A DNA stretch of 64,000 nucleotides from an uncultured SAR86 cluster bacterium (GTDB lineage: Bacteria; Pseudomonadota; Gammaproteobacteria; Magnimaribacterales; D2472): assembly GCA_964275345.1 (NCBI GenBank), contig CAXYBK010000003.1:25058-89057 (forward strand). Reading direction: 5' to 3'. A program made the translations under genes and the position numbers. This document shows positions 1 through 64,000 of this stretch, piece by piece. Numbering within the stretch: position 1 is the first letter of the stretch; every line of letters begins with the position of its first letter. The notes under the pieces are model-generated. The model saw only the letters and a program-made list of their open reading frames with translations, was not told where the DNA came from and searched no databases.

Positions 1-394
1 TTACGGTTCTTTTACCAAATTGATTCTTTAACTCAAACTCTGTTCGTTGAGCTAGTAAGCTGTTTAAGCTGTTAAAGCTACCATTATTTGCCTGATAAAA
101 TTTTAGAACATCTGTAATTTTATATTTTACAAAAGAGTCTACTAATAGATATTTACTCTCAACAGTAAGAATTCTATCTGGCTCTTCATCTAAAGTTTGA
201 AGTCTAGAATCAAACTTTTTAACGTTCTGGATTATCGGAAATTTAAAGTTTAGACCTTTAGGGACGTCGGGCCTAATAGCTTCACCAAACTGAAAGACAA
301 TGGCATGCTCTTTATCATTAACAACAAAAACACTATTAATGGTAATTCCTAGAATTAAAGCTGCTAGTACGGTTATGGTTGTAGATCTATTCAT
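1..394 (-). CDS. hflC: HflC, FtsH protease modulator (SPFH/band 7); N-terminal 131 codons only, gene runs off the left edge
   Basis: My own minus-strand translation from the ATG at 394-392 gives MNRSTTITVLAALILGITINSVFVVNDKEHAIVFQFGEA...GLNFKFPIIQNVKKFDSRLQTLD, collinear with the HflC N-terminus. The ATG overlaps the hflK stop (TAATG). This ORF is not in the supplied track because it is truncated. Confidence 0.8.
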   Translation of the reverse strand, partial: MNRSTTITVLAALILGITINSVFVVNDKEHAIVFQFGEAIRPDVPKGLNFKFPIIQNVKKFDSRLQTLDEEPDRILTVESKYLLVDSFVKYKITDVLKFYQANNGSFNSLNSLLAQRTEFELKNQFGKRTV

Positions 395-1434
395 TAGTCT
401 TCCTCACTCTTTTTATTTTGTTCCATAATTTTATCTAAAGGTAAATATAGAAGATTATTTCCACCTTCCACATCAACCATAACTTTTGTTGAATTTGAAA
501 GTACTGACTGCATCGCATCTATATATAAACGATCCCTAGTAACTTTTGGAGCTTTTTTATATTCTTCAAGAAGTTTATCAAATCTTGCAACTTCACCCTC
601 TGCATTTGATACTACTTCTTTCCTGTAACCCTCTGCATCTTGAATTCTAGCTTGAGCTTGACCCCTTGCCTCAGGAACAATTGTTAAAGCATATCTTTCA
701 GCTTCATTCTGGAGCCTTTCTTTGTCCTCTCTAGCTGCAACAACATCATCAAATGCATCTTTAACCGCTGCTGGGGGATCTGTTTTTTCAATATTAATTT
801 GCTGAACTATTAATCCTGTTTGGTAGATATCGAGATAACTTTGTAATCTTTCTCCAACTCGTATTGCTATATTCTCTCTTCCAACTGTAAGAGTTTGATC
901 AAGTGTATTATCACCAACTACGTGTCTTAAAGCGCTTTCTGTGGCCTGTCTTAAACTAGCTTCTGGATCCTTAACATTTAAAACAAAATCTTTAAGGTTT
1001 GCTATTCTGTATTGCGCTGAAACTGTTACATCCACAATATTTTCATCTTTAGTAAGCATATTTGCAGACTGAGAATATCTTCTAGTAAGAGTTACATTTT
1101 CAATATATCTTTCATCAACCCCAGCAAGCATAAAGTTAAGACCTTCTTCTGAAGTCTTATGATATTCACCAAATCTTAGAACCACTGATTGCTCTGAAGA
1201 ATCTAGCTGATAAACACAGAGAGATCCGTATATTACTGCAGCTGCAAAAAAACCATAACCAAAGATTTTTTTTGTAGGCATCTTAAAATCTCCACCAGAT
1301 GAGGAGCCATTTGAATTTTTATTGCCTCCTCCAAGTATTGCAGAAAACTTTTTAATTAATTCATCGAAATCCGGGCCGTCATTATTATTGTTATTGCCCC
1401 ATGGATCTTTATTGTTTTGATTATCCCAATTCAC
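394..1434 (-). CDS. hflK: HflK, FtsH protease modulator (SPFH/band 7)
   Basis: 346-aa ORF with an N/G/S-rich low-complexity N-terminus, one TM segment, an SPFH core and a charged coiled C-terminus. It lies directly upstream of hflC. Confidence 0.85.
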   Translation of the reverse strand: MNWDNQNNKDPWGNNNNNDGPDFDELIKKFSAILGGGNKNSNGSSSGGDFKMPTKKIFGYGFFAAAVIYGSLCVYQLDSSEQSVVLRFGEYHKTSEEGLNFMLAGVDERYIENVTLTRRYSQSANMLTKDENIVDVTVSAQYRIANLKDFVLNVKDPEASLRQATESALRHVVGDNTLDQTLTVGRENIAIRVGERLQSYLDIYQTGLIVQQINIEKTDPPAAVKDAFDDVVAAREDKERLQNEAERYALTIVPEARGQAQARIQDAEGYRKEVVSNAEGEVARFDKLLEEYKKAPKVTRDRLYIDAMQSVLSNSTKVMVDVEGGNNLLYLPLDKIMEQNKKSEED

Positions 1435-1494
1435 TTTTAAATTCCTGTTTGTTTTTTATTATTATAAAGTCTATTTGGGTATTAAATTTAATAA

Positions 1495-4066
<2,572 letters not shown>

Positions 4067-4098
4067 AAATTAATACATGTAATAATACATGGAAGAAA

Positions 4099-4978
4099 TT
4101 GGCTATGAAGAAAAAAATATTAATAATAATAATTAATCTATGGAAGATGCTTGTCGGTCTTCCCAGATTTTTGCATAAACCTCTTGGTTATTTAATTGGT
4201 ATGATCTTTTACATATTTCCTATAAAACGAAACTTATACAGTAAAAAAAATATTAATCTTTGCTTTAAAGATCTAAATTCTAATCAAAGAAAAAAGATTC
4301 ATAAGAAAAAATATACTTAATACTGGAATGGTTATTATTACGACTGGTATAGCCTGGTTCTGGTCTAATGAAAGGATTAATAGATCTATAAAATATACTA
4401 TTAAAGGCTTGGATAGTTTGGTTAGAGAACAAGAAGAAGGTAATGGTGTATTGCTTATATTTAAACACTCTTTGCATCTAGAGTTAGACTCAAGAATCCT
4501 AGGAATGAACATACCTGTGTATGGAGTAGAAAGAGTTCATAACTCTGATTATTTTGATTCAGTCCAGTCTAGAGGAAGATTGAAAGGTTTACAGGGTTCT
4601 GCTGATAAAAATCAGCCCATTAAATTTATTCGGTGGTTAAAAACAGGTAAAACTGTACTTTATGCAATTGATCAGGATTACGGAATTAAATCATCAGAAA
4701 TAATAAAATTCTTTGGAAATGATGCTGCCACCATAACAGCCCCGCATAAAATAGTTGAAAGTTCAAAATGTAAAACATATTTTTTAAATAGTTATATAGA
4801 AGATAACACTTTGATTCTTTCGCTAGAGAGTTTTGTTGGTGACAAGAGTTCGCCAATAAATTTTTCACAATCAATAAATGATTTTATAGAGAGTAAAGTA
4901 AAACTTCATCCTGATGAATATTTATGGCAACATCGCAGATTCAAGTCAACTCTTGGAAAGGATAATTTTTATAAATGA
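4099..4978 (+). pseudogene. lpxL: lipid A late acyltransferase (LpxL/HtrB/MsbB family), reading frame broken once
   Basis: ORF 4099..4320 (..NINLCFKDL..) and ORF 4328..4978 (GIAWFWSNE...DQDYG...DEYLWQHRRFKS) are collinear with LpxL. The second frame is open from 4277. Removing one A from the A6 run at 4306-4311 restores ..KKIHKKNILNTGMVIITTGIAWFW. Confidence 0.7.
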
Positions 4979-5586
4979 TTAATTTAAATGGAATTGAAAA
5001 TATAAAAGGTTTTATGCCTGATCATGAAGGCAAAGCTCTCATGGCTTGGGCTAAAATATTTTCAAAGATAGGCCCATTACTTGAAATTGGAAGTTTTTGT
5101 GGGAAGTCTTCAATATATTTGGGGCTGGCTGCTAAAGAGGAAGATCAAGTAGTTTTTACTATTGATCATCATAAGGGGTCAGAAGAACACCAGCTTAATG
5201 AAGAATATTTTGATTATGAGATTTATGACGAGAATTTAAAAACAGTAAATACATTTCCACTTTTTTTAAAAAATATAAGAATTTTTGATCTAGAAGACTC
5301 AGTAATACCTATTGTAAGCTCATCAGCTAGCGTTGCTAAGGGTTGGAATAAGAATCTTGGGATGGTATTTATAGATGGGAGCCATTCATTAGAGTCTGCT
5401 TCTCTTGATTATGAAAGCTGGGAATCTCATATTAAAAATGGAGGTGCTCTTGTGATCCATGATATTTTTGAAGATCCTAATCTTGGTGGTCAAGCGCCAT
5501 ATGAGATATATAAAAGAGCACTAAATGATGGCTATAAATTATATGAACGAGTAGATACGATAGTGTGCTTAACTAAAGATTTTTAG
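4975..5586 (+). CDS. class I SAM-dependent methyltransferase (Methyltransf_24 / CmcI-like)
   Basis: 203 aa with LEIGSFCGKSSIYL (SAM-binding glycine motif) and VFIDGSHS...LVIHD. The ATG overlaps the lpxL stop (ATGA). Confidence 0.65.
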   Translation: MINLNGIENIKGFMPDHEGKALMAWAKIFSKIGPLLEIGSFCGKSSIYLGLAAKEEDQVVFTIDHHKGSEEHQLNEEYFDYEIYDENLKTVNTFPLFLKNIRIFDLEDSVIPIVSSSASVAKGWNKNLGMVFIDGSHSLESASLDYESWESHIKNGGALVIHDIFEDPNLGGQAPYEIYKRALNDGYKLYERVDTIVCLTKDF

Positions 5587-6631
5587 TTTGCATATCGATA
5601 AATAGGTTACTTCCATCTGTAAATTTATAAAGAGAGTCAGCAGCTAATATTACAGCAGCTGCAGTCCATGATGGCTTCTCATCTGGCCAAAAAATATTTT
5701 CAACATACTGCCATCCCATGTATGGAATATTATCCTCATCAGAAATATTTAAGGATTCTAAAAATATGTTTTTTGCCAAATTTATTTCATCTGCTTTTAC
5801 TGCAGCAATCACAAACTCATTAGTCTCAGCAACCGTTACCCAAGGCTCTTCTTTTACACATTTAATTCCTAAGCCTTCAATATAAAAATTAGCAAGTGTA
5901 TTTACTATAATGTCTTTACTCTCATCTCTATTAAAAGCACCTGAAATTATTGGATAATACCAGTCCATGGAAAACCTTTTTCTGTCTATTTTTATATCAA
6001 ATAAGCCTTCAGGATTTCTTATAGCTTTTTTTAATTTAAGATAAGAGCTCTGCCAGTTCTTTAGCTTTAATTCATCTGCGTCTTGGGTAATATTAAATAA
6101 GGCAATTGCGCATTCCAAACTTTTTAAAATTGAGGATGAGCCAGTTACTAGGAAATCATCTCCTGATAAGCCTTCCTCATTAAGGCACCATGGAATTGTT
6201 CCTTTATCATTCTGAAGATCAATAGAAAAATTAATACCTTTGCTAGCATAAGGCCACATAGATTTAACATATTTTAGGTCTTTGGTAATTAAATAGTAAT
6301 GAAGTAATCCGGTACTCATATAGCAAGAAAAATGAGTTTGTTTGTTTGTTTGAATAGCCTTATCATCAACAAATTCACTGTGCCAACTTCCATCTTTATT
6401 TTGATTATTAACTAGCCAATCGAATCCTAGCCTTGCTGCCTCTAAATGTCCCAAAGTTGCTAGGCCCATTATTGATTCGATATGGTCCCATGGATCAAGT
6501 TTTCCTCCTTTAAGAGATGGAATTGCACCTGAAGGAGACTGGCAGGATTTTATATAATCTGCTGATGATTTATAAAAATCTAGATGAGTATGATCAAGAC
6601 CCTCAAATGTCTTCTTTATTGGCATATGCAT
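5573..6631 (-). CDS. alpha/alpha-toroid protein with prenyltransferase/squalene-cyclase-type QW-like repeats; function unknown
   Basis: 352 aa with repeated motifs WLVNNQNKDGSW and IDLQNDKGTIPW. Its start overlaps the stop of the upstream methyltransferase by 1 nt. Confidence 0.5.
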   Translation of the reverse strand: MHMPIKKTFEGLDHTHLDFYKSSADYIKSCQSPSGAIPSLKGGKLDPWDHIESIMGLATLGHLEAARLGFDWLVNNQNKDGSWHSEFVDDKAIQTNKQTHFSCYMSTGLLHYYLITKDLKYVKSMWPYASKGINFSIDLQNDKGTIPWCLNEEGLSGDDFLVTGSSSILKSLECAIALFNITQDADELKLKNWQSSYLKLKKAIRNPEGLFDIKIDRKRFSMDWYYPIISGAFNRDESKDIIVNTLANFYIEGLGIKCVKEEPWVTVAETNEFVIAAVKADEINLAKNIFLESLNISDEDNIPYMGWQYVENIFWPDEKPSWTAAAVILAADSLYKFTDGSNLFIDMQTKNL

Positions 6632-7335
6632 TATTTTTTTTGATAATACATAGCAATACTTTTTCCAAGTATTGGATTAAGAATCTTATCAAGAATCTCT
6701 AGATATAATGGTTTTTCAAGGATTTGTTTTTCAAGAACCTTTTTATAAGCTCTAACTAATATATTTGTTTCTTGTGTTTTCCAAAACATACATCTTAACC
6801 ACCAATATGGAGCATGCAACGAATGAAATTTTTCAGAAGAAATATAATTAAAACCATGGCGTGAAATTGTATTAATTGCGTCTTTCTTCTTAAAAATTCT
6901 TACATGACCACCTGGCATATTGTGATAATCTTCTGATAGCATCCAACATACTCTTTCTGGCCAATATGCAGGAAAACTCGGTAAGAAATACCCACCTGGT
7001 TTTAAAATTCTTTCAATTTCATCTAAAGCATCTTCATAGTTAATCAAATGTTCAAGAACTTCAGAACAAACCACCATGTCAAATGAAGAATCAGCAAAAG
7101 GCATTTGGTAGCCAGAAGCCATGGTAAATCCTGCTCCTTCATTTGATATAGATTCAAAGTATTCTGCGCCCTCTTGAGCAATTCTTAGAGATTCAGTATG
7201 AAGATCTAGTCCTACACAATAAGCATTAGGATATTTATCCATTATCCCAAATATATGACGCCCTTCGCCACAACCTAGATCTAAGACCTTTGCGCCATCT
7301 GGAATATTAATTTTGTTAAAATCAAAAGTTAGCAT
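6631..7335 (-). CDS. class I SAM-dependent methyltransferase (Methyltransf_11-like)
   Basis: 234 aa with VLDLGCGEGRH motif I and FDMVVCSEVLEHL. Confidence 0.75.
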   Translation of the reverse strand: MLTFDFNKINIPDGAKVLDLGCGEGRHIFGIMDKYPNAYCVGLDLHTESLRIAQEGAEYFESISNEGAGFTMASGYQMPFADSSFDMVVCSEVLEHLINYEDALDEIERILKPGGYFLPSFPAYWPERVCWMLSEDYHNMPGGHVRIFKKKDAINTISRHGFNYISSEKFHSLHAPYWWLRCMFWKTQETNILVRAYKKVLEKQILEKPLYLEILDKILNPILGKSIAMYYQKK

Positions 7336-8590
7336 TATTGCCTTTAATAATTGGTTTATGGTTTTTTATCACTTTATTCATCAATGCTTCATATTGCATA
7401 CCAATAGTCTGCCAATTGAATTTGTTTTGTATATGTATTCTTCCTTTGGCTGCTATCTCATTATACAGATCGGGCTCAAGAAATATTTTTCTGACTGAAT
7501 CACTTATAGCATCTGAATTTTTTGGTGGAATTAGTGTTGCAAAATTATCTGTGATCTCTGGAATTGATGCTATATCTGTTGCCACCAATGGTATAGAGCA
7601 TGACATGGCTTCAGCTACAGGATAACCAAATCCTTCGTACAGAGAGCTAACAATAGCAACTGAGCTTTTAGCATATTCTTGAGCAATTTGATCTTTTGTA
7701 ATTCCTGTCTTAAATGTAACTCTTTTATTAAGATTTAATTTTTTGATTAATCTTTCTGTATGACCGCCCTCTTTTGGCGCTCCTATGACTAATAACTCAA
7801 TATCTTGAAATTCATTAGATAACTCAGATAAAGCGTACAAGGAAAAATCTAAACCTTTTAAGGGGACATCTGCACTAGCCGTTGTAATTAGTCTATGTGG
7901 TGAATTTTTTATGTTGGGATAAGGTCTAAAAATACTAGAATCTACTGCGTTATGAATAACAGAAATATTTTCAGGCTTAACCTTAAAGTCTTTGATAATA
8001 TCTTTTTTTGAATTATGAGATGGAGTTAGTATATTTTTTAATAGTGGTGCTACTTTTTTTTGCATCCTTAAAAAGGAATACCATCTATGCCTTGAAAATC
8101 TATAAATTAGGTTTTTGTTTGTTGCTAATTCATGTTTTAAATCCATAGTAATCGGATGATGAATTACCTCAATAAGTGGTGTCAAAATTTGAATATATTC
8201 CATGCCATAGCTTACTGATTGATTGTCGATAACTAGATCATATTGATTTTTTAAAATATGTTTTTTAGCTCTAATGCCAAATGTTCTCATTTCTGGAAAT
8301 CCGCCAAAAAGAACAGATAAGAACTCATAGAAATCAGCAGTAGTTTTATCTTTGTATTTTATAAATTTAAAAAATCTATCTTTAAAGTTAAAAGTTTCAA
8401 ATAAATTTAAACCTGGGGATTTTATTAATTTTAATTTTTTATCTAACTCTGGATATGGCTGTCCAGAAAAGACTGTAACATCATGACCTAAATCCATTAG
8501 TGTCTTGGATAAATCCTTTACATAAATACCTTGTCCGCCACCGAATGGAGCACTTCTGTAACTTAAGATAAGTATCTTTAAAGAATCCAA
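7322..8590 (-). CDS. glycosyltransferase family 4 (GT-B fold)
   Basis: 422 aa with the C-terminal EGFGYPVAEAMSCSIPLVATD motif typical of GT4/Glycos_transf_1. Confidence 0.8.
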   Translation of the reverse strand: MDSLKILILSYRSAPFGGGQGIYVKDLSKTLMDLGHDVTVFSGQPYPELDKKLKLIKSPGLNLFETFNFKDRFFKFIKYKDKTTADFYEFLSVLFGGFPEMRTFGIRAKKHILKNQYDLVIDNQSVSYGMEYIQILTPLIEVIHHPITMDLKHELATNKNLIYRFSRHRWYSFLRMQKKVAPLLKNILTPSHNSKKDIIKDFKVKPENISVIHNAVDSSIFRPYPNIKNSPHRLITTASADVPLKGLDFSLYALSELSNEFQDIELLVIGAPKEGGHTERLIKKLNLNKRVTFKTGITKDQIAQEYAKSSVAIVSSLYEGFGYPVAEAMSCSIPLVATDIASIPEITDNFATLIPPKNSDAISDSVRKIFLEPDLYNEIAAKGRIHIQNKFNWQTIGMQYEALMNKVIKNHKPIIKGNNANF

Positions 8591-8594
8591 TTCT

Positions 8595-9518
8595 CTAGGA
8601 GTTAGTATAGGTTAGCCAAGATTTATACTGCTCGCTTTGACCAGTAACGATAAGGCTATAAGTTTCTTGAAGTTTTTTGGTAATTGGTCCTCTTAAACCT
8701 GCTCCAATTAATTTTGAATCAATTTTTGTGACCGGAGTTATTTCAACTGCGGTTCCAGTAAAAAAGACTTCATCTGCATTACTTAAATCTTCATAAGTAA
8801 GATTTTTTTCAGTAACATTTATTCCAAAATCTTCTGCTATTGTTATTACAGACTGTCTAGTTATTCCATTTAAGCAATGCTTAATCTTAGGTGTATATAT
8901 TTCATCATTTTTTATGATAAAAATATTTTCACCGCTCCCTTCTGAGATAAAACCATCCTCGTCCATTAAAAGAGCCTCATCTGCTCCTTTTTTTACCGCA
9001 TCCTGAAGCGCCATTATAGAATTTATATAGCTACCCATTATTTTATTACCAGAATATAGAGGATTAGAATATTGTAAAAATGGAGATTTAATTATAGAAA
9101 TACCCGCTTCTTTTGCTTCAGGGCTCATATATGAAGGCCACTCCCATGCTGCAACAGCAATATTTACAGATAAGTCTGTAGCTCTTAAGCCCATTGATTC
9201 GCTTCCAAGATAAATCATCGGCCTTATATAGCCCTCATCTAAAACATTTTTAGAAAACATAGATTTCTGAACTTCAATAATATCTTCCTTAGAGCAAGGA
9301 ACTTCAATATTCACTTTATCTGCAGCAGAGAATAATCTATCTGTATGATCATCTAATCTAAATATTGCTGGTCCTCTGGGTGTGCTATATGCTCTAACTC
9401 CTTCAAATACTCCTAATCCATAATGAAAAGTATGAGTAAGAATATGAATACTTGAATCATTCCATGCATGAAAAGATCCATTTTTCCATATAAATTTAGT
9501 TTCAGTATTTACAAACAT
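8595..9518 (-). CDS. ilvE: branched-chain amino acid aminotransferase
   Basis: 307 aa, collinear with IlvE (HYGLGVFEGVRAY, EGSGENIF, TPVT..). Confidence 0.85.
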   Translation of the reverse strand: MFVNTETKFIWKNGSFHAWNDSSIHILTHTFHYGLGVFEGVRAYSTPRGPAIFRLDDHTDRLFSAADKVNIEVPCSKEDIIEVQKSMFSKNVLDEGYIRPMIYLGSESMGLRATDLSVNIAVAAWEWPSYMSPEAKEAGISIIKSPFLQYSNPLYSGNKIMGSYINSIMALQDAVKKGADEALLMDEDGFISEGSGENIFIIKNDEIYTPKIKHCLNGITRQSVITIAEDFGINVTEKNLTYEDLSNADEVFFTGTAVEITPVTKIDSKLIGAGLRGPITKKLQETYSLIVTGQSEQYKSWLTYTNS

Positions 9519-9581
9519 TTCTTGCGAGTTAAATTAGGTAAAGTATTATGACAAACAAGAGTTAAATACTAAAGGAAGAAT

Positions 9582-10959
9582 ATGAAACTTATTGAATCTA
9601 TATTTCGAGAATATGATATTAGAGGTACTTATCCAGAAGAAATAAATGAAGAAATTATATCAATAATTGGTCAAGCAATAGCATTAAAGTGCAAAGAGGA
9701 AGGTGTTACCGAAATTTCAGTTGGAAGAGATGGAAGACTTTCTGGAGAGGTGCTACTAGATTCTATGTGTAATTCAATTGCAAAGTCAGGCATTTCAGTT
9801 GCTAATATTGGATTGGTTACAAGCCCTATTTTGTATTATGCAGCCAAAAAAAATGCTTCTAAGAGTGGCATCATGATTACTGGAAGTCACAATCCTAAAG
9901 ATGATAATGGTATTAAAATGGTGATTAATGATAAACCTGTTTCAGGCACTGAAATACTTTCATTGACTAAATATATTCCAGAGTTTGATGAAACAAAAAA
10001 AGGAATAATCAAAACAGAAATTATTGAAGATTATATAAATGATGTTCTGCAAAAAATAAGTCTAAATCACCCCGAGAATTTAAAAGTTGTGGTTGATTGT
10101 GGAAATGGAGCAGCTGGATGTGTTGCTCCTGAATTATTTAAAAGATTAGGATGTAATGTAATTAATCTTTTTTCTGAGATTGATGGAAATTTTCCAAATC
10201 ACCACCCTGATCCTGGAAAACTTGAAAATCTACAAGATCTAATAGAAGCAGTAAAGAAAGAAAAGGCAGATCTTGGTCTTGGCATTTGATGGAGATGGTG
10301 ATAGAGTTGGATTAGTTACTGAAAAAGGTAATGTAGTTTTTCCAGATAAAATTATGATGCTTTTAGCAAAAGATGTATTGGCTAAAAATCGTGGCGGTCA
10401 GATTATCTTTGACGTGAAATGTTCAAATTCATCTTGCAGAAATCATCATAGGCAAATGGTGGAAAACCTATTATGTCTCCAACTGGGCATTTTCATATAA
10501 AGAATAAACTTAAGAGAGACTAATGCCTTACTTGCTGGTGAAATGAGTGGTCATATCTTTTTTAATGATAATTGGTATGGGTTTGATGATGGTCATTATG
10601 CTGGCGTTAGATTAATAGATCTTATTAATAGATCAGATTCTTCGATAGATGATATGGTTTCTAAATTACCAAAATCATTTTCTACGCCTGAACTTAATAT
10701 TTATGCAAGTGATGATGTTAAGTTTGATGTTGTTAAAAAGTTTGCCGAAGAATGTTCTTTAGATGGAAACAAAATAACAATTGATGGTTTGCGGATTGAA
10801 TTTAGTAACGGATGGGGTTTGTTAAGAGCATCGAATACAACACCTAAACTAGTATTAAGATTTGAAGGAAATAGTGAGGACGATCTAAAAACAATACAGG
10901 AAAACTTTATAAATGAATTTAAAAGAATATGTCCTGAAATTGATCCAACTATGCATTAG
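9582..10959 (+). pseudogene. algC: phosphomannomutase/phosphoglucomutase (alpha-D-phosphohexomutase), frame broken four times
   Basis: ORFs 9582..10289, 10273..10500 and 10543..10959 plus short stretches in the other frames reconstruct a collinear PMM/PGM. Recognisable parts are REYDIRG, the active-site ITGSHNP, the Mg loop (L)AFDGDGDRVGLV, ..FDVKCSNSLAEIIIGNGGKPIMSPTGHFHIKNKLKETNALLAGEMSGHIFF and RASNTTP. Four +1 shifts are needed, near 10281, 10430, 10456 and 10515. Confidence 0.75.
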
Positions 10960-10984
10960 AATGAATAAAAACTATTATTAAAAA

Positions 10985-11554
10985 TTGAAAGGCGATAGAA
11001 AACAAATAATACTTCAATCACTAGCTGGACTTCTAGAAGAAAGAAATTTATCAAAAGTTACTACAGCTGTTTTAGCAGAAAAATCAGGAATAACTGAAGC
11101 TGCGCTTTATAGACATTTTCCTAGTAAAAGATCGATATTTTCTGAACTTTTTGGATTTTGTGATGATGCTATTTTTTCTAAATGTGCTGAGATTAAAAAA
11201 TCAGATTTAAATTCTGAAGAGAAGATAAAAAATATTTTCTTATTTTTTATTATATTTCTTGAAAAAAATAAAGGTTTTGCAAGAATTTTATCAAGGGAAG
11301 CGCTTAGTTCTGATGAGCAAAACGTAACTGATGCGGTGAATCAATTTTTTGAAAGATTGGAATTAAATATTAAACAAATACTTGCTGCAGATGCTAATAA
11401 GCTTATTGCTCAACCTGGAATATCTGCTCAACTAATAGTTACTTTGTTAGAGGGAACTGTCTCTAGATATATTCGATCTAAATTTAAAGAGGCTCCTTCA
11501 AGTTATTCTGAAAATATATGGACCTTAGCAGTCTTAGCCACTTTTAAAGATTAA
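10985..11554 (+). CDS. slmA: TetR-family nucleoid occlusion factor SlmA-like
   Basis: 189 aa with a TTG start. ILQSLAGLLEE...TTAVLAEKSGITEAALYRHFPSK closely parallels E. coli SlmA (EAALYRHFPSK). Confidence 0.7.
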   Translation: MKGDRKQIILQSLAGLLEERNLSKVTTAVLAEKSGITEAALYRHFPSKRSIFSELFGFCDDAIFSKCAEIKKSDLNSEEKIKNIFLFFIIFLEKNKGFARILSREALSSDEQNVTDAVNQFFERLELNIKQILAADANKLIAQPGISAQLIVTLLEGTVSRYIRSKFKEAPSSYSENIWTLAVLATFKD

Positions 11555-14007
11555 TTAGGAATATTTTCGTTTAGAAATAATTCAAAATATGTATTTTTAT
11601 CGCTTGGATTTGCTATCTCCCCAGTTGATTTGTTGACCTTTACATAAGATATGCCACTAGGAATTGTTATCTTTGATTCAGGAAGAGAATCTAAGGCTAA
11701 ACTCATATAATCAACCCATATGGGTAATGCAATACTTGAACCATATTCGTTATCACCAAGTGAGGTAAAGTCATCAGTTCCGACCCAAACAGTTGTAACT
11801 AGATCCTCATGAAATCCAGAAAACCATGTGCTCTTAGCATCATTGGTCGTTCCAGTTTTTCCTGCAATATCTGATCTTTTTAGAATCCCAGTTTTACGTC
11901 CAGTCGAGCCTCTTCGCGTATGCTCTTTAAGAATATCTTTAACAATGTGAGTAACTCTTTCATCTATAATTCTATTTTTATTAGGTACATTATTTAACAA
12001 GCTATAAGGTTTTTTAGCCTCAAGCTCTAAAGTGTTTAACCATGGAAATGCCGTCATATTAGATGTAACGTCTATTTCTTGGTCTTCAGTTATATCTTTG
12101 TGTGTAAAGATATCATTTCCATTTCTATCTAAGATCTTTGATACATAATATAAATCTACTAAATATCCATCATTGGCTAATACGCCATATGATCTAGCTA
12201 CTTCTGCAGGAGAAAAATTGCCTGATCCTAGCGCTAAAGATAAGTCATTAGGAAGCCTATTTCTTTCAAAACCAAATTTTGAAATATAATTATTGGCTTT
12301 GGAAATACCCAATTCCCTTAAAAGTTTTATTGATACAATATTCAGTGACTGGACTAGTCCTTCTCTGAGTCTAGTGGGTCCATAAAACTTACCAGTGTAA
12401 TTTTCTGGTCTCCAGAAACTCTCTAGATTTTCATCATTAAAAATAATGGGTGCATCATTAATAAGAGATGAAGGATTATAATTGTTAGCAAATGCAGCAG
12501 CATAAACAAAAGGTTTAAAACTTGATCCAGTTTGTGGAAATGAAAGTCTAACTCTATCAAATAAACCATCATTAAAGGACGAGCCACCAACATAACTTGA
12601 GATACTTCCTGTTTTTGGATCTATTGATATAAGCGCAGCTTCAGCCAGAGGAATTTGATCAAGAATAATGGCATCATTAATTGATTTTAGATAAATAAAG
12701 TCGCCCGGTTTAATTAAATCATAAAAATTTTGAGGTATGGCTCCTCTTGAGTTAATAGATATATATCTTCGAGCCCATTTATATAATTCTTCATCCCAAT
12801 CAATAGATAAAACTTTAAGATCTTCACTTAAATATATAAAATTATCTTCATTGACATCAATAACTATTCCTCTTTTATGAGAATGAATAAAAGTATTTGA
12901 ATCAAAGGCATCTCTAACTCTTTCAATTAAGGTATCAACATCACTTGTAAAATCAAAGCTTTCTGCAAGACCATCGGTAAGAGGTGAATAATCTAAATTT
13001 AACAGAGAATTTAAATCTTCTATTGAAAATATATCTAAATAATTATTCTTTTGACGCCATCCATGTCGTTTGTCATATTCAGACAAGCGCTCTGAAATAC
13101 TTGCAATAGCTTTAGTTTGTAGCTTTGAATCTATAGTTGAATAAACCTCCCATCCTTCTGTATAGGCCTTTAATCCATATCTATTAATTATTTCTTGTCT
13201 AATTAATTCAGCTAAATGTCTTGAATCTAGATCATAAGATTTAATATTTTTTGAAATATTTACAGGTTCAGCTATAGCCAAAACATAATCTTCATTACTA
13301 ATGTATCTAAGCTTGAGCATTCTTCCTAGAATCCAATTACGTCTAGATTTAGTTCTTTCTGGGGCCTTTATAGGATTAACTCTAGACGGGAGTTGAGCTA
13401 ATGAAGCAATTAATGCGCTTTCTGCAAGAGAAAGTTCTTGGGAAGTTTTACCAAAATAAGTATCAGCAGCTGACTCAATTCCATAAGATCTATTGCCTAA
13501 AAAAATACTATTAACATAAAGTTCAAAAATTTCATTTTTACTGGCTGAACTTTCTAACTGATAGGCAAGCAAGATTTCTTTTAGTTTTCTTATTACTGTT
13601 TGATCTCTTGTTAAGACATAGCCCCTTACAACTTGCATTGAAATAGTTCCACCTCCACCAAAACAACCATTGGGGCCAATACATCTGATAAAAGATCGAA
13701 GGATGCCCGTATAACTTATTCCTTGATGTCTAAAAAATCCATCATCTTCTGCTGCTAGAAAAGCATTTTTAAGATTATCTGGAATATCATCAAAACTAAT
13801 AGGTCTACGTTTTTTTTCTCCAAATTCTCCTATAAGAACTCCATCGCTGGTATAAATTTTTAAGGGTATTTGAAGTTGTGATTGATCAACAAGACTTATT
13901 TCAGGTAAGTCAGGTTTTAAGTATAGGTATACAGTTAACGTAGTTAATATTCCAAAGGCTGTTACAGCTATGCTGGACCAGAATAAAAACTTGATTAATT
14001 TTGTCAT
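11551..14007 (-). CDS. mrcA: penicillin-binding protein 1A (bifunctional transglycosylase/transpeptidase)
   Basis: 818 aa with an N-terminal TM, GT51 motifs (AAEDDGFFRH, RKLKE) and transpeptidase motifs STFKP-type (SSFKPF), SLN and KTGTT. Confidence 0.9.
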   Translation of the reverse strand: MTKLIKFLFWSSIAVTAFGILTTLTVYLYLKPDLPEISLVDQSQLQIPLKIYTSDGVLIGEFGEKKRRPISFDDIPDNLKNAFLAAEDDGFFRHQGISYTGILRSFIRCIGPNGCFGGGGTISMQVVRGYVLTRDQTVIRKLKEILLAYQLESSASKNEIFELYVNSIFLGNRSYGIESAADTYFGKTSQELSLAESALIASLAQLPSRVNPIKAPERTKSRRNWILGRMLKLRYISNEDYVLAIAEPVNISKNIKSYDLDSRHLAELIRQEIINRYGLKAYTEGWEVYSTIDSKLQTKAIASISERLSEYDKRHGWRQKNNYLDIFSIEDLNSLLNLDYSPLTDGLAESFDFTSDVDTLIERVRDAFDSNTFIHSHKRGIVIDVNEDNFIYLSEDLKVLSIDWDEELYKWARRYISINSRGAIPQNFYDLIKPGDFIYLKSINDAIILDQIPLAEAALISIDPKTGSISSYVGGSSFNDGLFDRVRLSFPQTGSSFKPFVYAAAFANNYNPSSLINDAPIIFNDENLESFWRPENYTGKFYGPTRLREGLVQSLNIVSIKLLRELGISKANNYISKFGFERNRLPNDLSLALGSGNFSPAEVARSYGVLANDGYLVDLYYVSKILDRNGNDIFTHKDITEDQEIDVTSNMTAFPWLNTLELEAKKPYSLLNNVPNKNRIIDERVTHIVKDILKEHTRRGSTGRKTGILKRSDIAGKTGTTNDAKSTWFSGFHEDLVTTVWVGTDDFTSLGDNEYGSSIALPIWVDYMSLALDSLPESKITIPSGISYVKVNKSTGEIANPSDKNTYFELFLNENIPN

Positions 14008-14128
14008 AACTTTAAAAGATTGATTAATTACATTTTAATATAAGAATTAATGAATATATCTTTTATCACCTTAAAAGACTATTTTATAGAGTTCAATGTT
14101 AAAATCTTGCCCATAAATTAGTAATATT

Positions 14129-14638
14129 ATGAATATCTTTATAGTTGGTCCTATGGGATCAGGAAAATCCACCGTTGGCAAAATTATTGCTAACGAATTA
14201 TTTTTATCTTTTTTAGATACTGATGATGAGATAGAAAAAGGCACTGGTGTAACTATTGACTGGATTTTTGATCTTGAGGGTGAGGATGGTTTTAGAAAAA
14301 GAGAGAGTGCTGTCTTAAATGATTTAGCTCAGGAGAACTCTATTGTTCTTTCAACTGGAGGTGGGATAATTCTATCTGATGCTAATAGAGATCTTCTATC
14401 GGCAAGAGGTACAGTTTTCTATCTAGATACACCAATCGATGTACAGCTAGAGAGAACCTCAAAGGATAAAGATAGACCTCTATTAAAAGATGGTGACCCA
14501 AGACAAATATTAACTGACCTTCATGAAAAGAGAGAAAACCTTTATCAAAGTGTTGCTGATTATGTGGTTGATACTTCAAATAGAAGCAGCCAGGAAGTTG
14601 CAAATGAGATCATTAAGTTAGTTAAGAATTATGGCTAA
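14129..14638 (+). CDS. aroK: shikimate kinase
   Basis: 169 aa with P-loop GPMGSGKSTVG and FLDTD..IE, STGGG. It lies directly upstream of and overlapping aroB. Confidence 0.9.
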   Translation: MNIFIVGPMGSGKSTVGKIIANELFLSFLDTDDEIEKGTGVTIDWIFDLEGEDGFRKRESAVLNDLAQENSIVLSTGGGIILSDANRDLLSARGTVFYLDTPIDVQLERTSKDKDRPLLKDGDPRQILTDLHEKRENLYQSVADYVVDTSNRSSQEVANEIIKLVKNYG

Positions 14639-15701
14639 ATCTATTCTGGTAGGCAAAAAGCCTACTAATTATGAGGTCGAAATCTTAGATAAACCAATAT
14701 CTAAAAATAAATTATCATCTGCAATAAAATCTTATAATAAAATTCTTATAGTCACTGATGATGGTCTCCCTAAAAAATACTTAGCAGAAATAAAGAAACT
14801 TATTCCAAAATCTAAAAAAGTTTATATATATTCTCTTCCGGCTGGTGAAAAATCTAAATCTTTAAAGTCTTTTAATTTAATTCTTGAGAATTTAGCATCT
14901 CTAAAGTTTGATAGAACCGATTGTTTAATTGCTCTTGGAGGCGGTATGGTTGGTGATATTACTGGCTTTGTCGCATCTTCCTACTTAAGAGGGATAGATT
15001 TTATTCAAATACCAACTACCCTTTTATCTCAAGTGGACTCTTCTGTTGGTGGTAAAACAGCAATCAATATAAGCCAAGGTAAAAATCTAGTTGGAGCTTT
15101 TTATAATCCTAAAAAAGTTTTTATTTCATTGAGTTATTTACAAACTTTGTCAGAAAAAGAATACAGATCTGGTTTGGGAGAAGTCGTAAAGTATGCCTTT
15201 ATTCTTAATAAGAGACTGCATAGAATTTTAAAATCTAATTCTAATTTAGTTCTTTCTAGAAACTTGAAGGTTTTAGAGGAAGTTATATATGAATCAATTA
15301 AGACTAAATCTAAAATAGTAACCAAGGATGAGAAAGAGAATGGCGTAAGAGCTCTTCTTAATTTTGGTCATACTTTTGGGCATGCTATTGAAGCTAAAAA
15401 CAATTACAAAGGCGTTTCACACGGTGAGGCCGTTGTTTTGGGTATGATTATTGCATCTGAAATATCATATTTAGAAAACTACATTACTAAAAAAGAGTTA
15501 GAGGAAATTAAAAATCTAATAACTTCCTTAGGCCTAAGCAGTAATTATAAGAAATATGAATATGCTGACCTTAAACCTTATCTTATGAATGATAAAAAGG
15601 TTGCAAAAGGAAAACTAAATTTAATATTACTTAATAAAATTGGCAGTGCTTTTAAAACAAACAAATTTAAAAACCTAAATCTATCTAAAGCTTTTAATTA
15701 A
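14631..15701 (+). CDS. aroB: 3-dehydroquinate synthase
   Basis: 356 aa with GGGMVGDITGF, QVDSSVGGKTAIN and LNFGHTFGHAIE motifs. Confidence 0.9.
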   Translation: MAKSILVGKKPTNYEVEILDKPISKNKLSSAIKSYNKILIVTDDGLPKKYLAEIKKLIPKSKKVYIYSLPAGEKSKSLKSFNLILENLASLKFDRTDCLIALGGGMVGDITGFVASSYLRGIDFIQIPTTLLSQVDSSVGGKTAINISQGKNLVGAFYNPKKVFISLSYLQTLSEKEYRSGLGEVVKYAFILNKRLHRILKSNSNLVLSRNLKVLEEVIYESIKTKSKIVTKDEKENGVRALLNFGHTFGHAIEAKNNYKGVSHGEAVVLGMIIASEISYLENYITKKELEEIKNLITSLGLSSNYKKYEYADLKPYLMNDKKVAKGKLNLILLNKIGSAFKTNKFKNLNLSKAFN

Positions 15702-15704
15702 AAA

Positions 15705-18700
15705 TTATGCGGCATTTGCAGTAGTGGCTTTCAATAAATCTTTTACATTTAAGGCTGCTGGTGAGACTAACCAAAATAATTGTTCAAATTTATCAAAATC
15801 ATCAAATATTTCTTTAGATCTTAAACTATTGGTTTCTTGATAATGCTTCAAAATAATCTCTTTTAGATGCTTTCGATGAGATTCCATATCTTCATTAATA
15901 ATTCTATCTATATTTACAAGTCCTCTATTACATTTATCAAAGAAAGTTCTGTCTTCATCCAAAACATAAGCAAAGCCGCCTGTCATTCCAGCTCCAAAAT
16001 TTGCACCCACAGGACCTAATACAGTTACCTGTCCACCAGTCATATACTCACAACAGTGATCACCTGCACCCTCAATAGTGGCTTGAGCTCCTGAATTTCT
16101 TACTGCAAACCTTTCTCCAGCTGAACCAGCTACATATATCTCCCCACCAGTTGCTCCATATAAACATGTATTGCCCACTAAAGTTGTTTCGCTACTTTGA
16201 GCATAATGACTAGTATTTTTTATAACTATCTTGCCACCATTCATACCTTTACCAACGTAATCATTAGCATCACCATCTAAAACTATGTTTAATCCATTAG
16301 CATTCCAACAACCAAAACTTTGACCTGCAGAGCCTTTAAAATTTAAAGTTATAGGTTTTTTTAAGCCGGTTTCACCAAATTTATCAGCTATATAGCCTGA
16401 TGCAGAAGCTCCTACGGACCTATCAGTATTCATTATCTTATAATTAAATGATTTTGATTTATTGGCTTTTATAGATGGCTTTATTTCCTTTAATATTTTT
16501 TTAGCAAGAACCCCTTTATCCCATGGATTGTTATGTGATACTTGGCAATGATAAGGCTCATTAATAGATTTATTTTTATATAAGAGATCTGTTAGGTTCA
16601 CTTTTTTATATTGTGACTCCATATCTTTAATAACTTTTAAATACTCTGTCTGACCAATAATATTTTCTAGTTTAGAAACTCCCATTTCGCTTAGGTGTCG
16701 TCTCACATCATCAGCTATAAATTTAAAATAATTTACAACTTTTTCTTTTTCACCAATAAAGTGATGATTAATAATATCTTTTCTTTGTGTAGCGACACCA
16801 GTTGCGCAGTTGTTTAAATGACAAATTCTTAGATATTTGCATCCCATAGCTATCATGGGACCAGTTCCAAAACCAAATGATTCGGCTCCAAGAGCAGCGG
16901 CTTTGATTACATCTAATCCGGTCTTCATTCCGCCATCTGTTTGCAATCTTATTTTGCCTCTAAGGCCGCTCTCTCTTAAAGCTTGATGAGCTTCGGCCAG
17001 ACCAAGCTCCCAGGGTGATCCTGCATAACGAATAGAAGATAAAGGACTTGCTCCAGTTCCTCCATCATGACCTGATATTGTGATTAGATCAGCGTAAGCT
17101 TTAGCCACGCCTGCAGCTATAGTTCCTACCCCAGGTTCTGAGACTAACTTTACAGATACTAAAGCCTTAGGGTTAACTTCTTTTAAATCATAAATAAGTT
17201 GTGCTAAATCCTCAATTGAATAGATGTCATGATGCGGCGGTGGAGATATTAAAGTCACTCCAGGAGTTGAATACCTTAATTTGGCAATTAATTTATTAAC
17301 TTTTCCGCCTGGTAATTGACCGCCCTCTCCAGGTTTTGCACCTTGAGCTATTTTAATTTGTAGAACTTCGGCATTAACTAAGTAATGGGGTGTAACCCCG
17401 AATCTTCCTGAGGCTATTTGTTTAATTTTTGACATCTTATCAGTGCCATATCTTTCAACAGCCTCGCCGCCTTCCCCAGAGTTCGATCTTCCACCTATAG
17501 AATTCATTGCTTGAGCTAAGGTTTCGTGGGCATCTGGTGATAAGGCTCCAAGACTCATACCGGCTGAATCAAACCTGGTTAGAATTGATTTCTGATTTTC
17601 TACATCTTTTAAAGAAATTGGATTTTCCTTTTTTACTTCGAGTAAATCTCTAAGCATTGCTGGCGGCCTTGTATCAACAAGTTTTGCATACTCTTCATAT
17701 ATGCTTAAAGAGTTTGAAGAAACAGCTTCTTGAAGTTTTTTTACAATTTCTGGGTTATATGCATGATATTCTCCACCATGAATATACTTCAATAAACCCC
17801 CTACATTCATATCAGATAAATTAGACCTAGCATAATCATCTAGAGCTCTTAAAGACTTATCTAAATCTTTAAAACTTTTACCTTCTATTCTACTAGTAGT
17901 ATTTGTGAAACAAGTTTCTACTATTTGACTATTCAATCCAACTATTTCAAAAAGCTGTGAACCTCTATAGCTTGATATAGTGGAAATGCCCATCTTTGAA
18001 ATTATTTTTAATAAGCCTTTGTTAATGCCCTTTCTGTATCTAGCGCAATTTTCATTTGCGTCACCTTTTAATTCATTTTTTTGAGTAAGATCGAGAATGC
18101 TTTGATAAGCAAGCCATGGAAAGACTGCTGTAGCGCCAAAACCAATCAAGCATGCTATATGATGGGTATCTCTTGCTGAAGCAGAGCTTACAATTAAATT
18201 AGCATCCGATCTTAATCCAAGCTTAACAAGCTCTTGATGAACAGCACCTAGACCTAACAAAGCGTTAATGGGAAGTTCTCCTTCTTCTGGCAATCGCTCA
18301 TCTAAATGAATAATAGATGCACCAGATTTAACTGCTTTTACAACATCACCCTTTAAATTTATTATTGCTTTTTTCAGACTGATTGATTTATCAAAAGATA
18401 AAGTAAATTCCTCAACTTTGAAGTATTTATTTTTTAAAATAGTGGCTAGCTTTCTGTGAGAAAGTAAGGGAGATGAAGTTATTAATCTCTTTGCATGCTC
18501 AGGAGTTTCTTCATATACATTTAATTCAGGACCAAAACATGTCTCAAGCGACATGACACTCTTTTCTCTCAAAGAGTCAATTGGAGGATTAGTTACTTGA
18601 GCAAATTGTTGCCTAAAGAAATCATAGATTTGTCTATGCATTTTTGACATAACTGCTAATGCAGTGTCATCGCCCATGGATCCAGTACCTTCTTGGGAAT

Positions 18701-20129
18701 CAATAGCTAGAGGTTTAATTACTGAACTTCGCTCTTCTTTAAATAGAAGAAATAATTTTGAAGCAATTGTAAATTTATGTTGAGATATTTTTTTTAATCC
18801 AGGTCCGCCAAAATCATTAAGAGATGACTCGATATAAACAGCATATTTCTTTAGCCACTCTCTATAAGGTTTTTGGATTTTAAGATTATCATCTATATAG
18901 CCTTCATCATGCAGTTCGCCAGTTTCAGTATTAATAGCAAGTATTCCACCAGGCTTTACTCTTCCCTTAGTGATAACAGAGGATTCATTTGTTGGATTGA
19001 CTCCAGTCTCAGAGGCAACAGTAATTAATCCTTCTTCATCTATTTGGTACCTAGCAGGACGCAGACCATTTCTATCTAAAACACAAATAGCCCATTTGCC
19101 ATCAGTCATTACAATTCCTGCAGGACCATCCCATGCTTCCATATGCATAGAGTTATATTCATGGAAAGATTTAATTTCTGCGTCAAGAATTTGTCCATTC
19201 TGCCAAGCAGGGGGAAGAACCATTCTTATAGCTCGAAATATATTAATTCCACCTTTTTCTAGCAATTCAATCATATTATCTAATGATGATGAATCAGAGC
19301 CAGTTTCATTAATTAAATGTTTAAATTTAGATAATTTTGGAATTAAAGGAGTTATAAATTTTGATTTACGTGCCTTTGCCCAGTTTCTATTGCCTCTAAT
19401 TGCATTGATTTCGCCATTGTGGGCTAATAATCTAAAAGGCTGCGCTAAGTGCCATCTTGGACTTGTATTGGTAGAGAATCTTTGATGGAAAACACAAATT
19501 GAAGCTGTGAAATTATTTTTTCGTAAATCTTTGTAAAATAAATCTATTGCATCAGGAAGCATTAAGCCTTTGTAAACAATTGTTTTGCTAGACATGCTGC
19601 AGAAGTACAACATTTCATCATTATCAAATATAACTTCAATAAATTTTCTTGCTTGCAAGAGAGCTGATTCAAATAATTCTTTTTGTAAATTATTATTTGG
19701 TGATATAAAAAGTTGGTAGATATTAGGTAAGCAATCTAAAGCAATGACTCCTAGTATTTTCTTATCAACTGGAACAAGTCTTGTTGCATCTAATTGCAAG
19801 CCTTCCTTTTTTAAAATATTTTCTATTTTAGGAAGAAGATCTTTAAGAGATGAATCAAGAAATAATTGAGCTACAGCAAAATGTTTTGGCAATTCAATTT
19901 TTTGTTCTTTTAAAATAGCATCTCTAAAAAAGTCATGATCTAAATTAAAAAGCAGTCCGCAACCATCACCAGTTTTACCATCTGAGCCTATGCCGCCTCT
20001 ATGCTTCATGCTCTTAAGAGCGCTAATAGATTTAGTAATTACAGAGTGAGATTTAGTACCATTTCGATTAGTAATTAAACCGAAACCGCAGTTATCTTTG
20101 AAATTATTATCTCTGTAAAGTCCAGGCAT
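15705..20129 (-). CDS. gltB: glutamate synthase large subunit
   Basis: 1474 aa with an N-terminal CGFGL amidotransferase start, FMN/Fe-S central domains and a C-terminal GXGXG beta-helix domain. Confidence 0.95.
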   Translation of the reverse strand: MPGLYRDNNFKDNCGFGLITNRNGTKSHSVITKSISALKSMKHRGGIGSDGKTGDGCGLLFNLDHDFFRDAILKEQKIELPKHFAVAQLFLDSSLKDLLPKIENILKKEGLQLDATRLVPVDKKILGVIALDCLPNIYQLFISPNNNLQKELFESALLQARKFIEVIFDNDEMLYFCSMSSKTIVYKGLMLPDAIDLFYKDLRKNNFTASICVFHQRFSTNTSPRWHLAQPFRLLAHNGEINAIRGNRNWAKARKSKFITPLIPKLSKFKHLINETGSDSSSLDNMIELLEKGGINIFRAIRMVLPPAWQNGQILDAEIKSFHEYNSMHMEAWDGPAGIVMTDGKWAICVLDRNGLRPARYQIDEEGLITVASETGVNPTNESSVITKGRVKPGGILAINTETGELHDEGYIDDNLKIQKPYREWLKKYAVYIESSLNDFGGPGLKKISQHKFTIASKLFLLFKEERSSVIKPLAIDSQEGTGSMGDDTALAVMSKMHRQIYDFFRQQFAQVTNPPIDSLREKSVMSLETCFGPELNVYEETPEHAKRLITSSPLLSHRKLATILKNKYFKVEEFTLSFDKSISLKKAIINLKGDVVKAVKSGASIIHLDERLPEEGELPINALLGLGAVHQELVKLGLRSDANLIVSSASARDTHHIACLIGFGATAVFPWLAYQSILDLTQKNELKGDANENCARYRKGINKGLLKIISKMGISTISSYRGSQLFEIVGLNSQIVETCFTNTTSRIEGKSFKDLDKSLRALDDYARSNLSDMNVGGLLKYIHGGEYHAYNPEIVKKLQEAVSSNSLSIYEEYAKLVDTRPPAMLRDLLEVKKENPISLKDVENQKSILTRFDSAGMSLGALSPDAHETLAQAMNSIGGRSNSGEGGEAVERYGTDKMSKIKQIASGRFGVTPHYLVNAEVLQIKIAQGAKPGEGGQLPGGKVNKLIAKLRYSTPGVTLISPPPHHDIYSIEDLAQLIYDLKEVNPKALVSVKLVSEPGVGTIAAGVAKAYADLITISGHDGGTGASPLSSIRYAGSPWELGLAEAHQALRESGLRGKIRLQTDGGMKTGLDVIKAAALGAESFGFGTGPMIAMGCKYLRICHLNNCATGVATQRKDIINHHFIGEKEKVVNYFKFIADDVRRHLSEMGVSKLENIIGQTEYLKVIKDMESQYKKVNLTDLLYKNKSINEPYHCQVSHNNPWDKGVLAKKILKEIKPSIKANKSKSFNYKIMNTDRSVGASASGYIADKFGETGLKKPITLNFKGSAGQSFGCWNANGLNIVLDGDANDYVGKGMNGGKIVIKNTSHYAQSSETTLVGNTCLYGATGGEIYVAGSAGERFAVRNSGAQATIEGAGDHCCEYMTGGQVTVLGPVGANFGAGMTGGFAYVLDEDRTFFDKCNRGLVNIDRIINEDMESHRKHLKEIILKHYQETNSLRSKEIFDDFDKFEQLFWLVSPAALNVKDLLKATTANAA

Positions 20130-20194
20130 TTAGATGATTGATGTGAGTTAGTTGTTGATAATAGCACAAAAGTGTCATACTGTGTCATACCTAA

Positions 20195-21855
<1,661 letters not shown>

Positions 21856-21856
<1 letters not shown>

Positions 21857-22893
21857 TGATAGACCAATCAATATTTTTAAGAGCTTTAAGAAAAGAGAAT
21901 AATGAAGTTCCTCCTATTTGGTATATGCGTCAAGCTGGAAGATATCTTCCTGAATACAGAGCTGTAAGATCAAAATTTAAGAACTTTCTCGATATGTGTA
22001 AAGATCCAGATGTATGTTGTGAATTAGCTTTGCAGCCTATTGATAGATTTAATCTTGATGCGAGTATTTTATTTTCTGATATTCTTACAATTCCTGATGC
22101 TTTTAATTTAGGTGTTGAGTTTAAAGAGGGAGAAGGTCCTGTTTTTAATAACCCGATAAGAGATACTCAAGCCATCGATAATTTGCCATCATTTGATCCC
22201 CAAGACCTTTCTTATGTTTATAAATGCGTTAGTAATATTAGAAGCGCCCTACCTGCAGAACTTCCTTTAATAGGATTTTGTGGAAGTCCATGGACACTTG
22301 CGGCTTATTCAATAGAAGGTGGCTCATCAAAAGACTTTGCGATTACTAAAAATTTTATAATAGACAATCCAGTTCAAGCCCAATATCTTTTAAAGGTCTA
22401 TACAGATGCATGTTTTGAATATCTTAAAGAGCAGGTTTTGGCAGGTATTAATGCAATCCAAATCTTTGATTCTTGGGCTGGTTTATTGAATAAAGATGAC
22501 TATAAAATATTTTCACTTACTTATATTAATGATCTTGTTAATCAGCTAAAGGATGATCCAGTTACAACAGATATTCCTGTAATAGTGTTTGCCAGACAGC
22601 CGCAAGGCGGCATTAAACAATTGAGTATATGTAAACCAGAATGTATTAGCTTATATTGGGATGAATCTATTGAGGATTCTATTAATATTCTGAAAGGCGT
22701 TACTGCTATTCAAGGCAATCTTAATCCATTAATTTTAAAAGAAGATAATGCGGTAATTTATAAAGAGCTTGAAATTATGATGAGTAAATTTAAAGATTAT
22801 CCTGGCTATATCTTTAACCTTGGGCATGGGATAACGCCAGACATTGATCCAGACAAGATTAAATTTGTAACTGATACTGTAAGAAATCTATAA
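21856..22893 (+). CDS. hemE: uroporphyrinogen decarboxylase
   Basis: 345 aa with PPIWYMRQAGRYLPEYR, a canonical HemE N-terminus. Confidence 0.9.
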
Positions 22894-22894
22894 A

Positions 22895-23794
22895 TTATTT
22901 TTTTGGCTTGGGTTTGTCCCATAAACGCATCAGGCCCTCTTGGACACAAGAGGCAACTAGTTGCCCTTTTTTATTGTATATAGAACCTCTTGAAAACCCT
23001 CTAGCATTCCCTGAAACAGGGCTATCAATGTGATATAAAAGCCAATCGCTAAAATCTAACTTACCATGGAACCATGTCGCATGATCCAAACTAGCGCTTT
23101 GAAGAAGTGGTGACATAAAATTTAGTCCATGTGGATTATTGGCTGTCCCTAATAAGCCCATATCAGATGCATATAATAATAGTGCTTGATGAATCTTCTC
23201 ATCCTTTGGCATGGCGCCATCAGGTTTCATCCATGTATTTTTATATGGAGGAGCTTTTTTAGGGTTTAAGAAATCTTGATCCTCAACTGGCCTCATTTCA
23301 ATTTCTCTTTCTCGAAGAAACATAGGTAAGTATTTTTTATCAATCTTATGGCTGATTTTCTTTCTATGCTGCCATTCATTTAAAAGTCCTTCGGGGCCTG
23401 GCACTTCAGGCATATCGATTTGATGGGTTAAACCTTTTTCTCGTTTTTGAAAAGAAATTGATGAGTTAAATATAGCCTCTCCATCCTGAATGGCTCTAAC
23501 TCTTCTAGTGGAAAAGCTTCTGCCATCTCTTATTCTATCGACATCAAAGACGATTGGTTTGTCCATTTGTCCTGGTCTCAAGAAGTAGCCATGAAATGAG
23601 TGTGCTAAGTGCTTTTTTTCAATGGTTTCGTAAGCAGCAATAAGAGTTTGTGCCATTACTTGGCCGCCAAAAATTCTTGCCCATCCTACACTTTCACCAG
23701 TCCAGGTAAAGATATCTCTATCAATCTTATTAAGCTTAAATAAACTTAATCTATCTTCTAACAGTGGGAGTGAATTATCTGCTTTCTTACTCAT
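22895..23794 (-). CDS. tesB: acyl-CoA thioesterase II
   Basis: 299 aa. IFGGQVMAQ..., HSFHGYFLRPG and DGRSFSTRRV are collinear with E. coli TesB. Confidence 0.85.
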   Translation of the reverse strand: MSKKADNSLPLLEDRLSLFKLNKIDRDIFTWTGESVGWARIFGGQVMAQTLIAAYETIEKKHLAHSFHGYFLRPGQMDKPIVFDVDRIRDGRSFSTRRVRAIQDGEAIFNSSISFQKREKGLTHQIDMPEVPGPEGLLNEWQHRKKISHKIDKKYLPMFLREREIEMRPVEDQDFLNPKKAPPYKNTWMKPDGAMPKDEKIHQALLLYASDMGLLGTANNPHGLNFMSPLLQSASLDHATWFHGKLDFSDWLLYHIDSPVSGNARGFSRGSIYNKKGQLVASCVQEGLMRLWDKPKPKK

Positions 23795-23902
23795 TTTTAG
23801 ATGTGGTGTTTTATAATATTACTAATCTTACAATGATTAACAAAAAACTAGAACTTTACATTCTCAAAAGGTAGGATACATATCTTCAAAACAGAAAAAA
23901 TT

Positions 23903-24889
23903 ATGTTAGTAGATCAAAAAATAGAATTACCAAAAAAAGCTGATATTAAAGTCAAAGTTTCAGATGTCTTTGGTTTTCCTTCTGAGCTTATCGTAGCTGC
24001 ATATAAAGAAAAAACACAATGGGTTCCTGAGATAGATAAATCCTACAAATTTGATCCTGAAACCACATTAGCAATTCTTGCAGGCTTTGAACACAATCGT
24101 AGAGTCATGATTCAAGGTTTTCATGGAACAGGTAAATCTACCCACATAGAACAAGTGGCAGCTAGATTAAATTGGCCTTGTCTAAGAATTAATTTAGATA
24201 GTCATATTTCTAGAATAGACTTATTAGGTAAAGATGTTATCAAGCTTCAAGAAGGCAAACAGGTAACGGATTTTAAAGAGGGCTTGCTTCCATGGTCTAT
24301 TCAAAATCCAGTGGCTTTAGTTTTTGATGAATATGATGCAGGTAGGCCTGATGTAATGTTCGTAATTCAAAGAATACTTGAGGTTGAAGGAAAACTAACC
24401 CTGTTAGATCAAAATAAAGTATTGTCGCCTCATCCTTCTTTTAGACTTTTTGCTACCACTAATACAGTAGGCCTTGGTGATGTTACTGGTCTATATCATG
24501 GCACTCAACAAATCAATCAAGGTCAGATGGATAGGTGGCATATTTTAACTACGCTTAATTATTTATCTGAAAAACAAGAATTTGATGTTGTAAGTTCAAA
24601 ACTAAAGAGCTTTAAATCAGCAAAAAATAAAAAGCTTTTAACTGAAATGATTCAATTAGCAACTTTAACCCGTGAAGGTTTTGCTAATGGTGATATATCG
24701 ACTTTAATGTCACCCAGGACTGTTATTTCTTGGGCCGAAAATTGGGTTATATTCAAAGATGTTAAAAAATCTTTTTCAGTTACCTTTTTAAATAAATGTG
24801 ATGATACTGAGAAACCAATTATTGCTGAGTATTTTCAACGCTGTTTTGGTGAAGACCTTGAGGAAAGTCACAACCCTCATACAAAATAA
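23903..24889 (+). CDS. cobS: CobS-type AAA+ (MoxR-like) ATPase, cobaltochelatase small subunit family
   Basis: 328 aa with Walker A GFHGTGKST and Walker B ALVFDEYD. Sequence and length are typical of CobS. Confidence 0.8.
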   Translation: MLVDQKIELPKKADIKVKVSDVFGFPSELIVAAYKEKTQWVPEIDKSYKFDPETTLAILAGFEHNRRVMIQGFHGTGKSTHIEQVAARLNWPCLRINLDSHISRIDLLGKDVIKLQEGKQVTDFKEGLLPWSIQNPVALVFDEYDAGRPDVMFVIQRILEVEGKLTLLDQNKVLSPHPSFRLFATTNTVGLGDVTGLYHGTQQINQGQMDRWHILTTLNYLSEKQEFDVVSSKLKSFKSAKNKKLLTEMIQLATLTREGFANGDISTLMSPRTVISWAENWVIFKDVKKSFSVTFLNKCDDTEKPIIAEYFQRCFGEDLEESHNPHTK

Positions 24890-24891
24890 GT

Positions 24892-26658
24892 ATGGCGTGG
24901 GTAAAGGATAGAGAAAACCTTCATATTGCAGCAATATCATCTGCAAAAGCTATTTCAAAAAATAAAGAATTAGCCTCAAAAAATACATCTTCCAATAGAT
25001 CTCCTAGTTTAGGACAAATATCTTTAACAGCAGCACCACGATCTTCAGCAAAGATAGGCGCATGGCGCGGTGAAGCAGATTTTCAGGCATTTTGGAATCT
25101 TTATCATAAAAACTTAGAAGAATTACCTTTAAAAAAAGATGCAAGAGAAATCTTTCAAGAACTAGAGCTATCCAGGGTAGAGATACTTGGTGGAGATAAA
25201 TATAAAGGCGCTAAGCAGAATATTATTGCTCATATAGAGCAAAAAAGTGCTGAATTGATTCATGAAAAGATACAAAGCCAACTTCCTTTTGCCATAAATT
25301 TATGGCTTAAACATGTTAATGGTTATAAGTTCTCAGGCGCAGCTAAGGATATTATTACTAACTTTAAAGACGTTTTTTTACCAGAAGATAATTCAGACTT
25401 AGAAACTGCTTTTATTAAAAGTCTCAATGATCAGCATGCTTTTGAAAAGGAGTCATTAAGGCTATTGCGACAACTCAATCTTTTAAAAGAGCATTCTAAT
25501 GATTCTATGGAAGAAGATGATGTGGAATCTCCAGGATCCATGGAGCAAGATAATGCTGAACTATCTGAATCTGGCATGGAGATTGAATCAGAAAATGTAA
25601 CCGAAACCTCTGATGAAATTAACGAAGTGGATGATGATCTTTTACAAGAAGCATCTATAGATATAGACGCTAAGTCTATCGAAGAAGAAATAGAGCTTTC
25701 AGGAAATTATAAGGATATTGAATCAGAGCAAACTGAAATACCTTACTCAATTTTTACAACAAAATATGACGAAATTGTTGAAGCTAAAGACCTCTCAACC
25801 AAAGAAGAGGCTTTGCGATTACGAAATCAATTGGATAATTTAATTAAACCCCATCTTACAACTATAGGAAAGTTAGCAAATAGACTGCAAAGACTTTTGT
25901 TATCTAAACAAAATACTAGTTGGAATTTTAATCTTGAGGAAGGCGTTTTAGATACTGCTAGATTAAGTAGAGTTGTAACTGAGCCTGGAGCTCCTTTAAG
26001 CTTTAAAGAAGAAACTGATAAAGAGTTTAAAAATACAGTTGTAAGCCTTTTAATAGACAGTTCAGGATCTATGCGAGGAAGATCGATAAGCTTAGCTGCA
26101 ATTTGTGCAGATATTATTGGCAGTACCTTAGAAAGGTGCTCTATAAAAACTGAAGTATTGGGATTTACAACTAAAAACTGGAAAGGTGGTGAATCAAAGA
26201 AACTATGGTTAACTAATGGCAGTCCAGGTTCGCCTGGCAGATTAAATGACATTAGACATATTATTTTTAAAAATGCTGATAATTCATGGAGAAGAGCAAG
26301 AAAATACTTTGGGGTAATGCTAAGAGAAGGTTTGCTTAAAGAGAATATTGATGGAGAAGCGCTTTCTTGGAGCTTTCAAAGATTATTAAAGAGGCCAGAA
26401 GAAAGAAAAATACTAATTGTTGTTTCTGATGGAGCTCCTGTTGATGATTCAACCCTCTCATCAAACCACCCGCTGTTTTTAGATGATCATTTACGCACTA
26501 TTATTACTTCAATTGAAGAAGACAATAAAATAGAGTTGTTGGCCATAGGCATAGGTCATGATGTTTCAAAGTACTATAAAAGAGCGATAACTATTCATAG
26601 AGCAGAAGAGTTAGGTGAAGTTTTACTTGAAGAACTGACTGACCTTTTTAAAAATTAG
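24892..26658 (+). CDS. cobT: CobT-type von Willebrand factor A protein, cobaltochelatase subunit family
   Basis: 588 aa with a central acidic linker and a C-terminal vWA domain with MIDAS-like motif DSSGSM and ..VVSDGAPVDDSTLS...AIGIGHDV. It lies immediately downstream of cobS. Confidence 0.8.
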   Translation: MAWVKDRENLHIAAISSAKAISKNKELASKNTSSNRSPSLGQISLTAAPRSSAKIGAWRGEADFQAFWNLYHKNLEELPLKKDAREIFQELELSRVEILGGDKYKGAKQNIIAHIEQKSAELIHEKIQSQLPFAINLWLKHVNGYKFSGAAKDIITNFKDVFLPEDNSDLETAFIKSLNDQHAFEKESLRLLRQLNLLKEHSNDSMEEDDVESPGSMEQDNAELSESGMEIESENVTETSDEINEVDDDLLQEASIDIDAKSIEEEIELSGNYKDIESEQTEIPYSIFTTKYDEIVEAKDLSTKEEALRLRNQLDNLIKPHLTTIGKLANRLQRLLLSKQNTSWNFNLEEGVLDTARLSRVVTEPGAPLSFKEETDKEFKNTVVSLLIDSSGSMRGRSISLAAICADIIGSTLERCSIKTEVLGFTTKNWKGGESKKLWLTNGSPGSPGRLNDIRHIIFKNADNSWRRARKYFGVMLREGLLKENIDGEALSWSFQRLLKRPEERKILIVVSDGAPVDDSTLSSNHPLFLDDHLRTIITSIEEDNKIELLAIGIGHDVSKYYKRAITIHRAEELGEVLLEELTDLFKN

Positions 26659-26727
26659 AAATTCCTATAGAATATAGACCAAGGTACTATAGATACCTGC
26701 AGATTTAAGAACAATTAAGGGAAAATT

Positions 26728-27834
26728 ATGAAAATAACTCACACAGATGGACCGCCTAAAGATTTACTATATTTTGATGAAGAAATGGATCTCCAACAAA
26801 AAGATGTTGAAGATGTAGCTGAAATTTTTAAAACTCCTTTAACAGGATCATATAACTGGGACTATACGGTCTCTGATAATAGAATTAAAAGACTCTATGA
26901 GCTTGGAAAAGAGCTTAACTGGAATGGTTCCCTTGATTTAAATTGGGACTACACTCATCCTGCAAATGAAAAATTAGTTGAAGCTGATGAGGATTTGCCA
27001 CATGAAACTTTAGAAGCTTATGAAAATCTTACGGAAGAAGAGAAAATTGAGTTTGATAGACATGACACTGCTGAACTTTTAAGCCAATTTTTACACGGAG
27101 AGCAAGGCGCTCTCTTGGTTGCTTCTCAGTTGGTTTCTTGTGCGCCAACATATAATGCAAAACTTTATGCAGCATCTCAAACATTTGATGAAGCTCGACA
27201 TGTTGAAGTCTTTAATAGATATCTTCAAGAAAAAATTGGAGTTCATTATCCAATCAATCCAAATTTAAAAGCACTGTTAGATAAAATCTTAACTGATGAA
27301 AGATGGGATCTAAAATTTATAGGAATGCAAATTATCATTGAAGGTCTAGCATTGGCTGCTTTCCAAATGTTAAAAATGTTAACTAAAGATCCTTTATTAA
27401 AACAACTTCTTCACTATGTGGTTAGAGATGAAGCAAGGCACGTAACCTTCGGTATTAATTACTTAGAAGATTTTATTAAAACTTTAACTCCTGAAGAAAT
27501 TGAGGAGAGAGCAGAGTTTGCCTATGAAGCATGTGTTATTTCAAGAGAACGTCTTATAAATACAACTGCAATGCAGAAGTATTTAAAAATGTCAGAAGCT
27601 GAGGCAAGAGAGTTCTCTCTAAGCACCAGTGCTAATGCTACTTTTAGAAACTTCTTATTTTCAAGAGTGATTCCAAATCTTTCGAGAATTGGCTTACTAA
27701 CTGACTCAGTAAGGCCTAAATTTGAAGCCTTAGGTTTATTAGAATATGAAAATGCTCCTGATGACTTTGAAGTTGATTGGGTTGAACTAGAGAAGCCTCT
27801 TGAAGAATTCGATAAAATACCTACAGCAATCTAA
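26728..27834 (+). CDS. ferritin-like diiron-carboxylate protein (AurF-like diiron oxygenase family), substrate unknown
   Basis: 368 aa with two E...DEARH-type ligand motifs (HGEQGA...FDEARHVE and IIEGLA...RDEARHVTF). Confidence 0.55.
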   Translation: MKITHTDGPPKDLLYFDEEMDLQQKDVEDVAEIFKTPLTGSYNWDYTVSDNRIKRLYELGKELNWNGSLDLNWDYTHPANEKLVEADEDLPHETLEAYENLTEEEKIEFDRHDTAELLSQFLHGEQGALLVASQLVSCAPTYNAKLYAASQTFDEARHVEVFNRYLQEKIGVHYPINPNLKALLDKILTDERWDLKFIGMQIIIEGLALAAFQMLKMLTKDPLLKQLLHYVVRDEARHVTFGINYLEDFIKTLTPEEIEERAEFAYEACVISRERLINTTAMQKYLKMSEAEAREFSLSTSANATFRNFLFSRVIPNLSRIGLLTDSVRPKFEALGLLEYENAPDDFEVDWVELEKPLEEFDKIPTAI

Positions 27835-29044
27835 GTTAATTTTCTTTAGTTTCCTTATCAGTATTAACTGTTATGGAGCTATTACTATTATTAATCCGTC
27901 TGATGATCCTTACGCAGATATTCAAGAAGCTTTAATCCTAGCTGAACCAGGTGATATCGTTAGATTAACAGCTGGGTTTTATGAACTAGAGGATAGTTTG
28001 TCAATTGATGTTGAAAATATTAGGCTTGAAGGCGAAGGTATTGATAAGACTGTTTTATCTTTTAAAAATCAAAAGTCTGGGGCTCAAGGTTTATCTGTTA
28101 CTTCCGATAATGTAGTTCTTCAAGATTTTGCAATTGAAGATGCAAAGGGTGACGCTATTAAAGTGAAAGGTGTTGATGGAATTAGCTTCATCAGAGTCAG
28201 AACAGAGTGGACTGGTGGCGTTAGCTCAGATAATGGAGCTTATGGACTTTATCCAGTTGAATCAAAAAATGTACTGATAGATTCCTGTGTTGCTATAGGA
28301 GCTTCGGATGCAGGAATTTACGTTGGGCAATCAGAAAATATTATTGTTAAAAACTCTAGAGCAGAATTCAATGTAGCAGGAATTGAAATTGAAAATTCAT
28401 ATTATGCTGACGTATTTGATAATCATGCAGAAAATAATACAGGAGGTATTTTAGTCTTTGACCTTCCAGATATTCCTCAACAAGGCGGCCATCATATAAG
28501 AGTCTATAGAAATAAATCTATTAATAATAATACTGATAATTTTGCTCCTGAAGGCAATATAGTTGGTGAAGTACCAAGAGGAACTGGCATTATTATTCAA
28601 GCTAATTCTCATGTAGAGATTTTTGATAATGATATTGGAGATAATGAAACAATAAATATTGCAGTAGTTACCTATGGTTATGAGACTGAGGATGAAAACT
28701 ATTACCCTCATCCTCGCGCAATACAAATTCATGGAAATAGATTTGGTAAAACGGGTTATAACCCTGATCTAGAAACTGGTGAGTTATCAACAATTCTATT
28801 TGAATTATCTAAAGGTAATATGCCTGATATTTTTTGGGATGGAATCATGCCTCTCCAACAAATCATATTTGGTCAGCCTGAAGAGGATAAACTTGTCCTT
28901 GGTGACAATGGTGATGCTTCTATTTTATCAATTAATGCTTTTAAGTATTTAATGCCTTTTATGGATCCTGTTGAAACAGATTATGAAAAATTTAGAGGAA
29001 CAATTTCACCTTTAGCTCCTGTAAAGTTAAGTGAAAAACTTTAA
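27800..29044 (+). CDS. secreted parallel beta-helix repeat protein (NosD/CASH-like)
   Basis: 414 aa with a TTG start (start uncertain), a hydrophobic signal-like N-terminus, and repeated GI.I..S....V..N motifs. Confidence 0.6.
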   Translation: MKNSIKYLQQSKLIFFSFLISINCYGAITIINPSDDPYADIQEALILAEPGDIVRLTAGFYELEDSLSIDVENIRLEGEGIDKTVLSFKNQKSGAQGLSVTSDNVVLQDFAIEDAKGDAIKVKGVDGISFIRVRTEWTGGVSSDNGAYGLYPVESKNVLIDSCVAIGASDAGIYVGQSENIIVKNSRAEFNVAGIEIENSYYADVFDNHAENNTGGILVFDLPDIPQQGGHHIRVYRNKSINNNTDNFAPEGNIVGEVPRGTGIIIQANSHVEIFDNDIGDNETINIAVVTYGYETEDENYYPHPRAIQIHGNRFGKTGYNPDLETGELSTILFELSKGNMPDIFWDGIMPLQQIIFGQPEEDKLVLGDNGDASILSINAFKYLMPFMDPVETDYEKFRGTISPLAPVKLSEKL

Positions 29045-30077
29045 AAATATTTTTCTTACTTTTCTTATCTTTGCTCTGATAAACGTTGAAGATGCTTGGT
29101 CTGATGTAAATGATACAGTGATTCAACAAAAAAAAATGGCTGCAAAATTGTCAGATTACGGTTTTTTTGATGATCTTAATATGCAATCACCAACTGATGG
29201 AGTTTTACCATATCAACTTATCACCCCACTTTTTTCTGATTACGCTGATAAATTAAGGTTTGTTTATATTCCTACTGGGGGTTTTGCTGAGTATGTTCCT
29301 GACAAAGTTTTTGATTTTCCTGAAGGGTCTGTACTAATTAAAACCTTTGGTTATTTAAATAATCATGAAAATTCCAACCTTGATAAACAGCTTTTGGAAA
29401 CTAGGCTGCTGATAAAAAAAGATAACAAATGGAAAAATGTAAGCTATGTTTGGAATGAAGAGCAAAATGATGCATATTTAAGCATTGCAGGAAAAACTAT
29501 ATCTACTCAATTTATTAATGAAAATGGTGATATGCAAGATGTTAGGTACAGGGTTCCTAATATTAATCAATGCAAGGAATGTCATCAATCTGGCAAAAGT
29601 ATTCAACCAATTGGTCCTAAGGCTAGAAATTTGAACTCATCTATTGATTACAACGATGGCTCAATGAATCAATTAGTTAAATGGCATGAAAAAGGTTGGA
29701 TTGATAAGGGTATGCAATTTAAAACAATGGAAGATTGGTCAAATGAGTCTGCTTCACTTGAAGATAGAACAAGAGCATATCTAGACATTAATTGTGGGCA
29801 TTGCCATATTGATGGAGGCTCTGCTGATACAACTGGTCTTTATCTTGATTTTACTGAAAATAGAAAAATACATTTAGGTTACTTTAAAAAACCAATAGCA
29901 GCTGGAAGAGCTAGCAATAATTTGAAGTACTCTATAGTTCCTGGAAAACCTGAAGAATCAATCTTATTTTACAGAATGCAATCTCTTGATCCTGGAATTA
30001 TGATGCCTGAATCCGGAAGAGCTCTTGAGCACAAAGAGGCTATAAAACTTGTAGAAGATTGGATTAAAAGCTTATAA
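29031..30077 (+). CDS. putative dihaem c-type cytochrome (HNE_0200/SO2930-like family, from memory)
   Basis: 348 aa with a signal peptide and two CxxCH motifs (CKECH, CGHCH). It overlaps the beta-helix gene by 14 nt. Confidence 0.55.
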   Translation: MKNFKNIFLTFLIFALINVEDAWSDVNDTVIQQKKMAAKLSDYGFFDDLNMQSPTDGVLPYQLITPLFSDYADKLRFVYIPTGGFAEYVPDKVFDFPEGSVLIKTFGYLNNHENSNLDKQLLETRLLIKKDNKWKNVSYVWNEEQNDAYLSIAGKTISTQFINENGDMQDVRYRVPNINQCKECHQSGKSIQPIGPKARNLNSSIDYNDGSMNQLVKWHEKGWIDKGMQFKTMEDWSNESASLEDRTRAYLDINCGHCHIDGGSADTTGLYLDFTENRKIHLGYFKKPIAAGRASNNLKYSIVPGKPEESILFYRMQSLDPGIMMPESGRALEHKEAIKLVEDWIKSL

Positions 30078-30146
30078 AGTATCTTTTAATTTGTTTTAAA
30101 GCCCATAGATACTTATTATAGAAAACTAATTAATGGAGATTATTTT

Positions 30147-30947
30147 ATGTCTAAACATTCAGCAATAAATAGATTTGGTCAGTCAGGCAATCCTGCATTT
30201 AAAAGAAATTTTAATCAGAGTGGATTTAGAACTCAATCATCTAGTGAAACGAATGCAGGTAGTGGATTTAGAACAACCTCATCAACTGCTGAGGCTACTG
30301 ATCTAATGACTTTAGATGGCTCGGTTAATAAAACGGGCATTTTACTTGCTCTTTGTTTTAGTGGTGCATTTGTAGGCTGGAATAATCCGGTATTAGCGTT
30401 TCCATGTGCCATATTAGGATTTATCTTAGCTATGGTGACAATTTTTAGAAGTCCTGAAAAGGTTGCATCAACAGCTCCCTTTTATGCTATATCACAAGGT
30501 ATTTTTCTAGGTGGAGTAACAATGTTTGCTGAGGGTGCGTTTCCAGGTATAGCTGTTCAAGCTTTGGGGTTAACTTTTGGCATTATGGCATCTTTATTAT
30601 TCTGTTATAAAAGTGGAATTATTAAGCCAACTGAAAATTTTAGACTGATGCTTTTCTCAGCGACTGCTGGAATAGCTATTTTATATCTTGTAAGTTTTGT
30701 TATGTCTATGTTTGGCTCTCCTATTGGATTTATTCATTCTAATGGTCTTATGGGAATAGGATTTTCTGTATTTGTTGTTGGTATTGCTGCGCTTAACTTA
30801 GTTCTAGATTTTGATTTTATTGAAGAAGGTGCTGAAAAGGGACTCCCTAAATATATGGAATGGTATGGCGCTTTCTCTCTTATGGTTACTTTAGTCTGGT
30901 TGTATCTTGAAATACTTAGATTATTAATGAAGATAAGAAGTAGATAA
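30147..30947 (+). CDS. Bax inhibitor-1/YccA family membrane protein
   Basis: 266 aa with a soluble N-terminus followed by about 7 TM segments and a basic C-terminal tail, typical of the BI-1/YccA family. Confidence 0.6.
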   Translation: MSKHSAINRFGQSGNPAFKRNFNQSGFRTQSSSETNAGSGFRTTSSTAEATDLMTLDGSVNKTGILLALCFSGAFVGWNNPVLAFPCAILGFILAMVTIFRSPEKVASTAPFYAISQGIFLGGVTMFAEGAFPGIAVQALGLTFGIMASLLFCYKSGIIKPTENFRLMLFSATAGIAILYLVSFVMSMFGSPIGFIHSNGLMGIGFSVFVVGIAALNLVLDFDFIEEGAEKGLPKYMEWYGAFSLMVTLVWLYLEILRLLMKIRSR

Positions 30948-30948
30948 T

Positions 30949-31155
30949 ATGAGTACATTTTTTTGGGTTTTAGTTATTGTGGGGTCTTTGTTTCTTATAA
31001 GTAATTTAGGAAAAGTTAAAGCATCTAAGAAACAAACAAATCGTGACAATAGAATAAATCGTTTTGGTAAACGTCAAAAGCAACCCAGAGGTCGACCAAC
31101 AATCATAGAAGGGCAAGCAGAGGAAATTAAAGAAGATGATAATGACATTAGATAA
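30949..31155 (+). CDS. small membrane-anchored basic protein (DUF2897-like?)
   Basis: 68 aa with one N-terminal TM (FFWVLVIVGSLFLISNL) followed by a Lys/Arg-rich then acidic tail. The start lies 2 nt after the preceding stop. Confidence 0.4.
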   Translation: MSTFFWVLVIVGSLFLISNLGKVKASKKQTNRDNRINRFGKRQKQPRGRPTIIEGQAEEIKEDDNDIR

Positions 31156-33359
31156 GGTGTTTATAAAGTTATATGGATTTATTCTTATTTTAGGCTTTAT
31201 GAGCCAATTAGTATTTGCTGTTGAAGAGAACAATCCAACAATAATTCAACCCGGTGCTCCTGGAGAATCATCTAAGAATCTTGATCCTAAAATAGCATCT
31301 AATATTGCTGATACTTCCTATATCAAAGCAGATGTTGATTTTCTTCAAGGTATGATCGTTCATCATGACCAAGCTATTGTTATGGCTGCAATGGCTAGAT
31401 AAGAGAACAAACAATAAAACTATTGTAGATTTAGCTAAAAGAATTGATGTATCGCAAGAAGATGAAATAAATTTTATGGAAAGTTGGCTTGCAGAACGTA
31501 GTGAGAATATTGCAGGTAAAACAAAATCACATCAGATGGATTCAGATATGCATGCGCATATGCATATGGTTGGTATGGCTACCCCTCAACAATTAAAAAA
31601 CCTTGCTCGATCAAAAAGTACAGATTTTGATCGTTTATTTTTACAACTAATGATTGCTCATCATGATGGTGCTCTTGAGATGGTAAGAGAGCTTAAAAAA
31701 TTCTCAGGCTCAGCTTACGACCCACTTCTAAATGAATTTGTATCTGACTTAGTGAATGATCAAGGTGTTGAAATTGAGCGAATGAATGTTATTGCTGTAG
31801 GGCTTTCAGATGATCCAAGGTCAGGGTTGACTGCTGGTTTGTATTTTGCTGATGAAGCTATTTTAAATATGGAATTAGTCACTTCATTAAAAAAACCAAC
31901 TGGCTTTTTTGATCCGAGTAATCCTGAAGAGCGAGGCTCAAAAGACCTCACTAAAAATGAAGATGAGGATAAAGTTGTGACAACTGAAAAAGCTGCAAGA
32001 TCACTTCGCTCTCCAATGTTAAGTTTTTCTAATACAGATATGGCATTTAGAGATGATTTGCTCGTTGCTGGAAGTTATCACGGCTTTAATATGTACAAAA
32101 TTGATAAAGATGGAATTCCAAATCTTTTATCATCAATAGTTTGTCCGGGTGGTCAAGGTGATGTTTCTATAGTTGGAGATCTACTCATCATGTCTGTTGA
32201 GCAACTTAGAGGTAGACTTGATTGTGGTCGTGAAGGTGTAGGCAGAGATGCAAGTCCAGAGCGTTTTAGGGGCATAAGAATTTTTGATATTTCTGATCTT
32301 TCTAGACCGAAGCAAGTGGGTGCTGTTCAAACATGTCGGGGCTCACATACTCATTCGGTAGTATCCGGTCCATCTGAAGACGGAAAAATTATTGTTTACA
32401 ACTCTGGGACGGCAAGTGTTAGAGATGAAGAAGAATTAGAACAATGTATAGGAAATATTCCTGGTGATGAGAGGACAGCTCTATTTAGAATAGATATTAT
32501 TGAAATTCCAATATCTAACCCTTCTGAATCCAAAATAGTTTCTAGCCCTGCTGTATTTGCTGATCTTGAGACAGGTGCTCTGGCAGGATTATGGCGAGGT
32601 GGAGATCATGGCGATGAAACTCAAGATACCAGCCGAACTGATCAATGTCATGATATTACAGTCTTCCCTTCAGCAAACATAGCTGCTGGAGCTTGTTCAG
32701 GTAATGGTATCTTATTTGATATTACTGATCCTTATAACCCTACTAGATTAGATGTTGTTACCGATGAGGGTTTTGCGTATTGGCACTCTGCAACATTTAA
32801 TAATGATGGCACAAAGGTAATTTTTACTGATGAATGGGGTGGTGGTGGTCGTGCGCGTTGTCGTGCATGGGATCCTCTTAACTGGGGTGCAGATGCTATT
32901 TATGACATTGTTGATAACAAACTTGAATTTAGAAGCCACTACAAGATGCCCGCTCCTCAATTAGAAACAGAAAACTGTGTTGCTCATAATGGCTCTATTA
33001 TTCCTGTACCAGGTCGTGATATTTTTGTTCAAGCCTGGTATCAAGGTGGAATATCTATAATGGATTTTACTGATTCAGCTAATCCAAAAGAAATAGGTTA
33101 TTTTGATAGAGGGCCTATTAACAAAGATATGTTAATTACTGGTGGTTATTGGTCTGCTTATTTTTATAAAGGCTACGTTTATGGAACAGAGATTATTCGT
33201 GGTCTCGATGTTTTTAAACTAGTGCCTAGTGAATATCTAAGTGAAGACGAAATTAGTTTAGCTTCAGAAGCACTACCAGAATCAGGCCCGGAAGTATTTA
33301 ATCCTCAACAACAAGTGCCTTTGGTTTGGCCGAATAATTCTGCAGATGCTTCTCTTTGA
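31136..33359 (+). pseudogene. secreted protein with two DUF305 four-helix units fused to an LVIVD-like beta-propeller; frame broken once
   Basis: ORF 31136..31402 has a signal peptide and ..FLQGMIVHHDQAIVMA. ORF 31365..33359 has ..IVDLAKRIDVSQEDEINFMESWL, a second LMIAHHDGALEM unit and then a ~450-aa repeat domain. A +1 shift near 31394-31400 joins them. Confidence 0.6.
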
Positions 33360-33381
33360 ATGTGTTTATCAAAACTAAAAG

Positions 33382-34212
33382 ATGATCGTAGCATTTGATT
33401 TTGGTATAACTAATACAGATTTAGTTATAAAGGATCAAGCGATAAAATATTTAAGTGTGCCCTCTCCTTTTGATAAAAAAAATAGGGACTTTAATCTTAC
33501 TGAAAAGCATGTAATAGAAATATTAGAAAGCTTAGATATTAATATTAAAGCGATTGATTCTATAGGGGTTACAGGCGGAAAATCAGCAGATCTACCAGAT
33601 AGTATTTGTGATATACCTATTACTAAAATTAATGAAATTGATGCAATTGGTAAGGGTGCGAGGTCTTTATATAAAATGTCAGAAGATTCTGCGCTTGTGG
33701 TTAGTTCTGGAACTGGAACCGCTTGTGTGCATATTCAGAATACCGTAACAAATCACCTAGGAGGAATATCTGTAGGTGGAGGAATGTTAGAAGGTTTATC
33801 TAATTTATTAGTCAATAATCCTCATGGTACAGAAATTAATACCCTTGCAATTAAGGGAGATAGAGAGAGTCTTGATGTAATGATAGGTGAAGCTGTTAAT
33901 GAAATTGGAAATCTTAATGCAGAAATAACAGCTGCAAACTTTGCAAAAGCTAGAAATGAGTCTGTTGATTCAATCGAAGATATCTCTGCATCTTTATGTA
34001 ATATGGTTGGTGAGGTTATTGGAACAGTTGCCTACCTCAATGCATTGCTTGTTGGTTCTAACAAAGCTTATTTTTTAGGAAGAACAAGTATGCTGAGTGA
34101 AGTTAAAAAAGGTATTGATGCTAGATTAGCTTTGGCAGGTATTGAGGGCATTTATCATGAAAATAGAGGATTTGGAAATGCTATAGGTGTTTTAGAAACT
34201 ATAGATGTTTAG
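33382..34212 (+). CDS. coaW: type II pantothenate kinase (CoaW/fumble-like, ASKHA fold)
   Basis: 276 aa. FDFGITNTD, VTGGKS, VSSGTGTA, LGGISVGGGMLEGLSNLL and EITAANFAK are collinear with staphylococcal type II PanK. Confidence 0.6.
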   Translation: MIVAFDFGITNTDLVIKDQAIKYLSVPSPFDKKNRDFNLTEKHVIEILESLDINIKAIDSIGVTGGKSADLPDSICDIPITKINEIDAIGKGARSLYKMSEDSALVVSSGTGTACVHIQNTVTNHLGGISVGGGMLEGLSNLLVNNPHGTEINTLAIKGDRESLDVMIGEAVNEIGNLNAEITAANFAKARNESVDSIEDISASLCNMVGEVIGTVAYLNALLVGSNKAYFLGRTSMLSEVKKGIDARLALAGIEGIYHENRGFGNAIGVLETIDV

Positions 34213-34250
34213 ATGTTTTTTCCTCTATAATATCCGGCAGGAAACTTAAA

Positions 34251-35504
34251 ATGATAATAACTGATAAATCTATAATAATTACACTAGCTGTGCCGGTGTT
34301 TCTTTTGCTGATAGTAATTGAGTATTTGTACGGTTTAAAGGTAGGTAAGAATAATTATAAACTTAGTGATACCTTTACCAGCCTTGGTTTGGGACTGATG
34401 AGCAGATTTCCTCCAATGTTAAATATTGGTCTTCAAGGAGCTGCATTTGTATATGTAGGGTCTTATTTAAATCTTAAGTTACTCCCACTCGATAGTCCTA
34501 TTACATGGATTGTAGGATTTTTATTATATGATCTTTCATATTATTGGATGCATAGAATGCATCATGAAATTAAAATTTTATGGGCTACTCATAGCGTTCA
34601 TCATCATGGAGAAGAATATAATCTCTCAACTGCATTAAGACAAACTAGTACTGGTTGGCTTTGGAAATGGATTTTTTATATACCAATGATAATGGTTGGT
34701 GTTCCAGGAGAGGTATTCGTGACAGTTGCAGGAATTAATCTTGTCTATCAATTTTGGGTACATACGAAACATATTGGCCATCTTGGAATATTAGAAAAAA
34801 TATTTATAACTCCAATGAATCACGGAGTGCATCATGCAAAAAATGCTGAATATATAGATGCTAACTATGGTGGTGTATTTATTATTTGGGATAGAATGTT
34901 TGGAACTTACATTCCTGAAAGGTCTGATATAAAACCAGTTTATGGAACTGTTAAGCCTCTTAATAGTTGGAATCCAATATGGGCAAACTTCCAAGTTTTC
35001 TACCAGATGGTTCAAGATACTATCCATACAAAAAAGCTCAGTGATAAATTTAAAATATGGTATGGGCCAACAAGCTGGCGTCCTGCAGATGTTATCGAGA
35101 ATAATCCAAATCAAGCAACGGTATCACTAACTAAAAAATACAATCCTCCACTGACTAATGAGCAAAAGATATTTGGCGTCTTTCAAATTTTTTCTATTGT
35201 AATTTTAGCGGCCACCGTTATTCTTACAGTAAGCAGTCAAACCTATCAAGAAACTTCAATCTTTGGATTAATATTTGTATTAACTGTTATATTAATATCT
35301 TCGATTCTTCAAAATAAAGAAAATAGCTTTAACATTCAGCTATTTGTTTCCTCTGGCTTGATTCTCCTGATTTTTTCAGGAAGCGCTGTAAGCAGTAGTT
35401 TGCTAGCCTCACAAGTCATAATGGTTCATGCGTTAATAAACGTCTTATACATAGGAATTGGCATCCCTATTCAAAGATATTCATTAAAAGAATCAGTTAA
35501 TTAG
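34251..35504 (+). CDS. fatty acid hydroxylase/sterol desaturase superfamily membrane protein with a C-terminal multi-TM extension
   Basis: 417 aa with histidine boxes HRMHHE, HSVHHH and HGVHHA, followed by ~190 extra residues containing several TM segments. Confidence 0.7.
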   Translation: MIITDKSIIITLAVPVFLLLIVIEYLYGLKVGKNNYKLSDTFTSLGLGLMSRFPPMLNIGLQGAAFVYVGSYLNLKLLPLDSPITWIVGFLLYDLSYYWMHRMHHEIKILWATHSVHHHGEEYNLSTALRQTSTGWLWKWIFYIPMIMVGVPGEVFVTVAGINLVYQFWVHTKHIGHLGILEKIFITPMNHGVHHAKNAEYIDANYGGVFIIWDRMFGTYIPERSDIKPVYGTVKPLNSWNPIWANFQVFYQMVQDTIHTKKLSDKFKIWYGPTSWRPADVIENNPNQATVSLTKKYNPPLTNEQKIFGVFQIFSIVILAATVILTVSSQTYQETSIFGLIFVLTVILISSILQNKENSFNIQLFVSSGLILLIFSGSAVSSSLLASQVIMVHALINVLYIGIGIPIQRYSLKESVN

Positions 35505-36231
35505 AGTTTGTTAATTCTTTTGCCGGGATTCCCGCTACTGTAATTCCTGGTTTCACACTTTTTAAAACCAAGCTTCCTGCAGCAATTGTAGAACCTTCTC
35601 CAATCTCTATATTTCCTAATATTGTGCTTGAAGCATATATAGTGGCTCCTTTTTTGACATCAGGATGTCTTTTACCAGAATCACTGCCTGTTCCGCCGAG
35701 CGTTACTCCTTGGAATATAGAAACCTCAGATTCAATATTGCATGTTTGGCCGATAACAATGCCTGTAGCATGGTCCATCATTACTGCTCCAGCTATATTT
35801 GCTGCGGGGTGAATATCAATACCAAATACCTCAGATGCCCTATTTTGAAAAAATAGCGCCATTGTATGTCTGTCATTTTTCCAAAGGCAATTTGCTGCTC
35901 TATAGGTAGCTAAACCAAGAAAACCTTTGTAAAAAAGTAAAGGAGTGGATAAATAATCACAAGCTGGATCATTATCTTTAAAAAAGGCTAAGTCCTCTTC
36001 TAAGGCTGCCTCTATGTGGTCACATTCTCTGTAAACCTCCAAGATAAATCTCTTAATATCAGTTGCTGAAAGAGCATCTGAATGAAGCTTTGAAGAGAGG
36101 ATTGAAGCTACAGCAGCAAGTAAATCTGTTTGCGATGATATTAAAGAATGCAAAAAGGGCCCAAGACTTGGCTCAGCATCTTCCCTTAGCTTAATTTCTT
36201 TCTTAATTGTTTTCCAAAGCTCTCTATCCAT
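35497..36231 (-). CDS. cysE: serine O-acetyltransferase
   Basis: 244 aa with an N-terminal SATase helical domain and C-terminal hexapeptide repeats (GIDIHPAA..IG..MDHATG..IG). Confidence 0.85.
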   Translation of the reverse strand: MDRELWKTIKKEIKLREDAEPSLGPFLHSLISSQTDLLAAVASILSSKLHSDALSATDIKRFILEVYRECDHIEAALEEDLAFFKDNDPACDYLSTPLLFYKGFLGLATYRAANCLWKNDRHTMALFFQNRASEVFGIDIHPAANIAGAVMMDHATGIVIGQTCNIESEVSIFQGVTLGGTGSDSGKRHPDVKKGATIYASSTILGNIEIGEGSTIAAGSLVLKSVKPGITVAGIPAKELTNSN

Positions 36232-36310
36232 ACAGAAAGATTATAGACTAGATTAAGGGTCACCATTTATATAAAATGGCACTCTTGTTATTTTCTTATA
36301 GGACACCAGC

Positions 36311-38458
36311 ATGAATAAATTTTTTCTTTTTATACTATTACTAACACCAATTAATTATATTTTTGCAGATGAAGGAATGTGGGAACCGTCTCAACTTCCA
36401 AATATTGAAAAAGATATTAGAGCTGCTGGATTTAAGGGTAATATTAAAAAATTTAGCGACTTATTCGAGCACCCTTTAAGCGCCATGGTAAGTCTTGGAG
36501 GTTGTTCAGCTGCATTTATCTCTGATTCGGGTTTAATCGCTACAAACTACCATTGTATTGAAGGTTCATACTTGCAATTTAATGCAAAAAGAATGGAAAT
36601 GGATTTATTTAAAACTGGTTTTCTTGCAAAAAGCATAGAAGAGGAAGCTCCATCTGCACCTGGAGCAAGAGTTTACATTACACAAGAAAGTACCAATGTA
36701 ACAGAAGAAGTTTTAGTGGGCTCTAGTGATGCGAAATCAGAAAATGAAAGATATAAAATTATTCAATCTAATAGAAAAGATCTTATTAAAAATTGTGAAA
36801 CTAGTGAAGAATTTCAATGTGAGGTTAGAAGTTTCTATAGTGGTGAAACCTATCAATTGATCAAAAAAATGATCATAAAGGATGTGAGATTAGTTTATGC
36901 CCCACCTCAGTCTATCGGTGAATACGGTGGAGAAATAGATAATTGGATGTATCCAAGGCACACAGGTGATTTTGCACTACTAAGAGCCTATGTGAGTCCT
37001 AAGAACGAAAGTAAGGAGTATTCTGAGGATAATATTCCCTATCAATCAAAAGACTTTTTAAAAGTATCTAAGAAAGGTGTTCAGGAAGGTGATTTTGTAA
37101 TGATAGCCGGCTATCCGGGAAGAACAAACAGACTTTTAACATATCCAGAAATAAGATTTGATGTTCAGTTTGGATTTGAGAATTATGTTGAGTACTTAAA
37201 GTCAGGGATTGATTTAATGCGTGATCTTACAAAAGATGATGAGCAGAAAGCTTTAAAATATAGAGGTAGTATTAGTGGATTTGAGAATTATTATAAAAAG
37301 ATAAGTGGCCAAATTGAAGGTGCTAAAAACTTTAATTTATTAAAGCAAGAAAAGCAGAACTGGAATAAATTTCTTGAGTTTATTGAAACAAATGGAAGCT
37401 CTATAGAGCAAGATGCACTCGATACACTGTTGGAAATTACCAACGAAGTAAATAGTGAAAGCGTAACTAATTTATATTATGGAGGCTCAACTCTTTTAAG
37501 TACTGCTGCAAGTTTATATAGACATGCATATGAAAAAACTAAACCTAATAATGAAAGAGAGCCTGGTTATCAAGAAAGGGACTATGAGAGATTAGTTAAT
37601 AGAATGCGAAGTATGGAATATAGATTTGATGCTGAAGTTGATAAAGGTATTTTTCTCTTTAGATTGAATCGGTATAGAGAAGTCGATAGCAAAGATAGAC
37701 GAGCAGTATTTAGTTCAGCATTAAGACTAGATGAGTCTTATGAAGATACTACTAATGTTGTGGATGCTATGTATTCATATTCATCTGATTTATTGGATAT
37801 GAATAAGAGAATTGCTTTATTAGATGTATCACTTGAAGAGCTTAATGATTCATCAGACCCATTTATGATGCTTGCAAGAGATATGTTTGATGAAGGAATG
37901 GAACGTGAAAAGAAAAATAAAGCTAGATCTAGTTTGCAACAAAAAAATAAATCTATCTTTATTAAATCACTTAGAAAATTCTATAAATCTCAAGGTAAAG
38001 ATATTTATGCAGATGCAAATGGAACATTAAGGGTTACTTTTGGAAACGTTATGGGGGTTGAGCTTAATGATGGAGTTTACTATAAACCTTTCACCACTCT
38101 TGAGGGGATAGCTCAAAAAAATACTGGGGTTTCACCTTTTGCGGTTGATGTAAAACAACTTAAATTAATTAATGATAAGAACTATGGTAGTTATAAGTTT
38201 GATGCAATTAATAGTGTTCCTGTTAATTACATTTCTAATTTAGATATTACAAATGGTAATTCTGGATCTTCAACAATCAATGCACGAGGTGAATTTGTTG
38301 GATTAGCTTTTGATGGAATGCTAGAAACTATTATTTCTGATTATAAATTTATACCAGAGACAAGAACTATTCATGTAGATTCTAGATATCTTTTATGGAC
38401 ATTAGAGGTCTTCGAAGAGGATACAAGACTTATAAAAGAAATGAAGATTGTTAAATAA
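36311..38458 (+). CDS. S46 family dipeptidyl-peptidase (DPP7/DPP11-like)
   Basis: 715 aa with a signal peptide followed by DEGMW, then TNYHC (His) and GNSGS (Ser) catalytic motifs. Confidence 0.85.
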   Translation: MNKFFLFILLLTPINYIFADEGMWEPSQLPNIEKDIRAAGFKGNIKKFSDLFEHPLSAMVSLGGCSAAFISDSGLIATNYHCIEGSYLQFNAKRMEMDLFKTGFLAKSIEEEAPSAPGARVYITQESTNVTEEVLVGSSDAKSENERYKIIQSNRKDLIKNCETSEEFQCEVRSFYSGETYQLIKKMIIKDVRLVYAPPQSIGEYGGEIDNWMYPRHTGDFALLRAYVSPKNESKEYSEDNIPYQSKDFLKVSKKGVQEGDFVMIAGYPGRTNRLLTYPEIRFDVQFGFENYVEYLKSGIDLMRDLTKDDEQKALKYRGSISGFENYYKKISGQIEGAKNFNLLKQEKQNWNKFLEFIETNGSSIEQDALDTLLEITNEVNSESVTNLYYGGSTLLSTAASLYRHAYEKTKPNNEREPGYQERDYERLVNRMRSMEYRFDAEVDKGIFLFRLNRYREVDSKDRRAVFSSALRLDESYEDTTNVVDAMYSYSSDLLDMNKRIALLDVSLEELNDSSDPFMMLARDMFDEGMEREKKNKARSSLQQKNKSIFIKSLRKFYKSQGKDIYADANGTLRVTFGNVMGVELNDGVYYKPFTTLEGIAQKNTGVSPFAVDVKQLKLINDKNYGSYKFDAINSVPVNYISNLDITNGNSGSSTINARGEFVGLAFDGMLETIISDYKFIPETRTIHVDSRYLLWTLEVFEEDTRLIKEMKIVK

Positions 38459-38464
38459 TTGTAG

Positions 38465-38598
38465 AAAATAAGAAAGGGCTCGAAGATTACATTTTAGAGA
38501 AACTTTGCTTTGATTTCTTATAGGAGATTATCAAAACACACTTTTAAGGTTCTATGTAGATAAGGGAAACTCAACACCTTAAACTATAACCTTCGAGT
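38465..38598 (-). ncRNA. candidate Fur-repressed small RNA (RyhB/PrrF-type functional analogue); ends approximate
   Basis: A promoter with a Fur box lies immediately upstream. There is no convincing ORF. Structure: an 11-bp closing stem (38597-38587 with 38489-38479), two internal hairpins with loops UUUCCCUUAUC and UCUCCU, and a U-rich 3' tail. Confidence 0.45.
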
Positions 38599-38600
38599 GC

Positions 38601-38633
38601 GTAAATGATAATCATTCTCATCTAATATTACAA
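38601..38633 (-). promoter_or_regulatory. sigma70-like promoter TTGTAA-N17-TATCAT overlapped by a Fur box
   Basis: The -35 is at 38633-38628 and the -10 at 38610-38605 (minus strand). The 19-mer gtaaatgataatcattctc (38601-38619) matches GATAATGATAATCATTATC at 16/19 positions. Confidence 0.6.
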
Positions 38634-38637
38634 CCTT

Positions 38638-38669
38638 TTATTCAAAAAAAAGTACTTATTTTTGAATAA
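38638..38669. repeat. 32-nt AT-rich near-perfect palindrome/hairpin just after the katG stop (possible terminator or operator)
   Basis: The sequence ttattcaaaaaaaagtacttatttttgaataa forms 14 bp with one mismatch around a gtac centre. Confidence 0.5.
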
Positions 38670-38682
38670 ATTTAGCTAAATA

Positions 38683-40842
<2,160 letters not shown>

Positions 40843-40917
40843 TTATGAGAAAATATAGATATAAGTGATTTTACAATAAAAAAAAATTATTTTTATGAAA
40901 AATTTATAAAAACTTTA

Positions 40918-40953
40918 TTGCTAATAAATATAAACTAAATGATAATTATTTTA
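40918..40953 (+). promoter_or_regulatory. possible promoter TTGCTA-N17-GATAAT with a weaker Fur-like box, upstream of the small ORF-sodN-sodX operon
   Basis: The 19-mer at 40935-40953 matches the Fur consensus at 13/19, with core AAATGATAAT. An AT-rich background lowers the significance. Confidence 0.3.
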
Positions 40954-40976
40954 CACATAAAAAATAGGAAAATATC

Positions 40977-41165
40977 TTGAAAAAACTAACATCAATAATA
41001 TTTTGCGCTCTCGCATCATTTAATTTAAGTGCTCATGGGGAAGGAATAGTTGGTCTACATATTCATGGTGAGTCTACTTTAGTACTAGGACTAATCTTGG
41101 CTATGTTGATAGTAATGCCAATGTACTTTTCAAAGAAATTGCTATTAATTAAGAAGGAGAAATAA
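40977..41165 (+). CDS. small His-rich membrane protein upstream of sodN
   Basis: 62 aa. The TTG start has AGGA 7 nt upstream. It has a signal-like N-terminus ending LSA, then HGEGIVGLHIHGES, one TM and a basic tail. Its stop lies 1 nt before the sodN ATG. Confidence 0.5.
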   Translation: MKKLTSIIFCALASFNLSAHGEGIVGLHIHGESTLVLGLILAMLIVMPMYFSKKLLLIKKEK

Positions 41166-41166
41166 T

Positions 41167-41628
41167 ATGTTTAAAATTGAAGAAGTAAGTGCTCATTGTG
41201 ATATCCCTTGTGGTGTATACGATCCAGGTGAAGCCCAGTATGCAGTATTAAGTGTTATTAGATTTATTGATTTAATAAATGAAATGCCTGAAGCGGTAAC
41301 TAGTAAAGATGATTTAGCTAAATTCACGCGTTTAGTTCAGCAAAAAGAAGAACATGCTGTAATTGCTAAAAATGCAGTAACAGTAATTTGGGGTGATTAT
41401 TTTAAAGCTCCTCAAATTGAAAAATATCCTGGAGTGCATGAGTTAGTGCATGGGATAATGATGGATGGATCTAAATGTAAACAGGGCCTTCATAGAGAAG
41501 ATGGTCTCAATATGCTCTCTAAAATAAATGATTTTGCAGAAATGTTCTGGGCAACAAAAGAAGTTGAAACAGAAAAGAAAATTTCACCTTATGCTCCAAA
41601 TCTAGAAATAGTAGTACCGGTTTTATAA
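41167..41628 (+). CDS. sodN: nickel superoxide dismutase precursor
   Basis: A short leader MFKIEEVSA is followed by the Ni-hook HCDIPCGVYDP. AGGAG lies 7 nt upstream of the ATG. Confidence 0.9.
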   Translation: MFKIEEVSAHCDIPCGVYDPGEAQYAVLSVIRFIDLINEMPEAVTSKDDLAKFTRLVQQKEEHAVIAKNAVTVIWGDYFKAPQIEKYPGVHELVHGIMMDGSKCKQGLHREDGLNMLSKINDFAEMFWATKEVETEKKISPYAPNLEIVVPVL

Positions 41629-41662
41629 GCTGATTAGAATTTTTAAGGTTGCAGGAATCAGT

Positions 41663-41902
41663 ATGCTTCCTGCTTATGAACCAAATAATTACGTTCTTTG
41701 TATAAAAACAAAAAATATTAAAGTAGATGATGTAATCATTATGCAAACTAATGATCTTGGAAAAGTAGTCAAAAGAGTCAAATCTATATCAGGAGACTCT
41801 TTAAAAATATCAGGTGATAATAAATCTTATCATTCACCTATATATGATATGACGCATAAACTAGATACAGTTATTGGAAGAGTTATATTTAAATTATTTT
41901 AA
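41663..41902 (+). CDS. sodX: Ni-SOD maturation peptidase (S26 signal-peptidase-like); true start probably upstream of 41663
   Basis: It lies directly downstream of sodN and carries S26-like motifs (..GISMLP spanning the annotated ATG, and VKRVKSISGDSL). See the finding on the start codon. Confidence 0.7.
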   Translation: MLPAYEPNNYVLCIKTKNIKVDDVIIMQTNDLGKVVKRVKSISGDSLKISGDNKSYHSPIYDMTHKLDTVIGRVIFKLF

Positions 41903-42304
41903 AAATTTTTTCATCGCTGCGAGAGTTTTTGAGCCTACATGATGCTCAATACCCTCACTGTCTATATCGGCATTAACCTTATCAACACCAAGCTTGATTA
42001 AAAAAGCTAAAACAATTAAATGACGTTCTTTAACTCGTTTAGCAAGTTTAGAGCCTTTAGCTGTAAGTTCTACTGGTTTATAAGGTTTAGAGTACAAAAG
42101 ATCTTCCTCTTGCAGTCGTTTCACTATGCGAGAAACGGTAACATGACTAACATTAAAATATCTTGCTAGATCTAGCACCCTGCACTCACCCTTTTCTTCC
42201 ACCAGTTCCATGACAGCCTCAACATAATCTTCAGCAGTCTCACTAGCATGACGTGAACGGGTCTGTGAAAAAGGAACCGAACGGGCTTTAACTTTTTTTT
42301 CCAC
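41894..42304 (-). CDS. mntR: DtxR/MntR-family metal-dependent transcriptional repressor (no SH3 domain)
   Basis: 136 aa. AEDYVEAVMELVEEKGECRVLDLARYFNVSHVTVSRIVKRL...ERHLIVLAFL...DSEGIEHHV is collinear with E. coli MntR. Confidence 0.7.
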   Translation of the reverse strand: MEKKVKARSVPFSQTRSRHASETAEDYVEAVMELVEEKGECRVLDLARYFNVSHVTVSRIVKRLQEEDLLYSKPYKPVELTAKGSKLAKRVKERHLIVLAFLIKLGVDKVNADIDSEGIEHHVGSKTLAAMKKFLK

Positions 42305-42346
42305 TAGACACCTTCCTTTTAAAATTCACTTTATAAAATTATACCC

Positions 42347-42375
42347 TTGACATGATCCGTAGCCATTGCTACATT
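42347..42375 (+). promoter_or_regulatory. putative promoter TTGACA-N17-TACATT containing the palindrome GTAGC-N4-GCTAC (candidate MntR operator)
   Basis: The -35 is at 42347-42352 and the -10 at 42370-42375. The palindrome at 42359-42372 spans the spacer and the first 3 nt of the -10 hexamer. Confidence 0.4.
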
Positions 42376-42867
42376 TACATCGTGAAAGATTACTTAAAAT
42401 ATGATGATATAAAAATTTTTAAATACGAAAATCTTTATTTATCAATAATTTATACTATTGGGCATATATTTGTTGCCATGGCTTGCAACAGAATAATTAC
42501 TGGAGCATCTCTTGAAATGGCTGCAGCTGATGCCTTTGTAGAACCTATCATTAACGGATTTTGGTTCTATTTTCTTTTAGTTTATCTAAAAAAAATATTT
42601 GTTAACAAAATTGAATCAAGTAATTCGCCTTTTATAAGTGTTAATCATGTTGGCTTTTTATTAGCATTTCTCTATACGATTGGTCATATTCTTATTGCTA
42701 TGACTTGTAATAGATTGCTGACAGGTGCACCTTTAAATCTAGCAGTTATTGATGCATTTATAGAGCCTATAGTAAATGGTTTTTGGTTTTATCTACTGTT
42801 TGAATTTTTTAACAAGTATAAGAAGAAGAGAATATCAAGCGGCATGGCCGTTTACAGTAACTCTTAA
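42352..42867 (+). CDS. membrane protein made of two tandem DUF2061-like 2-TM units; start uncertain
   Basis: There is an internal duplication: YTIGHIFVAMACNRIITGASLEMAAADAFVEPIINGFWFYFL and YTIGHILIAMTCNRLLTGAPLNLAVIDAFIEPIVNGFWFYLL. An in-frame GTG at 42382 is an alternative start. Confidence 0.55.
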   Translation: MIRSHCYIYIVKDYLKYDDIKIFKYENLYLSIIYTIGHIFVAMACNRIITGASLEMAAADAFVEPIINGFWFYFLLVYLKKIFVNKIESSNSPFISVNHVGFLLAFLYTIGHILIAMTCNRLLTGAPLNLAVIDAFIEPIVNGFWFYLLFEFFNKYKKKRISSGMAVYSNS

Positions 42868-42995
42868 TCAAGCAGAGTTTTTAGACTCGTACCAAAAAAT
42901 AACATCAATTATTACGAAGTATTGTTTGTCATATGCTTCCAAAGATAACGAAGCCCAAAAATTGCTGGCCTGAAAGAATTGCCTGGACTATAAAT

Positions 42996-43071
42996 TGGTG
43001 GAGCTACGCGGGATCGAACCGCGGACCCCCTGCTTGCAAAGCAGGTGCTCTCCCAGCTGAGCTATAGCCCC
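42996..43071 (-). tRNA. tRNA-Ala (anticodon UGC), CCA encoded
   Basis: The reverse complement reads GGGGCTATAGCTCAGCTGGGAGAGCACCTGCTTTGCAAGCAGGGGGTCCGCGGTTCGATCCCGCGTAGCTCCACCA. This is near-identical in layout to E. coli tRNA-Ala(UGC), including the G3:U70 pair. Confidence 0.95.
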
Positions 43072-43168
43072 ACGAATGAGTCGACAATTGTACTTTATTA
43101 AAGATTAATTGTAACCCTGTGTAATCGACAAAATAATCAACTGATAAGAGATCTATTTCTTGTATGCA

Positions 43169-43205
43169 TAAAAAAAGAGAGCTGCTTAGTTAAAAACAGC
43201 TCTCT
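43169..43205 (-). terminator. rho-independent terminator of the TonB-dependent receptor gene
   Basis: A 9-bp stem AGAGAGCTG/CAGCTCTCT (43176-43184 with 43197-43205) is followed on the minus strand by a T-run. Confidence 0.7.
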
Positions 43206-43218
43206 TTTAAATTATTTA

Positions 43219-45387
43219 CTAGAAGTTGTAAGTAAAGCCTACTTTGAAAGATCTAGGTTTCTGAGATCTAGCACCATTTTTGGGCGCTCTTGAAACTATA
43301 TCTTCTCCATCAGATAAGTTTTCAATCACAGTGTAAACAGAAACATTATCATTAACTTTTTGTCTAAGACTTAAGTCAACAAAAGTATATGATTCTATGT
43401 TCTCAAACGCACCACATTGTGCACTAGAACAAGTGCTTCCATACTTAACTAGTCTTACATCTCCACTCATTCCAGCATCTGTTACAAAACCAGCAACTAA
43501 AGCTAATTGTGAATCAGGAAGGTAAGGAACGTCGTCGCCTGCGGCAACTGTTCCAAAGTAATCTGAATCAAAACTTGATTGGAATTCAGACGAAGTTGTT
43601 GCCCATGTGAAGGCTAAAGGATATGAAATATTATCACCTTCAACAACTGTAGAAGCTACAACCTCAAGACCTGATACATCGACCTCTCCGCCACTAAAAG
43701 TTTCACCAGCTTCACAGTCTCCGCCACTAGAATTTTTACATTCTCCGACTAGATTTGCATAATCACTAGCAAAATACATTACTTCTAAAGCTGTAACATC
43801 TTTGTTATATCTAAAGCCCAGCTCCATATTGTCAGCTTGCTCTGCATCTCCACCAAATACTGGTGACATACCTTGATGGAAACCTGCAACTAATTTTAGG
43901 TTTTCATTCATGTCATATGTAGCACCAAGTCCAGTAGTTGAATAGTCGCCAGAAGAATTTTTAGGATAGCTTGAATTTGGCATTGTTCTTGTTGGAACTC
44001 CATCGTCCCATCTCATTTCAACTTTATCAAATTCTTCAGATCTATGTCCAACAGTGACTGCTAATGCACCCATAGTGATGGTATCTTGAACAAACCATGA
44101 AGTTGCTGTTGTTGTTCTCAGTCTATTATTACTTCCTGTAAAACCAGTTGAACAAGAAACTAAAGCGGAAAGACTTCCATCTGCTGCTTGATCAGTACAC
44201 TCATAGCTTTGAAGTCTACTTTCAGAATCTTCCATATCTCTATAACCAAAAGTTACAGCATGATTACCAATTTCTTTTGAAAGATTAAGTTGTATACCTT
44301 CGTTTGTATAAAATCTATTGTTATGCTTTAACTTAACAGTCACAGCTAATTCGCCATCAAGAATAGCTTGTGCATTTGCATCCCCACCATTTGCAGCTGC
44401 AATAACTTCATCAATACCATCTTCTACACCATGCGCTTTAGTATTGTTAGCTTTATCAACTTTGAACCAGTCTCTGTGGTAGTCATTGCTCCACATAGTG
44501 GCTGTTAGAGTAAATGCTTCAAAATCACCAACATAAGCAAAAGAAGTTTGCTCGCCGTCGTTATTCATAACATCATAAGCACTCATTCCGTATCTTTTTC
44601 TTGGGTTGTCATCAAAACTTGCTTGGGTTAAACCAACGTAGGTTTGATTAGACATTTCATCTATATCAAGCATTTTAAAAGTAAGTTGATGAACGCCTGA
44701 GGTATATCTTAATTTCGCAAGAAAGTCAGATTTATCAAAACCAGTATCACCACCAACATTCATAATAGAATCAAATCCATCAACTGAATTCTCATGAATT
44801 TCTACTAAGCCTGAAAGGGCTCCATTATTAACTCCATAAGTAGCATGAGTTCTTGATAGTCCGTCGCTTCCTAGCTCTTGAGTAACAAAACCACCATTAA
44901 CTTCAGGAATAGGAGTACTAATCATGTTAATGGCTCCACCAATTGTAGATGGTCCTTGAGTAATTGCTGCTGGTCCTTTTAGAACCTCAACAGCGTGAAT
45001 TCTTCCAGTAGTTGGGAAGTAATATGCTGATGCAGATGTATATGGAGCTGGAGCAATAAGCACTCCGTCTTCCATTAGGGTAACTTTACCAGATCTATCA
45101 GGAGCAGTACCTCTAATGGATATATTTGGTCTAAGACCGTATCCATCTTCAGTTCTTACGTATACTCCAGGTACAGCTGATAAGATTTTATGTATATCAG
45201 TGTCAACCATTTTAGCTAGATCTTCATTAGATAGAACTGTTGCAGAACCTGCGACATCTTCCTGAGACCCTACTATAGTAACGGTTTCAACTGTATTCAT
45301 TTCCATTTCAGCATAAGCGCTTAAGCTAAATAATGCTAAGAAAGCAAATGAATTTAAGACTTTAATATTAATACTCATAAATAACAC
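43219..45387 (-). CDS. TonB-dependent outer-membrane receptor, probably iron-regulated
   Basis: 722 aa with a signal peptide, plug domain motifs, a beta-barrel and a terminal aromatic residue (..FTYNF). A Fur-box promoter lies upstream. Confidence 0.85.
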   Translation of the reverse strand: MLFMSINIKVLNSFAFLALFSLSAYAEMEMNTVETVTIVGSQEDVAGSATVLSNEDLAKMVDTDIHKILSAVPGVYVRTEDGYGLRPNISIRGTAPDRSGKVTLMEDGVLIAPAPYTSASAYYFPTTGRIHAVEVLKGPAAITQGPSTIGGAINMISTPIPEVNGGFVTQELGSDGLSRTHATYGVNNGALSGLVEIHENSVDGFDSIMNVGGDTGFDKSDFLAKLRYTSGVHQLTFKMLDIDEMSNQTYVGLTQASFDDNPRKRYGMSAYDVMNNDGEQTSFAYVGDFEAFTLTATMWSNDYHRDWFKVDKANNTKAHGVEDGIDEVIAAANGGDANAQAILDGELAVTVKLKHNNRFYTNEGIQLNLSKEIGNHAVTFGYRDMEDSESRLQSYECTDQAADGSLSALVSCSTGFTGSNNRLRTTTATSWFVQDTITMGALAVTVGHRSEEFDKVEMRWDDGVPTRTMPNSSYPKNSSGDYSTTGLGATYDMNENLKLVAGFHQGMSPVFGGDAEQADNMELGFRYNKDVTALEVMYFASDYANLVGECKNSSGGDCEAGETFSGGEVDVSGLEVVASTVVEGDNISYPLAFTWATTSSEFQSSFDSDYFGTVAAGDDVPYLPDSQLALVAGFVTDAGMSGDVRLVKYGSTCSSAQCGAFENIESYTFVDLSLRQKVNDNVSVYTVIENLSDGEDIVSRAPKNGARSQKPRSFKVGFTYNF

Positions 45388-45413
45388 TCCATGTATGTTC
45401 GGTTAGATTTGTG

Positions 45414-45443
45414 AATGATAATGATTATCATTTAGATTTACAA
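45414..45443 (-). promoter_or_regulatory. promoter TTGTAA-N17-TATCAT overlapped by a palindromic Fur box
   Basis: aatgataatgattatcatt (45414-45432) is AATGATAAT-G-ATTATCATT. The -10 is at 45420-45415 and the -35 at 45443-45438 (minus strand). Confidence 0.75.
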
Positions 45444-45511
45444 GTATTTATATGTATTTATTTACAGGATATAAATATATCGAATATATAAAGAATATAT
45501 GTCTAGAGTGT

Positions 45512-45940
45512 TTAAGCTTTGGAGTTGCCTCTGATCGCAAAGTATAAACCTAAGGTAAATAAGAATATTTGCTCAGATTTAAAGAGTCTAGGAGTTATGA
45601 ACCATTCTGGATGCCCTAAATAAAAAGCACCAATCATAATTACAACAACTGCCCCGCCGGAAAGCCTTGTAATTAAATTACCTAGATTATTCGCAAAGAA
45701 ACCACCTACAATAATTCCTATACCAGCTGACATCTCACCAATTGATACAGCAGAAGCTACAACATCAGGTGCAGGCATTCCTCCACTTTCAAACCACTTA
45801 ACAAGATTTTGTGGAGGTAAAGGTAATTTGCCATAACCATGAAGAAAGAAACTAATTCCTAGAGAAAGTCTCAATAACCAAGGCGTTATTCCAAGAAAAG
45901 GTTTTGCTATTGCGTCTAAAGATTTATTTAAGCTATTCAT
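45512..45940 (-). CDS. DoxX family membrane protein
   Basis: 142 aa with four TM segments and LRLSLGISFFLHGYGKL, typical of DoxX. Confidence 0.6.
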   Translation of the reverse strand: MNSLNKSLDAIAKPFLGITPWLLRLSLGISFFLHGYGKLPLPPQNLVKWFESGGMPAPDVVASAVSIGEMSAGIGIIVGGFFANNLGNLITRLSGGAVVVIMIGAFYLGHPEWFITPRLFKSEQIFLFTLGLYFAIRGNSKA

Positions 45941-45981
45941 ATGTTTAGTTTATTTAAAAATACCAAATGAGGCAATTTCTT

Positions 45982-47286
45982 TTATTGAATAAAAGGATCG
46001 CTATCATCTATTAAAGTAAAGCCTTCAATATCAGTAAATCTAGTTAATTCATCATTTCCTATATTAATAAGGGCATACATTGATCCTGTTTCAGTTATTC
46101 GTTCTTCTAAAATACAACCCATGCTATAAAGTTTAGATCTAATATTGCCTAAACTTGCATCCAAAGAGATCCATCCTCTATAGATGCCCTCAAATAATGT
46201 ATTACTTATAGATTCTCTTAATTCCTCTAATCCTTTGTTCTTTTCAGCAGAAATCCATATTTGTCTTCCCTCAATATCAGATCTAGATTCAAAATCTTTG
46301 TAACCCTTTAGATCGCTTTTATTATTTATTCTAATTTGTGGAATTTTAGCAATGCCTAGCTCTTCTAATAAAATATCTACTTGAGAAACCTTAAATCTAT
46401 AATCAGGATCTGAAATATCAACTACATGAAGTAATAAGTCTGCAGATTTAAGCTCGTCTAAGGTTCCTTTAAAAGACTCAATAAGTTGGGTTGGAAGATC
46501 TGAAATGAATCCTACTGTATCTGAAAATAATATAGAGCTGAGCTCTGGATCAATATTTTTTCTTGTTACAGAATCCAGTGTTGCAAATAGCTTATCTGCA
46601 GCATATTGCTCATTATCTGTAAGTCTGTTAAATAATGTTGTTTTACCTGCATTGGTGTAGCCAACCAAAGCAACCAGCTTATTGCGACTCTTCATTCTTG
46701 AGTACTGATTAATCTTCTTTTGTTTATGACTTTTATCTAATCTAGCTTTAATAGTTTTGATTCTATTATTTATTAATCTTTTATCAGTTTCTAGCTGAGT
46801 TTCTCCTGGCCCGCGAAGTCCAATGCCGCCCTTTTGTCTTTCTAAATGAGTCCAAGCCCTAATCAATCTAGTTGATAGATGAGTTAGCTGAGCTAATTCA
46901 ACTTGTAGTTTACCTATATGAGTTGATGCTCTTGATGCAAAAATATCTAAAATAAGTCCAGTCCTATCAACTACTCTGACATTAAATGCATTCTCAAGAT
47001 TTCTTTCTTGTGAAGGAGAAAGTGTATGGTTAAAAATTACTATTTCGGCGCAAGTTTCCTCAACAGATCTTTTAATTTCTTCTATTTTGCCTTTTTTTAA
47101 GAAATGACTAGCTAATGGCGCATCTTGCTTTCCTGAGATTTCATCTAATATCTCAACACCGGAGGATCTCGATAAGTCTTTGAATTCGGCGAATGCATTA
47201 ATGGCTGACTGATCCTTCTGTAAAGAAGTGACTTCCATTTGCACGATAATTGCTTTTTGTGGAGTGGATACTGGAACTTCAATCAT
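45982..47286 (-). CDS. hflX: ribosome-associated GTPase HflX
   Basis: 434 aa with the HflX N-domain (RTGLILDIFA, GGIGLRGPGETQLETD) and G-domain GYTNAGKTTLFN, DTVGF and NKSD. Confidence 0.9.
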   Translation of the reverse strand: MIEVPVSTPQKAIIVQMEVTSLQKDQSAINAFAEFKDLSRSSGVEILDEISGKQDAPLASHFLKKGKIEEIKRSVEETCAEIVIFNHTLSPSQERNLENAFNVRVVDRTGLILDIFASRASTHIGKLQVELAQLTHLSTRLIRAWTHLERQKGGIGLRGPGETQLETDKRLINNRIKTIKARLDKSHKQKKINQYSRMKSRNKLVALVGYTNAGKTTLFNRLTDNEQYAADKLFATLDSVTRKNIDPELSSILFSDTVGFISDLPTQLIESFKGTLDELKSADLLLHVVDISDPDYRFKVSQVDILLEELGIAKIPQIRINNKSDLKGYKDFESRSDIEGRQIWISAEKNKGLEELRESISNTLFEGIYRGWISLDASLGNIRSKLYSMGCILEERITETGSMYALINIGNDELTRFTDIEGFTLIDDSDPFIQ

Positions 47287-47354
47287 ATATTGATTCCATT
47301 GTAGAACCTTTATTGAATTTTTTGCTATTATATTTAGGTAGGCATTAATTATTA

Positions 47355-47504
47355 ATGCTTAGGGAGTTATTAATTAATAAAGCAGAACGTTTAGCAAACT
47401 CAGAACAAGCTAGCAAAAAGCGAAGATCAATTAAAAAAATTGTTTCAGAACAGAAACAGAATCTATATAGAAAAGTAAGAAAAGCAAAAAAGAAAAGAAT
47501 CTAA
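47355..47504 (+). CDS. possible 49-aa highly basic small protein (weak call)
   Basis: My own translation gives MLRELLINKAERLANSEQASKKRRSIKKIVSEQKQNLYRKVRKAKKKRI. It lies in an otherwise unexplained 253-bp spacer and has only a distant AGG-rich stretch upstream. Confidence 0.2.
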   Translation: MLRELLINKAERLANSEQASKKRRSIKKIVSEQKQNLYRKVRKAKKKRI

Positions 47505-47539
47505 TCTTAAGGTTTTTTGTTACTTACTTTTAGCTGGCT

Positions 47540-48289
47540 TTAAATGATCCAAGGCAAGATTGCCTTTCTGGATTCAGGATACTCTTTAAACTCTTTTTTA
47601 TACCATTTGTGATTAGCAATAGCCCTTGGAAACAGGTTGGCAAAAGTCCATAAGAAAAATATAAATCCTGATAGGCTGAAGGTAAGAATGGCCCAACCCA
47701 TCCACTCTAATAACTCACCAAAATAATTAGGCGATGAAAGTCGCTTAAATAAAAAGCTATTTGCAATATGGTAACCAGGGCCTTTTTCTTTTCTTAGATT
47801 AATCAAAATATAATCTGAGCGTATATTTATATAAAGCCCAGAAATAAAAATACATATTCCAATAATAAATGCTGGGGAACTTAACCAATCCAAAGAATAG
47901 CTAGCAAAGTAAAAAATCCAATAACCTTGAATTGAAACATTAATAATATTAAAAAAGAAAGCTGATAAAGCAATGGTGAGAGGCATCTCTTTACCTGACA
48001 TATTTACTCTATAAGGCCAAATAAAGGTTCTATGCACGTAATGAGTGAGCCAAAGAGCTAAAAAGATACCTTGAACTAGATTTAATGATTCCCAGGTGCC
48101 TGCAGCCAATATAAGCATTAAAACTACACATGGTGATTCCATAAAGACCCACCCAAATCTTGCTGATACATTGGGTCCCCAGCCTTCTTTAAGATGTCTG
48201 CCATATGGAGCTACTACATAAAAAAGAGAAAAGAATATAACTACAGCGATGGCAATCCAGGTTATTGAAAAAATATTAAATGAACTCAT
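47540..48289 (-). CDS. 3-oxo-5-alpha-steroid 4-dehydrogenase (steroid 5-alpha-reductase)/DUF1295-type membrane reductase
   Basis: 249 aa, polytopic, with the C-terminal motif SPNYFGELLEW.GWA... typical of this family. Confidence 0.65.
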   Translation of the reverse strand: MSSFNIFSITWIAIAVVIFFSLFYVVAPYGRHLKEGWGPNVSARFGWVFMESPCVVLMLILAAGTWESLNLVQGIFLALWLTHYVHRTFIWPYRVNMSGKEMPLTIALSAFFFNIINVSIQGYWIFYFASYSLDWLSSPAFIIGICIFISGLYINIRSDYILINLRKEKGPGYHIANSFLFKRLSSPNYFGELLEWMGWAILTFSLSGFIFFLWTFANLFPRAIANHKWYKKEFKEYPESRKAILPWII

Positions 48290-48294
48290 TAAGT

Positions 48295-48684
48295 CTATAT
48301 TCCTCCAGTAAGAGAAGATGAGTAAATAACAATAAACCCAATTATAGCTAAGGTTGGTATTGATATAAGATCAAGAATGTTATCTTGTGATGTCATAGCT
48401 TTAATTTCTTCAAGCGAAGAGTAAAACTCTTTTGGATTAAATAATAAAGTGTAGGCTCCATATGCATGGCCCAGCATTACAATTCCTATAATCCAATTAA
48501 GTGGCGAGCTATTTAATAATACAAAACCATTAATAAAAACGAAGAAAAGCTCAGATTGAAGATATGTATTTTTATTCTTAGGTAACGCAATCCAATTTGA
48601 AAAACTGTAATTAAAAGTTAAGAGGAGGAGTTGCAGAATAGCTAGAGAGAAATAGATATAGCCTAAAATTATAGTCACGTGCAA
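48295..48684 (-). CDS. hypothetical 4-TM membrane protein
   Basis: 129 aa with a TTG or GTG start and no recognisable motif. It lies 5 nt upstream of the reductase-like gene. Confidence 0.4.
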   Translation of the reverse strand: MHVTIILGYIYFSLAILQLLLLTFNYSFSNWIALPKNKNTYLQSELFFVFINGFVLLNSSPLNWIIGIVMLGHAYGAYTLLFNPKEFYSSLEEIKAMTSQDNILDLISIPTLAIIGFIVIYSSSLTGGI

Positions 48685-48744
48685 AATTTTACATCTTTGT
48701 CGGTATATTATCTAATGGTTAGGTAAATAGATTGGAGACAATAT

Positions 48745-49905
48745 ATGAAAGTTTTATGTTTAGGTGGTAGCGGCGGTATGGGAAGATTTGCTACTAAAGC
48801 TATTGTTGATTTTAAAGAATTAGAAGCTATTACAGTTGCAGATCTAAATAAAGATGCTGCAGAAGAATTTGCAAACTCTTTTGATGCAAAGGTTCAAGGA
48901 ATTGGTCTTGATGTAACAGATAATAAAAAATTAGCAGAGGCTCTTAAAGAGCATGATGTGGTTCTTAACACTACAGGTCCATTTTTTATGTTTGGAGTCC
49001 CTATTTTAAAAGCTGCTATTGAAAATAATTGCCATTACCTAGACATATGTGATGACTGGGAACCAACCGAAGAAATGCTTCAACTTGATTCACAAGCAAA
49101 AGATGCAGAAATTACTGCAATTATTGGCTTAGGTGCAAGCCCTGGAATTACTAATTTGATGGGTTTAGTTGCTATGGAAGAATTAGATTCAGTAGATACT
49201 GTTATAACGGGATGGGATTTAAGTAGCGTAAATCCTGCAGAAGAATCATCTCAAATAGGTACTAATGCTGCGATGTTACATGGCATTCAACAAATGACTG
49301 GTGCGGTAAAAATTTTTGAGGATGGACAGCTTAGTATGGTTCAATCGCTTAAGAAGCTTAAAATTAAATACCCAGGTAAAGGTATTTATCCAGCAAATAT
49401 TTTTGGTCATCCAGAGGCAATATCATTTCCTCATCATTTTCCAGAAATAAAAAACGCAATGAATGTTGCTCATGGGAGTAAAGCTTTAGATATTTACATT
49501 ATAAAATTTTTTTTATGGCTTACAGAAAAAAATATTATTTCACATGATAAAGCTGCAAATTTTTTTCATTGGTTAGAAACTAAATCAAGTAGACCTAGTT
49601 TTAGAGATGAGAGAACAGGCTTGCCAGCGATTTATGGTCTTGCTTATGGAATGAAAAATGGGAACATTGCTTCAGTTGGAGTAACTTTTGGTAAAAATGA
49701 CTTAGCAAAAGAAACTAGCATGGGAGAAGCAACAGGCCATCCTTTAGCACTAGGATTAAAACTTTTTCTTCAAGGAAAAATTTATAAATCTGGGGTCTTT
49801 GCTCCTGAAGGCGGAGCAATAAATGCTGAAGACTTTTTTAGTGCATATAAAGAACTAGGAGAGCTAAATGAGGGTTTAGATATATCTAGATCCTGGGAGG
49901 CATAG
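48745..49905 (+). CDS. saccharopine dehydrogenase-like NAD(P)-binding oxidoreductase
   Basis: 386 aa with N-terminal Rossmann motif VLCLGGSGGMG and typical length and architecture. Confidence 0.65.
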   Translation: MKVLCLGGSGGMGRFATKAIVDFKELEAITVADLNKDAAEEFANSFDAKVQGIGLDVTDNKKLAEALKEHDVVLNTTGPFFMFGVPILKAAIENNCHYLDICDDWEPTEEMLQLDSQAKDAEITAIIGLGASPGITNLMGLVAMEELDSVDTVITGWDLSSVNPAEESSQIGTNAAMLHGIQQMTGAVKIFEDGQLSMVQSLKKLKIKYPGKGIYPANIFGHPEAISFPHHFPEIKNAMNVAHGSKALDIYIIKFFLWLTEKNIISHDKAANFFHWLETKSSRPSFRDERTGLPAIYGLAYGMKNGNIASVGVTFGKNDLAKETSMGEATGHPLALGLKLFLQGKIYKSGVFAPEGGAINAEDFFSAYKELGELNEGLDISRSWEA

Positions 49906-49907
49906 TT

Positions 49908-50417
49908 TTGGATAAAAAGAAAATAAATATCTCACTAATAGGTATGCCTGGAGCAGGTAAAACAACCATAGCTAAATTACTTGCTGCCCAGCTAAGCCTT
50001 GAATTTATTGACAGCGATCATTTAATAGAAAAAATAAATAATCAATCTATCCAAGATATCTTAGATTCTGAGGGACACGCAGAACTTCGATTAAAAGAAG
50101 AAGAAGTTATCTTGAGCTGTTCTCTTAATAATACAATTTTAGCAACTGGAGGTAGTGCGGTTTATAGCGACAAAGCTATGAGTTATTTAAATAATCATTC
50201 TATGGTTATTTATCTAGATATACCTATAAGTTCAGTCATGCAAAGAGTTGGCGATTACTCAAATAGAGGTTTTGCAGAACCCAGTGGAAAGTCTCCAGAG
50301 GATGTTTTTAATCAGAGGACGGTCCTATATAAAAAATGGTGTCATCTAACAATAGATGGAACCTTTGATGTAGATACTGTTGCTGAAAATATTATTAAAG
50401 CTGTTTTAGATAATTAA
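49908..50417 (+). CDS. second shikimate kinase-like P-loop kinase
   Basis: 169 aa with a TTG start. ISLIGMPGAGKTTIAK, FIDSDHLIE and ATGGS follow the same layout as aroK at 14129. Confidence 0.6.
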   Translation: MDKKKINISLIGMPGAGKTTIAKLLAAQLSLEFIDSDHLIEKINNQSIQDILDSEGHAELRLKEEEVILSCSLNNTILATGGSAVYSDKAMSYLNNHSMVIYLDIPISSVMQRVGDYSNRGFAEPSGKSPEDVFNQRTVLYKKWCHLTIDGTFDVDTVAENIIKAVLDN

Positions 50418-51328
50418 ATAATAGCCTGTATCAGCAAATATGATGATGGGATCACAATAATCCACAAAATTAATACTAATTGAAGCGGTTTTACTGAAAT
50501 ATTACTGAGAACCTTTTTATCAATTTGTGATCCTATACAAAATAAACCAAGCAATAAGAAGGATTGGCTAATGAGTTTTATAAAATTCAAAGTTTCAGAG
50601 TTAAGGTCAATAAATGAACCAATTGCGATTGCTATAATAAAAAATAGAACAAAAAAAGGCAGTTGAAACTTGGTTGATGACTTATCTTGATATTTATAAG
50701 ATAAAAGTAAAATAAGTGGAATAAGCCATAATGTTCTTCCTAGTTTTAAAGTGGCTGCGGTCTCAACTGCTTCTTCGCCATAAACCATGGCAGCTCCAAT
50801 CACAGAGCTTGTGTCATGAATAGCCATAGCTGCCCATGCTCCAAACTGATCTTGAGAGAGACCTAAATATAGGCCAATAATAGGAAAAATAATTATAGCT
50901 AAGGCATTTAATAAAAATATTAGTGTAATAGCTGTTAATAAATCTTTTGGTCTAGCTTTTATAATTGGAGCAATTGCTACCATAGCAGTTCCTCCACAAA
51001 TAGCAGCTCCTGAAGCAATAAGTAGAGTCAATTTCTTATCAAGACCTATAAGCTTACCGATATAAATTCCAAGAAAAAAAGTAATTATTACTAGTAAGGA
51101 TATAGAGGGCAAGTAAGAACTAGTTACTGAAAAAGCTTTGGTTAGAGATATTGATAATCCTAAGATAACTATGCCTGTTTGCAATAATCTTGGTCCTGCT
51201 GACTTGGTAATAAAATTATCCGGAAGATTTAATATTAAAGAGTAAATAATTCCAGTAAAAATTGATGCAACTGCGGAGCCTAACCAAATAGCAAAGACTG
51301 CCAATAGTATGCCTATAGATAATTTCAT
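50414..51328 (-). CDS. yeiH: YeiH/UPF0324 family membrane protein
   Basis: 304 aa with ~10 TM segments. Glycine-rich helices and overall layout resemble YeiH-family proteins. Confidence 0.55.
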   Translation of the reverse strand: MKLSIGILLAVFAIWLGSAVASIFTGIIYSLILNLPDNFITKSAGPRLLQTGIVILGLSISLTKAFSVTSSYLPSISLLVIITFFLGIYIGKLIGLDKKLTLLIASGAAICGGTAMVAIAPIIKARPKDLLTAITLIFLLNALAIIIFPIIGLYLGLSQDQFGAWAAMAIHDTSSVIGAAMVYGEEAVETAATLKLGRTLWLIPLILLLSYKYQDKSSTKFQLPFFVLFFIIAIAIGSFIDLNSETLNFIKLISQSFLLLGLFCIGSQIDKKVLSNISVKPLQLVLILWIIVIPSSYLLIQAII

Positions 51329-51344
51329 TTTTTAATTCTACCCT

Positions 51345-51375
51345 AAAAAAAAGCCCCGCAAGAGCGAGGCTTTTT
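51345..51375 (-). terminator. rho-independent terminator downstream of the 972-aa TonB-dependent receptor
   Basis: The GC-rich hairpin AGCCCCGC-aaga-GCGAGGCT is flanked by an A-run and a T-run. Confidence 0.65.
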
Positions 51376-51391
51376 AAATATTTACTTAATA

Positions 51392-54310
51392 TTAAAAGTC
51401 ATAAGAAAGTCTTATGCCATAAGTAGCTTGAGGTCTTGCCCAAATACTTTTACTCATACCAAGTGGCGCAGTAGCATCACCAACATTCATAACATTAAGT
51501 TCATCAGTAATATTCTGACCATAAATATCTACACGCCAGTTAGCATCTTCATCATTTGGCGTTATAGCTATTAAAGCATTAAGCTCAGTCCATGGATCAA
51601 CCTTGTCCCATGCAAGATTAAATAATGAAGTAGATCTTTCACCTTGATGATATGCATCTAATCTGAAATCAACATTATATGCAGATGTGCTTAAAGTATA
51701 TTGCACTCCAATATTAGCCATTAATTCTGGATGTGTAAGACTGTTACCACCAATATCTGATAATCTTCCATCCATAACAACATCAGATGCGCTACAACCT
51801 AATGAAGCACAAACGATACTAGCCATAATTTCATAATACTGTCTTACAGCAAGTGATGGTAAATGGCCTGCTGCTACTCCTGTCTGAAGGAAACTTACTG
51901 GTGTAGGAACCCCAGATTGTCTATCTCCGTGGAATTCAGCAGGAATAAGAACACCATTTTGAAGACCAAAAGGTGCCCATCCGCCGGCTAACCATGTTTG
52001 CCAGATTGCAGTTGCAACATCTTTTCTTACAACAAAGACTTCAGCATCAGCTGCGCCTTTCATCATATGCCAATCACCACAACCGGATGTTAAACAAAGA
52101 TCAGCATTCACAGGATTTAGAATCATGGTTCCATCTGCAATTTCTGATGTTTCATAACTCATGTTCGCATTAATCATCCATTCAGGAGCCATAGGCGGAA
52201 TCCATAAGAATTCAGCTTCTACTCCACTCATAACCACATCAATACCCTCATTAACTCTCGTTTTATTTTTGATTTTAGTAACCTGGTAATCTGATGCATC
52301 GTACATATAAGCAGAGGCATTTAATCTCATTCCTTGTGCAGGAATTTCTTTTTTAATACCAACTTCAAAAGCTATTAAATCAGTAGATGGAAAAACTTGA
52401 GGTGTATCAGGATATAATTCTGGATCAAGAGCACCATTAAAACCACCACCTTTAAATCCTTGAGAAATACTTGCATAGACCATAGTGTTGTCATCAAGTT
52501 TATGATCAACTACAAATCTACCTGTAGTATTTTCAAAACTTACTTCTGGATCTCCAACAGCGCCAGCTCCATACCAAGAATCACCAAATTCAGGAATAAC
52601 ATTGCCGGGTATTACCGACGTTGGTAATGCTGTAAAGCCACCACCTGCGCTACCCATTCCAACTACACTTAAGAAAGGAGAACGTCCATACTGCTCTTTA
52701 TAATCCTGAGTATGTCTCAAACCTAAAGTGTAACTAGTTTGTTCAGAAGCCTGATAATAAACTTCTCCAAATATTGCTGTACTTCTTGTAGCTGAAATAC
52801 TGCTTGATCTATATAAAGGAGCATATAACTGCACAGCACCTTGAGGAAGTCCACCAGTTAGAACAGGAGGAGGAGCTAATGCTAAAGCATCTAGCCCGTT
52901 AGCTGCAATGTCATAAACACTTAAATTACTACCTGATGTATGAATAGCTCCGAGAAGGTAATTCATATCTCCATCTAAGTTAGATTGAATTCGAGCTTCA
53001 AATACTTCACGCTCTATTTTTGGATTGTATTGTCTATCAAATCCATCTGGATAATTCATGGTATCTGTAATACAACCACCATAAACTCCAAAAGTTCCAT
53101 CTTCAAGTTTACAATCAGGTCCATAACCACTCATTGGGACAAAGCCACCTGGGAAGTATGGATTATCTTTAAAACGTAATTTATCCATCTCCTCTGAAAC
53201 GTAAGTACCCGTTCTGTCATACATTCTATCTTTTCTCATAGCTGAGAAAGTTGCATCCCAATTGTCATTTAATTCATGGTTTACTATTAACATAGAAATA
53301 TCATTATCAACAATATACTTAGGCATTCCTCTTACATTAGCTTCCCAAAAACCTTGAGGAGCTCCTGACATATCAGTGAAAGGAGTGAAATCTAGTATTC
53401 CAGTTAAAACAGCTAAGTTCTCAACATAAGTAGCCATTGGATGAGTTAGTTCATGAACTAATTCACCACCAGGGGTACAACCAACTACTAATGAAGGATC
53501 TCTTTGACAGTAAGCATTATTAACATAATGACGCATTGAATCTTCATCGTATGCTTCATGGACAAAAGTGATATCAGTTTTATCATTTACATCCCATGAA
53601 AGTGAAAATCTCCATGCATCGCTATCTCTATTATTAATGTGACTTACAGGTGCTTTGGAATAAATATTTTTAATATCTCCATCTCTTGTAACACTTGAGG
53701 TAGCTAATCTGACCGCTACTTTTTCGCCAAGAGGGAGATTGAACGTAGTTTTCATTTTTCTAAGATTAAAACTACCGTTTTCAATTTTAACACTTCCTGA
53801 CATTTCGCCCATTACAGGTCGGGCAGTAATTAGATTTATAGCTCCACCTACAGAGTTTTTACCAAATAGAGTCCCTTGCGGCCCTCTAAGCACTTCAACA
53901 CGCTCAAGATCAAAGAAATCTCCATCTTGCATAGTGTATGAGCCAACAGGTAAATCATTAACGTGAGTTTCCACACCACTTTCAGCGGTTGCAGATACTG
54001 CTAAGTTGGTGATACCTCTAATATTAAAGGAACCTCCAGATGAGTCTCCACCTTGAAAGCTTAAACTAGGTGTTACCAACTGAAGATCTGAACCGCCTTC
54101 AATTTGTTGGTCTTCTAGCATTTGAGCACTTATAGCTGTTACAGCAATAGGCACATCTTGCAGACTTTCTTCAGTTCTTTGTGATGTTACTACAATTTCC
54201 TCAAGAACAGCACCTTCTGCTTCTGCTGCCATTAAAGCTGGCGCATAACTAAATACTCCAATAATTAAAAAAGAAAAACCTAATAGTTTGTTATGAAAAT
54301 ACGAACTCAT
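51392..54310 (-). CDS. large TonB-dependent outer-membrane receptor
   Basis: 972 aa with a signal peptide, a TonB-box-like EEIVVTS, a plug, a long barrel and the terminal ..RLSYDF. Confidence 0.85.
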   Translation of the reverse strand: MSSYFHNKLLGFSFLIIGVFSYAPALMAAEAEGAVLEEIVVTSQRTEESLQDVPIAVTAISAQMLEDQQIEGGSDLQLVTPSLSFQGGDSSGGSFNIRGITNLAVSATAESGVETHVNDLPVGSYTMQDGDFFDLERVEVLRGPQGTLFGKNSVGGAINLITARPVMGEMSGSVKIENGSFNLRKMKTTFNLPLGEKVAVRLATSSVTRDGDIKNIYSKAPVSHINNRDSDAWRFSLSWDVNDKTDITFVHEAYDEDSMRHYVNNAYCQRDPSLVVGCTPGGELVHELTHPMATYVENLAVLTGILDFTPFTDMSGAPQGFWEANVRGMPKYIVDNDISMLIVNHELNDNWDATFSAMRKDRMYDRTGTYVSEEMDKLRFKDNPYFPGGFVPMSGYGPDCKLEDGTFGVYGGCITDTMNYPDGFDRQYNPKIEREVFEARIQSNLDGDMNYLLGAIHTSGSNLSVYDIAANGLDALALAPPPVLTGGLPQGAVQLYAPLYRSSSISATRSTAIFGEVYYQASEQTSYTLGLRHTQDYKEQYGRSPFLSVVGMGSAGGGFTALPTSVIPGNVIPEFGDSWYGAGAVGDPEVSFENTTGRFVVDHKLDDNTMVYASISQGFKGGGFNGALDPELYPDTPQVFPSTDLIAFEVGIKKEIPAQGMRLNASAYMYDASDYQVTKIKNKTRVNEGIDVVMSGVEAEFLWIPPMAPEWMINANMSYETSEIADGTMILNPVNADLCLTSGCGDWHMMKGAADAEVFVVRKDVATAIWQTWLAGGWAPFGLQNGVLIPAEFHGDRQSGVPTPVSFLQTGVAAGHLPSLAVRQYYEIMASIVCASLGCSASDVVMDGRLSDIGGNSLTHPELMANIGVQYTLSTSAYNVDFRLDAYHQGERSTSLFNLAWDKVDPWTELNALIAITPNDEDANWRVDIYGQNITDELNVMNVGDATAPLGMSKSIWARPQATYGIRLSYDF

Positions 54311-54479
54311 AATATCCCCCGATAATGAATTGTTAATTGTTATTACTTATATTTATATTAAAAAAGCAATACATATAAATAACTTATATATTAAATTTAA
54401 CTATAAAGTCTCGATAATGCAAATTTAAAGAAGTTTTAAATTAAAGGCTTATACATGCAAAAAGCCTCAAAAATTTAAC

Positions 54480-56186
54480 TTAATTTTTAGTTATAAAGAC
54501 CTTACCTTCAACAATGGTACCTTTAACTTTTATATTTTTAATTTGCAGAGGATTAATTGTTAATGGATTATCAGACAGCACTGTAAGGTTTGCATATTTA
54601 CCAACACTAATTGATCCATATTCATCTTCTAAATTAATAGTATAAGCAGCATTTAAAGTAACGCCCATGAGGGCTTTAAGTGCTGAGATTCTTTGATTTG
54701 GTCCAGCTACCTCATCAGCATAATTGATTCTATTAACTGCGGCATGCATGAGCACTAATGGTGATGCTGGCGCCATTGGCATATCTGAGTGCAAAGATAA
54801 TGGTATCTCTGCTCTAGCCACATCACCTAAGCGGACCATTTCTTGCGATCTTTCATATCCAACCCCTACTTTGCTATATAAATCCGATAACACAGTTACA
54901 TAATATGGATTTGCACTCACTATAAGTCCTAGCTCCTTGATTCTATCTATTTGATCAGCAGCTGAGTAGCCAAAATGCACAATTGTTGTTCTATGATCTT
55001 CTCGAGGATTTCTTTTATTATTTTTTTCTACTGCGTCTAAGATTCTATCTAATCCTGAATCACCATTTTGGTGAATATGTATTTGATAGCCTGCATCCCA
55101 ATAAAGTTTAAAAACCTCATCAAATACTTGAGCCTCCATTAACCACACGCCTTGGTGACCATCAAGATAACCATCTCTTAGAACCATATTTTGAGAATAC
55201 ATAGCTCCATCAGTAAAAAGCTTTATTTGTTTTGGAAGATACTGAACCTTGCCACTACCCCATGAGAGAAGCGCTTCGGTTTCATTTAAAAGCTCAGAGA
55301 TTTCAAAATGCTCAAGCATATACAAAGCACTTGGGATAAATAAAGATCTAAATGGCGTAGCTTCATCGCCTAAAACATAATTTTTAACACTTTGTATATC
55401 CTTGTTGTACATAGCTCCAGGGTTAGCAATTAAAGTTACGCCCTGCTCTTTCAGATACTGCTCTGTTACTGCAAAACCTTGCATAATTCTTTGAGGTGCA
55501 GCCAGATATTGCATAATTTTAGGCATTACCATTATTAAACCCCTTTCAGAAAAATGACCTTGGTCATAATCAGCTAACTCTCTTTCTGGAGGTGTTAAAG
55601 CATTTAAGTCTTCTTTATTAATACCAAATAAATCTAACGCTTTTGAATTCATAATGAATTCATGAAAAGATCGATGAATAATCAAAATAGGTCTATCGGA
55701 GGATATTTTATCTAAATCATCTTTAGTTAATTTGCCATGAAAATAGTGATGAAACCCCCAACTTATTAAGGGAGTATTTTTATCCTCAATGTTCTTTTCT
55801 AAAACTTGTAATCTTTTCATGTAACCAGCTCTATCTCTTACCCCATTAGTCTTTTTATTTGGAAGAGACCAATCGTCAATAGCTACTATTTCTGAGCTCA
55901 TAGTTATAGCGGCAAGAAGTGGATGAATGTGGTGTTCTATAAAACCAGGAATAATTACATCATCTGCAAATGAATAATCTAATTGAGCATCTGGAAATTT
56001 TTTTATTAAGAATTCCTTTTGACCGACAGCAAATATTTTAGAACCTCTTATCATTACAGCATCAGAATTAGCATTAGCGGCATCTAAGGTAATTAAAGTT
56101 TTAGGAATAATGATTCTATCTAGCTCTTCTGCAGCTAATGAGAATATTGAAAGAGTAATTAAAAAAGTTATCAGAGATTTATTCAT
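54480..56186 (-). CDS. secreted metal-dependent amidohydrolase (Amidohydro_3-like)
   Basis: It has the HxH motif (IEHHIHP) and later His/Asp ligands. I prefer the internal ATG at 56186, which yields the signal peptide MNKSLITFLITLSIFSLAAEE. The ORF-track start at 56285 overlaps the divergent GH3 gene. Confidence 0.7.
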   Translation of the reverse strand: MNKSLITFLITLSIFSLAAEELDRIIIPKTLITLDAANANSDAVMIRGSKIFAVGQKEFLIKKFPDAQLDYSFADDVIIPGFIEHHIHPLLAAITMSSEIVAIDDWSLPNKKTNGVRDRAGYMKRLQVLEKNIEDKNTPLISWGFHHYFHGKLTKDDLDKISSDRPILIIHRSFHEFIMNSKALDLFGINKEDLNALTPPERELADYDQGHFSERGLIMVMPKIMQYLAAPQRIMQGFAVTEQYLKEQGVTLIANPGAMYNKDIQSVKNYVLGDEATPFRSLFIPSALYMLEHFEISELLNETEALLSWGSGKVQYLPKQIKLFTDGAMYSQNMVLRDGYLDGHQGVWLMEAQVFDEVFKLYWDAGYQIHIHQNGDSGLDRILDAVEKNNKRNPREDHRTTIVHFGYSAADQIDRIKELGLIVSANPYYVTVLSDLYSKVGVGYERSQEMVRLGDVARAEIPLSLHSDMPMAPASPLVLMHAAVNRINYADEVAGPNQRISALKALMGVTLNAAYTINLEDEYGSISVGKYANLTVLSDNPLTINPLQIKNIKVKGTIVEGKVFITKN

Positions 56187-56258
56187 CGACAATATGCTAA
56201 CAGTTATTTTAAAAATTGAGTAATTGAAGATATGTATTAAAGGATTTAATATTGATGC

Positions 56259-58685
56259 ATGACCAATATAAATAAGCTTATTCAAGACCTAACTCTAAGA
56301 GAAAAGATCTCTCTTATGAGCGGTTTCAATTCATGGTATACAAATAAAATTGATAGGCTTGGCATTCCCAGCATCAAAATGTCAGATGGCCCTAATGGGG
56401 TAAGAGGAGACTCAAACTCAGGTAAATCATCAGCTTGTTTTCCTTGTGCTATATCTATCGGATCTACATGGGATATGGATCTTATCAATCAATTAGGCAT
56501 TGCATTAGGTGAAGAAGCAAAAGTAAAAGACGTAGATGTTCTTCTAGGTCCTACTATTAATATTCATAGGCACCCACTTGGTGGAAGACATTTTGAAAGT
56601 TTTTCAGAGGACCCTTTCTTAACAGGAAAAATTGCTACCGAGTATGTAAAAGGAGTTCAGTCTCAAGATGTTGCTGCATGTTTAAAACATTTTATTGGCA
56701 ATGACACTGAATATGAGAGACATTTGGTTAGTTCAAATATTGATGAGAAAACTTTAAGAGAAATATATTTACTTCCTTTTGAAATGGGAATTAAAGAAGG
56801 TAATGCACAAGTTGTAATGAGTGCCTATAACAAGCTTAATAATATCTATTGTAGTTCTCATAAAGAACTTTTAATTGATATTTTAAAAGATGAATGGGGT
56901 TTCGATGGTTATGTGGTTAGTGACTGGGGCGCTGCATTAGAAACTGAAGAGAATGCTAAAGGTGGGCTAGATCTAGAAATGCCTGGTCCTGGAAATGTAT
57001 GGGGTGATCAATTATTCGCAGCTGTTAGTGAAGGTAAGGTTGAGGAAGAATTAATTGATGACAAAGTAAGAAGAATCTTAAATATTGCTAATTTTTCAAA
57101 AAGATTTGAAAATCCTACCAATAAACCAGAACAAAGTAATAATTCAGAAGAGCATAGAAAGCTTCTTAAAAAAGCAGCAGCAAGTGGAATGGTGCTTCTT
57201 AAGAATAATGATTTATTGCCTCTTAAATCTAATGTTAAAAATCTTGCAATCATTGGGCCAAATGCTAAGGAGGCTCAAATTATTGGAGGTGGAAGTGCAA
57301 GCCTTAAACCTCATTATCAAGCTCATCCATTAGAGGCATTTCAAAATAAGTTAGGAGATCATACGAATATCTCTTATGCAAAAGGTTGTCATACTCATAA
57401 ATTTCTTCCAAGAGTAAATGAAGGATTTATGGATGATAAAGAAGGGTTCTTAGTTGAATATTTTGAAGGTTCTAACTTTGATGAAAACTTGCTTGTGAAA
57501 GAACATTTAATAGGTAATAAATTCTGGGTCTTTGAGGGCTTTGCTAAGGATGTTATTGCCAAATTTGAGCGACCTGATATCTCTGTTAGATTCTCATGCG
57601 CCTATACACCTGATATTTCAGGTCAACATGAGTTTGAAATATTTGGTATTGGAAAGGCTAGACTTTTTATTGATGGTGAAGAGCTAATTGATAATTGGAC
57701 AGAAACCTCTCCTGGTGAAGCATTCTTTTCTTTTAGTTCAGATTCAAAAAGAGCTTTGGTTAACTTGATTGAAGGTACAACCTATCAGTTAGAGATTAGG
57801 TATAAATTTGAGGGTAATTTCCCAGCAATTTATATTGGATGCCAAGCACCAGATAAAGTAAATTTGTTTGATGAAGCTTTAGAAGTTGCAAGCGCAGCTG
57901 ATCAAGTAATTTTAATTGTTGGTACAAATTCAGATTGGGAAACAGAAGGCAATGACAGGAGTGACTTCAATTTACCGGTTAATCAAAATCACCTCATTGA
58001 AGAGGTCTTAAGGGTTAACCCTAATACCTTAGTTGTCCTTAATACAGGTTCGCCAGTAAAAATGCCATGGGCGGATAAAGCTGAAGCTATTATGCAGACC
58101 TGGTTTGCAGGACAAGAATTTGGCAATGCTTTGGTTGATATTATAACTGGAGAGATTAATCCTTCAGGCAGATTACCAACCTCTTTCCCTAAAAATATTG
58201 AAGATACTCCAGCATTTAATTCCTACCCTGGTAAAGATCTTCAGATGAATTATGACGAAAAACTTTTAGTAGGTTATAGATGGTATGACAAGAAGAATAT
58301 CAAGACGCTCTTTCCGTTTGGGCATGGTCTTTCGTATACTAATTTTGAATACTCTGATTTAGAAGTTGATGTTCGCGCAACGAATATGGCGTCATGTAAA
58401 TTCTCAGTTCGAAATACTGGGCAAGTTGCTGGAATAGAAACTGCACAGTGTTATGTTAGTTTTAAGACTATTGATGATTCTGAGCCTGAAAAGACACTTC
58501 AAGGCTTCAGTAAAATAGCACTTAATCCAAATGATGAATCTAGTATTGAAATTAATTTGAATTCAAGAAATTTTTCTTCATGGAACGTGGCTAAAAGAAG
58601 CTGGGAAGTAAGAGCAGGATCTTATGAAATATTAATTGGCTCCTCAGCAGAGAATATTCTTCTTCAAACAACTATTAATCTATAG
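56259..58685 (+). CDS. glycoside hydrolase family 3 beta-glucosidase with a PA14-like insertion
   Basis: 808 aa with LTLREKISLMSG, GPNGVR, KHFIGND and the VVSDW nucleophile region. Confidence 0.85.
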   Translation: MTNINKLIQDLTLREKISLMSGFNSWYTNKIDRLGIPSIKMSDGPNGVRGDSNSGKSSACFPCAISIGSTWDMDLINQLGIALGEEAKVKDVDVLLGPTINIHRHPLGGRHFESFSEDPFLTGKIATEYVKGVQSQDVAACLKHFIGNDTEYERHLVSSNIDEKTLREIYLLPFEMGIKEGNAQVVMSAYNKLNNIYCSSHKELLIDILKDEWGFDGYVVSDWGAALETEENAKGGLDLEMPGPGNVWGDQLFAAVSEGKVEEELIDDKVRRILNIANFSKRFENPTNKPEQSNNSEEHRKLLKKAAASGMVLLKNNDLLPLKSNVKNLAIIGPNAKEAQIIGGGSASLKPHYQAHPLEAFQNKLGDHTNISYAKGCHTHKFLPRVNEGFMDDKEGFLVEYFEGSNFDENLLVKEHLIGNKFWVFEGFAKDVIAKFERPDISVRFSCAYTPDISGQHEFEIFGIGKARLFIDGEELIDNWTETSPGEAFFSFSSDSKRALVNLIEGTTYQLEIRYKFEGNFPAIYIGCQAPDKVNLFDEALEVASAADQVILIVGTNSDWETEGNDRSDFNLPVNQNHLIEEVLRVNPNTLVVLNTGSPVKMPWADKAEAIMQTWFAGQEFGNALVDIITGEINPSGRLPTSFPKNIEDTPAFNSYPGKDLQMNYDEKLLVGYRWYDKKNIKTLFPFGHGLSYTNFEYSDLEVDVRATNMASCKFSVRNTGQVAGIETAQCYVSFKTIDDSEPEKTLQGFSKIALNPNDESSIEINLNSRNFSSWNVAKRSWEVRAGSYEILIGSSAENILLQTTINL

Positions 58686-60678
58686 ATAAATCTTTCATCT
58701 CTTGATCACTCAAATTAATTTGAGTTGCCTCAATTGAGCTATTAGTCTCAAAAATAGTTCTAGGCCCAATGAGGGGAAATATTAAAGATGATTTTTGAAC
58801 TACATAAGCTAAAGCAACCTGAATAGGTTGAAGATTTTTTTGCTCAGCTATTTCAAAACATTTAGCTCTTCTTTTTAGATTTTTTTCATTATGCCAAACT
58901 CTTATTTCTTCTTCTAAAGAAGGATTTGAAAAATGTTCGTTAGATGTAATCTCTTTTTTCTTAATAAAAAAACCTCTAGCTTGGCTTGACCAAGGAAATA
59001 ACATGATCTTATTTTCTATTAAATAAGTAACATATTCGCTATTGACCCCTACGCATCCAGGCCAAACAGGATCAACCATTTCAGCTAAACTAAAATTATT
59101 GCTTAATGCTGTAAAAGGTTCTTTGTTGTGTGATTGAGCATAATCTCTAGCCTCAGAAAAGCGACCTAGCTCCCAATTAGAAGCTCCAATGAGATTTATT
59201 AATCCTTCACTTTTTACTTCATCTAAAGCATCCATAAATTCAGAAACAGGTATGTCTGGATTGTCTCTATGCAGACAAAAAATATCTAAAGTTTGAATAT
59301 TTAAACGTTCTAATGATTCTATAATTTGCGGCCTGATAAATTGTGGCTCACATTGAGGCGTATGTGCGCCCTTGCCTATAACAATAATATCTTTTTCAAG
59401 GTTTCTTGAATTGATCCAATCGCCTAAATACTTATCGCCCTTCCCATTATTATAAATATAAGCCGTATCAAATATTCTGCCGCCTGCTCCATAAAAATGA
59501 TCAAACATAGTAAAAGCGTGCAAGCTTGAAGTTTGATTATCACAACCTAAAGCTAATCTTGATGCAGTTTTTTCAATACCTGTAATATTAGTATTTTTAA
59601 ATTGAGGCTTCTGCATTAAGTAAAATTTAGAAGTTGGTATCGGTGAGTTATCTAAAGTTTCATATGGGCACTTGATTTGTAGTTCCTGCCTCCACTTATC
59701 TAGCCAAAGCATATTACTTTGTGTATCCGCATGAGAGACAAGTTTAGATTCAAGTTTCTTTTCTTGAATGCAATTAGATGCATGATCAATTTCTCTAGTG
59801 AATAAACCAACCTCATCAACATATGGAACTTCTTTAACTAGAATTCCTGAATCAAAGATTTTGATAGATGAATTTCCATCTTGAAATTGCCCACAATGCC
59901 ATGGCTGTTCAACAACTAATTCTATATCTCCATTTTTAATTTTAAGATCATTTGAATACTCCTCATCTATCGCACAACTAATTTTTGCTTCAATTTTATC
60001 TGAGAAAACTAAATGCGCTTCTGATTGAAGATCAACACCAGTTTCATCTAGTCTGCCGGTTGCATGAATACTTTCAGGATCAGCAAATGGCATACCTTGA
60101 AGGCTACCTGCTATTAATTTAGCCATTGATAATGGGTAGCATCCAACATCTAAAATTGCACCTCCACCTAATAATGGATTTCTTAAACGATGCTCTTTGG
60201 GAAGTTCAGCCGAGAACCCAAAAGAACTTTCAATAAAAATCTTTTCTTTAGTATTTTTAAAAATATCTAAATGCTCAAGTATATTAAAAGTTTGAGGATG
60301 AGTTCTATACATATAAGCCTCCATCAAAAATAATTCTGCTTCTTTTGCTAGATTGAGTAGGGTCATACTTTCTAAATAATTCATCGTTAAGGGTTTTTCA
60401 CATAGAACATGTTTATTATTCTTTATTGCCTCTAATGAATAAAAATAATGAGAGTTATGTGGAGTCGCAATATAAACTGCATCAATATTATTTGAGGATA
60501 TAAACTCATCAAGGTCTGTAAAGGCAGCAATATCAAATTTTGTAGAAAACTGATCAACCATCTCTGAATTTCTGCCAAAAACACTAGTTAATTCTGAATT
60601 CTGGCAGTATTTGATGGAATGGGCAAAAGCTTTAGCTATGTTACCTGAGCCAATAATACCCCACTTAATTTTATGCAT
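58675..60678 (-). CDS. fusion protein: N-terminal Gfo/Idh/MocA oxidoreductase plus C-terminal aldo/keto reductase
   Basis: 667 aa. The N-terminal GIIGSGNIA Rossmann motif and EKP motif mark the first domain. Residues ~370-667 carry AKR motifs (FDTAYIYNNGKGDKYLG, IGASNW). Confidence 0.75.
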   Translation of the reverse strand: MHKIKWGIIGSGNIAKAFAHSIKYCQNSELTSVFGRNSEMVDQFSTKFDIAAFTDLDEFISSNNIDAVYIATPHNSHYFYSLEAIKNNKHVLCEKPLTMNYLESMTLLNLAKEAELFLMEAYMYRTHPQTFNILEHLDIFKNTKEKIFIESSFGFSAELPKEHRLRNPLLGGGAILDVGCYPLSMAKLIAGSLQGMPFADPESIHATGRLDETGVDLQSEAHLVFSDKIEAKISCAIDEEYSNDLKIKNGDIELVVEQPWHCGQFQDGNSSIKIFDSGILVKEVPYVDEVGLFTREIDHASNCIQEKKLESKLVSHADTQSNMLWLDKWRQELQIKCPYETLDNSPIPTSKFYLMQKPQFKNTNITGIEKTASRLALGCDNQTSSLHAFTMFDHFYGAGGRIFDTAYIYNNGKGDKYLGDWINSRNLEKDIIVIGKGAHTPQCEPQFIRPQIIESLERLNIQTLDIFCLHRDNPDIPVSEFMDALDEVKSEGLINLIGASNWELGRFSEARDYAQSHNKEPFTALSNNFSLAEMVDPVWPGCVGVNSEYVTYLIENKIMLFPWSSQARGFFIKKKEITSNEHFSNPSLEEEIRVWHNEKNLKRRAKCFEIAEQKNLQPIQVALAYVVQKSSLIFPLIGPRTIFETNSSIEATQINLSDQEMKDLSID

Positions 60679-62023
60679 TTAAAAGCTTCCTTTCTTCAAT
60701 ATCTTGAATTAACTTTTTATGAAAGGCTTTATCAATAGGATAAAAGTAGACTAAAAAAAAGCTAATAGAAACACCTGCAAGGGGTATCCAGGTCATTAAT
60801 GATTTTAATCCATCTAAAGTTTCTTGGGTTTGAACTTGATTTGGCTCAAATCCAATAGTCGTCAAAGCTATTCCTAAAATAACAGCTGCAAATGCTATAG
60901 CGCCTTTTTGAGCAAAAGTCATAAAGCCATACAATGAAGATTCAGTTCTAATACCAGACTTCCACTCACCATATTCAATGGTGTCAGGAAGCATAGACCA
61001 AAATAGTATTCCTGTTGCGCCATTTCCAATCCCAATAAACCCAAGAATAAATAGTAATTCATTTAGTGTTTTTATTGGGTAGAAGTAAAAAATCAAGAAT
61101 CCAATGACTAAAAATATCATTGAAATCATCCAAGCATTTTTCTTACCTATCTTTAAAGCCGTGAAAGCCCAAAAAGGTATAACTGCAAATGAAACCCCGC
61201 TACTTACTCCAAGGATTAAGCCTTGATATTCATGAAGATCTAAGTAGTATTTTGTGAAATAAATTAGATTATTGTTAAACATTAATGTGGTTGATCCTAG
61301 GATTAATATTGAACCAAAAACAATCCAAAAAGGATAATTCCTAGCAACTGATTGAGATACCTTTTTAAAGCTTGGTAATTGAGACTTATTAAATTCAAAA
61401 TTTCTTTCTTTAACGAAATACACTGTAATACTTAAAATTACAACAGCAGTTAAGCCTGCGATTAAACCCAGATAAACAAATCCAAGGGCTTCTTCTCCCC
61501 CTCCAAACCATAGAACGATAGGAAAACCAAAAGCAGAAACTGTTAAAGTTCCAAAGGAAGCAGCTAGCATTCGAGCAGTTGTTAATTTAGTTCTTTCGTC
61601 ACTGTCATCTGTAATTCTTGCAGTGAGAGATGAGTAAGGAACACTTACAATGGTAAAACAGGTTCTGTGAACTAAATTTACTGCTAATAAGAATAAAAAT
61701 AAAAGTGTGCCTTCAAATGGTGGTACCCAAAGCAAAAGGACAAAAGATAAAGCTAATGGAATAGAGCCATAGAATATATAAGGACGATAGCTCCCCATTT
61801 TAGTTCTAGTTCGCTCAGCCATATAACCCATAAAAGGATCAGTAATAGCATCCCAAGCTATGCCTAATGCATAAATCCAGCCTGCTAATAGAGGTGAAAT
61901 ACCAACAACGTCTGTATAAAAATAAAGCAGGTATAACCCAACACCGCTCCAATAAAGACAAATTGCATAATCACCTATTCCATAAGCTGCTCTAATTTTG
62001 TTGCTGACGATATTAGTATTCAT
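60671..62023 (-). CDS. glycoside-pentoside-hexuronide (GPH):cation symporter family transporter
   Basis: 450 aa with 12 TM segments, the N-terminal YGIGD motif and DAITDPFMGY, typical of MelB/YicJ-type carriers. Confidence 0.8.
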   Translation of the reverse strand: MNTNIVSNKIRAAYGIGDYAICLYWSGVGLYLLYFYTDVVGISPLLAGWIYALGIAWDAITDPFMGYMAERTRTKMGSYRPYIFYGSIPLALSFVLLLWVPPFEGTLLFLFLLAVNLVHRTCFTIVSVPYSSLTARITDDSDERTKLTTARMLAASFGTLTVSAFGFPIVLWFGGGEEALGFVYLGLIAGLTAVVILSITVYFVKERNFEFNKSQLPSFKKVSQSVARNYPFWIVFGSILILGSTTLMFNNNLIYFTKYYLDLHEYQGLILGVSSGVSFAVIPFWAFTALKIGKKNAWMISMIFLVIGFLIFYFYPIKTLNELLFILGFIGIGNGATGILFWSMLPDTIEYGEWKSGIRTESSLYGFMTFAQKGAIAFAAVILGIALTTIGFEPNQVQTQETLDGLKSLMTWIPLAGVSISFFLVYFYPIDKAFHKKLIQDIEERKLLNA

Positions 62024-62105
62024 ATTCCACTCAGTTTTTATTTTTATACATAATGTATATCAAAAACATCTACGTTGCATGCCAAAAATATGTAAGACTA
62101 GCACT

Positions 62106-63011
62106 ATGAATTATCAAGAAGGTTATGCAGAAGAAAATGGAATAAAAATTGCCTACCGTGATTATGGCCCTGAAGGTGCTGAGCCAATTCTTTTGGTGCA
62201 TGGTCTTGGAGCTCAACTTGTCCATTGGCCTGTTCATTTAATTGATTTTTTAATTGAAAATAATTATCGACCTATTACCTATGATAATAGAGATGCTGGA
62301 CTCTCATCGAGATTCTCAGCTAAACCTTCTTTTGTTCTAGATTACATAAAATATTATCTACGTTTTCCTCTAAAGTCTGAATACACTTTAAAGGATATGT
62401 CCAAAGATGGTATTTCAGTTTTAAATACTTTAAATATCGATAAAGCACATATTTTAGGAACCTCAATGGGAGGTATGATTGGGCAAATTATTTGTTCTAT
62501 GTTTGCCGATAGAGTTAAATCATTCACTCTTATTGCATCAACTGCATCAGTGCCTGGACCACTAAATGGCCCTACAAGAGAAGTTCAGGATGTAATGCTG
62601 CAAAGATCAAAAATGAATAATCCAACCCTAGATGATGTTTATCAAAGAGAAATTAAATGGGTTTCCTTAATTGGTATGGAAGGCAGAGATTTAGATACTG
62701 ATGAATTTCGTGAAGATGTAATAGCTAATTATAATCGAGCAAAAGATAAGGCTGATGGATTTGGTTATGCTAGGCAACTTCTTGCAATTCTTGCTTCAAA
62801 AAATAGAATCAAAAGAGTGAAGGCTATTAAAGTTCCTACTCTGATCATTCATGGAGAAAGAGATCCTGTTATTGATGTAAAAAATGCTTATAGAATGGAG
62901 AAATTAATTCCAAACAGTAAATTAATAGTGATACCTAATATGAGGCACTTAATAGAAGAAGAAATATTGGATCAATTTAAGCAAGACTTGCTCATACATT
63001 TAAAGAATTAA
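62106..63011 (+). CDS. alpha/beta hydrolase
   Basis: It has HGLG (oxyanion), the GTSMGG nucleophile elbow and a C-terminal H. The ATG at 62106 (MNYQEGYAEENGIKIAY) is preferred over the ORF-track start at 61998, which overlaps the transporter gene. Confidence 0.75.
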   Translation: MNYQEGYAEENGIKIAYRDYGPEGAEPILLVHGLGAQLVHWPVHLIDFLIENNYRPITYDNRDAGLSSRFSAKPSFVLDYIKYYLRFPLKSEYTLKDMSKDGISVLNTLNIDKAHILGTSMGGMIGQIICSMFADRVKSFTLIASTASVPGPLNGPTREVQDVMLQRSKMNNPTLDDVYQREIKWVSLIGMEGRDLDTDEFREDVIANYNRAKDKADGFGYARQLLAILASKNRIKRVKAIKVPTLIIHGERDPVIDVKNAYRMEKLIPNSKLIVIPNMRHLIEEEILDQFKQDLLIHLKN

Positions 63012-63012
63012 A

Positions 63013-64000
63013 CTAAACCAGTTCAGCAACATATTGTCCTATTGCAAGACAACTTGTAACGCCAGGGCTTTCAATTCCTTGAAGATTAATTAAACCATCT
63101 ACTCCATGATCTTGTGCCCCAAGAATAGAGAAATCTTTCATTTTTTCATTTGAGTTTTGTAATTTAGGTCTTATTCCAACATAGTCAGGTTGTAATTTAT
63201 CTGGATCCATATCTGGCCAATAATTATGTATAGAATTTATAAAATAATCCTTTAAGGACTCATCAAATGAAAAATCTATAACATTAACCCATGTAACATC
63301 GGGACCAAATCTTATCTGACCACCCATATCAAAACCAACATGTAACCCGGAACTAAATTCTGAAGCTAAAGGATATACAAGCGAGTGAAATGGATGGGGC
63401 CCAGAGTATTTGAAATAATGTCCTTTTGCATAATAAATAGGCGAATTATATTTTTGATCAAGTGGTTGTATTTTCTTTGAGGTGATATCTGAATGAAGTC
63501 CTGAGGAATTAACCAAGACTTTGGCATTAATACTAAAATTATTTCCATCATTACAAATAATCTCAAAATTATTTTCAGATTTTTTAGCAGAGATAAATGA
63601 GGTATTTAAGGAAACAACTCCTTGGTTATGCTGGATATCTCCCTCTAAAGCAGTAATCAATTCGGGAACATCGATAATTCCTGTCTCTGGAGAATGAACT
63701 GCTCCTTCTACCTTTAAATCAGGATATATAGACTGTATTTTATCTTTTGAGCAAAGCTTTAAACTCACTCCATTGGTTATACCTCGATCATAGATATTTT
63801 TTAACTTACCTAATTCATGCTCTTCGGTGGCAATAATATATTTCCCAATCTTTCTATGGTTAATATTCTTAAGTTCTGCATATTTATAAAGCAGAGCATT
63901 ACCAGATATACAAAATTGTGTTTTTAACGATTTGTTTGGATAGTACATTCCTGCATGAATGACACCAGAGTTTCGAGATGAGACCCCTTCTCCAGCTCTT
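63013..64000 (-). CDS. FAD-dependent oxidoreductase (L-2-hydroxyglutarate oxidase LhgO-like), C-terminal part; gene runs off the right edge
   Basis: The frame stays open to position 64000 (..AGEGVSSRNSGVIHAGMYYP upstream of the track Met). This is a DAO-family layout. Confidence 0.6.
   Translation of the reverse strand, partial: RAGEGVSSRNSGVIHAGMYYPNKSLKTQFCISGNALLYKYAELKNINHRKIGKYIIATEEHELGKLKNIYDRGITNGVSLKLCSKDKIQSIYPDLKVEGAVHSPETGIIDVPELITALEGDIQHNQGVVSLNTSFISAKKSENNFEIICNDGNNFSINAKVLVNSSGLHSDITSKKIQPLDQKYNSPIYYAKGHYFKYSGPHPFHSLVYPLASEFSSGLHVGFDMGGQIRFGPDVTWVNVIDFSFDESLKDYFINSIHNYWPDMDPDKLQPDYVGIRPKLQNSNEKMKDFSILGAQDHGVDGLINLQGIESPGVTSCLAIGQYVAELV

Follow-up and report, generated by a model that had tools for sequence, protein, structure and literature searches.

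A conserved, structured RNA with a candidate Fur operator between an S46 peptidase gene and katG in the SAR86 cluster

The spacer between an S46 peptidase gene and katG in an uncultured SAR86 cluster bacterium is predicted to hold a separate gene whose product, a structured RNA that is non-coding and about 120-140 nt long, would be transcribed from the minus strand by a sigma-70-type promoter with its -10 hexamer inside a candidate Fur operator. This prediction is well supported by comparative sequence analysis. The gene is very probably operated by Fur, and comparison with known systems leans towards a base-pairing riboregulator that acts in iron starvation. An iron-sparing role is suggested by the same analogy. 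Few heterotrophs of the surface ocean are as abundant as the SAR86 bacteria, which have never been brought into culture and whose habitat is in large part iron-limited. Their genomes are small (about 1.3-1.7 Mb) and encode few regulators.

The window, which is the whole 64-kb stretch of DNA that was analysed, has a GC content of 33% overall and of 30-38% along its length. The S46 peptidase gene (36311-38458, plus strand; Pfam Peptidase_S46, E = 2e-201) and katG (38683-40836, minus strand, with the true start probably at the ATG at 40815) converge on the spacer. Their stops at 38458 and 38683 enclose 224 bp, and these values, given in the initial annotation, were borne out on re-reading of the sequence. 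The spacer had also been described as unusually long, which holds for convergent gene pairs, since the window has 11 of these and in 9 of them the genes overlap or are separated by no more than 3 bp. There is only one other long convergent spacer in the window, and it is occupied by a tRNA gene. The gene order cysE, S46 peptidase, RNA element, katG, sodN and DtxR-family repressor is found in all carriers of the element. The features of the spacer are listed in Table 1.

Table 1. Features of the predicted RNA gene and its surroundings (positions in the window)
Feature	Position	Strand	Remarks
Terminator-like hairpin of katG (ATTCAAAAA...TTTTTGAAT)	38640-38667	-	3' flank reaches into the -35 of the sRNA
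-35 hexamer TTGTAA	38628-38633	-	TTG (TTGnnT) in 15 of 16 distinct upstream sequences, constantly 17 nt from the -10
Candidate Fur operator GTAAATGATAATCATTCTC	38601-38619	-	Overlaps the -10; 16/19 to the classical Fur box GATAATGATAATCATTATC
-10 hexamer TATCAT	38605-38610	-	Invariant
Conserved sRNA core, 121 nt	38478-38598	-	92% mean column identity over 16 distinct sequences; covariance model 146.5 bits
P1, 5' arm	38586-38597	-	Pairs with 38479-38490; 12 pairs, 97.9% of cells paired
P2 hairpin (UUUAAGGU/ACCUUAAA, 8 bp with a 4-bp extension)	38543-38583	-	100% of cells paired
P2 apical motif GAGUUUCCCUUAUC	38559-38572	-	Invariant in 16/16 sequences
P3 hairpin, 9 bp	38506-38538	-	100% of cells paired
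P3 loop with anti-Shine-Dalgarno-like (U/C)CUCCUAU	38515-38529	-	CUCCU(A)U invariant in 16/16
Single-stranded linker AAAGUUUCUCUAAAA	38492-38506	-	Invariant in 16/16; unpaired in the consensus fold
P1, 3' arm	38479-38490	-	Pairs with 38586-38597
Variable pyrimidine/U-rich 3' tail	38461-38477	-	Abuts the S46 stop; may follow P1 as a weak terminator tract

The S46 protein was used to scan GTDB genomes. This yielded 46 loci, almost all from SAR86 single-cell genomes or MAGs, and the element was present in 8 of them (L001-L007 and L042; S46 81-90% identical). A metagenome scan, in which two invariant single-stranded motifs served as the query and the stems were left free, added 15 contigs. Together with the window, this gave 24 sequences in 16 distinct versions, and in all 24 the element lies between the S46 gene and katG. 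When the window was compared with eight relatives of other lineages, the core was 86-97% identical, while fourfold-degenerate sites were only 47-57% identical in the S46 gene and 41-66% in katG; locus L054, which is nearly identical throughout, was left out of this comparison. The degree of conservation of the element is therefore close to that of the neighbouring proteins and far above that of neutral sites, and the conservation of the spacer in relatives, on which the initial annotation had made its claim depend, is present. No such sequence conservation is seen in the terminator hairpin of katG or in the short 3' tail. A covariance model of the element (R1) found a single copy in the window and no match in the 38 other S46 loci, of SAR86 or other gammaproteobacterial origin, also with its filters off, and the element was not found in viral contigs. 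These results suggest a family limited, as far as seen, to one SAR86 subclade in which the S46 peptidases are at least 81% identical.

The 5' end is predicted at about 38598, 7 nt past the -10 hexamer, and P1 begins at RNA position 2, which means that the conserved structure opens one base past the start predicted from the -10. P1 comprises 12-13 bp in the window sequence and joins RNA positions 2-13 to 109-120. The closing stem with two hairpins that the initial annotation had drawn was confirmed, with stems somewhat longer than described there (12-13 bp in P1, 8 + 4 bp in P2 and 9 bp in P3), and the loop motifs UUUCCCUUAUC and UCUCCU and the tail CCCUUUCUUAUUUUCU were all found. The minus-strand fold has an energy of -30.6 kcal/mol with z = -3.58 (reached in 0 of 200 shuffles), as against z = -1.25 for the plus strand, and RNAalifold recovered the three-way junction of P1, P2 and P3. 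Standard pairs make up 99.1% of the 528 pair cells in the 16-sequence alignment. None of 500 shuffles matched the observed pairing, the covariation score or the number of pair types, and when the partner was displaced by 1-3 columns as a control, the pairing fell to 35-52%.

Substitutions within the stems are also informative about the strand. Five of the nine P3 pairs vary, on one side only and always through G·U, and changes on both sides occur in only two pairs of the structure, such as a P1 pair that goes from A-U to U-A via U·G. The carriers have diverged too little for more than limited classical covariation. G·U variants fill 55 cells, spread over 12 pair columns, and A·C only one; 523 of the 528 cells are paired on the minus-strand RNA against 469 of 528 on its complement. 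Because of this asymmetry between G·U and A·C, and because of the promoter, the RNA is assigned to the minus strand. In the relatives, the strands cannot be told apart by folding energy alone, since in L004 and L051 the complement has an equally good fold. The minus-strand fold is kept by substitutions that allow wobble pairing or, in some cases, compensate each other, and these suit that strand alone, in agreement with the fold that had been proposed.

No conserved ORF was found in the element. A small protein was considered and rejected, as the sole frame of about 20 codons (FKVLSFPYLHRTLKVCFDNLL) lacks an ATG, and 1-nt indels disrupt it in L003, L007, L055 and L057. The earlier statement that there is no convincing ORF is upheld by the frameshifts in these four lineages. 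At the other end, the conserved region does not extend past the 3' arm of P1. Of the 15 distinct tails, 12 have a U-tract of 3-7 nt that starts 2-3 nt past P1, and those of L003, L055 and L057 lack it. A scan for canonical intrinsic terminators gave none at the 3' end of the sRNA. A canonical terminator is used elsewhere in the window, after a receptor gene (about 43170-43215). P1 may itself set the 3' end, by terminating transcription in an unusual way or by blocking 3' trimming. Transcription past P1, if it continues, would run antisense into the end of the S46 gene.

The promoter hexamers TTGTAA and TATCAT at a distance of 17 nt and the Fur-box 19-mer over the -10 were reproduced with the coordinates and the 16/19 score that the initial annotation had given. 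In addition, the 15-mer TGATAATCATTCTCA (38606-38620) matches the 7-1-7 Fur motif TGATAATNATTATCA at 14 of 15 positions. Sites with at most one mismatch to this motif occur twice in the 64-kb window against 0.07 expected, and 0 of 100 shuffles reach two. Promoter-like hexamer pairs taken alone are not above chance (7 in the window, 10.0 expected). The 60 nt 5' of P1 could be aligned without gaps among the carriers. In this alignment, the block ATGAGAATGATTATCATT, which holds the Fur site and TATCAT, is invariant in all normally arranged carriers, and the TTG and the 17-nt spacing are kept with it, while the bases between them and the 2-3 bases before P1 vary freely. Such a pattern is that of a typical phylogenetic footprint, as read from the alignment.

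The second Fur site in the window is a perfect TGATAATGATTATCA at 45416-45430, 29 nt 5' of a gene for a TonB-dependent receptor (Plug and beta-barrel domains) that lies 7 kb from the sRNA element. The receptor promoter has the identical TTGTAA-17-TATCAT layout, and its Fur box covers the -10 in the same register as in the sRNA. The sequence ATGAGAATGATAATCATTCTCAT also occurs upstream of a homologous receptor in two more distant gammaproteobacterial MAGs. Fur boxes are told from PerR and Zur boxes by G at motif position 2 and C at position 14. Since this Fur-type G2 and C14 are present, control by PerR, which the katG neighbourhood might suggest, is unlikely. A tblastn search with E. coli Fur gave no match in the window and other loci, about 0.8 Mb of SAR86 sequence in all that covers a small part of any one genome, and the presence of Fur is therefore deduced from the operator motifs at receptor genes. 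In field iron-addition experiments, TonB-dependent transporters of SAR86 were up-regulated in treatments with no added iron (PMC11069385), which indicates that SAR86 has an iron-responsive transcriptional regulon.

Taken together, the order of events may be pictured as follows. With iron available, Fe-Fur would fill the operator and block the promoter, as the position of the operator implies. When iron is scarce, the RNA would be transcribed and, according to the comparative analysis, would fold so that the closing helix P1 joins both ends and P2 and P3 stand out from it. The junction would expose three invariant pyrimidine-rich single strands, namely GAGUUUCCCUUAUC, CUCCUAU and AAAGUUUCUCUAAAA. 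By analogy, these segments most likely pair with purine-rich ribosome-binding regions and lower translation. P1, together with the short U-tract, probably defines or protects the 3' end.

Targets were sought in the 51 translation-initiation regions (TIRs) of the window and in a few orthologous loci, and no conserved mRNA target was found among them, a scope so narrow that it gives only weak evidence of absence. The best match of the P2 loop is 9 bp to the Shine-Dalgarno region of an AurF-like di-iron oxygenase gene (26728), whose Shine-Dalgarno sequence UAAGGGAAA holds the unique AAGGGAAA of the window outside the sRNA. This candidate was rejected, as the Shine-Dalgarno region differs in nine orthologous loci. 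The window shows no enrichment of sequences complementary to the two long invariant motifs, and katG and sodN have only generic anti-Shine-Dalgarno matches of 6-8 bp. In the L055 clade, UCUCCU of the sRNA is changed to CCUCCU, and the Shine-Dalgarno sequences AGGAGA and AGGAGC of sodN and katG are changed to AGGAGG. This coincidence is a single event only and was not accepted as target evidence. If the RNA acts in trans, its targets are expected elsewhere in the genome. The gene hfq was not seen beside miaA/hflK or hflX in the window, and tblastn gave no match to it in the roughly 0.8 Mb of SAR86 sequence searched.

Some evidence points to the neighbouring S46 gene itself, and a Fur-controlled regulator of this gene is one alternative to the base-pairing iron riboregulator described above. 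It would act either as a convergent antisense RNA at the 3' end or 3' UTR of the S46 gene or through its P3 loop, which would pair with the ribosome-binding site of S46. The RNA converges on the S46 gene with 7-30 nt from P1 to the stop and without a strong terminator, and hence any 3' UTR of S46 would be fully complementary to it. Moreover, the P3 loop UCCUAUAAGAAA shows 12/12 Watson-Crick complementarity to UUUCUUAUAGGA (36292-36303), which spans the S46 Shine-Dalgarno region. A match of 12 nt arose in 39 of 1000 shuffles in any of the 51 TIRs (p ~0.04) and in 1 of 1000 in the two adjacent genes. L001 keeps this pairing by a two-sided change from G-C to A-U, with L049 as a G·U intermediate. 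However, the match is kept in only about half of the lineages and is missing in L004, L005, L006, L052, L055, L058 and L061, seven carriers in which the sRNA is intact. The mean energy of the sRNA with the S46 TIR is the same for cognate and non-cognate pairs (-10.0 and -9.8 kcal/mol). Pure antisense action would need neither a strand-specific fold nor three invariant loops, and S46 peptidases have no known link to iron. The S46 ribosome-binding site is thus a weak lead as a target, and regulation of the S46 gene as the purpose of the RNA appears improbable. A Fur-controlled RNA that does not pair with mRNA at all is given a similarly low chance. Such an RNA could bind or titrate a protein or play another stable-RNA role, with the closing helix defining a processed molecule, as in 6S or Y RNAs. 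The 12-13-bp helix that joins the ends would suit it, as would the negative result of the terminator scan, invariant segments of 14-15 nt, which are longer than a typical seed, the lack of a conserved target among the 51 TIRs and few other loci, and the failure to see hfq at its usual loci. Against it, no characterised Fur-repressed sRNA is known to act other than by base-pairing, the pyrimidine-rich segments that are exposed, three in number, could pair with Shine-Dalgarno-like sequences, and a target search that spanned 64 kb and a few loci carries little weight in the negative.

Two other alternatives were weighed. In one of them, the element is no gene of its own but a structured 3' UTR of katG or a bidirectional terminator shared by katG and S46, and the Fur-like site is incidental or decaying. 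The element does share its strand with katG and follows it directly, P1 and a stable fold can form on either strand in several relatives, and the terminator scan found no canonical terminator for either flanking gene. However, katG is followed by a separate hairpin, which varies in sequence among relatives (AACCCTTTTT/AAAAAGGGTT and TTAAGTGCT/AGCACTTAA) with its hairpin potential retained. Because this hairpin, kept in pairing and variable in sequence, separates the katG stop from the -35, the element is regarded as an independent unit rather than as katG 3' UTR. Conservation extends to the -35, the 17-nt spacing, the -10 and the Fur block but not to the hairpin sequence; terminators need neither invariant loops of 14-15 nt nor 86-97% identity, and the G·U asymmetry rules out a role on the S46 strand. 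A mere 3' UTR or terminator is therefore very unlikely. The last alternative, a DNA-level element such as a palindromic repeat, a MITE or an invertible segment with 12-bp inverted repeats, is less credible still and can be set close to nil. P1 is a near-perfect inverted repeat, and the single-cell genome L007 carries the 120-nt core in inverted orientation, with the P1 arms as the exact limits. In that genome, the -35 and the terminator region are also swapped for a 465-bp piece that carries a 152-aa gene, which has a different, constant context in all 11 metagenome places examined. The junction has a 12-nt microhomology, GTAAATGATAAT, that is common to the Fur box. As the inversion stands beside a foreign piece at a microhomology, and the nearest relatives of L007 (L055, L057 and L058) have the normal arrangement, an invertible switch was rejected; the inversion fits a chimera of MDA or amplification, or a one-off illegitimate recombination. 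A repeat of the MITE or REP type was likewise rejected, as many dispersed copies would be expected of it and only the one is found in the window, with none in the 38 other loci or in viral contigs. The constant syntenic position and substitutions that obey RNA wobble pairing on one strand also argue against any DNA-level reading.

The RNA, for which a base-pairing iron riboregulator is the preferred reading, matches no family in Rfam. A cmscan of Rfam over 38200-38900 on both strands (E<=10) returned only chance matches of snoRNA type, and at the gathering threshold the whole window gave only a tRNA elsewhere. The covariance models of RyhB (RF00057) and PrrF (RF00444) had no match at E<=10. 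RyhB of Enterobacteria and Vibrio likewise has a Fur box over the promoter of a short independent non-coding RNA in a gammaproteobacterium, and an iron-starvation role would be expected here as well. In contrast, RyhB consists of a few hairpins and a Rho-independent terminator, and the SAR86 RNA is a three-way junction closed by a helix of its 5' and 3' ends, with several C/U-rich anti-Shine-Dalgarno-like loops and with hfq not seen at the canonical loci. PrrF1 and PrrF2 of Pseudomonas, ArrF and NrrF are Fur-repressed analogues of RyhB without homology to it, which shows that the class arose repeatedly. PrrF is a tandem, whereas the SAR86 RNA is single-copy in the window, folds differently and does not match the model.

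The closest systems in design principle are found in Firmicutes. FsrA of Bacillus subtilis is Fur-repressed, and FsrA and RsaE/RoxS use pyrimidine/C-rich unpaired motifs that pair with Shine-Dalgarno sequences, in low-GC genomes and largely without Hfq. They differ from the SAR86 RNA in belonging to another phylum, in sharing no homology with it and in having canonical terminators, and FsrA uses Fbp chaperones. A bolder proposal, which is speculative and on present indications rather unlikely, goes further in this direction. The SAR86 RNA would be an Hfq-independent riboregulator in which the terminal closing helix replaces the terminator, and its three rRNA-like anti-Shine-Dalgarno loops would dampen many mRNAs under iron starvation. 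The P3 loop of the L055 clade, GAUGACCUCCUAUA, is equal to the 3' end of 16S rRNA, GAUCACCUCCUUA, at 11 of 13 positions. If true, such a dampener of many mRNAs would be a global, low-cost starvation brake that suits a streamlined genome with few regulators. IsaR1 of cyanobacteria, a Fur-controlled iron-stress sRNA of abundant aquatic phototrophs, is a precedent for iron riboregulation in aquatic bacteria, but it is unrelated in sequence and lineage and targets the photosynthetic apparatus. The regulatory logic of the SAR86 RNA would thus resemble that of RyhB, PrrF, NrrF, FsrA and IsaR1, with no membership in any of these families by sequence or structure. It can be regarded as a well-supported candidate for a new sequence family of Fur-controlled sRNA.

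Within SAR86, an ncRNA in a sugar-metabolism region (glycolysis/pentose-phosphate) was reported by Dupont et al. 2012 (PMC3358033) from the metatranscriptomes of Shi et al. 2009. It is the sole SAR86 sRNA in the literature searched, lies at another locus and has no described link to Fur. The same literature contained no SAR86 regulatory RNA with a defined input signal. It also contained no Fur-controlled sRNA for streamlined marine gammaproteobacteria, which is consistent with the novelty claimed at the outset by the initial annotation.

The neighbourhood points to a small candidate Fur regulon that consists of the receptor, possibly the Ni-SOD operon, and the sRNA. If verified, the RNA would add an independent origin to the class of Fur-controlled sRNAs and would show how iron is reallocated in a small genome with few regulators. 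It would also provide a compact, taxon-specific transcript marker of SAR86 iron stress for use in metatranscriptomes.

The P3 hairpin loop of the candidate Fur-controlled sRNA, UCCUAUAAGAAA (38516-38527), is complementary to the ribosome-binding region of the adjacent S46 dipeptidyl-peptidase gene, UUUCUUAUAGGA (36292-36303), with Watson-Crick pairs at all 12 positions. Only one of 1000 shuffles reached this match length for the adjacent genes. The complementarity is retained in about half of the lineages, and one relative's locus (L001) keeps the pairing through a double change that replaces G-C with A-U. The loop of hairpin P2 is invariant and pairs over 9 bp with AAGGGAAA at 26717-26725, where an AurF-like di-iron oxygenase gene has its Shine-Dalgarno sequence; the window has no other copy of AAGGGAAA outside the sRNA. 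This 9-bp match was not conserved among the nine orthologous loci compared.

In the clade of the relative's locus L055, the P3 loop has changed from UCUCCU to CCUCCU, which results in a close likeness to the 3' end of 16S rRNA. In L055 and L057, katG and sodN have AGGAGG as their Shine-Dalgarno sequence in place of AGGAGC/AGGAGA, and the katG match to the P3 loop grows from 7 to 9 bp in the L055 clade. This co-change of loop and Shine-Dalgarno sequences is one phylogenetic event and may be a coincidence.

The gene for Hfq was sought by gene order (394-2493 and 45982-47540) and homology. miaA directly adjoins hflK, with neither hfq nor hflX between them. hflX lies elsewhere in the window, and no hfq-sized ORF was found upstream of it. 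A tblastn search with E. coli Hfq gave no match in the window or the relatives' loci compared. Judged from these sequences, Hfq may be absent from the streamlined SAR86 lineage of the window.

Two relatives have altered spacers. In the single-cell genome AG-319-N19 (L007, 6160-6770), the sRNA core lies in reverse orientation between the arms of the closing helix P1, and in place of the -35 and terminator region stands a 465-bp segment with a 152-aa gene. At all 11 metagenome loci examined, this gene has a DUF952...abhydrolase context. The junction is GTAAATGATAAT, which is common to both joined sequences. An MDA chimera or an isolated rearrangement is the probable explanation. In the MAG FRAM18_bin311 (L042, 6290-6330), the spacer matches the window exactly as far as 38629, beyond which unrelated sequence replaces the -35 and katG terminator region; S46 and katG are also apparently frameshifted in this assembly.

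Besides the spacer of the sRNA, 42868-43218 is the only long convergent spacer in the window. The canonical terminator following the receptor gene there shows that terminators of the classical type are in use in this genome. Elsewhere, a phosphoglucomutase/phosphomannomutase is found in two ORFs (9582-10959) separated by 254 nt; a frameshift, decay to a pseudogene or a fault in the assembly could account for the split.

Coordinates of features in the window
Feature	Position	Strand	Remarks
Phosphoglucomutase/phosphomannomutase domains I-II	9582-10289		
Phosphoglucomutase/phosphomannomutase domain IV	10543-10959		
AurF-like di-iron oxygenase gene	26728-27834		Shine-Dalgarno pairs 9 bp with P2 loop
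Ni-SOD operon promoter	-35 TTGCTA 40918-40923; -10 GATAAT 40941-40946	+	17-nt spacing
Fur-like 19-mer TAAATGATAATTATTTTAC	40936-40954	+	Covers -10 of Ni-SOD operon promoter
62-aa ORF, conserved	40977-41165		TTG start; immediately 5' of sodN
79-aa ORF, Peptidase_S24-like domain	41663-41902		3' of sodN
tRNA gene	42999-43071	-	Inside convergent spacer 42868-43218
Canonical intrinsic terminator	about 43170-43215		3' of TonB-dependent receptor gene
Perfect Fur box TGATAATGATTATCA	45416-45430		In promoter of TonB-dependent receptor gene 43219-45387 (-)

The receptor promoter and the sRNA promoter share identical hexamers, spacing and register (TTGTAA-17-TATCAT). The promoter/operator block of the Ni-SOD operon (40918-40954) is kept in 9 relatives, and the operon appears to have a Fur-like operator of its own. 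The product of the ORF preceding sodN carries the motifs HGEG...HIHGES along with a segment that is either a signal or a transmembrane one, and so may bind metal. The apparent spacer between sodN and the DtxR gene is occupied by the Peptidase_S24-like ORF, which possibly has an earlier start and probably encodes the Ni-SOD maturation protease SodX.
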